Both the position numbers and the translations under genes were made by a program. A stretch of DNA of 32,000 nt, taken from an uncultured Bacilli bacterium (GTDB taxonomy: Bacteria; Bacillota_I; Bacilli_A; RF39; UBA660). Numbering within the stretch: position 1 is the first letter of the stretch; the number at the start of each line of letters is the position of its first letter. Shown in pieces: positions 1 to 32,000 of this stretch. The notes under the pieces were generated by a model. That model had not been told where the DNA came from. It did not search any database and saw nothing but the letters and a program-made list of their open reading frames with translations. Location of the stretch: positions 584,950 to 616,949 of the forward strand of contig CAJTLN010000001.1 of the NCBI GenBank assembly GCA_910577505.1. Reading direction: 5' to 3'.

Positions 1-11
1 TATTTGATTTT

Positions 12-869
12 TTACTTATTAAATAATTCTTTCAACTTATTGCTAAATCTTTTTCTCAAACTCATTTTACTATCTTTAGAAGGACATCCTAAAATTTTCT
101 CATTATCACTAATTGCTTGTTTTTCTTGTTCTTCTCTTTCTTCTGGTGTAATTATTCTATTAGTAACAATAAGACTCTTTTTGTCTTCACTTAACTTGTT
201 AGTACTTTCAAAATCTCCAAAAAATTCATTTTTATTTGTATTTTCAGTAATTGATAAAGCTTGAGCAGATTGTAAAAATCCCATTGGAATAACTTCACTA
301 AGATTTAAATCTTTTCCATCTTTTCTACTAATTAAAAATTGTACAGGATTTAAACCTTGTCTTGCAACATAAGGAAATTCGTCATTATCGCCAGTTAGAC
401 TAAAACCATCTACATCAGGTACTTCAGGAATTGGTACACTTAAATGTCCTTGTTTTATCCATAATATATCTCTTATAGAAAGCATTTTGTGTTCTAAAGC
501 TTCATGTTTTAATTCTAAAGCTACCAATTCTTCATCTGTTAACTTACCAACACTATCATTATGTTCTTTAGCAACTTGATTCATTTCATCACCCAATGCA
601 TAGCCTTGATCCATAATTTCCTTTTCTGACATATCTCTATATTTTTTATAATTAACAATCCAATCTAATTCTTTAAAGAAATCTATTTCATGTGGTTCAG
701 TAAATTCTTCAAATTTATATCGATTATCATCATTAACAATGAATATATTATAAAAAAATCTTTTCATTATACTTACAGGGATAGCTTCTCCAAAATCCAT
801 TAATCTTGCTATATCATTTAATTGTACATAAACTTTTTTAATACCTTTTTCTTCATTAAATATTTTCAT
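12..869 (-). CDS. hypothetical protein (285 aa), no recognisable family
   Basis: Long ORF on the minus strand. GGAGGA-type RBS (plus-strand tcctcc at about 879-884) lies just upstream of the ATG at 869. No motif I can name. Confidence 0.6.
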   Translation of the reverse strand: MKIFNEEKGIKKVYVQLNDIARLMDFGEAIPVSIMKRFFYNIFIVNDDNRYKFEEFTEPHEIDFFKELDWIVNYKKYRDMSEKEIMDQGYALGDEMNQVAKEHNDSVGKLTDEELVALELKHEALEHKMLSIRDILWIKQGHLSVPIPEVPDVDGFSLTGDNDEFPYVARQGLNPVQFLISRKDGKDLNLSEVIPMGFLQSAQALSITENTNKNEFFGDFESTNKLSEDKKSLIVTNRIITPEEREEQEKQAISDNEKILGCPSKDSKMSLRKRFSNKLKELFNK

Positions 870-965
870 CTCAAAATCCTCCTTTCAAATATCTTATCAT
901 AAATTAAAGTACTTATGAAATAATATAATTTACGTGAATTTAGACTTTATATAAAATATACTTAA

Positions 966-995
966 TTGACAAAATATAATGCTTATATTTATAAT
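966..995 (+). promoter_or_regulatory. sigma-A type promoter for the repeat lipoprotein gene
   Basis: TTGACA at 966-971, 18-nt spacer, TATAAT at 990-995. It lies inside the 5' extension of the track ORF starting at 979, which argues that the real start is the ATG at 1021. Confidence 0.55.
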
Positions 996-1020
996 ATCTT
1001 TTATTGTAGGAGTGGATAAT

Positions 1021-2943
1021 ATGATAATAAAAATTAATTCAGAGAACATAAAAAAATTAAACAGACGAAAGAAAAGAACAAGAGTATCAAGTTTATTATT
1101 AGGTGGAATATTAACAGCATCTTTATTAACAGGATGTAATAAGACAATTGTCGATACAAAATATGGTTTCGATAAAGCTCTTATTCTAGGTGATGATACA
1201 TCAGTAATTTTAGACGTTGCTAATTGGCTAGATTATGAAGGTGAACAACTTCAAGTTATTACAGATGATAATATGGCAATTTTAACATCAAGTTTTGATA
1301 CTAATGCTTTTTATGGTCGAAGCGAGACTTATTCTATAAATGAAGTTGCCAACTCTTCAATTACAGAAGATGGTAAAGTTTATGACTATTCACGTGAAGA
1401 TGAAAATACATCTTTGTATAATAAAGCCTTCTTTGATGGAACATGGGCTTATAATAAAGCTGTAGTATTTAATGGTAATCGTGCTTTGATTTTACCAGTA
1501 GATGGTTGGAAAGATTATGAAGGTGAACAACTACAAGTTGTTTGTCCTAATGGTTTAGCTTTAAACTTATGTAGTTATAATACAAAATTAATTAATGACC
1601 AAAAGAGTACTATGAAAGCATGTGACTTTGCTTCTGCTTATGTTGGAAGTGATGGTAATGTAACAGATTTATCTGAAAATGATTACAAACTATTCAATTA
1701 TGATCTATTAGATTTTCATTTTGGTTTTAATAAAGCGATAATTTTAAAAGATAATTCAGCTGTAATTCTACCTGTTAATGAGTGGTGTGACTATGAGGGA
1801 GAGCAAATACAGATTAACATTAGTAACGGACCGACTATTTTAAGTGCAGCATATTCAACTATTTTAGTTAATGATATTGAATCTGACATTAAAGCAGATC
1901 AAGTTGCCGAAACTTTAATAAATAATGGGCAAGTATATGATTTAACAACTGGATATGATTATAGTAGACCAATTTATTTCAATGGAACACTTCTAGATTT
2001 AAATTATGGATATACAAATGGTATAGTTTCAAATGCTGATAGTGCAGCATCTTTTAGAGTAGATAAATGGAATGATTATGAAGGAGAACAACTTCAAGTA
2101 AAACTGCCTTCCGGAGATGTCTTATTAACTTCATCAAAATTTTTAAATTTAGTTAATGGAGGAACAAAAGAAATAAATGCTAGTACTCTTGCTTCTATGT
2201 TTGGAATAAAAATTCTAGATTATTCCAAAGGAAATACTGACTCAACATTTCATAATAAATATATATTTGATGCTGAAATAAAATTCAAATATGCTCTTAA
2301 AGTAGTAGATGGTAATGTTACAATAATTCCACTAAAAAGTTGGCAAGACTTCTATAATACAGATGGCAAAAAAGGTCACAATGAAAATAAATATCCTTTT
2401 AAGAGAAATTATAACTCTGGCGATTTAAGTCGTACTTTAGATTTCCTACTAAATGATGATGAAAATGAAGATGAAGAAGAAAAAAGTGCTCCAAATTGTG
2501 AACAATTTCAATTAGTATTACCAGATGGAAGTGCTATCGTAACAACGTCTTATGATACGATTCTTGTAAATAATGTTACAGATATAAAAGAATTAGCTGA
2601 ATATTTTAGAGGAGAAGAAGGAGTAATAACCGACCTAACTCCATATGTTGGCGAACCAAGTGTTTCCTTTTGGAATCAATCCATTGTTGATACAAGATAT
2701 AAATTCACTCATGCAATTCTTAGCAATGGTGAAACTGCTCAAGTTTTTAGTGTCAAAAATTGGTTAGACTTTGTCGAAGGAGAACAATTACAAATTAATT
2801 TAAATGATAACACAGGATTTTTAACATCTTTTGTTAATACAACATTAGTTTCATCTAAAACTGAAGGACTAGAAGAAGTTTTAGCTTCTGCATTTAATGG
2901 TACTTTAGAAAATGGTCAAAGACTAATCAAAACTTATGATTAG
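1021..2943 (+). CDS. lipoprotein with six tandem ~94-aa repeats carrying a W-x-DYEGEQLQ[VI] core
   Basis: ATG at 1021 preceded by GGAGTGG (about 1009-1016). N-terminal basic region, hydrophobic stretch and lipobox L-T-G-C (Cys codon 1135-1137). The DYEGEQ motif recurs at nt 1231, 1513, 1789 and 2074, with degenerate copies at 2347 and 2767. Confidence 0.8.
   Translation: MIIKINSENIKKLNRRKKRTRVSSLLLGGILTASLLTGCNKTIVDTKYGFDKALILGDDTSVILDVANWLDYEGEQLQVITDDNMAILTSSFDTNAFYGRSETYSINEVANSSITEDGKVYDYSREDENTSLYNKAFFDGTWAYNKAVVFNGNRALILPVDGWKDYEGEQLQVVCPNGLALNLCSYNTKLINDQKSTMKACDFASAYVGSDGNVTDLSENDYKLFNYDLLDFHFGFNKAIILKDNSAVILPVNEWCDYEGEQIQINISNGPTILSAAYSTILVNDIESDIKADQVAETLINNGQVYDLTTGYDYSRPIYFNGTLLDLNYGYTNGIVSNADSAASFRVDKWNDYEGEQLQVKLPSGDVLLTSSKFLNLVNGGTKEINASTLASMFGIKILDYSKGNTDSTFHNKYIFDAEIKFKYALKVVDGNVTIIPLKSWQDFYNTDGKKGHNENKYPFKRNYNSGDLSRTLDFLLNDDENEDEEEKSAPNCEQFQLVLPDGSAIVTTSYDTILVNNVTDIKELAEYFRGEEGVITDLTPYVGEPSVSFWNQSIVDTRYKFTHAILSNGETAQVFSVKNWLDFVEGEQLQINLNDNTGFLTSFVNTTLVSSKTEGLEEVLASAFNGTLENGQRLIKTYD
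1159..2880 (+). repeat. intragenic tandem protein-level repeats, period about 276-285 nt (six units, approximate bounds)
   Basis: Repeat cores gattatgaaggtgaacaacttcaagtt (1231), gattatgaaggtgaacaactacaagtt (1513), gactatgagggagagcaaatacagatt (1789) and gattatgaaggagaacaacttcaagta (2074). Divergent units lie around 2347-2560 and 2767. Confidence 0.75.
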
Positions 2944-2968
2944 AACTCAAATCGTTGAGTTTTTTTTC
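2944..2968 (+). terminator. intrinsic terminator
   Basis: aactcaa (2944-2950) / ttgagtt (2955-2961) stem, 4-nt loop, then a T-run. Confidence 0.75.
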
Positions 2969-3009
2969 TTCTTTTATTATAATAAGCTTATATATGAGGA
3001 GGTAAGAGT

Positions 3010-3906
3010 ATGAAAGAATACTATATAGATTTAGGTTCATCTACTATAAAAGTTTATGAATATGAGCAGGAACTTAAACTAATAGAAGAACATTCAATTT
3101 ACTTTAAAAATAATTTTGATAGTGAAAAAGGTATAAGCCCTGAAAATTTAAAAGAACTATGTTCATATTTTGAAGAATTAAAAACAAAAAATAACCTTAA
3201 ATATGAAAATACACACATCTTTGTAACAGGTATTTTCAGAAACCTTTGTTATGAAAAAAAGACTGAATTAATTAAACTATTTAATGATAAATATGATTTA
3301 CATTTTAATATCATTTCCCATGGAATAGAAAATTATTACTTAGGTCGTGCTATGCAAAATAATTATAATGATAAAAAAGTTTTAATTATTAATATGGGTG
3401 GTAAAACTACTGAATTAGTTACATTTAAAGGAATAAATATTATTGCAACAGAAAATCTAAACATAGGTGTCGCTGATTTGTTAAATAATTTTGCTAAAGT
3501 TAATGATGAAACAAGTGGCGATACAGTAGAAGATATGACATCTTTTGTAAATGAAAAAATAGCTAATATTAATTTTGATACAGATTATGATTGTGCTATA
3601 TTCACTGGTGGAGAAGAAAGATTTGAATTATTAACAGAATTTAATTTAGTTCCAAACACTTTATTTGAAGATGGAATACATAAGTATATGGTAAGTTTAG
3701 AAGATTATATTAAAGGAACAGAAAAAGTATTCTACAATATGACAATGAAAGACTTATATAGATTAATGCCACAAAATCCAAAATGGATGGATGGTGCTAG
3801 AAGTGGGGCAATCTTACCACTTGCTATATTTAAAAAAGCCAATATTAAATGGATAGTTCCATCTGATTTAAATTTAATAAATGGTGTTATAAACGATAAT
3901 AAATAG
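3010..3906 (+). CDS. ASKHA-fold protein, Ppx/GppA phosphatase-like
   Basis: GAGGAGG RBS. N-terminal IDLGSSTIKV resembles the DxGSNS phosphate-1 motif. ISHGIENYY and NMGGKTTEL resemble the ISGxEEA and DIGGGSTE motifs of the Ppx/GppA family. Family call is from motif memory only. Confidence 0.45.
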   Translation: MKEYYIDLGSSTIKVYEYEQELKLIEEHSIYFKNNFDSEKGISPENLKELCSYFEELKTKNNLKYENTHIFVTGIFRNLCYEKKTELIKLFNDKYDLHFNIISHGIENYYLGRAMQNNYNDKKVLIINMGGKTTELVTFKGINIIATENLNIGVADLLNNFAKVNDETSGDTVEDMTSFVNEKIANINFDTDYDCAIFTGGEERFELLTEFNLVPNTLFEDGIHKYMVSLEDYIKGTEKVFYNMTMKDLYRLMPQNPKWMDGARSGAILPLAIFKKANIKWIVPSDLNLINGVINDNK

Positions 3907-3917
3907 GAGAGTATTTT

Positions 3918-4322
3918 ATGAAAGAAACATTTGAATTTTTAAAAACAAGAACACAAGTAAATTATGTAACAACAATAAACGGAGATAAACCAAGCTGTCG
4001 ACCATTTGGTGACCCAGTTCTATTTGATAATAAAATATATGCTTTAACTAGTAAAACTAAAGAAGTATCAAAACAAATTGCTCAAAATAATAACGTATGC
4101 ATTGTTGCATATGATGGAACTGAATGGATTAGAATTAATTGTAAACTTATAGATGATAGTGAAAATATTGCTGCTAAAAAAGCTATTATTAACGAATTCG
4201 ATTGGGCTGAAGAAGCAGGATATACATTAGATAATCCTAATTTCCAAGTTCTTTATATTGCTGACGCTACATCAAAAATATATGATGAAGAAGGAAATGT
4301 AAAAGAGGAGTATAAATTCTAG
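3918..4322 (+). CDS. pyridoxamine 5'-phosphate oxidase-like FMN-binding split-barrel protein (general stress protein 26-like)
   Basis: AGGAGA RBS. Size and the N-terminal pattern (FLKT...VNYVTTINGDKPSCRPFG...FDNKIY) are typical of small PNPOx-family proteins. Confidence 0.45.
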   Translation: MKETFEFLKTRTQVNYVTTINGDKPSCRPFGDPVLFDNKIYALTSKTKEVSKQIAQNNNVCIVAYDGTEWIRINCKLIDDSENIAAKKAIINEFDWAEEAGYTLDNPNFQVLYIADATSKIYDEEGNVKEEYKF

Positions 4323-4349
4323 TAAAAATAAATATTCATATAATTTTAT

Positions 4350-4712
4350 ATGAACAATAAAATAGAAGAGTTAGAATTTGAAAAAATATTATGGTGGATA
4401 GTTATATTTGCTGCTGCACTAAGTATTTATGGAGATAATTTAGAAGAACAATTTATCATAAAAAACGATTTAAATGCCGAAAAAGAATCTAAGAGTATTT
4501 TTATCTTTACGATTACAATTTCTATCTTAATATATTTATATTATGTTAATAGGAATTACAAACAATATGAATTGTCTAAATATATAAATGATGATAATAC
4601 AAATCTTCATCTAATTAGATTAGCGGGAAGTATTCTAATTGTTGTTGGAGCTATATTCATTCTTTATTTTGAAGTAAATGAAAAAAGACCAGTAGGAAGC
4701 CCCGCAATATAA
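4350..4712 (+). CDS. small membrane protein (about 3 hydrophobic segments)
   Basis: ORF with hydrophobic stretches WWIVIFAAALSIY, IFIFTITISILIYLYY and AGSILIVVGAIFILYF. No clear RBS upstream. Confidence 0.45.
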   Translation: MNNKIEELEFEKILWWIVIFAAALSIYGDNLEEQFIIKNDLNAEKESKSIFIFTITISILIYLYYVNRNYKQYELSKYINDDNTNLHLIRLAGSILIVVGAIFILYFEVNEKRPVGSPAI

Positions 4713-4725
4713 AGGAGGAGAATAT

Positions 4726-5130
4726 ATGAATGTTGTAGGAACAATGTTTTTTAAAGACAATAAAATTTTAATTGATAAGCCTCGTAAAAGAGCAACATAT
4801 CAAATGGTAGGTGGTGGAGTAGAAGAAAATGAAACACCATTAGAAGCGGCAATTCGTGAATGCCATGAAGAACTAGGTTCAAAAGCTATTTTTGATGAAA
4901 GTAATTTTGAATTAATAATGGACTTTGATGAAATAGCAACAAGTGATCAAAACAAAAAAATCCATTTCTATGTTTATAAATATAAAGGAGCTTTAGAAGG
5001 AACTTTAACAGAGTCTGAAGAAATAGAAAAATTTTTATGGTATGATTCATCTTATGGAACAGATATTCTATCTAATACTTTAAAAAATGAAGTTATTCCA
5101 TATTGCTTAACAAACAATCTTATTAAATAA
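4726..5130 (+). CDS. NUDIX hydrolase
   Basis: AAGGAGG RBS. Nudix box GGVEENETPLEAAIRECHEELG fits Gx5Ex7REUxEExGU. Confidence 0.85.
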   Translation: MNVVGTMFFKDNKILIDKPRKRATYQMVGGGVEENETPLEAAIRECHEELGSKAIFDESNFELIMDFDEIATSDQNKKIHFYVYKYKGALEGTLTESEEIEKFLWYDSSYGTDILSNTLKNEVIPYCLTNNLIK

Positions 5131-5187
5131 AAGTACTATTATAATAATCTGAAAAATGATAAAATACTATTATAGAGAAGTGATAAT

Positions 5188-6078
5188 ATGAAAAAAAATT
5201 TAAAAGGAATAACAGTACCATATCTTTATTATAATAAGAAAAAAAATTATACTTGTTATATATACAAAGATCAAGAATATACAGATTTATCTAAACTTTT
5301 TATAGATTTTTTAGGAGCTTATTTAACATATCATTTTAATATAAATGACAAAACATATGAAGTTCATAATCTTAGTGAAGTTCTAGAAAACTTGATAAAA
5401 AACAAAAAGAATTTTTCTATTCCAGATAAATATAAAAAAGAATATAGTAAAGAAGAATTTAAATATATAAAAAATCTTCAAGATAAACTAATTAATGAAA
5501 AACTAAAAATAGCAAACAATCAAATCTTTGAATATAAATTTACTATAAAAAATCTTAAAGAATATCGTTTGTATAAATTCACAAAAGAAGTATTTGAAAA
5601 ATATAAAAAAGTATCAGTTCCTAAAAAGATTCATTCTAATATCTATAATCATGATTATTATGTAGTAGCAGGTAATGCATACGAATCTATATATCATGCA
5701 TTAGATGAAGTATTTAATGATTCTTTATATTATCAATTTGGTGGAACGAAAAAAGAAAATAATCGTAGTCATTTTCATTCCCATAGTTTTGACGATTTAA
5801 TATCATTAATTTTCAAAAAATCTAGTAAATTTAAAATTCATATATTTCAACAACAATTTTATAGTAAACAAGAACTAGATTTTTTAAACAAATTAGCTGA
5901 TAAATTAAAGAAAATGAAATTTCATAGTGTTGAAAGAGATATAGATGAGTTAGAATATGAAGAATACTTTTATTTGAAAGATAATAAAAAATACTTAAGT
6001 CTACTAATGCATAATATAAGATTTTACAAAGAAGATAAGAATTATCAAAAAGAAGTATTAGAAAGTCATAAACTATAG
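5188..6078 (+). CDS. hypothetical protein (296 aa) with apparent internal two-fold duplication
   Basis: Long ORF. The two halves share the pattern ...L..F.D.L.Y.F...H..S...LI...K..F.I...YSK.E....KL.DKL. Confidence 0.55.
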   Translation: MKKNLKGITVPYLYYNKKKNYTCYIYKDQEYTDLSKLFIDFLGAYLTYHFNINDKTYEVHNLSEVLENLIKNKKNFSIPDKYKKEYSKEEFKYIKNLQDKLINEKLKIANNQIFEYKFTIKNLKEYRLYKFTKEVFEKYKKVSVPKKIHSNIYNHDYYVVAGNAYESIYHALDEVFNDSLYYQFGGTKKENNRSHFHSHSFDDLISLIFKKSSKFKIHIFQQQFYSKQELDFLNKLADKLKKMKFHSVERDIDELEYEEYFYLKDNKKYLSLLMHNIRFYKEDKNYQKEVLESHKL

Positions 6079-6083
6079 TTAAT

Positions 6084-6115
6084 AAAGAGCTAAAAACTAA
6101 GCTCTTTTATTTTTT
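6084..6115 (+). terminator. intrinsic terminator
   Basis: aaagagct (6084-6091) / agctcttt (6100-6107) stem followed by a T-run. Confidence 0.75.
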
Positions 6116-6184
6116 AAAAATAAAACCTTTTAAAGTTTATATTTTTAATATATAATAATACTTACTTGGAAAGTTGGTGCAATT

Positions 6185-6841
6185 ATGGAATTTAACAAAA
6201 TAGAATATGAACAAGGATATACAACAATAAAATTAGAAACTCCCACAAGTGCTTTAGATATAATGTATGGTGGTAATGGGGATTTATATTGGAATATTCT
6301 ATCTAAAGTAAAAGATGATTCAGAAAGACATTTCTTTACAATTACAAAGGAAAATTATGAAGTATTTTTAATATTTAGTAATTTATTTAGAAGAATAGAT
6401 GAATGTGAAATATATACAGTTGATCCACTAGAAGAAGAATTATGCTTTAGTGCTGAAGAAAGAAAAGAATTATATGAAAGAACAAGAAATCTTAATGAAG
6501 ATTTAAGTACAAAACCTGTATATGAATGTTTATGTTCTAATACTTCAGATACAATTACTTGGCATAGTGATGATGCACCATATGGTGAAGGGAATATTTT
6601 AAGAATATCTAGAAGTCGTGATAAAGAAAGATTTTTAATTGAAATAATAAAAAGAGATTTAAATAAAGATGATATTAGTGTTGAAATAAGCAATTCAGGG
6701 AGTCGCTATCAACCATTTAATATACCTTTTATGGAGCATTATAATGATTTAAATGCTATTGATCCTAATTATCATCAAATTCATATAGAAGAGATTTTAT
6801 ATCACAAAAGATTAACAAAGACTAGAAAAGAATCTAAATAA
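6185..6841 (+). CDS. hypothetical protein (218 aa)
   Basis: Long ORF with its own terminator. No recognisable motif. Confidence 0.55.
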   Translation: MEFNKIEYEQGYTTIKLETPTSALDIMYGGNGDLYWNILSKVKDDSERHFFTITKENYEVFLIFSNLFRRIDECEIYTVDPLEEELCFSAEERKELYERTRNLNEDLSTKPVYECLCSNTSDTITWHSDDAPYGEGNILRISRSRDKERFLIEIIKRDLNKDDISVEISNSGSRYQPFNIPFMEHYNDLNAIDPNYHQIHIEEILYHKRLTKTRKESK

Positions 6842-6856
6842 TTAGATTCTTTTTTC
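6827..6856 (+). terminator. intrinsic terminator overlapping the stop codon
   Basis: aaagaatctaa (6827-6837) / ttagattcttt (6842-6852) stem, 4-nt loop, T-run. Confidence 0.75.
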
Positions 6857-6912
6857 TTGACCAATAACATATATTCAAATATAATATAAATATATGAACA
6901 CATATTCATATA
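6857..6912 (+). promoter_or_regulatory. promoter plus candidate ArsR/SmtB operator
   Basis: TTGACC at 6857-6862, 17-nt spacer, TATAAT at 6880-6885. Inverted repeat tatatgaa (6891-6898) N6 ttcatata (6905-6912) lies immediately downstream, where a repressor would block transcription. Confidence 0.55.
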
Positions 6913-6929
6913 TAAAAGGAGAAATATTT

Positions 6930-7223
6930 ATGAAATTATTAAATGAAGATAAAGTTATCGATTTATCTGAATTATTTAAAATATTTGGTGATTCAACCAG
7001 AGTAAAAATAATAAATGTTTTATTACACAATGAACTTTGTGTCAATGATATATCAGAACAAATAAATGTAAGTCAGTCAGCTGTATCACATCAATTACGT
7101 ATTTTAAAACAATCTAAATTAGTAAAATATCGTAAAGATGGTCAAACTATATACTACAGTCTTGATGATGATCATGTTGAAAAAATATTTATGATGGGAG
7201 TTGAACACATTGACGAAGTATAA
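6930..7223 (+). CDS. ArsR/SmtB-family metal-responsive repressor (alpha5-site type)
   Basis: AAAGGAG RBS then ATG at 6930 (the track start at 6894 is less likely). Winged-helix signature ELCVNDISEQINVSQSAVSHQLRILKQSKLV. C-terminal DDDHVEKIFMMGVEHIDE fits the SmtB/CzrA alpha5 ligand spacing D-x-H-x10-H-x2-E. Confidence 0.85.
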   Translation: MKLLNEDKVIDLSELFKIFGDSTRVKIINVLLHNELCVNDISEQINVSQSAVSHQLRILKQSKLVKYRKDGQTIYYSLDDDHVEKIFMMGVEHIDEV

Positions 7224-9258
7224 GTATATTTTAAAAGATCTTGATTGCGCTAATTGTGCCCGTGAAATAGAAGAATACTTAGAAAAAGACAAGAATCTAA
7301 AAAATGTTATTGTTAATTATTCTAAATTAAGTTTATCTTTTGAAACTGACCTTAAAGATGTAAAAAAATATGCTTCAAAAAAAGTTAATGAAGTAGAGCC
7401 AGAAGTAACTTTACTAGAACCAGAAGAAGAAAATGACTCAAAGAAAGAAATTATTATCGATTCAATTAAATTAGTAGTTGGTATAGTCCTAACATTAATT
7501 GGTACATTATGCGACTTTGGTATTATTAACAAAATCATCGTTATTCTAGCCTATATAATATTACTTTATGAAATATTCATTAAAGCAATAAAATTATTAT
7601 TTAAATCATTTACAATTAACGAGAATCTTCTAATAACTATATCTTGTATAGGAGCTTATTTCACAGGCAATATAGCTGAAGGTCTAATGGTTATTATTTT
7701 ATATCAAATAGGAGAAATTCTAGAACACTTAGCTGTTAGTAACTCACGTAAATCTATTGCCAATCTTATGGATATTAAACCAGTATATGCTAACTTAGTA
7801 TTGGAAAATGAAATAAGAAGTGTAAATCCAACAGAAGTAAAAATTGGTGATACAATCATTATCCGTAAAGGAGAAAGAATTCCTTTAGATGGTATCATTA
7901 AAAAAGGCGAAACATCACTAGATACAAGCGCCTTAAATGGTGAATCAAAACCTAAATATGTAAAAATTAAAGATGAAGTTTTATCTGGTAGTATAAACTT
8001 AGATGACATAATAGAAGTAATAGTAACTACTAAATATGAAGATAGTACTGTTTCACGTATACTTGACTTAGTAGAAAATGCAACAGATCGTAAAGCTAAA
8101 ACGGAAAACTTTGTTTCTCATGCTGCTAAAATATATACTCCAATAGTTATCGTTTTAGCAATCATAGTAGTGATAACTTTTCCAACTCTTTTAGATATTT
8201 CATTTAAAGAAGCAGTATATCGTGCCTTATCATTTTTAGTTATATCTTGTCCTTGTGCCATAGCTATATCAGTTCCATTAAGTTACTTCTCAGGTATTGG
8301 AGCTGCTTCTAAAAATGGCATTCTAATAAAAGGTAGTGATTATCTTGATGGTCTAAAAGATATAAATAAAATAATATTCGATAAAACAGGCACTATTACA
8401 ACAGGTAAATTCGATAATATTAATCTTGTTATCTTAAATGATTCTTATAAAGAAAAAGACATAATAAACTACTATCTAAAAGGAGAATCATTCTCAACTC
8501 ATCCACTAGCATCATCTATCCAAGATAAATTTAATAAAAAAGTAAAAACAGATGATGTTAAAAACTTTAAAGAACTATCAGGCAAAGGCTTATCTTATGA
8601 AATAGATAACAAAAAAATCTTAATAGGTAGTGCATCTCTAGTAAAATATCAGTGCAAAGATAATTCAATATATCTTAAAGTAGATAATGATATCATAGCT
8701 AAATTAGAACTATCTGATTCCATAAAACCAGGTATCAAAGAAACAATAAATAAACTAAATAAAATGAATATCGAAACTATGATGTTTACTGGTGATGAAA
8801 AGAGTATTGCTACTTCTATTGCTAAAGAGACTAATATTAAAAAAGTAAAATATGAATTACTTCCAGAAGACAAATATAATTTATTAGAACGAGAAATCAA
8901 AACAAATCCAAATAAAACAGCTTTTATCGGAGACGGAATAAATGATGCTCCATCTCTTGCTCGTGCGGATATCGGTATAAGTATGGGTAGTGTAGGTAGT
9001 GCATCTGCAATAGAAGCATCAGATGTTGTCATAATAAATGATGATATAAATAAAATAATTGATGCTATAAATATCTCTAAAAAGACAGATAAAATAATTA
9101 AAGAAAACTTATTATTTGCTATTGGGGTAAAAATACTAGTTTTAACTCTAACAGCAATAGGAATCTCTTCTATGTGGCAAGCAGTATTTGCTGATACAGG
9201 AGTAACATTACTTACTATCATAAATACAACACGCATTTTAAAATATAAGAAAAGATAA
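7201..9258 (+). CDS. heavy-metal translocating P1B-type ATPase (Zn/Cd/Co-like)
   Basis: N-terminal HMA CxxC (CANC), membrane CPC motif (SCPCAIAIS), DKTGTIT phosphorylation site and GDGINDAP hinge. No in-frame ATG precedes the CxxC, so the start is TTG at 7201 or, better placed after GGGAG, TTG at 7210. It overlaps the repressor gene. Confidence 0.9.
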   Translation: MNTLTKYKYILKDLDCANCAREIEEYLEKDKNLKNVIVNYSKLSLSFETDLKDVKKYASKKVNEVEPEVTLLEPEEENDSKKEIIIDSIKLVVGIVLTLIGTLCDFGIINKIIVILAYIILLYEIFIKAIKLLFKSFTINENLLITISCIGAYFTGNIAEGLMVIILYQIGEILEHLAVSNSRKSIANLMDIKPVYANLVLENEIRSVNPTEVKIGDTIIIRKGERIPLDGIIKKGETSLDTSALNGESKPKYVKIKDEVLSGSINLDDIIEVIVTTKYEDSTVSRILDLVENATDRKAKTENFVSHAAKIYTPIVIVLAIIVVITFPTLLDISFKEAVYRALSFLVISCPCAIAISVPLSYFSGIGAASKNGILIKGSDYLDGLKDINKIIFDKTGTITTGKFDNINLVILNDSYKEKDIINYYLKGESFSTHPLASSIQDKFNKKVKTDDVKNFKELSGKGLSYEIDNKKILIGSASLVKYQCKDNSIYLKVDNDIIAKLELSDSIKPGIKETINKLNKMNIETMMFTGDEKSIATSIAKETNIKKVKYELLPEDKYNLLEREIKTNPNKTAFIGDGINDAPSLARADIGISMGSVGSASAIEASDVVIINDDINKIIDAINISKKTDKIIKENLLFAIGVKILVLTLTAIGISSMWQAVFADTGVTLLTIINTTRILKYKKR

Positions 9259-9275
9259 AATCTTTTCTTTTTTTG
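9248..9275 (+). terminator. intrinsic terminator of the metal operon
   Basis: agaaaaga (9248-9255) / tcttttct (9261-9268) stem, then a T-run. Confidence 0.7.
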
Positions 9276-9303
9276 TATACTTATAAATTAAAAGTGCTAT
9301 AAT
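9273..9303 (+). promoter_or_regulatory. promoter of the retron transcript
   Basis: TTGTAT at 9273-9278, extended -10 TGcTATAAT at 9295-9303 (19-nt spacer). This puts the transcript start about where the a1 repeat begins. Confidence 0.5.
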
Positions 9304-9310
9304 ACAACCA

Positions 9311-9480
9311 AGAGCAATAGTGATTGGAATTATTTTATAATTCTAACTTTGACGAGTCGCCAAAGATCAATGTTACCATAAATATAAATCGTAATATTCC
9401 AAGGGACTATTCTACAACTTCGTGTAGATGCGCTTCGCTCCAGTCCATTTCCATATTACAATATCTTAAGTATTGCTCAT
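9311..9480 (+). ncRNA. retron msr/msd non-coding RNA (approximate ends)
   Basis: The gap upstream of the RT gene (about 220 nt after the metal-operon terminator) has no listed ORF. a1 gagcaata (9312-9319) is exactly complementary to a2 tattgctc (9471-9478), with 2 more pairs after one mismatch. G residues at 9320 and 9322 sit right after a1, where a branching G would be. msr-like hairpin gaattat/ataattc at 9327-9343. Long imperfect msd-like hairpin 9391-9408 / 9442-9459 (14 of 18 pairs) with inner stem ctaca/tgtag (9412-9416 / 9423-9427). a2 ends just before the RT RBS. Confidence 0.65.
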
Positions 9481-9495
9481 GAAGGGAGATAGTAT

Positions 9496-10446
9496 ATGTT
9501 ACCAATTACAAAAGAACAAAGTAATGAATTTTTACTATCTCTAAATTTAATTGATAAAGACATTCCAGATTCTAAAAAAATCAAAATTCTTTATGCCATA
9601 AGTAATAGAATAGAATCCAACTATAATGTCTATAAAATAAAAAAACATAATGGCTCATATAGAACAATCTATGCTCCAAAACCATTATTAAAAAGTATTC
9701 AAAGAAAAATACTAAAAAATATCTTAAATAACAAAGAAATATCTAAGTATGCTAAGGCTTACCATAAAGGGATAAGTTTAAAAGATAATGCTTATCCACA
9801 CCTTAATAAAAAAATAATTTTAAAACTTGATATTGTTGATTTCTTTGAAAATATTAACTTTTATGAAGTTTACCAAAATTGCTTTAGCACACCATATTTT
9901 CCTGAATCGATTGGTCATCTTCTTACATATTTATGTACTTATGAATCACGTCTTCCTCAAGGAGCTCCAACATCATCGTATATATCAAACTTAGTAATGA
10001 AAGAATTTGATGAGGAAATAGGAGATTATTGCAATCAAAGAGATATCTCATATACAAGATATTCAGATGATATGACATTTTCAGGTGACTTTAATCCTAG
10101 TGAAATAATTACCAAAGTTCGTAAAATGTTATACAAATTAAATCTAAAAATAAATAATAAAAAGATTCATATAATAAATAATTCTCAACAACAAAATGTT
10201 ACAGGAATTATTGTAAATAAAAAAATTCAAACATCATCAAGATATCGCAATAAAATTCGTCAAGAAATTTATTATATAAATAAATTTGGTTTAAAAGAAC
10301 ATCTATCTAAAACAAATTACAAAGATAAGCCAACTAAATATCTAGATTCTCTTTATGGAAAAATACTATACATCTTAAGTATTGATTCTACTAATAAAGA
10401 ATTCATTAAGTATAAAGAATTAGTTAACCATTTAAAAAATAACTAA
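9496..10446 (+). CDS. retron-type reverse transcriptase (316 aa)
   Basis: AAGGGAG RBS. RT motifs: AYHKGISLKDNAYPH...LKLDIVDFFENI (domains 1-2), LPQGAPTSSYISN (domain 4), YTRYSDDMTFS (catalytic YSDD, nt 10060-10071), and the retron-diagnostic VTG in NVTGIIVNKK (nt 10198-10206). Size is typical of retron RTs. No maturase or endonuclease extension. Confidence 0.85.
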   Translation: MLPITKEQSNEFLLSLNLIDKDIPDSKKIKILYAISNRIESNYNVYKIKKHNGSYRTIYAPKPLLKSIQRKILKNILNNKEISKYAKAYHKGISLKDNAYPHLNKKIILKLDIVDFFENINFYEVYQNCFSTPYFPESIGHLLTYLCTYESRLPQGAPTSSYISNLVMKEFDEEIGDYCNQRDISYTRYSDDMTFSGDFNPSEIITKVRKMLYKLNLKINNKKIHIINNSQQQNVTGIIVNKKIQTSSRYRNKIRQEIYYINKFGLKEHLSKTNYKDKPTKYLDSLYGKILYILSIDSTNKEFIKYKELVNHLKNN

Positions 10447-10470
10447 TTCTTTTCTTTTTATAAGGAAAAT

Positions 10471-10499
10471 TTGCCAAATCTTAATATTTCAATTATAAT
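10471..10499 (+). promoter_or_regulatory. possible internal promoter ahead of the kinase-like gene
   Basis: TTGCCA at 10471-10476, 17-nt spacer, TATAAT at 10494-10499, in the 79-nt gap after the RT gene. I saw no terminator in that gap. Confidence 0.4.
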
Positions 10500-10525
10500 T
10501 TATTAATAATTAAGGGGAGATTTAT

Positions 10526-11422
10526 ATGAAAGTAACTACAATTTCTAAAAGAAAATTTAGAGAATTACAACCACTACAATTAGGTCAAGAAATATGTAAT
10601 TCAGAAAGTAAAATACTTGATTTTAGAATAAGAGGAGAGCATAAAATTTTAAAAGTTCTTAATGAACAAGATGGAGAATATTATGCCACAAAACTATATA
10701 CTGTAGAAATGTTAGATACTTATAAAGAATACCTACCTAAAAGTTTATACATCCCGGATACTTTAGCAGTTGTTGGTAATGATACAGTTGGGTTTACAGT
10801 TCCTTTTTTAGAAGGAACAAACTTATCCACTATATTAAAATCTACTAAAGTTGATTTTAAAGAACATATCTATTATTTAAGAAAAATAGGTCAATTATTA
10901 GAACAATTAAGAAACGTAAGAAAATATACACCATTAAAAGACTTTTATTTAAACGATATTCATGAATCAAACTTTATTGTTAATCCAAATAACAGAGATA
11001 TAGGAGCAATAGATCTTGATAGTTCTAAAATTGGAAGCAATGGTGTATATCCTTCTAGATATGCTTCACCATGTTCCTTAGTAAAACATGTTCCATCAAA
11101 ATATCATGTTAATGAAAGCGGTAAGTGTGGAGGATTTATATTACCAGATGATAATTCTGAAATATACTGTTATGTCATGACTATTTTAAATTATCTTTTT
11201 GGTGGAAACATATTTCGTTTAAATTTAGAAGAATTTTATATTTATTTAAATTATTTAGACTTAATTGGAATTGATAAAGAATTAATAACTATAATAGAAA
11301 AAATAGTAACAACAGGACCTAACGTTAATCCAGAACCATATTTAGAAACTTTAACATTAGAACAAGTAAGTAGATCACGAGAAAATGTTTATAAACTAGC
11401 AAAAACAAAATTAATGAAATAA
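10526..11422 (+). CDS. protein-kinase-like fold protein, putative retron effector (298 aa)
   Basis: AAGGGGA RBS. Catalytic-loop-like LNDIHESNF has D144 and N149 with the D-x4-N spacing of HRDLKPEN. IDLD (D163) lies 19 residues later, like the DFG Asp. HKILKVL is a candidate beta3 Lys. Same strand as, and immediately 3' of, the retron RT. Shares the downstream terminator. Confidence 0.55.
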   Translation: MKVTTISKRKFRELQPLQLGQEICNSESKILDFRIRGEHKILKVLNEQDGEYYATKLYTVEMLDTYKEYLPKSLYIPDTLAVVGNDTVGFTVPFLEGTNLSTILKSTKVDFKEHIYYLRKIGQLLEQLRNVRKYTPLKDFYLNDIHESNFIVNPNNRDIGAIDLDSSKIGSNGVYPSRYASPCSLVKHVPSKYHVNESGKCGGFILPDDNSEIYCYVMTILNYLFGGNIFRLNLEEFYIYLNYLDLIGIDKELITIIEKIVTTGPNVNPEPYLETLTLEQVSRSRENVYKLAKTKLMK

Positions 11423-11423
11423 A

Positions 11424-11460
11424 AAAGACTATTATAAAGCATATCACTATAATAGTCTTT
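11424..11460. terminator. bidirectional intrinsic terminator
   Basis: Perfect 13-bp stem aaagactattata (11424-11436) / tataatagtcttt (11448-11460), flanked by an A-run and a T-run. It serves the convergent genes on both sides. Confidence 0.85.
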
Positions 11461-11721
11461 TTATTTTGTAAAAGCAGCTCTTTTACTTTGAACTTCTATA
11501 TATTCGAATTTATATTTTTGCTCTACTTCGGGATACTTTTCATGATTAACTTCTTCTAAAAAATCATTTTTTTCTCTTATATATAAAGCGCCGTCGCCAT
11601 AAAGCTTACGATATATAACATAAGGAGTAACACCATCATCACTGCTAATTGCAATATCTTCGACCAAATAGTGATCTCCTTTAAAGTGTCTATAAATACC
11701 TTTAATAACTAATTCTCTCAT
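11461..11721 (-). CDS. DUF1653-family small protein
   Basis: YRHFKGDHYLVEDIA...YVIYRKLYGDGALYIRE matches my memory of the DUF1653 signature. GGGAGG RBS on the minus strand. Confidence 0.6.
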   Translation of the reverse strand: MRELVIKGIYRHFKGDHYLVEDIAISSDDGVTPYVIYRKLYGDGALYIREKNDFLEEVNHEKYPEVEQKYKFEYIEVQSKRAAFTK

Positions 11722-11813
11722 TTATATACCTCCCAAAATATTATAACACGTATAATACAAAATAAGTTGAAACAATGTTATAATAATATATATAATAAAA
11801 AAGAGATGATAAA

Positions 11814-12989
11814 ATGAAAAAAAAGACAAAAATAATAATAATTACTTTAATATTAATACTTATAATAATTTCATATGGCATATATCTTAATTCTAAAAAA
11901 TTAATTCTAGAATATACAGATAATTTAGAAGTGCTTCTTAATCAAGAAGTATACAATTTGGATAATATAAAAGAAATAAAAAACGGTAAAATTATAACTG
12001 AAAAGGAACAAATAGATACAACAAAAATATCCAAAAAAGAAATAACTATCAAAGTAGAAAATTTTTTCAAAAAAATAAAAGAATATAAATATACAATCAC
12101 TATAGTTGATAAAGAATCACCAGTAATTACTTTTAAAAAAGAATTAGAAATTGAAAAAGGTGAAGAAATTAATCTATTAAAAGATGTCAAAGTTGAAGAT
12201 AATTCAAAAGAAGAGATAAAAGCTTTTATAGAAGGTGAATACGATATAAATAAGCCAGATAACTATAAACTATATTATATTGCTGAAGATAGTAGTGGTA
12301 ATAAAACAAAAGAAGAATTTATCTTACATGTTAAAGAAAAAAAGATTGAAGAGCCAATAAATCATCCTAAAAATAATTCTAATCTAAATAGTAACAATAC
12401 TAATTCTAATAATAATCAATCAAGCGATAAAACCTTTACAACTAAAAAAGGCTTTAAAGGAGTTACAAAAAATGGTATTACTTATATTGATGGGTATATG
12501 ATTGTTAATAAAACATATTCTTTGCCATCAACTTATGAAACATCACTTACTAAAGAAACAACTAATAATTTTAATAAAATGAAAAGTGCTGCTACTTTAG
12601 AAGGATTAAATATATATATTTCCAGTGGTTTTAGATCATATGATACCCAAAAAAGATTATATAATAATTATGTAAAAAGAGATGGAGTAGAAGCCGCCGA
12701 TACATATTCGGCAAGAGCGGGACATTCAGAACACCAATCTGGCTTAGCTTTTGATGTAAATACCATAAACGATACATTTGCAAGTACACCAGAAGCCAAA
12801 TGGTTAGCAAATAATTGCTATAAATATGGTTTTATTCTTCGTTATCCTCAAGGTAAAAGTAATGAAACAGGTTATAAATATGAATCATGGCATTTTAGAT
12901 ATGTTGGAGTAGAATTAGCTGAAAAATTATACAATAACGGAAATTGGATTACTATGGAAGATTATTTTGGTATAACTAGTATATATTAA
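11814..12989 (+). CDS. membrane-anchored D-alanyl-D-alanine carboxypeptidase, VanY/M15B family, with Ig-like (DUF5011-like) middle domain
   Basis: N-terminal TM (IIIITLILILIIISYGIYL). Ig-like segment (DKESPVITF...YYIAEDSSGNKTKEEFILHV). M15B metal and catalytic motifs SGFRSY, GHSEHQSGLAFDV and ESWHFRYVG. Confidence 0.85.
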   Translation: MKKKTKIIIITLILILIIISYGIYLNSKKLILEYTDNLEVLLNQEVYNLDNIKEIKNGKIITEKEQIDTTKISKKEITIKVENFFKKIKEYKYTITIVDKESPVITFKKELEIEKGEEINLLKDVKVEDNSKEEIKAFIEGEYDINKPDNYKLYYIAEDSSGNKTKEEFILHVKEKKIEEPINHPKNNSNLNSNNTNSNNNQSSDKTFTTKKGFKGVTKNGITYIDGYMIVNKTYSLPSTYETSLTKETTNNFNKMKSAATLEGLNIYISSGFRSYDTQKRLYNNYVKRDGVEAADTYSARAGHSEHQSGLAFDVNTINDTFASTPEAKWLANNCYKYGFILRYPQGKSNETGYKYESWHFRYVGVELAEKLYNNGNWITMEDYFGITSIY

Positions 12990-13073
12990 AGAGTAGATTA
13001 TTATAGTCTATTCTTTTTTATTTAAATTTAATAATATTTATGCTATAGTATAAAACAATTTGGAAGTGATTTT

Positions 13074-14231
13074 ATGTCTAAAAAAATAATAATTTTATAT
13101 GCTATATACCAAGAATATGGACTATCGACGTTCCTAAAAAGAATAAAGAAAATTTATAATATAGATATTCCTTTCTCTGTTAACGTAACAATTATGTTTC
13201 TTCCAGAAAGCATTATTATCCAAGAAGATGATATAAAATATACTCTAGAATTTAAAGAAGAATATTATCAATTTATTAAAGATTTTTCTACATACAAAAC
13301 AATAAAAAGTTATGATAATAATCATAATCTTTTCAGACGCTCTTATTTATTTAAAACAAGCGATAATCGCATTTTAGCTTTAGATGAGATTGATGATATA
13401 AATATGAAATCAAAACGTATTATAAAAACAAGTCCAGATGATGAATTACTTCAAAATGGAGAATTTGAAAGAGAATTACTTAATTTAGTCAGATTTCCTG
13501 CAGTTGAAAATTATAATTTTACTAATACTATTGGATTTGTTCACATTAATAAAACGATTAATATGCCAAAATGTTTATATTATTACTCATATAATAGTAA
13601 AACTATGATTCCAGATTCAGAAAGCTTATTTAATATCTTGGAAGTCAGTTGTAGTACAAATACTCCAAAACTAGACTTTAGTGGTCGAGAAAGAGCAAAA
13701 AGTGAGTTATTAAGAAGTTCTATTGCTAATAAAATGCCAAATATTATATTAAGAGGAACTTTATTAAGTAGAAATAAGTCCTTAAAATGTTTTTATAAAA
13801 TAACCATTTTAAAAACAGATAAAGGTATAACAATTCATTATTTATCAACAGATGCTCATGTCAATAATAAAAAAAATAAAGTAATAGTTGTACCTTCACT
13901 AAGTAAAGGAGAATTTACTAGTCAAGAAATAGACAATATAATTACAGCAATAAATAATAATTTAGTTATTGACTTTGATATTGACTTCAAACAGCCAAGT
14001 ATTCCAAATGCTATTTGCTTAGAATTAAAAGCAATACAGAATGCTATACTAGTTAATAAAAACCAAAAAATAAGAGATGTTGATATTCTTGATTATAAAC
14101 TGCATCAATTTGATGATATTAATCATCTAGCATTTGATATTTATGAAAATTTAAGTACTTACGAATCAATTATAAACAAGTTACTAAAAATAACTCCAAC
14201 TGCTCCAGAAGAAACTCTAAAGAAAAGCTAA
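13074..14231 (+). CDS. hypothetical protein (385 aa)
   Basis: Long ORF with GGAAGTGA RBS. No recognisable motif. Confidence 0.55.
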   Translation: MSKKIIILYAIYQEYGLSTFLKRIKKIYNIDIPFSVNVTIMFLPESIIIQEDDIKYTLEFKEEYYQFIKDFSTYKTIKSYDNNHNLFRRSYLFKTSDNRILALDEIDDINMKSKRIIKTSPDDELLQNGEFERELLNLVRFPAVENYNFTNTIGFVHINKTINMPKCLYYYSYNSKTMIPDSESLFNILEVSCSTNTPKLDFSGRERAKSELLRSSIANKMPNIILRGTLLSRNKSLKCFYKITILKTDKGITIHYLSTDAHVNNKKNKVIVVPSLSKGEFTSQEIDNIITAINNNLVIDFDIDFKQPSIPNAICLELKAIQNAILVNKNQKIRDVDILDYKLHQFDDINHLAFDIYENLSTYESIINKLLKITPTAPEETLKKS

Positions 14232-14299
14232 AAATAGGCAAAATTTGACAAAAAAGCCCCTTATAATGTAATATTCTTCACAAGAAGAGGGGTTTTTGT

Positions 14300-15268
14300 A
14301 TGATGACATATAAAGAAATTAATGAATTTCTTACGTCGTTTAAACCAGATTCATATAATAGAAGTCAAATAGGACATAATAAACAACTAGTTATTTCTAT
14401 ATATGAATATTTATATAAACTTAATATATCTAAAGAAAATATAAATATATTAATAAGCAATATAGCTTATTTAAATAAAGATAATTTAAATATACCATTA
14501 TTCTTAGAATTATTAAGTAAATCTATAGGTTTTATGAATTCATATGAACTTAAAGATGTTATAAATGTCGTAAAAGAAATACATGATTTATATTTTGAAA
14601 ATGCTGCAAGAATTTCACTTGAAGAGTATCTACATGATACTACAGATAACCGTGTTAGAAAATTATTCTTAAATCGTAATAATAAATACCTAGTAAAAGA
14701 CTTTACTAATAATAGTATAATAAACTATATATGTGACCTTAAATTAGCTGCAGCCATTGTATTAGATCAAAAAGATTATAAAGAATTTATTACATATATT
14801 GATAACTTTGAAAAAAACCAAGATAGTTATTCTCCATTAATAATATTCAAAACCTATAATCAAATTAGAAAACAATTAAAAGAAAAAACATTATTATTTT
14901 GGGACATTTTCTTTGCTAATGAATATGTAGTAGCATTTAATAAACATAGTATAGAAATAACAGATATATATAAAGAAAATATTTATAATAAAAAAGAAAG
15001 AAAATCATCAAATATAAGTGAACCTATTCAATTAGATTTATTCTCTAATGAGAATGAACTAGAAGAACCATCAAATGTTTTAGAAATTAAAGAAGATGTA
15101 AAAATCTTCCAATTATCTACTATTTATAATAGTAGAGATTTACCTAAGTTTGATAAAGAAAAAGATTTACTTATGTATTATAAAAAGTTATTAGATAATA
15201 AAGATTTAATGACTTTACCAAAATTAAAAAATCAATCTAATGGAGCATTCTTGTATGATATTAATTAA
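14300..15268 (+). CDS. hypothetical protein (322 aa)
   Basis: Long ORF with GAGGGG RBS (ATG at 14300 or 14303). No recognisable motif. Confidence 0.55.
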   Translation: MMTYKEINEFLTSFKPDSYNRSQIGHNKQLVISIYEYLYKLNISKENINILISNIAYLNKDNLNIPLFLELLSKSIGFMNSYELKDVINVVKEIHDLYFENAARISLEEYLHDTTDNRVRKLFLNRNNKYLVKDFTNNSIINYICDLKLAAAIVLDQKDYKEFITYIDNFEKNQDSYSPLIIFKTYNQIRKQLKEKTLLFWDIFFANEYVVAFNKHSIEITDIYKENIYNKKERKSSNISEPIQLDLFSNENELEEPSNVLEIKEDVKIFQLSTIYNSRDLPKFDKEKDLLMYYKKLLDNKDLMTLPKLKNQSNGAFLYDIN

Positions 15269-15325
15269 GAAGAGAAGGTATTCTTTTCTTTTTATTTGTG
15301 CTAAAATAATTATAGGAGTGATTAT

Positions 15326-15736
15326 ATGAACAAAGATATAATTGATAAACTAATAGAAGAAGCAAAAGAAATAGCTTCGAGAAACTTCTGTTGTTCGCAT
15401 TCAGGATATACAGTAGGTGCAGCTCTTCTTACTAATGAAGGAAAAATATATAAAGGATTTAACATCGAAAATGAGGGTATTCAATCTATCTGTGCTGAAC
15501 GTGTAGCTTTTTCAAAAGCTTTATCAGAAGGAAATCATAGATTCACTTGTATTGTTGTTGTAGGAAAAAAATTAAAAGATAATAAGTTTGTAAAAACTAC
15601 ACCATGCGGATATTGTCGCCAATTTATGAAAGAATATACTACAAAAGATTTTTTTATATATACTTATGATGATAATGAAAATAAAATATATAAATATACG
15701 ATGGAAGAACTACTTCCAGAAAGTTTTATATTATAG
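15326..15736 (+). CDS. cdd: cytidine deaminase
   Basis: AGGAGTG RBS. Zinc-ligand motifs CAERVAF and PCGYCRQFM. Size is typical of homotetrameric Cdd. Confidence 0.9.
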   Translation: MNKDIIDKLIEEAKEIASRNFCCSHSGYTVGAALLTNEGKIYKGFNIENEGIQSICAERVAFSKALSEGNHRFTCIVVVGKKLKDNKFVKTTPCGYCRQFMKEYTTKDFFIYTYDDNENKIYKYTMEELLPESFIL

Positions 15737-15745
15737 GAGGATATC

Positions 15746-16522
15746 ATGGAAAATAAAGAAGTTATGTATCATATTGGTCTTAGTAAAAAAGATATAAAAG
15801 GTGCTAAATATGCAATATTACCAGGAGATCCTGGAAGAGTACCAAAAATAGCAGCATGCTTAGATGATGCTGTAAAAATTGGTCAAAATAGAGAATATAC
15901 TAGTTATTTAGGAAAAATAGAAGATGAATATGTCTTAGTAATGTCTACTGGTATGGGTGGACCATCTACTGCTATTGCTGTTGAAGAGCTAGCTCAAATA
16001 GGGTTAGAAAACCTTATAAGAGTAGGAACTTGTGGTGGAATGCAACTCGATGTATCAGCAGGAGATTTAGTAATTGCTCAAGCTGCTATTAGACAAGAAG
16101 GAACAAGTAAAGAATATGTACCAATTGAATATCCTGCTGTTGCTGATTTTGATTTAACAGCTTCTCTTCGTGAAGCTGCAACAGAACTTGGCTTTACTTT
16201 TCATACTGGTGTTGTACAATGTAAGGATTCATTCTATGGTCAACATTCTCCAGAAAGGATGCCTGTATCTTACGAACTAGAAAACAAGTGGAATGCTTGG
16301 ATTAAAGCAGGAGCATTATGTAGTGAAATGGAAACTGCGTCATTATATATCGTATCATCAGTTTTAAGATTAAAAGCAGCAGCCATTTTATCAACAGTAT
16401 GGAATCAAGAAAGAGAAAAATTAGGAATGCCTCAAGAAACAAATTTAGATGTTGATAAAGAAATAATTGTTACTATAAAAGCTTTAACTAACATCATCAA
16501 GAAGGAGGCAAAAAATGAATAA
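15746..16522 (+). CDS. udp: uridine phosphorylase
   Basis: Strong collinear similarity to E. coli Udp from memory (HIGL.K.D..GA..AI.PGDP.RV.KIA, STGMGGPSTAIAVEELAQIG, RVGTCGG). Sits next to cdd. Confidence 0.85.
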   Translation: MENKEVMYHIGLSKKDIKGAKYAILPGDPGRVPKIAACLDDAVKIGQNREYTSYLGKIEDEYVLVMSTGMGGPSTAIAVEELAQIGLENLIRVGTCGGMQLDVSAGDLVIAQAAIRQEGTSKEYVPIEYPAVADFDLTASLREAATELGFTFHTGVVQCKDSFYGQHSPERMPVSYELENKWNAWIKAGALCSEMETASLYIVSSVLRLKAAAILSTVWNQEREKLGMPQETNLDVDKEIIVTIKALTNIIKKEAKNE

Positions 16523-17039
16523 ATTAAAAAAACATTTTAAAAATAATCTTCCCATATATGCTGTTTTAATAGCTTGTATTGCAATATTATGTGTAGCAAT
16601 ATTTGTAACACATGAAGAAGAAGTACCAAAAGTAGATACATCAAGATTTGAAGTCGTAACACTTAAAGAAACTTTAGAAATGTTTGAAGATCCATCCCCT
16701 AAATTATTAATAATAGGTCTTAATACATGTACTGCTACAATAAATTATGTACCATATCTTCAATATGCTCAAATAGAAAATGGTTTTAAAACATACTATT
16801 TAGAACTTGATGATATTACAGGCGACCAAATTGATGATTATAACAAATTAGTAGAAAAATTAGACTTTGAATATAACTTTATGGGTGAGACTGACCAATT
16901 TGGAAAATTTATAGGAAGTACTCCAATGACTGTTATAATAAAAAATAAAAAACAAGTCTTTGGTTACATTGGTAGCATGAATACATCTTCTTTAGCTTCT
17001 ATAACTAAACTTCATGGTGTAGCTACTAAAGAAGAATAA
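16515..17039 (+). CDS. membrane-anchored thioredoxin-fold-like protein with degenerate CxxC (C-T-A-T)
   Basis: ATG overlaps the udp stop by 8 nt, and AAGGAGG lies inside the udp 3' end. N-terminal TM (LPIYAVLIACIAILCVAIFV). LLIIGLNTCTAT and TPMTVIIKN resemble the thioredoxin beta1/active-site and cis-Pro strands. The fold call is tentative. Confidence 0.35.
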   Translation: MNKLKKHFKNNLPIYAVLIACIAILCVAIFVTHEEEVPKVDTSRFEVVTLKETLEMFEDPSPKLLIIGLNTCTATINYVPYLQYAQIENGFKTYYLELDDITGDQIDDYNKLVEKLDFEYNFMGETDQFGKFIGSTPMTVIIKNKKQVFGYIGSMNTSSLASITKLHGVATKEE

Positions 17040-17062
17040 TATAATTAAATAGGAGGAAAAAA

Positions 17063-17716
17063 ATGAAAAATAATGAAGTTTTATCTAATGCCTTTAAATG
17101 GCTATTTATTGGATTACTAATATGCTTTGGTATATCATATGTATCAACATTAAATGAGGACATATTCCTTTTAACTTATGGATCATTTGGTGGAAATGCA
17201 TTCCTTGTATATGCTATTGCAGAAATAGTTTTAGCAATAATATTATCAGTAAGAATAACAAAAATGAAACCACTAACAGCAAAAATACTATATATTGGTT
17301 ATTCACTACTTACGGGATTAAGTCTAAGTGGAATATTCTTAATATATACTGCTAGTTCACTTACATTTGTCTTCTTAGTAACAGCAATAATCTTTGGCGC
17401 ATTTTCTATCATAGGAAAAACTACTGACATAGACTTATCTAAATGGTATATATACTTATTTGTTGCTCTATTAGCTATAATCATTTTAGAAATAGTAAAT
17501 ATATTCCTACTAAATAATACATTAAATATAATTTTAGGAATAGTAACAATTTTAGTATTCTGCGCCTATACAGCATATGATGTTCAATTGGCAATGAATA
17601 ATGAATTCTTAGCTGAATGCGAAAATAAAGGAATATATATAGCATTTCAATTATTCTTAGACTTTATAAATTTATTCTTAAAGTTACTAAGATTATTTGG
17701 AAAATCAAGAGACTAA
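17063..17716 (+). CDS. Bax inhibitor-1/YccA family membrane protein
   Basis: AGGAGG RBS, about 7 hydrophobic helices, and a size and C-terminal region (AYTAYDVQ...FLDFINLFLKLLRLFG) typical of the BI-1 family. Confidence 0.7.
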   Translation: MKNNEVLSNAFKWLFIGLLICFGISYVSTLNEDIFLLTYGSFGGNAFLVYAIAEIVLAIILSVRITKMKPLTAKILYIGYSLLTGLSLSGIFLIYTASSLTFVFLVTAIIFGAFSIIGKTTDIDLSKWYIYLFVALLAIIILEIVNIFLLNNTLNIILGIVTILVFCAYTAYDVQLAMNNEFLAECENKGIYIAFQLFLDFINLFLKLLRLFGKSRD

Positions 17717-17736
17717 AAAGTCTCTTTTCTTTTTAG
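17708..17736 (+). terminator. intrinsic terminator
   Basis: agagact (17708-17714) / agtctct (17719-17725) stem, 4-nt loop, T-rich tail. Confidence 0.7.
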
Positions 17737-17791
17737 TTTTCTTTACTTATATAAATCCAAAGTATATAATAAATTGAACGGAGTGATTGAT

Positions 17792-18817
17792 ATGAAAAGA
17801 GTTCTTATCGGTATGTCTGGTGGTGTCGATTCATCAGTAGCAGCTTATTTATTAAAAAAAGAAGGCTATGAAGTAATAGGAATAACTATGTCTTTATTTA
17901 CTAAAGAAGAAGATCAATCTGTAATTGATGCCAAAGAAGTATGTCAGAAATTAAACATTGAACATCATGTAGTATCATATGTTGATGAATTTAAAAATCA
18001 TGTAATTAATAATTTTATCGAATCATATCTTAATGCTAAAACGCCAAATCCATGTATAGAATGTAATAAATTTCTAAAGTTCGGTTTATTGTGGAATAAA
18101 GCCAAAGAACTTAATTGTGACTATATTGCCACTGGTCATTATGCTAAAATAAAAGACAATAAACTATATAAAATAAATTCGCCAAAAGATCAAAGTTATT
18201 TTTTATATAAAATAAATAAAGAAGTTCTTCCTCACATTTTATTTCCTTTAAGTTCATATACCGATAAAGAAAGTATTAGAAAAATCGCAGAAAAAGAAAA
18301 TCTTGTAACAGCTAGAAAAAAAGATAGCCAAGATATATGCTTTATAGAAAATGGCGATTATGCTTCATTCCTAGAAAAAAATATGGACCAATTACCAAAT
18401 AAAGGAAATTTTATACTAGAAGATGGAACAATAATTGGTAAACATAAAGGAATAATTTACTATACAATTGGTCAAAGAAAAGGACTAGGTATAAGTTATG
18501 AATATCCCTTATATGTTATAAAAATAGATAAAAATAATAATCAAGTTATTTTAGGTAAAGAAGAACAATTATATAACAATACAATAATAATAAATGACGT
18601 TAATTTATTAGTAGACCAACTTCCAAAAACTTGTACAGGAAAAATAAGATACAAATACCAACAAACACAATGTAATATAGAAGTAATTGATGTTAATACA
18701 ATAAAAGTTAAATTTAAAGAAAATGTTAAATCAGCTACTCCAGGTCAAGCACTAGTTCTATATGATAATGATATATGTCTTGGTGGAGGAACAATAAAAG
18801 AAATTTATAGTGAATAA
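17792..18817 (+). CDS. mnmA: tRNA 2-thiouridine(34) synthase MnmA
   Basis: GGAGTG RBS then ATG at 17792 (the track TTG at 17774 is less likely). PP-loop GMSGGVDSS, catalytic Cys regions (NPCIECNKFLKF, DSQDICF), typical length. Confidence 0.9.
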   Translation: MKRVLIGMSGGVDSSVAAYLLKKEGYEVIGITMSLFTKEEDQSVIDAKEVCQKLNIEHHVVSYVDEFKNHVINNFIESYLNAKTPNPCIECNKFLKFGLLWNKAKELNCDYIATGHYAKIKDNKLYKINSPKDQSYFLYKINKEVLPHILFPLSSYTDKESIRKIAEKENLVTARKKDSQDICFIENGDYASFLEKNMDQLPNKGNFILEDGTIIGKHKGIIYYTIGQRKGLGISYEYPLYVIKIDKNNNQVILGKEEQLYNNTIIINDVNLLVDQLPKTCTGKIRYKYQQTQCNIEVIDVNTIKVKFKENVKSATPGQALVLYDNDICLGGGTIKEIYSE

Positions 18818-18873
18818 ATATTGAATAACAAAAATAACTATGATAGAATTAACAATGTTGAGAGACATTGTCT

Positions 18874-18950
18874 GGTCCGTTGGTGAAGTGGTTTAACACA
18901 TAACCCTCTCAAGGTTACATACATGGGTCCGAATCCCATACGGATCACCA
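18874..18950 (+). tRNA. tRNA-Glu, anticodon CUC, with encoded CCA
   Basis: Cloverleaf by hand: acceptor GGTCCGT/ACGGATC (one G-U pair), anticodon stem taacc/ggtta with loop C-U-CUC-A-A, T stem atggg/cccat. Overall near-collinear with Bacillus tRNA-Glu as I remember it. Candidate promoter TTGAAT (18822-18827) / TGaTAGAAT (18841-18849) lies upstream. Confidence 0.85.
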
Positions 18951-18963
18951 AATTGATGATTTT

Positions 18964-18987
18964 AGCCCTGTAAAAGGGCTTTTTTTA
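18964..18987 (+). terminator. intrinsic terminator after the tRNA
   Basis: agccct (18964-18969) / agggct (18975-18980) stem, then TTTTTT. Confidence 0.75.
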
Positions 18988-19026
18988 TAAAAAAAAATTA
19001 TAAAATAAAAATGAAGGTGAATTAAT

Positions 19027-19650
19027 ATGGAATATTTAGATATTTATGATGAAGAAAGAAATTTTTTAGGAAAAGAAGATCGTAACATCGTTCATCGTGA
19101 TGCTTTATGGCACAATACAGTTCATTGTTGGCTATATGATTCAGAAGGAAACATCTATTTTCAAATAAGAAAAGAAGAAGAAAAACTTTATACAACAGCA
19201 TCAGGTCACGTTCTAGCTGGAGAAACAATAAAAGAAGCATTTGGTCGTGAAATATATGAAGAAATAGGTATCAAAATAGATTATGAAAAAGCTGAATTTG
19301 TAAATATTTATAAATTTATTATGGACAAAGAGAAAAAAGATGGAACAATCTTTAGAGACCGCGCTTTTTCCAACGTATATGTTTGTATTTTTAATGGTGA
19401 AATAGCTAATTTCAACTTTGATGAAAATGAAGTTCTAGGATTAGTTAAAGTAAATGCCATTCAGACTTTAGAAATTTTAAAAAATGAAAAAGGTACAATT
19501 GATGGTATTGTAATAAAAAAAGACCAAGAATCAAATACTGAAATTAATAAAAAAATTAATTTTGAAGATTTCTTAGTAAACAAAGGTGAAACAGCTTTAG
19601 GAAAATATGGAGATGTTTTAAATAAAGTTATTGAGCTTACCAATAAATAA
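19027..19650 (+). CDS. NUDIX hydrolase
   Basis: GAAGGTGA RBS. Nudix box GHVLAGETIKEAFGREIYEEIGI. Confidence 0.85.
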   Translation: MEYLDIYDEERNFLGKEDRNIVHRDALWHNTVHCWLYDSEGNIYFQIRKEEEKLYTTASGHVLAGETIKEAFGREIYEEIGIKIDYEKAEFVNIYKFIMDKEKKDGTIFRDRAFSNVYVCIFNGEIANFNFDENEVLGLVKVNAIQTLEILKNEKGTIDGIVIKKDQESNTEINKKINFEDFLVNKGETALGKYGDVLNKVIELTNK

Positions 19651-19722
19651 TGTCAAAAAAATGTCACTACTCTTTATAAAAAATAAAAAATATAGTATAT
19701 TAAAGATAGGGAGAGTGGTAAT

Positions 19723-19770
19723 ATGAAAAAAATATTACTAAAAAATAAAAATATCAATAAATTTTTTTGA
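19723..19770 (+). CDS. candidate 15-aa small ORF (MKKILLKNKNINKFF)
   Basis: Not in the ORF track because it is too short. GGGAGAGTGG RBS about 5 nt upstream of the ATG at 19723, TGA at 19768. A terminator follows directly. Confidence 0.25.
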   Translation: MKKILLKNKNINKFF

Positions 19771-19779
19771 GTCTCTAAA

Positions 19780-19812
19780 AACGTGTTATTAAAATAATAA
19801 ACACGTTTTTTG
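19780..19812 (+). terminator. intrinsic terminator
   Basis: aacgtgtt (19780-19787) / aacacgtt (19800-19807) stem, then a T-run. Confidence 0.7.
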
Positions 19813-19894
19813 TTTGAAAAACTACCATTAAAATAAAATATTGAAAACAATTTCAGTAATTATGTTATAATAATCATCATTTAGAGGTGATTAC

Positions 19895-20428
19895 ATGAAA
19901 GTTGAAAAGAAAATGGTTATAGGATTGGCATCAATCTTATTTACAGTATTATTAATTTTGTTTATCCAAAATTACGTGTCATATGTTAACTTAAGAAAAG
20001 TAACAAAAAGTCCTTTTAGTATAATAGAAGTCCTAGGTCAAAAAATAAGACTCAAAGATAGTGAAAGAACATATAATGTCGATATAAAATGTGATTCGTT
20101 AACAGATGCTAATACTCAAATATTGTATTATCGTTTAAATGAAAAATACAATGATTATAAAATAACAGTTTCTAATAAAGTTTTCAACAATCAAAATGTT
20201 GTAACAGATGATTATAAAAATATTACAGAAATTGATACAAATATAAGTATTATTGATCCAAAAAATAAATATGAACAAGTTTATCATATCAAAGCTACTT
20301 GCCAAATTGATGAGGAAAAAATAAGACAAGAAGAGGAAGCAAAAAAAGAAGAAGAAAAGAAAACTCAAGAACAAAATCAGGAGAAAAATGGTAGTAATAA
20401 ATCAACTAAAAAAACAACAAAGAAATAG
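19895..20428 (+). CDS. membrane-anchored protein with Lys/Glu-rich C-terminal tail
   Basis: GAGGTGA RBS. N-terminal TM (VIGLASILFTVLLILFI). C-terminal EEEAKKEEEKKTQEQNQEK low-complexity region. Confidence 0.55.
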   Translation: MKVEKKMVIGLASILFTVLLILFIQNYVSYVNLRKVTKSPFSIIEVLGQKIRLKDSERTYNVDIKCDSLTDANTQILYYRLNEKYNDYKITVSNKVFNNQNVVTDDYKNITEIDTNISIIDPKNKYEQVYHIKATCQIDEEKIRQEEEAKKEEEKKTQEQNQEKNGSNKSTKKTTKK

Positions 20429-20439
20429 GTGAATTTATT

Positions 20440-21387
20440 ATGAAAGAAAAAATTGCTCTAACTTTATATTTAATGAATGAAGGTCATTCAATAAATGAAA
20501 TACAAAGTATGTTAAATGTAGATTATAGGGAGTTCAATAAAATATTAAAAGCCATTAGAAATGCTGGATATAATTATTCGAAATATTTTAGTTCTACTGG
20601 TGATATAACAATAAAAACAAATAAAACATTGAATTTTAATGATCGCAAAGCAGCCAGAATAAACATAAAAGATAGAATACTAAGAGCAATTTTTATATCT
20701 GATTTACATATAGGAAGTGTTTTTGAAAATCCTTCACTCCTAAAAATAGTATATAGTTATGCTAAAGGACATGATTGTCATATCATATTTAATGCTGGTG
20801 ATTTAATAGAAGGAATATATCCAGATTCACCTTATCCTCCTAAGAATCCTACTATTGAATCTCAAGTAAAGAAAGTATTACGTGTTCATCCTTTTGATCC
20901 AAACATTACTTGCTTTATGTTATATGGAAATCATGACTATCGTGCTTTAACAGAAGAAGGTTTTGACATATCTAGATATCTTGAAGATAGAAGATATGAC
21001 TTAGTATCACTAGGATATGGAGAAAGCATAGTCCATTTAAATGATGATGCAATAGCTGTGACACATGACTTAAAGAAATCTAGTAAAAATGTTGTACCTA
21101 ATAACGTATCAGCTGTATATCGAGGACATAGTCATAAATCCAAAACAAGAGATAATAAGATAATTTATATACCAGCTTTATCAGAACAAGAAATAACAGC
21201 ATATGAATTTAGACCATTAGCAGGCTTTCTAGAAGCAGAATTCGTTTTCTTTAATAAAAAAATAGCCAGAATTAATATGAAACAACTTGCAATTGTCCAA
21301 AATGAAATAAGACTAGCTAATGAAGAAACTATGATTCTTCAACCAGAATATCAAGAAAGACCACATACTTATCGCAAAAAGAAATAA
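20440..21387 (+). CDS. metallophosphoesterase (calcineurin-like) with N-terminal HTH-like domain
   Basis: AGGTGA RBS. Phosphoesterase motifs ISDLHIG, GDLIEG, GNHD, THD and GHSH in canonical order. The first ~60 aa (LMNEGHSINEIQSMLNVDYREFNKILKAIRNAG) look like a small HTH. Confidence 0.7.
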   Translation: MKEKIALTLYLMNEGHSINEIQSMLNVDYREFNKILKAIRNAGYNYSKYFSSTGDITIKTNKTLNFNDRKAARINIKDRILRAIFISDLHIGSVFENPSLLKIVYSYAKGHDCHIIFNAGDLIEGIYPDSPYPPKNPTIESQVKKVLRVHPFDPNITCFMLYGNHDYRALTEEGFDISRYLEDRRYDLVSLGYGESIVHLNDDAIAVTHDLKKSSKNVVPNNVSAVYRGHSHKSKTRDNKIIYIPALSEQEITAYEFRPLAGFLEAEFVFFNKKIARINMKQLAIVQNEIRLANEETMILQPEYQERPHTYRKKK

Positions 21388-21394
21388 AAATAGT

Positions 21395-21423
21395 TTGACA
21401 AAAGAAAAACTATTTACTATAAT
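21395..21423 (+). promoter_or_regulatory. consensus sigma-A promoter of the gltX leader
   Basis: TTGACA at 21395-21400, 17-nt spacer, TATAAT at 21418-21423. Confidence 0.75.
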
Positions 21424-21429
21424 TAAACC

Positions 21430-21640
21430 ACAAACGAGGAAAAAGAAGAGTAAATTAGTCATTATATTATAGAGAACTCTTGGCTGGTGTAAAAGAGCAT
21501 ATAAACTAATTGAAGAAACTTTGGAGTTGAATACTGTATACAAGGTATTCCGCTAGTAGCGTTAAAACATTAAGGTGTATTAATACACAAATTAAGGTGG
21601 TACCACGACATATTCGTCCTTTAGATGAATATGTTTTTTT
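21430..21640 (+). promoter_or_regulatory. T-box riboswitch leader, Glu-specific (specifier GAA)
   Basis: Stem I elements GAAGAGTA, then aattagt (21453-21459) pairing with actaatt (21505-21511). Specifier-loop GAA at 21515-21517 is followed by A. Conserved T-box sequence aattaaggtggtaccacg at 21590-21607. Terminator acatattc (21608-21615) / gaatatgt (21627-21634) plus T-run. Confidence 0.8.
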
Positions 21641-21662
21641 AATTTAGAAAGGATTGATTAAA

Positions 21663-23315
21663 ATGACTACAAAAGATTTAGCAGATTTGATATTTCCAAA
21701 TATCACAAAAACTATAGCTGATTATGAAGCTATGTATCCAGAAAGAGAATTACCAGAAGGTGCAAAAGTAACTCGTTTTGCTCCATCTCCAACTGGATTC
21801 ATGCATATAGGTAACTTTATGTCTACAGTTATTGATTATGTTATGGCCAAGAAAAATGGAGGAGTATTTTACTTACGTAATGAAGACACTGACTCAGCTC
21901 GTGAAATAGAGGGAGCTGTAGAATACATAAGACATGTTTTAGAACATTACAATATGAATCCAGATGAATATGAATATCGTGATACAAAAGAAACAAAAGG
22001 TAATTATGGACCATATATTCAATCTGAAAGAAAAGAAATATATCATACATTTATTAAACATTTAATAATTGAAGGAAAAGCATATCCTTGCTTCCTTACA
22101 CAAGAAGAAATGGATTCAATTAGAGAATCACAAACTAGAGATAAAAGAAGAATAGGTATCTATGGTAGATATGCTAAATATCGTAACCTTACTCCAGATG
22201 AAGCTGCTGAAAGAATAAAAAATGGTGAAAAATATACTATTCGTTTAAAATCACAAGGAGACTTTAATAAAAAGTTCAAATTTACCGATTTAGTAAATGG
22301 CGATATGGAATTTCCAGAAAATGATATAGATATTCCAATAATGAAATCAAGTAATCTTTTACCTACTTATCACTTTGCTCATCTAGTAGACGATCATTTA
22401 ATGCGTACAACTCATGTAATTCGCGGTCAAGAATGGGTAAGTTCTGTCCCAGTTCATTTTGAATTATTTAAAACATTTGGTTTCAAAATGCCTAAATATG
22501 TTCATACTCCATTAATTCTAAAGAAAGACGGAGATAAAATAAGAAAAATATCAAAACGCTTAGATCCAGAAGCTAGAATGACTTACTATGAAGAAAAAGG
22601 CTATCCAATTTTAGCTGTCATCGAAGCAATAATGACAATTGCCAACTCAAACTATGAAGAGTGGAGAGATAAACATCCAGAAGCACACTTTACAGAATTT
22701 GATTTCTCACCTAAAAAAATGTCAGTATCTGGAGCATTATTTGACTTAGATAAACTAGATAATATATCTAAAAACTATTTATCAAAACTTAAAGCAACAG
22801 AAGTATTTGATATGCTAGATACTTGGTCAAAAGAATATGATGTTGATTTCAATGAACTTATCAACAAGTATAAAGAATATACAACAAGTGTCTTAAATAT
22901 TGAAAGAGAACAAAAGAAACCTCGTAAAGATTATGCATCATTATCTGAAATTAAAGGACAAATATGGTATATGTTTGATGAACTATTTACTGATGTAGAA
23001 TACAATTTCGATCCTAAATTCAGTAAAGAAGACATTAATGAAGTACTAAACACATACTTTAATGAATACTATAGTGATACAGATGACAAAGATACTTGGT
23101 TCAGTAAGATGAAAGAAATGTCCGATAAATTAGGCTATTGCTCTAATATGAAAGAATATAAAGAAAATCCAGATAACTATAAAGGTAGTGTAGCTGATGT
23201 ATCAAATATAATCAGAGTAGGAGTAACAACCCTTACACAAACTCCAGATCTTTATATAATCTTACAACTACTAGGTAGTGAAAGAATAAAATCAAGAATA
23301 TCTAAAATAAAATAA
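21663..23315 (+). CDS. gltX: glutamate--tRNA ligase
   Basis: GAAAGGA RBS then ATG at 21663 (the track TTG at 21654 is possible). Class I motifs RFAPSPTGFMHIGN (HIGH) and KISKR (KMSKS). Preceded by a Glu T-box. Confidence 0.85.
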   Translation: MTTKDLADLIFPNITKTIADYEAMYPERELPEGAKVTRFAPSPTGFMHIGNFMSTVIDYVMAKKNGGVFYLRNEDTDSAREIEGAVEYIRHVLEHYNMNPDEYEYRDTKETKGNYGPYIQSERKEIYHTFIKHLIIEGKAYPCFLTQEEMDSIRESQTRDKRRIGIYGRYAKYRNLTPDEAAERIKNGEKYTIRLKSQGDFNKKFKFTDLVNGDMEFPENDIDIPIMKSSNLLPTYHFAHLVDDHLMRTTHVIRGQEWVSSVPVHFELFKTFGFKMPKYVHTPLILKKDGDKIRKISKRLDPEARMTYYEEKGYPILAVIEAIMTIANSNYEEWRDKHPEAHFTEFDFSPKKMSVSGALFDLDKLDNISKNYLSKLKATEVFDMLDTWSKEYDVDFNELINKYKEYTTSVLNIEREQKKPRKDYASLSEIKGQIWYMFDELFTDVEYNFDPKFSKEDINEVLNTYFNEYYSDTDDKDTWFSKMKEMSDKLGYCSNMKEYKENPDNYKGSVADVSNIIRVGVTTLTQTPDLYIILQLLGSERIKSRISKIK

Positions 23316-23339
23316 GTGGTTAAAAGCCACTTATTTTTG
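23313..23339 (+). terminator. intrinsic terminator
   Basis: taagtgg (23313-23319) / ccactta (23327-23333) stem plus T-run. Confidence 0.7.
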
Positions 23340-23391
23340 ACTAAAAAAGGCATTAGATTTATAATTATTGCAATGAATCAAGGGGTTTAAT

Positions 23392-24915
23392 ATGAAGAAT
23401 AAAAAGAAAAACTATAAAATAGTTCGTAATATAGCAACTATTACTATAATAGCAGGTCTTTCTTACGCTCTAAATACATATAATACCAACATCAATAAAA
23501 TCCGATATACTAACCAAGATACTATAACAAATATAACTTTTAACAAAGAATTAGATAACATAATTAATACTTCTTATATAGAATTTCAAAATGAAGAACT
23601 ATACAATATAATAGAACAACAACTAGGAGAAAAGCCTACTAAAGAAAATCTTTCTACAATAACATTCCTAGAAATAAAAGATAAATTAAACAATGCTGAT
23701 TTAAGTGATTTACGCTATCTTCAAAATATAGAAACACTAGAAATAAGTAATAATGATATTAATTTAAGTGATATAAAATATAATCAAAATTTAAAAAGTC
23801 TTAATATTGATAGTTGTACACTAAAAAATACAACAGATATTCCTAATAGTATAGAAACATTAATAATTACTAATTCTAGTATTAATGATGATTCTCTAAT
23901 TACACCATATTTTCTAAAAAAATTATATATAGAAAATACACCTATATCTAATCTAGCATTTAAAAATCCATCTACATTAGAAGAACTACATATAATAGGT
24001 GATGTAATCCTAGATTTAAATAATGTAAAATCTTGTACTAATTTAAATAAATTAACTATAAAATTATGTTCTAATGTAACTAATTCACATATTTTAAATA
24101 AGTTACCTAATTTACAAACAATAGAATTAGATGATTATGCAACTATATGGTTATCTACAAATACAATAGAACAATTACCATTACAAGAAGAAACAAAAGA
24201 ATGTCTATTATGTCAAATAAAACAACTAGACAATATATATAACTCTATTATTAATGAAAATGATTCTGATTGTGAAAAAATCAAAAATATAAGTCTATAT
24301 ATCCTAGGACAATTATCATATGATGAAAATATTTCAAATGATTATAATGGAAATATTGAAAAAGTCTTAGAATATAATGCTAATCCTATTGCTTCAAGTT
24401 TAACAGAAGAACAAGCTATATGTATAAATTATTCTTGTTTATTTAAAGCTCTATTAAACCGTACAGGATTAGAAAACTACCAACTATTCAGTAATATTCA
24501 TACTTGGAATATTGTATCAAGTGAAAATGGCTATCAAGGATATGACTTAACATACTTAGATGATAAACCATTAGTAAATTTAAATGATAATAAAATAGCA
24601 TTAGTATCTGATGCAACAGTAGAACAAATATTAAAAGATAATAACGGGGATTTATTACATTATTATGGCTTTAATTTAGAAGAAATAACAGATGAAGACC
24701 ATCTAGCTAAATTATCACCACAAGAAATAAAAGATATAATAATCAATATTGGTTATATAAATGAAAATAATTTACAAACAAATAAAAATATTACAAATAT
24801 AAATTTAATATTAAAAATAATACTAATATTATTGATAACAAATACACTTATAAATATTTACAAAAATAAATCTGAAAAGATAAAAAAATATCAAAAAGAA
24901 AGCCAGGGGGTATAA
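23392..24915 (+). CDS. surface protein paralog 1: signal peptide, leucine-rich repeats, transglutaminase-like Cys-His-Asp core, C-terminal TM anchor
   Basis: AAGGGG RBS. LRR-like LSDLRYLQNIETLEISNNDINLSDIKYNQNLKSLNIDSC... Core AICINYSCLF (Cys codon 24421-24423), NIHTWN (His 24499-24501), YDLTYLD (Asp 24544-24546). C-terminal hydrophobic helix plus basic tail. Confidence 0.7.
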   Translation: MKNKKKNYKIVRNIATITIIAGLSYALNTYNTNINKIRYTNQDTITNITFNKELDNIINTSYIEFQNEELYNIIEQQLGEKPTKENLSTITFLEIKDKLNNADLSDLRYLQNIETLEISNNDINLSDIKYNQNLKSLNIDSCTLKNTTDIPNSIETLIITNSSINDDSLITPYFLKKLYIENTPISNLAFKNPSTLEELHIIGDVILDLNNVKSCTNLNKLTIKLCSNVTNSHILNKLPNLQTIELDDYATIWLSTNTIEQLPLQEETKECLLCQIKQLDNIYNSIINENDSDCEKIKNISLYILGQLSYDENISNDYNGNIEKVLEYNANPIASSLTEEQAICINYSCLFKALLNRTGLENYQLFSNIHTWNIVSSENGYQGYDLTYLDDKPLVNLNDNKIALVSDATVEQILKDNNGDLLHYYGFNLEEITDEDHLAKLSPQEIKDIIINIGYINENNLQTNKNITNINLILKIILILLITNTLINIYKNKSEKIKKYQKESQGV

Positions 24916-24916
24916 T

Positions 24917-26464
24917 ATGGCATCTAAATCATTAAAAAAAGTAGGAGCAACTGTTGTCGCTTTAGGAATGGCTGCAAGCATTTATCTTGCTCCTGATATC
25001 ATAAACGCAAAACAAAATAATCTTACTGGTGCTGATATGATTAATAATCATTTTATAGCATCATATCTTGAAGAACTTGAAGAAGAAACAAATATAACTT
25101 TTCAAAATAAAGAATTATATGATCTGTTAGTTAATCACTTTGGTGGTTCACTAACAGTTGAAAACTTAAAATCATTAACAAATCTTAATTTTGAAGTGCC
25201 ACTTACAAATACTGATTTAAGTGATTTTAGATATTTAACAAACTTAAGTCAATTAACTATAAAAAATAACTGTGTAGATTGTAGTGATTTAATGTATAAT
25301 CAACAATTAAAAAGAATTATTTTTGATAATTGTACTCTTACTAATACAGAAGATTTACCTAACACAATAACAACTTTAGAAATGGCTAGTACAGATGTTG
25401 CTGATGATGTCTTAGTAGTTCCTTTTAATACATCATTATTAAATTTACAAGTATCAACAGTATCAAAAGTTCAATTCAAGAATCCTGATAATCTTAAATC
25501 ATTATATTTTTCAGGCTATGGTTTTATTGATATTAATGATTTTAAAGATTGTTCAAATCTAAGTAAAATTTCATTAAAACAATGCCCTAATGTTTTAAAT
25601 CCAGTACTTCTTCAAAGATTTACCAATGTAGATATTAGTTTAGATGAATTTTGTACAATATGGTTAAATAGTAAAGAAATTGCTGAGCTTCCATCAATAT
25701 CAACTAGCTCCAAAAAAGAATGGCAAGATATATCTAATTATCTTGACAATAAACTTAGTGAACTTATTTCGCCAGATATGACAGAAGAAGAAAAAATAAA
25801 TAATATAATAATTTATGTTCTAAATCAAATAGAATATGATTTTAGAGCTCTAGAAGATAATGAATTAGGTAGTGAACTATGTAGTACATATAATTTATAT
25901 CCATTATCATATGCTATAGAAAAAAATGATGGCGTATGTGTTGGATATGCATCATTGTTTACAGCTTTAGCAAATAGAGCAGGAATAGATTGTTATCAAC
26001 CAGATAGTATAAATCACACATGGAATATGATACGTAAGATAAATGAAAGTGAGTATAGTGCATATGACTTAACTCAATTAGATAATGAATATGCTGCTAT
26101 ATATGAAGACGGTAGTATTGTCCGTAATGCAGAAAAAAGTTCAATTGACTACATAACTTATGGTGAAGCTGAACAATTAGCTTATTATGACTTCGATTTA
26201 AGTTCAAGAACAAGTGAATCGTATAAAACTAACATAGAACCAAAATCAGTAGAAGCAAAGGATATCAATATTGGTTATATAAAAACAGCAATATCTAACA
26301 ATAAAAATAACACTAGACTTAAATTGGCTTTATTTGAAATCTTATTACTTATAATTTATCTTGAAATAACATTATTATTCTCAAAAAACAGCAAAAAAAA
26401 TCCAAAGAATAGAACTAAAAAGAAAGAAAATCATCAAGTTATAAAATATAAAAGAGCAAACTAA
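24917..26464 (+). CDS. surface protein paralog 2 (LRR plus transglutaminase-like core plus C-terminal TM)
   Basis: Starts 1 nt after the paralog 1 stop, with GGGGG RBS inside the paralog 1 end. Collinear with paralogs 1 and 3. Core GVCVGYASLF...INHTWNM...YDLTQLD. Confidence 0.7.
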   Translation: MASKSLKKVGATVVALGMAASIYLAPDIINAKQNNLTGADMINNHFIASYLEELEEETNITFQNKELYDLLVNHFGGSLTVENLKSLTNLNFEVPLTNTDLSDFRYLTNLSQLTIKNNCVDCSDLMYNQQLKRIIFDNCTLTNTEDLPNTITTLEMASTDVADDVLVVPFNTSLLNLQVSTVSKVQFKNPDNLKSLYFSGYGFIDINDFKDCSNLSKISLKQCPNVLNPVLLQRFTNVDISLDEFCTIWLNSKEIAELPSISTSSKKEWQDISNYLDNKLSELISPDMTEEEKINNIIIYVLNQIEYDFRALEDNELGSELCSTYNLYPLSYAIEKNDGVCVGYASLFTALANRAGIDCYQPDSINHTWNMIRKINESEYSAYDLTQLDNEYAAIYEDGSIVRNAEKSSIDYITYGEAEQLAYYDFDLSSRTSESYKTNIEPKSVEAKDINIGYIKTAISNNKNNTRLKLALFEILLLIIYLEITLLFSKNSKKNPKNRTKKKENHQVIKYKRAN

Positions 26465-26543
26465 ACTTTACATATATATTAAAAAAATAATAGTCAAAAT
26501 AGTATAATTATATTAAAATAAAAATATAATAAAATATACACAT

Positions 26544-26572
26544 TTGCTTAAAATGTCTATATATGCTATAAT
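26544..26572 (+). promoter_or_regulatory. promoter of the HD-domain gene
   Basis: TTGCTT at 26544-26549, 17-nt spacer, TGcTATAAT (TATAAT at 26567-26572). Confidence 0.55.
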
Positions 26573-26595
26573 TACTGAGTCCTGAGGTGATTTGG

Positions 26596-27096
26596 ATGAC
26601 ATTAAAAAATAAGGAAGAATTTAGCTCCTTAATTGAAGATATAAAAAATAATAATAAATTTAATAAATTAACAAAAGAACTACATCATGGTATTACAAGA
26701 TATGATCACTCAATGAGAGTAGCTAAATGGACATATAAAATATGTAATATGTTCAATATGAAAAATAAAAATGAAATAACTAGAGCAGCGCTACTACATG
26801 ACTTTTATGTAGATAATGACTTAGTGTCAGAACATGGTTATGAAAAACTAGGAGAACATCCTGATGTAGCATTAACAAATAGTCTTAAATATTTTAAACT
26901 AGATGAAATGCAACAAGATATTATTAAATCTCATATGTTTCCATGTACTAATGTAATACCTAAATATAAAGAATCATGGTTAGTATCAGGTGTAGACAAA
27001 ACAGTTAGTGCATATGAAATGTTAAGATTTAAAGCATCTCTATATTTAGGAATATACTTATTATTCTTATTTGAAATAATAAGATTACCAAGATAA
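26596..27096 (+). CDS. HD-domain phosphohydrolase with C-terminal hydrophobic helix
   Basis: TGAGGTGA RBS then ATG at 26596. H...HD metal motifs (YDHSMRVAKW, ALLHDFY, EHPD). C-terminal LYLGIYLLFLFEII. Confidence 0.7.
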   Translation: MTLKNKEEFSSLIEDIKNNNKFNKLTKELHHGITRYDHSMRVAKWTYKICNMFNMKNKNEITRAALLHDFYVDNDLVSEHGYEKLGEHPDVALTNSLKYFKLDEMQQDIIKSHMFPCTNVIPKYKESWLVSGVDKTVSAYEMLRFKASLYLGIYLLFLFEIIRLPR

Positions 27097-27097
27097 C

Positions 27098-27133
27098 AAA
27101 ATACCGATATAATCTATCGGTATTTTATTTTTG
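27098..27133 (+). terminator. intrinsic terminator
   Basis: Perfect 12-bp stem aaaataccgata (27098-27109) / tatcggtatttt (27115-27126), then a T-run. Confidence 0.85.
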
Positions 27134-27280
27134 TATTATACATGATAATTTTAACTCCTCATTATTCTGCAATAATTTCCTACTATAAAAAATAATTTAA
27201 ATAATTGAGAAAAAATAGACAATATACCATTAAAGTGATAGAATCTTTAATTGCAACAGCTCATGTTTAGGGGGATTAAC

Positions 27281-28804
27281 ATGAAAAAGAAATACAAACT
27301 AATGAAAGGTATAATTGTTTCATCTCTAATAGGGGGAATAGTCCTAAACTCCTTAATACCACAAAATACCAAAAATATATCATACTATAACAATTCAAAT
27401 AATAAAGAATTTGAAGAAGAACTAAATATACTAGAACAAGCGGATAGTATAACTTTTACCAATAAAGAACTATACGATATAGTTGCAGCCAAAGTAAATG
27501 GTAATCTAACTACAGAAAATATAAAAGAAATAAAAACCATTGTAATAGATCAAAGACTATCTAATCAAGACTTTAGTGATTTAAAATACTTACCTAACTT
27601 AAGATTCTTAATAATAAAAGATAATGATATAGATTCTACAGATTTACAATATAATCAAGAACTAATAGGACTAAAAATAGAAAGAGGTTCAATAAAAAAT
27701 ACCAATAATCTTCCAAATTCCTTAATTAACATTAGACTATCAAACACTAATGTTAAAGACTACTACTTATCATTACCATATAACTTAGAAGAACTTACTA
27801 TTAATAGAACTCCAATAAATAGCATAAATGCTAAAAATAAAGAAAGTCTAAAATCATTAAAAATAAATGGAGATGTTTACTTTAGTACAGAATGCTTACA
27901 AGATTTATCAAATCTTTGGTACTTATCTATAAAAAATTGTAGTAGTTTAAAAAAGCCAGAATATCTAGGTAATATTCCTAAATTAAAAGTACTATTAATA
28001 GATGAATATGCTTCTATTTGGCTAGATGAAGAAACATTAAATAAACTACCTATATTTCCACTAACTAAAGTATCTTTAAATAAAAAAATAAATGAACTTA
28101 ATAAAATAGCTGATTCCCTAAGAGATGACTCATTAAGTGATATAGAACTAATAACTAAAATAACAGAATATCTAGTTAATAGATATTGCTATAATAAAGA
28201 AGTTAGAGATAATACCATAATAGGACGATTTACATCTACAATAGATAATGTAATGCCAATAACATCATCCCTAAAAAATGATGATGTTATATGCATCAAT
28301 TATGCTACATTATTTCAAGCAATAGCAAATAGGCTTGATATAGAATCAGTACTATTAATAAATGATATTCATGCTTGGAATGCATATAATATAGATGGAG
28401 AATATAAAAGAATAGATATAACTAATATTGATTCATATTTAAGTAAAAAAGGAATAACAGATATAAGTACAGAATGGATTAGTATGAATAGCTTTAAATC
28501 AACTGATTATCGTCCATTATATGAAGGAGTAGTATATCCCTTAGAATATGAAAGCATTGATACAAAATTAGGATATATTAAACAAGAAGATAATCCAAAG
28601 AACTTATTTGATATATTAGAGAATGAATTAATGAATCTTATTTACAATAAAATGACATTTAACATATATGCCTATCCAGAAGGTTGTATAGTACCAATGT
28701 TAATACTAATAGATACTTTTATTATATATAAAATGATACTTTCCAATAGGAAAATAAATATCGAAACTAAAAGTTTAAAGAAAAATAAGAAAAATAATAA
28801 TTAG
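27281..28804 (+). CDS. surface protein paralog 3 (LRR plus transglutaminase-like core plus C-terminal TM)
   Basis: AGGGGGA RBS then ATG at 27281 (the track TTG at 27251 is unlikely). Own promoter TAGACA (27216-27221) N17 TGaTAGAAT. Core VICINYATLF...DIHAWNA...IDITNID. Confidence 0.7.
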   Translation: MKKKYKLMKGIIVSSLIGGIVLNSLIPQNTKNISYYNNSNNKEFEEELNILEQADSITFTNKELYDIVAAKVNGNLTTENIKEIKTIVIDQRLSNQDFSDLKYLPNLRFLIIKDNDIDSTDLQYNQELIGLKIERGSIKNTNNLPNSLINIRLSNTNVKDYYLSLPYNLEELTINRTPINSINAKNKESLKSLKINGDVYFSTECLQDLSNLWYLSIKNCSSLKKPEYLGNIPKLKVLLIDEYASIWLDEETLNKLPIFPLTKVSLNKKINELNKIADSLRDDSLSDIELITKITEYLVNRYCYNKEVRDNTIIGRFTSTIDNVMPITSSLKNDDVICINYATLFQAIANRLDIESVLLINDIHAWNAYNIDGEYKRIDITNIDSYLSKKGITDISTEWISMNSFKSTDYRPLYEGVVYPLEYESIDTKLGYIKQEDNPKNLFDILENELMNLIYNKMTFNIYAYPEGCIVPMLILIDTFIIYKMILSNRKINIETKSLKKNKKNNN

Positions 28805-28958
28805 ATATATATTAAATTAATAATTTGTGATAAAATTATGTCATAAAACGTAATTTTAGGTTTTCTTTTTTAATGTTACATGGTAAAATATCTAACGTTA
28901 GAGAGACGAAAAAAGAAACTATAAAATGAAATCTTATATAGAATAGAAGGGATTATTT

Positions 28959-29645
28959 ATGGAAGAAATTAACTTAAAAGAATTGTTTGACTATTTAAAA
29001 GAAAGAGTATTAATTGTTGCAATCATAACACTTGCAATCTTAGTAGTAGGATGCATATATTCAATATTCATAAAAACTCCTATGTATAAGTCACAAACTA
29101 CTTTCGTTCTTGTTAGTGATGATGGTACAGCTGGAGGCGGTGGATACTCACAAGCTGAGGCAAACTTAAATAAAAATTTAGTAGCAACTTATAGTGACTT
29201 AGTAAAATCAAATAGAGTAATTGATAAAGTAATTAAGAATTTATCTCTTAATTATTCTGTTAATACGCTTAAAGGACGTATTACAGTAACAAATACTACT
29301 AATACTGAAATTATTAAAGTTAATGTAGAAGACACAGATAAAGCACTAGCAGCAGATATCGCTAATGAACTAATAAAAGTATTTGGCGAAGAAATAAAAG
29401 AAATATATAGATTACAAAACGTATCTGTAGTTGACGTTGCTGAAGAAGCAGAATATCCATATAATGTTAATATTATTAAAGATATTGTAATTTACTTATT
29501 AGTAGGTATAGTTCTTGCATGTGGCATTATCTTTGTTATTTACTACTTTGATACAACTATTAAGAGTGCTGATGAAGTTGAAAAGAAACTTGGATTACCT
29601 GTATTTGGTATTGTACCTAGAGTAAAATATAAAGAGAAAATATAG
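28959..29645 (+). CDS. polysaccharide chain-length determinant / BY-kinase transmembrane activator (Wzz, CpsC/YwqC-like)
   Basis: GAAGGGA RBS. Two TM helices flank a soluble domain (N-terminal VLIVAIITLAILVVGCIY, C-terminal IVIYLLVGIVLACGIIFVIYYF). Directly precedes a BY-kinase gene. Confidence 0.8.
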   Translation: MEEINLKELFDYLKERVLIVAIITLAILVVGCIYSIFIKTPMYKSQTTFVLVSDDGTAGGGGYSQAEANLNKNLVATYSDLVKSNRVIDKVIKNLSLNYSVNTLKGRITVTNTTNTEIIKVNVEDTDKALAADIANELIKVFGEEIKEIYRLQNVSVVDVAEEAEYPYNVNIIKDIVIYLLVGIVLACGIIFVIYYFDTTIKSADEVEKKLGLPVFGIVPRVKYKEKI

Positions 29646-29660
29646 AAGTGGGTGGAATAT

Positions 29661-30368
29661 ATGAATGGAACAGATTTAATAATTAATATTAATCCTAAAT
29701 CAATGTTTAGTGAATCTATAAAAAGTATTCGTACTAACTTACAATTTTCAGCTATCGATAAAGAATTAAAAACAATTCTAATTACATCACCATCAGCTGG
29801 TAATGGTAAATCATTTGTATCTGCAAACTTGGCAGCAGCTTATGGTCAAGATGGTAAAAAAGTACTTATAATCGACTGCGACTTACGTCGTGGAAGACAA
29901 CATGAAATATTCAATGTTATGAATCAAACTAATAGTGGATATTCAAACTTAATATTAAACTTTAAAGATGAAGTTAAATTGAGTCGTTATGTTATTAAAA
30001 CAGAAATAAAAAATATTGATATAATCCCAACAGGGCCAACTCCTCCAAATCCAATTGAATTATTGGCATCAAAAAATAATGCTGATGTAATTAAAGAGTT
30101 GAGAAAACATTATGATATTATAATACTTGATTGTCCTCCAGTTCTTGGAATAAGTGATACTCAAGTTATGATAAGACATGCTGATGCAAATGTTGTTGTA
30201 GTTGCAAGTGGAGAAACACAAATGGAATTACTAGAAAGATGTAAAAAAACATTTGAAACAGCGAATGGTAAACTAGATGGTGTAATCATTAATAAAGCAA
30301 GTGTTAAGGGTAGCAGTTATTACTCTTATTATGCAAATGATTACTATAGTAGTAATAAAGCCGAATAA
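29661..30368 (+). CDS. bacterial tyrosine kinase, cytoplasmic subunit (CpsD/YwqD-like)
   Basis: Walker A SPSAGNGKS, Walker A' VLIIDCDLRRG, Walker B IIILDCPP, and a C-terminal Tyr cluster SSYYSYYANDYYSS. Start is ATG 29661 or GTG 29652. Confidence 0.88.
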   Translation: MNGTDLIININPKSMFSESIKSIRTNLQFSAIDKELKTILITSPSAGNGKSFVSANLAAAYGQDGKKVLIIDCDLRRGRQHEIFNVMNQTNSGYSNLILNFKDEVKLSRYVIKTEIKNIDIIPTGPTPPNPIELLASKNNADVIKELRKHYDIIILDCPPVLGISDTQVMIRHADANVVVVASGETQMELLERCKKTFETANGKLDGVIINKASVKGSSYYSYYANDYYSSNKAE

Positions 30369-30393
30369 TAAAAAAGTATAGGGGTGTTATTTA

Positions 30394-31059
30394 ATGAAAG
30401 AAGCGGTGAATACAAGCATTTTTACAGATATCAAAGAAACTGCATATCTAGGAATTAAAAGGTTGTTTGATATATTTGTAGGATTAATAGGACTAATAGT
30501 TCTAATACCTATAACTATAATCATAAAAATAGCTTCAGTATGTACAGGGGACTTTGCACCAGTAATATTTGCGCAAAATCGTATTGGTAAAAATGGTAAA
30601 GAATTTAAATTTTATAAATTTAGATCTATGGTACCAAATGCAGATGAAGTATTATTTAAAATGTTAAAAGAAGACAAAGAAATAGCTAAAGAATATAAAA
30701 TAAATAAAAAGTTAAAAAATGATCCTAGAATTACTAAAGTAGGCCGTGTAATAAGAAGAGCATCAATTGATGAACTTCCCCAATTACTTAACGTTTTAAA
30801 AGGAGATATGTCTTTAATTGGTAATCGTCCTTATCTTCCTAGAGAAAAAGAAGACATGGGAGATTCCTTTGATGAAATAGTAAAAACTAAACCTGGTATT
30901 ACAGGTTATTGGCAAGTTAGTGGAAGAGAAAATGCATCATTTGAAAAACGTTTAGAACTAGAAAAATACTATTCAAATCACTATGGATTTAGAATGGACA
31001 TCAAAATATTCTTTAAAACATTTAAAGCAGTCTTTGGTGGACATGGAGCAGCAGAATAA
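30394..31059 (+). CDS. initiating phosphoglycosyl transferase (bacterial sugar transferase family, small single-TM type)
   Basis: AGGGGTG RBS. KRLFDIFVGLIGLIVLIP helix, then FKFYKFRSM, DPRITKVGRVIRRASIDELPQL, GDMSLIGNRP and GITGYWQVSGR, the characteristic motifs of this family. Confidence 0.88.
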   Translation: MKEAVNTSIFTDIKETAYLGIKRLFDIFVGLIGLIVLIPITIIIKIASVCTGDFAPVIFAQNRIGKNGKEFKFYKFRSMVPNADEVLFKMLKEDKEIAKEYKINKKLKNDPRITKVGRVIRRASIDELPQLLNVLKGDMSLIGNRPYLPREKEDMGDSFDEIVKTKPGITGYWQVSGRENASFEKRLELEKYYSNHYGFRMDIKIFFKTFKAVFGGHGAAE

Positions 31060-31105
31060 AATAAATAAAATTTAGATTGTACAATTACATTATTTATAGA
31101 AAATC

Positions 31106-31137
31106 AAAAGAATACATGTACAATGTATTCTTTTTTA
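31106..31137 (+). terminator. strong intrinsic terminator inside the polysaccharide locus
   Basis: Perfect 12-bp stem aaaagaatacat (31106-31117) / atgtattctttt (31123-31134), 5-nt loop, six consecutive T. It ends 4 nt before the RBS of the next gene. Confidence 0.75.
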
Positions 31138-31156
31138 TAAGAGGGAGTAAGAGTTT

Positions 31157-31639
31157 ATGAAAAAGAAAGCAAAAAAGGAATTAAAAGATATGAAGATTGC
31201 TCTTGTAGGATCATCAGGAGGACACTTAACACATTTATATATGTTAAAGCCATTCTGGGAAAATAAAGATAGATTTTGGGTAACATTTGACAAAATGGAT
31301 GCAAATAGTCTATTAAGAGATGAAAAAAAATATAATTGCTATTTTCCAACAAATAGAAATATATGGAATTTAATTAGAAATACTTTTTTAGCAATTAAAG
31401 TCCTTAGAAAAGAAAAACCTGATGTTATCATATCTTCAGGCGCAGCTGTAGCAGTACCATTTTTCTATATTGGAAAACTAATGGGAGCTAAACTAGTATA
31501 CATAGAGGTATTTGATAGAATTGATAAGTCAACATTGACAGGAAAAATGGTTTATCCTATAACAGATAAATTCATTGTTCAATGGGATGAAATGAAAAAA
31601 GTATATCCTAAATCAATAAATTTAGGAAGCATTTTTTAA
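31157..31639 (+). CDS. Alg14-like glycosyltransferase membrane/enhancer subunit (Cps14F/PssD-like)
   Basis: GAGGGAG RBS. LVGSSGGHLTHLY motif and size are typical of the Alg14-like family. Alternative ATG at 31190. Followed by the Alg13-like partner. Confidence 0.7.
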   Translation: MKKKAKKELKDMKIALVGSSGGHLTHLYMLKPFWENKDRFWVTFDKMDANSLLRDEKKYNCYFPTNRNIWNLIRNTFLAIKVLRKEKPDVIISSGAAVAVPFFYIGKLMGAKLVYIEVFDRIDKSTLTGKMVYPITDKFIVQWDEMKKVYPKSINLGSIF

Positions 31640-31652
31640 GGAGGTTTAGATT

Positions 31653-32000
31653 ATGATATTTGTTACAGTAGGAACGCATGAACAACCATTTGACAGATTA
31701 TTAAAATGTATAGATAAAATGGTTGAAGATGGACAAATAAAAGAAGAAGTAATAATTCAAAAAGGTTATACTGATTACAAACCTCAACATTGTAAATCTG
31801 AAAAATTAATTGGATATGAAGAAATGCAAAAAAATATTGCTGAAGCAAGAATAGTTGTAACTCATGGTGGACCTGCAAGTTTTATAGCGCCTTTATCTAT
31901 AGGAAAAATTCCTATAGTAGTACCAAGACAAAAAGATTATAACGAACACGTAAATAATCATCAACTAGAATTCGCAAAAGAAGTTGCTACAAGAATGAAA
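31653..32000 (+). CDS. Alg13-like glycosyltransferase catalytic subunit (Cps14G/PssE-like), 3'-truncated by the window edge
   Basis: Not in the ORF track because it is open at the window end. AAGGAGG RBS, ATG at 31653, reads MIFVTVGTHEQPFDRLL...VTHGGPASF...VVPR without a stop to nt 32000. The track's minus ORF 31663..31878 is its shadow. Confidence 0.7.
   Translation, partial: MIFVTVGTHEQPFDRLLKCIDKMVEDGQIKEEVIIQKGYTDYKPQHCKSEKLIGYEEMQKNIAEARIVVTHGGPASFIAPLSIGKIPIVVPRQKDYNEHVNNHQLEFAKEVATRMK

Follow-up and report, generated by a model that had tools for sequence, protein, structure and literature searches.

The window is the whole stretch of DNA that was analysed, 32,000 nucleotides from an uncultured gut Bacilli bacterium. 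Between a P-type ATPase gene and a DUF1653 gene it carries a non-coding RNA (ncRNA) and reverse transcriptase (RT) of retron type, followed on the same strand by a gene for a protein of kinase fold. The features are as follows.

9242..9274, + strand: upstream terminator hairpin (inverted repeat I3, 15-nt arms 87% complementary, then a T-run), overlapping the stop codon of the P-type ATPase gene as its intrinsic terminator
9295..9303, + strand: putative extended -10 (TGcTATAAT) of the retron transcript, read from the sequence
9309..9481, + strand: retron ncRNA (msr-msd), ~170 nt, from inverted repeats I8, I9 and I1, fold and covariation
9309-9319, + strand: a2 arm, 11 nt, 91% complementary to a1
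9320 and 9322, + strand: invariant G residues just 3' of a2, candidate branching G
9324-9346 and 9347-9365, + strand: msr stem-loops
9388-9462, + strand: msd hairpin
9471-9481, + strand: a1 arm, 11 nt, 91% complementary to a2
9496..10446, + strand: retron RT, 316 aa, from ORF, profiles and motifs
9787-9801, + strand: NAYPH, residue 98, retron region X (NAxxH)
10060-10071, + strand: YSDD, residue 189, YxDD catalytic site
10198-10206, + strand: VTG, residue 235, retron region Y
10471..10499, + strand: the kinase-like gene's own promoter, sigma-70-type TTGCCA-17-TATAAT, from a consensus scan and conservation
10526..11422, + strand: protein-kinase-fold gene, 298 aa, from ORF, invariant residues and predicted structure
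11422..11462, no strand assigned: bidirectional terminator hairpin, 15-bp stem
11461-11721, - strand: DUF1653 ORF, from the ORF list and a profile match

An earlier note on this DNA had described one terminator-delimited cassette in which the kinase-fold protein was a possible new class of retron effector. Several parts of that description stand: a structured non-coding sequence, about 170 nt long and bounded by inverted repeats, is seen in the arms, the fold and the consensus structure; the 316-aa RT with VTG and YSDD is confirmed by its motifs and by Pfam and PADLOC profiles; and the gap between the RT and the 298-aa ORF is exactly 79 nt. Terminators at both ends of the region were likewise confirmed by folding (9240-9280, -10 kcal/mol, z -4.4; 11420-11466, -13.8 kcal/mol, z -8.5). 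A consensus terminator scan picked up neither hairpin, since it demands at least 3 G-C pairs and the genome has 25% GC, whereas folding showed both to be real. The hairpin at 9242..9274 marks the upstream limit of the retron insertion. The one at 11422..11462 is common to the kinase-like gene (+) and the DUF1653 gene (-), which converge on it.

Searches with the RT placed it among retron enzymes. The best PADLOC model was RT_Ec107-like (3.7e-129, 428.5 bits, profile positions 2-305 of 307) and the second-best models were RT_III-A (1.1e-105), while 57 further PADLOC models of retron and related RTs also matched, as did Pfam RVT_1 (6.5e-25). The NCBIfam model retron_St85_RT matched at 1.1e-62 with 211.9 bits, under its 235-bit cutoff. 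The definitions of regions X and Y were taken from Mestre 2020 (PMC7736814). By its full-length profile match, the RT falls in the Ec107 (Retron-Eco5)-like branch, a group noted for having no dedicated effector next to the RT, and together with the predicted ncRNA its motifs indicate that the segment is a genuine retron.

The ncRNA is built like a retron transcript: its ends carry the a2/a1 repeats, the G that follows a2 is conserved, and msr stem-loops precede a long msd hairpin. It folds at -39.1 kcal/mol (z -2.45). An RNAalifold consensus of seven orthologous loci contained 44 pairs, 10 of them with compensatory changes, which indicates selection on the structure. No retron ncRNA family in Rfam matched it, even when the cutoff was relaxed from the gathering threshold to E<=10. 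Upstream, the TATAAT block of the extended -10 is largely kept across the seven loci of alignment A2; a weak -35 explains why the site went unflagged in the consensus scan. Transcription from this putative promoter would yield the ~170-nt msr-msd RNA, the two ends of which would pair through a2 and a1. The RT would then start synthesis from the 2'-OH of the invariant G that follows a2, with the msd hairpin as template, to give an msDNA of roughly 80-90 nt.

Since no effector was recognisable with PADLOC and the host genomes appear small, we considered whether the retron might be a relic in decay that no longer functions and is tolerated where it lies. However, the RT ORF is uninterrupted and carries every catalytic and retron-specific motif, lineages retain the RT at 67-88% identity, at least 66% identity to it is seen in more than 120 clusters (at 90% identity), and the ncRNA carries the compensatory changes described above. 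We regard decay as extremely improbable.

The surroundings of the retron were described in the earlier note as accessory DNA among orphan genes, and this did not hold. The genes flanking the retron and the kinase recur in related genomes as a syntenic backbone that is conserved, and GC content is even across the window at about 0.25. We looked through GC for a compositional signal of recent acquisition and saw none, and a recent horizontal gain of a cassette was rejected on this uniformity. A 12-mer, TCTTTTCTTTTT, lies on both sides of the retron (9261 and 10448) and was considered as a target-site duplication, but it recurs behind the ends of two further genes (15282 and 17723) and is therefore a generic T-rich 3'-end motif. 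PADLOC gave no match for the 10 proteins neighbouring the retron. The upstream gene g6185/g5188 was rejected as an alternative effector, as it has no Pfam or PADLOC match; it is also not conserved beside the RT in loci L146, L147 or L153.

We are confident from its predicted, bilobal structure that the 298-aa protein belongs to the protein-kinase-like fold superfamily, as the earlier note had proposed. K43, D144, N149, D163 and D165 are invariant among 42 homologs, and the AF2 model (pLDDT 94.2, pTM 0.92) gave more than 1850 Foldseek matches in the PDB at E<=0.001. Among the 50 matches listed, all were protein kinases (TM ~0.55-0.59), and the best were eukaryotic-type protein kinases. A profile of the family also matched the SalKC kinase domain (7.7e-05). 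The protein reached no Pfam gathering threshold, with APH as its only match (E=0.099, 12.8 bits against a cutoff of 23.2), and neither a single-sequence search of the PDB nor one of NCBIfam found a match. Sub-threshold Pfam matches to Pkinase, APH or ABC1 were seen in only 4-7 of the 42 homologs. The family consists of compact proteins of about 295 aa that are common in related gut Bacilli, and at E<=1e-30 it comprises 294 clusters at 50% identity and corresponds to no Pfam family. Its architecture is uniform and single-domain, with no sensor domain found.

A dedicated effector of this fold would be silenced by the RT-msDNA complex, freed on phage infection, and would then phosphorylate host or phage targets. 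In favour of this reading, the two genes lie on the same strand across the 79-nt gap with no strong terminator between them, and the kinase catalytic residues are intact. The adjacency, the orientation and a spacer of about 65-80 nt are kept in seven variants at species level, among which RT identity falls as low as 67%, all of them within one syntenic lineage. It would also be a novelty, since the earlier note's claim that catalogued retron types lack a kinase effector proved correct: the paper with the 13-type catalogue, Mestre 2020 (PMC7736814), never uses the word 'kinase'.

If the kinase were a retron effector, its family would be expected beside retron RTs in other genomes, as the earlier note had asked, and we found that it is not. 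A census of kinase homologs by peptide patterns and word-seeded searches gives approximate fractions and missed the most divergent RT-linked kinases, such as that of L144 (42% identity). Within these bounds, an RT adjoins a kinase homolog in 2 of 57 species-representative genomes (L005 and L015, within the fetched flanks) and in one of 80 metagenome contigs (L064), about 58 of which extend at least 1.3 kb upstream of the kinase. All three adjacencies are one syntenic locus, and because every RT-kinase pair lies there, the adjacency is indistinguishable from inherited gene order. Kinase homologs stand without a retron at more than 100 other loci, and in most genomes the gene adjoins housekeeping genes such as those for ThrRS, PBP2, IF3, L20 and FtsA/Z. 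One apparent further pairing, of kinase P0034 with RT P0123, was rejected as a coincidence, L063 being without an RT. Septu PtuAB and other effector families known from retrons mostly occur outside retrons too, so the rarity of the kinase beside RTs is not decisive alone.

Loci with only one of the two genes bear on the same question. Five syntenic loci with the same backbone (L092, L008, L084, L076 and L078) are free of the retron and keep the kinase. In L092, an ArsR-ATPase pair is followed by a 77-bp spacer with the kinase promoter and then by the kinase, DUF1653, dCMP deaminase and PNP genes, and in L008 the order is ATPase, kinase, DUF1653 and VanY. The kinase-like gene and the DUF1653 gene form a conserved convergent pair. 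Conversely, the retron persists without the kinase: in L146 (RT 71%) the kinase is deleted and the RT abuts DUF1653, and in L147 (RT 67%) the RT lies in a different genomic context without the kinase; the ncRNA is conserved in both. In L153 (RT 69%), a 387-aa gene stands between the RT and the kinase, which is split into two ORFs.

The promoter of the kinase-like gene argues in the same direction. With 11 of 12, the site at 10471-10499 ties for the highest score on the + strand in a scan of 9000-11900, and it is kept upstream of kinase homologs both with and without the retron. The view of RT and kinase as one cassette was therefore not upheld, since the best promoter-like site falls in the gap between them and is retained in retron-free kinase loci. 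Folding of the stretch that leads from the RT stop codon to this site gave no significant hairpin (-4.3 kcal/mol, z -0.78), and because there is no convincing terminator in between, co-transcription by read-through from the RT is possible.

Co-evolution of the RT and the kinase beyond the species background was not apparent in the five taxa compared. Their pairwise identities are uncorrelated (r=0.07, 10 pairs), whereas those of the RT and the backbone gene g14300 give r=0.93. The locus that carries both kinase P0013 and RT P0114 (L062) matches the window at 88% in the RT and 86% in DUF1653 but at only 53% in the kinase. The RT-linked kinases are also not monophyletic in a neighbour-joining tree computed without bootstrap. 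Together, the mostly RT-free distribution of the kinase, the empty sites, the RTs without a kinase and the lack of correlation mean that a new retron effector class is not borne out, and we consider a dedicated effector highly improbable. Since the gene is found mostly without any retron, it is very unlikely from its distribution that the kinase-fold protein represents a new type of effector.

A further reading takes the kinase-like gene for a conflict or defence kinase that acts on its own and distantly resembles PD-T4-6; with the retron it would form a defence islet of two independent immune genes that are side by side by chance. The family changes much faster than its flanking genes, and in jumps relative to them, in lineages with and without the RT: between L040 and L047 the kinase is 45% identical and the flanks 80%, and between the window and L062 the 53% of the kinase compares with 82% for the flanks. 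Kinase allele classes at one locus are not monophyletic (neighbour-joining tree, no bootstrap). PADLOC models of PD-T4-6, a single-gene Ser/Thr-kinase defence (PDLC04044 and others), match 15 of 42 family members (best 6.9e-06), a weak likeness that could also be cited in favour of an effector. For the window kinase the match is marginal (E=0.0045, 14 bits), and since Pfam Pkinase, APH and ABC1 matches are similarly weak, the PD-T4-6 matches may reflect generic kinase-domain similarity. The window protein resembles PD-T4-6 in being single-domain, but its family stands mostly among housekeeping rather than defence genes, its uniform architecture lacks a sensor domain, and its neighbours in the window have no PADLOC matches. 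The fast evolution and the weak PD-T4-6 matches appear compatible with a conflict-related role, but we consider an independent defence gene unlikely.

There is a precedent for a kinase that lies beside a retron and works without it. In Retron-Sda1, an adjacent HipA-like kinase/DUF3037 acted independently of the RT and the ncRNA in defence (PLoS Biol 2025, PMC12548924), which counts against a dedicated effector and in favour of an independent gene. The window shares with Retron-Sda1 an RT of the type III neighbourhood beside a kinase-fold gene in place of the usual effector. It differs in that its kinase is not HipA-like (the best Foldseek matches are eukaryotic-type kinases, and Pfam HipA does not match) and in that it has no DUF3037 partner.

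Among the known systems, the Ec107 branch is the closest by RT profile. In clade 2, Ec107 (Retron-Eco5) retrons are stand-alone msr-msd/RT cassettes without an associated protein, with an adjacent protein at only 2 of 59 RTs, and the branch joins the PRTase-linked RTs at a common node (Mestre 2020, PMC7736814). Like these, the window retron has no specifically associated protein, is chromosomal and not prophage-linked, appears to be inherited vertically in its uncultured lineage, and has the canonical layout of a2/a1, msr and msd. It differs from the branch in its YSDD active site and in an msDNA that is predicted from sequence, and while clade 2 is mostly from Gammaproteobacteria (Mestre 2020, PMC7736814), its host belongs to a low-GC lineage of uncultured gut Bacilli. 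Type III-A retrons, which combine an RT with a PRTase-like protein and in some cases a winged-helix protein, come second by RT model; PADLOC found neither partner among the 10 neighbours in the window, and the kinase-fold protein is not a PRTase.

We therefore conclude that positions 9295-10446 are probably a stand-alone Ec107-like retron and that the kinase gene is a resident neighbour rather than a dedicated effector. With its own promoter, its pairing with DUF1653 and its overwhelmingly RT-free occurrence, the kinase is a neighbour by insertion-site history. The retron occupies one fixed chromosomal site in this gut Bacilli lineage, immediately upstream of the resident kinase gene. Like the Ec107-like branch as a whole, it may act with a partner in trans or serve a purpose other than defence. 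It remains conceivable, at low odds, that an Ec107-like retron has come to control this downstream gene, as a nascent kinase-type retron with msDNA-gated, phosphorylation-based abortive infection; if true, the orphan Ec107-like branch would gain in the kinase its first functional partner.

What we describe is an orphan retron that has long resided in gut Bacilli, beside an unrelated and fast-evolving kinase-like gene. One more stand-alone Ec107-like retron is an ordinary result, and the locus also serves as a caution, since adjacency inside one syntenic lineage is no evidence for a retron effector. The gene next to the retron establishes a kinase-like family that carries no annotation. Our findings further indicate that orphan retrons of this kind are abundant and that gut Bacilli with small genomes inherit them stably at one fixed site, an observation relevant to the role that retrons play without an effector.

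The earlier note had placed the open reading frames (ORFs) of a retron reverse transcriptase (RT) and of a 298-aa protein 79 nt apart, and both were confirmed. Between a TGcTATAAT element and the RT, we found the canonical layout of a retron noncoding RNA (ncRNA), with paired end arms (a2/a1) and two parts (msr and msd).

7201-9258: P-type ATPase gene, upstream of the retron
9295-9303: TGcTATAAT element, upstream of the ncRNA
9309-9319 and 9471-9481: ncRNA arms, 11 nt, 91% complementary
msr part of the ncRNA: two stem-loops
9388-9462: msd part of the ncRNA, a long hairpin
9496-10446: RT ORF, 316 aa, with NAYPH at residue 98, YSDD at 189, and VTG at 235
10526-11422: kinase-fold ORF, 298 aa
11461-11721, - strand: DUF1653 gene, downstream and convergent

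The RT matched Pfam RVT_1 (6.5e-25), and its top PADLOC model was RT_Ec107-like (3.7e-129, profile positions 2-305 of 307), with RT_III-A next (1.1e-105); its match to NCBIfam retron_St85_RT (1.1e-62) fell under that model's cutoff. The minimum free energy of the ncRNA was -39.1 kcal/mol (z -2.45), and no Rfam family matched it. When the window was aligned with the upstream regions of six orthologous loci, whose RTs are 67-88% identical, the RNAalifold consensus held 44 pairs, 10 with compensatory double changes, and TAGTG immediately 3' of a2 was invariant. Folding also bore out the flanking hairpins (-10 kcal/mol, z -4.4, and -13.8 kcal/mol, z -8.5). Together, the RT motifs and profiles, the structured, conserved ncRNA, and these hairpins uphold the retron itself, whose msDNA synthesis is predicted. 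An Rfam scan also found a T-box leader (126 bits, 21428-21624) and a tRNA gene (18874-18947), with no relation to the retron or kinase.

For the 298-aa protein, nothing in Pfam exceeded the threshold (sole match APH, E=0.099), and a single-sequence search of the PDB returned no match. Its homologs, each about 295 aa long, group into 108 clusters at 90% identity, and a profile search reached 294 clusters at 50% identity (E<=1e-30). Five residues, K43, D144, N149, D163, and D165, lie in the motifs ..KVLK.., NDxHxxN, and IDLDS and never vary among 42 aligned homologs. An AF2 model from this alignment (pLDDT 94.2, pTM 0.92) gave >1850 Foldseek matches in the PDB at E<=0.001, and the best 50 listed were all protein kinases (CK2alpha, JAK1, and BAK1 among them; TM about 0.55-0.59), while the family profile weakly matched the kinase domain of the lanthipeptide synthetase SalKC (7.7e-05). 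On these residues and matches the kinase-fold call was correct, and the protein, as modeled, has a kinase fold.

The earlier note had further proposed this kinase as a possible undescribed retron effector class, to be judged by its enrichment beside retron RTs. A family pattern scan of one genome per GTDB species yielded 57 kinase loci, and tblastn with the window RT detected an RT in two (L005, kinase 84% and RT 87% identical; L015, 76% and 67%) and none inside the fetched flanks of the other 55. A metagenome scan added 80 kinase loci, about 58 with at least 1.3 kb upstream; one of the 80 (L064, of the same lineage as L015) had an RT, and both proportions are approximate since peptide-pattern and word-seed retrieval failed to capture the RT-linked kinases that have diverged most. 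Elsewhere, the kinase neighbors were housekeeping genes (e.g., ThrRS, PBP2, ScpA, IF3, L20, EF-G, and FtsA/FtsZ), with no recurrent partner gene. Since enrichment beside RTs was not found, the proposed functional link between retron and kinase is unsupported.

On the RT side, a search returned 2879 homologs, including >120 clusters (90% identity) with at least 66% identity to the window RT; seven of these were looked up, along with loci reached from the kinase side. In this sample, the order RT-kinase-DUF1653 occurred in seven species-level variants (the window; L005; L062; L015 with L064 and L151; L144 with L145; L149; L155) and was broken in three lineages. L146 (RT 71%) has no kinase, and DUF1653 directly abuts the RT. 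L147 and L148 (RT 67%), which stand for a large group of roughly 68%-identity RT clusters, have another genomic context and no kinase, and split GATase fragments follow the RT. In L153 (RT 69%, GCA_947626095.1, L153:5159-7305), the RT and a kinase homolog are separated by an unrelated predicted membrane protein of 387 aa. That homolog is broken into ORFs of 219 and 80 aa, by either a pseudogenizing frameshift or an error of MAG assembly. L146 and L147 retain the conserved ncRNA, so the retron is kept without the kinase. In L147 (5979-6664), from the most abundant related-RT group (about 68% identity), the two short ORFs after the RT together resemble pieces of one GATase/Peptidase_C26 gene, which is probably a pseudogene. 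In L146 (2221-4768), the retron is preceded by a DUF87 (HerA-like) ATPase of 615 aa and a protein of 232 aa without family, a pair that could be a separate defense module.

The kinase gene is a member of the conserved chromosomal backbone, since several RT-free loci share the gene order of the window (g5188 and g16515 are genes of this backbone):

L092: g5188 ... ArsR (78%), ATPase (67%), kinase (46%), DUF1653 (68%), dCMP deaminase, PNP, g16515, Bax1
L008: ATPase C-terminus, terminator, then kinase, DUF1653, VanY, dCMP deaminase
L084, L076, L078: g5188 ... kinase, DUF1653 ... dCMP deaminase, PNP
L033: ArsR, ATPase, kinase

In L092, the kinase gene starts just 77 bp after the ATPase stop, and this spacer bears the same kinase promoter, there TTGCTT-17-TATAAT. 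In the window, the ~1.2-kb retron sits after the ATPase terminator and before the kinase promoter. Within the RT-kinase gap, TTGCCA-17-TATAAT at 10471-10499 is the joint best promoter-like + strand site of 9000-11900, and loci with and without an RT alike keep the motif AAAATTTGCxA ... TATAAT ahead of the kinase gene. Past the RT stop, folding gave no significant hairpin (-4.3 kcal/mol, z -0.78), so transcription may read through from the retron into the kinase gene. Four copies of the 12-mer TCTTTTCTTTTT lie in the window (0.19 expected; 9261, 10448, 15282, and 17723), each directly after a + strand gene end, and this T-rich sequence is probably a 3'-end or terminator tail common in this genome.

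The ArsR-like regulator and P-type ATPase pair (6894-9258) immediately precedes the retron in the window and L153 and the kinase in L092, L008, and L033. L005, L015, and L062 lack the pair there, so this metal-ATPase module is variably present at the site. The kinase-like and DUF1653 genes converge, 12-61 bp apart, in a conserved arrangement (window 10526-11721; L008, L076, L084, L092, L115, L144, L149, and L155); they share a terminator hairpin in the window, and many lineages retain the pair with or without a retron.

In a small sample of five taxa with both genes (10 pairs), RT and kinase pairwise identities were uncorrelated (r=0.07), whereas RT identities tracked those of the backbone gene g14300 (r=0.93). 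The strong RT-effector tree correlation of true retron systems (Mestre et al. 2020, PMC7736814) is absent at this locus. The clearest case is L062, where RT (88%), DUF1653 (86%), and Ppx (90%) are close to the window and the kinase is only 53% identical; a neighbor-joining tree (no bootstrap) did not unite the RT-linked kinases but put them at two or more positions among RT-free ones. RT-free pairs jump likewise (L040 and L047, kinase 45%, flanks 80%; L018 and L025, 66% and 89%), so jumpy divergence is a general property of the family. Related genomes often differ far more in the kinase than in its flanks (e.g., 44-53% versus 77-82%), as at L040/L047, L018/L025, L046/L059, L051/L054, and L062, whether or not a retron is present, a pattern suggestive of allele replacement or diversifying selection on this unannotated family. 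Given this fast evolution and the weak matches of 15 of 42 family members to PADLOC PD-T4-6 kinase models, the kinase may be a conflict gene in its own right, although those matches are marginal (best 6.9e-06) and its usual context is housekeeping.

None of the 13 retron types of Mestre et al. 2020 (PMC7736814) includes a kinase, a word that occurs 0 times there. The Ec107 branch of clade 2, to which the best PADLOC model of the window RT belongs, comprises stand-alone msr-msd/RT cassettes with an adjacent protein in only 2 of 59 RTs, and that study left open whether such cassettes act through trans effectors or serve some other function. Ten neighboring proteins searched against PADLOC gave no PRTase and no other match. 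The nearest precedent for a kinase beside a retron is Retron-Sda1, where the defense given by an adjacent HipA-like kinase/DUF3037 pair did not depend on the RT and ncRNA (PMC12548924). Functional coupling of kinase and retron in the window's lineage is very unlikely in our estimation.

The retron (9295-10446) occupies the same chromosomal position in L005, L015, L062, L144, L146, L149, L153, and L155 with RTs only 67-88% identical, which, together with the RT tracking g14300, implies that it has long been inherited vertically and is not mobile. We consider it likely that a stand-alone Ec107-like retron, long resident and passed on vertically at one chromosomal site of this uncultured gut Bacilli lineage, lies just upstream of a resident kinase-like gene with its own promoter. 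Such long vertical inheritance would be unusual for defense genes.
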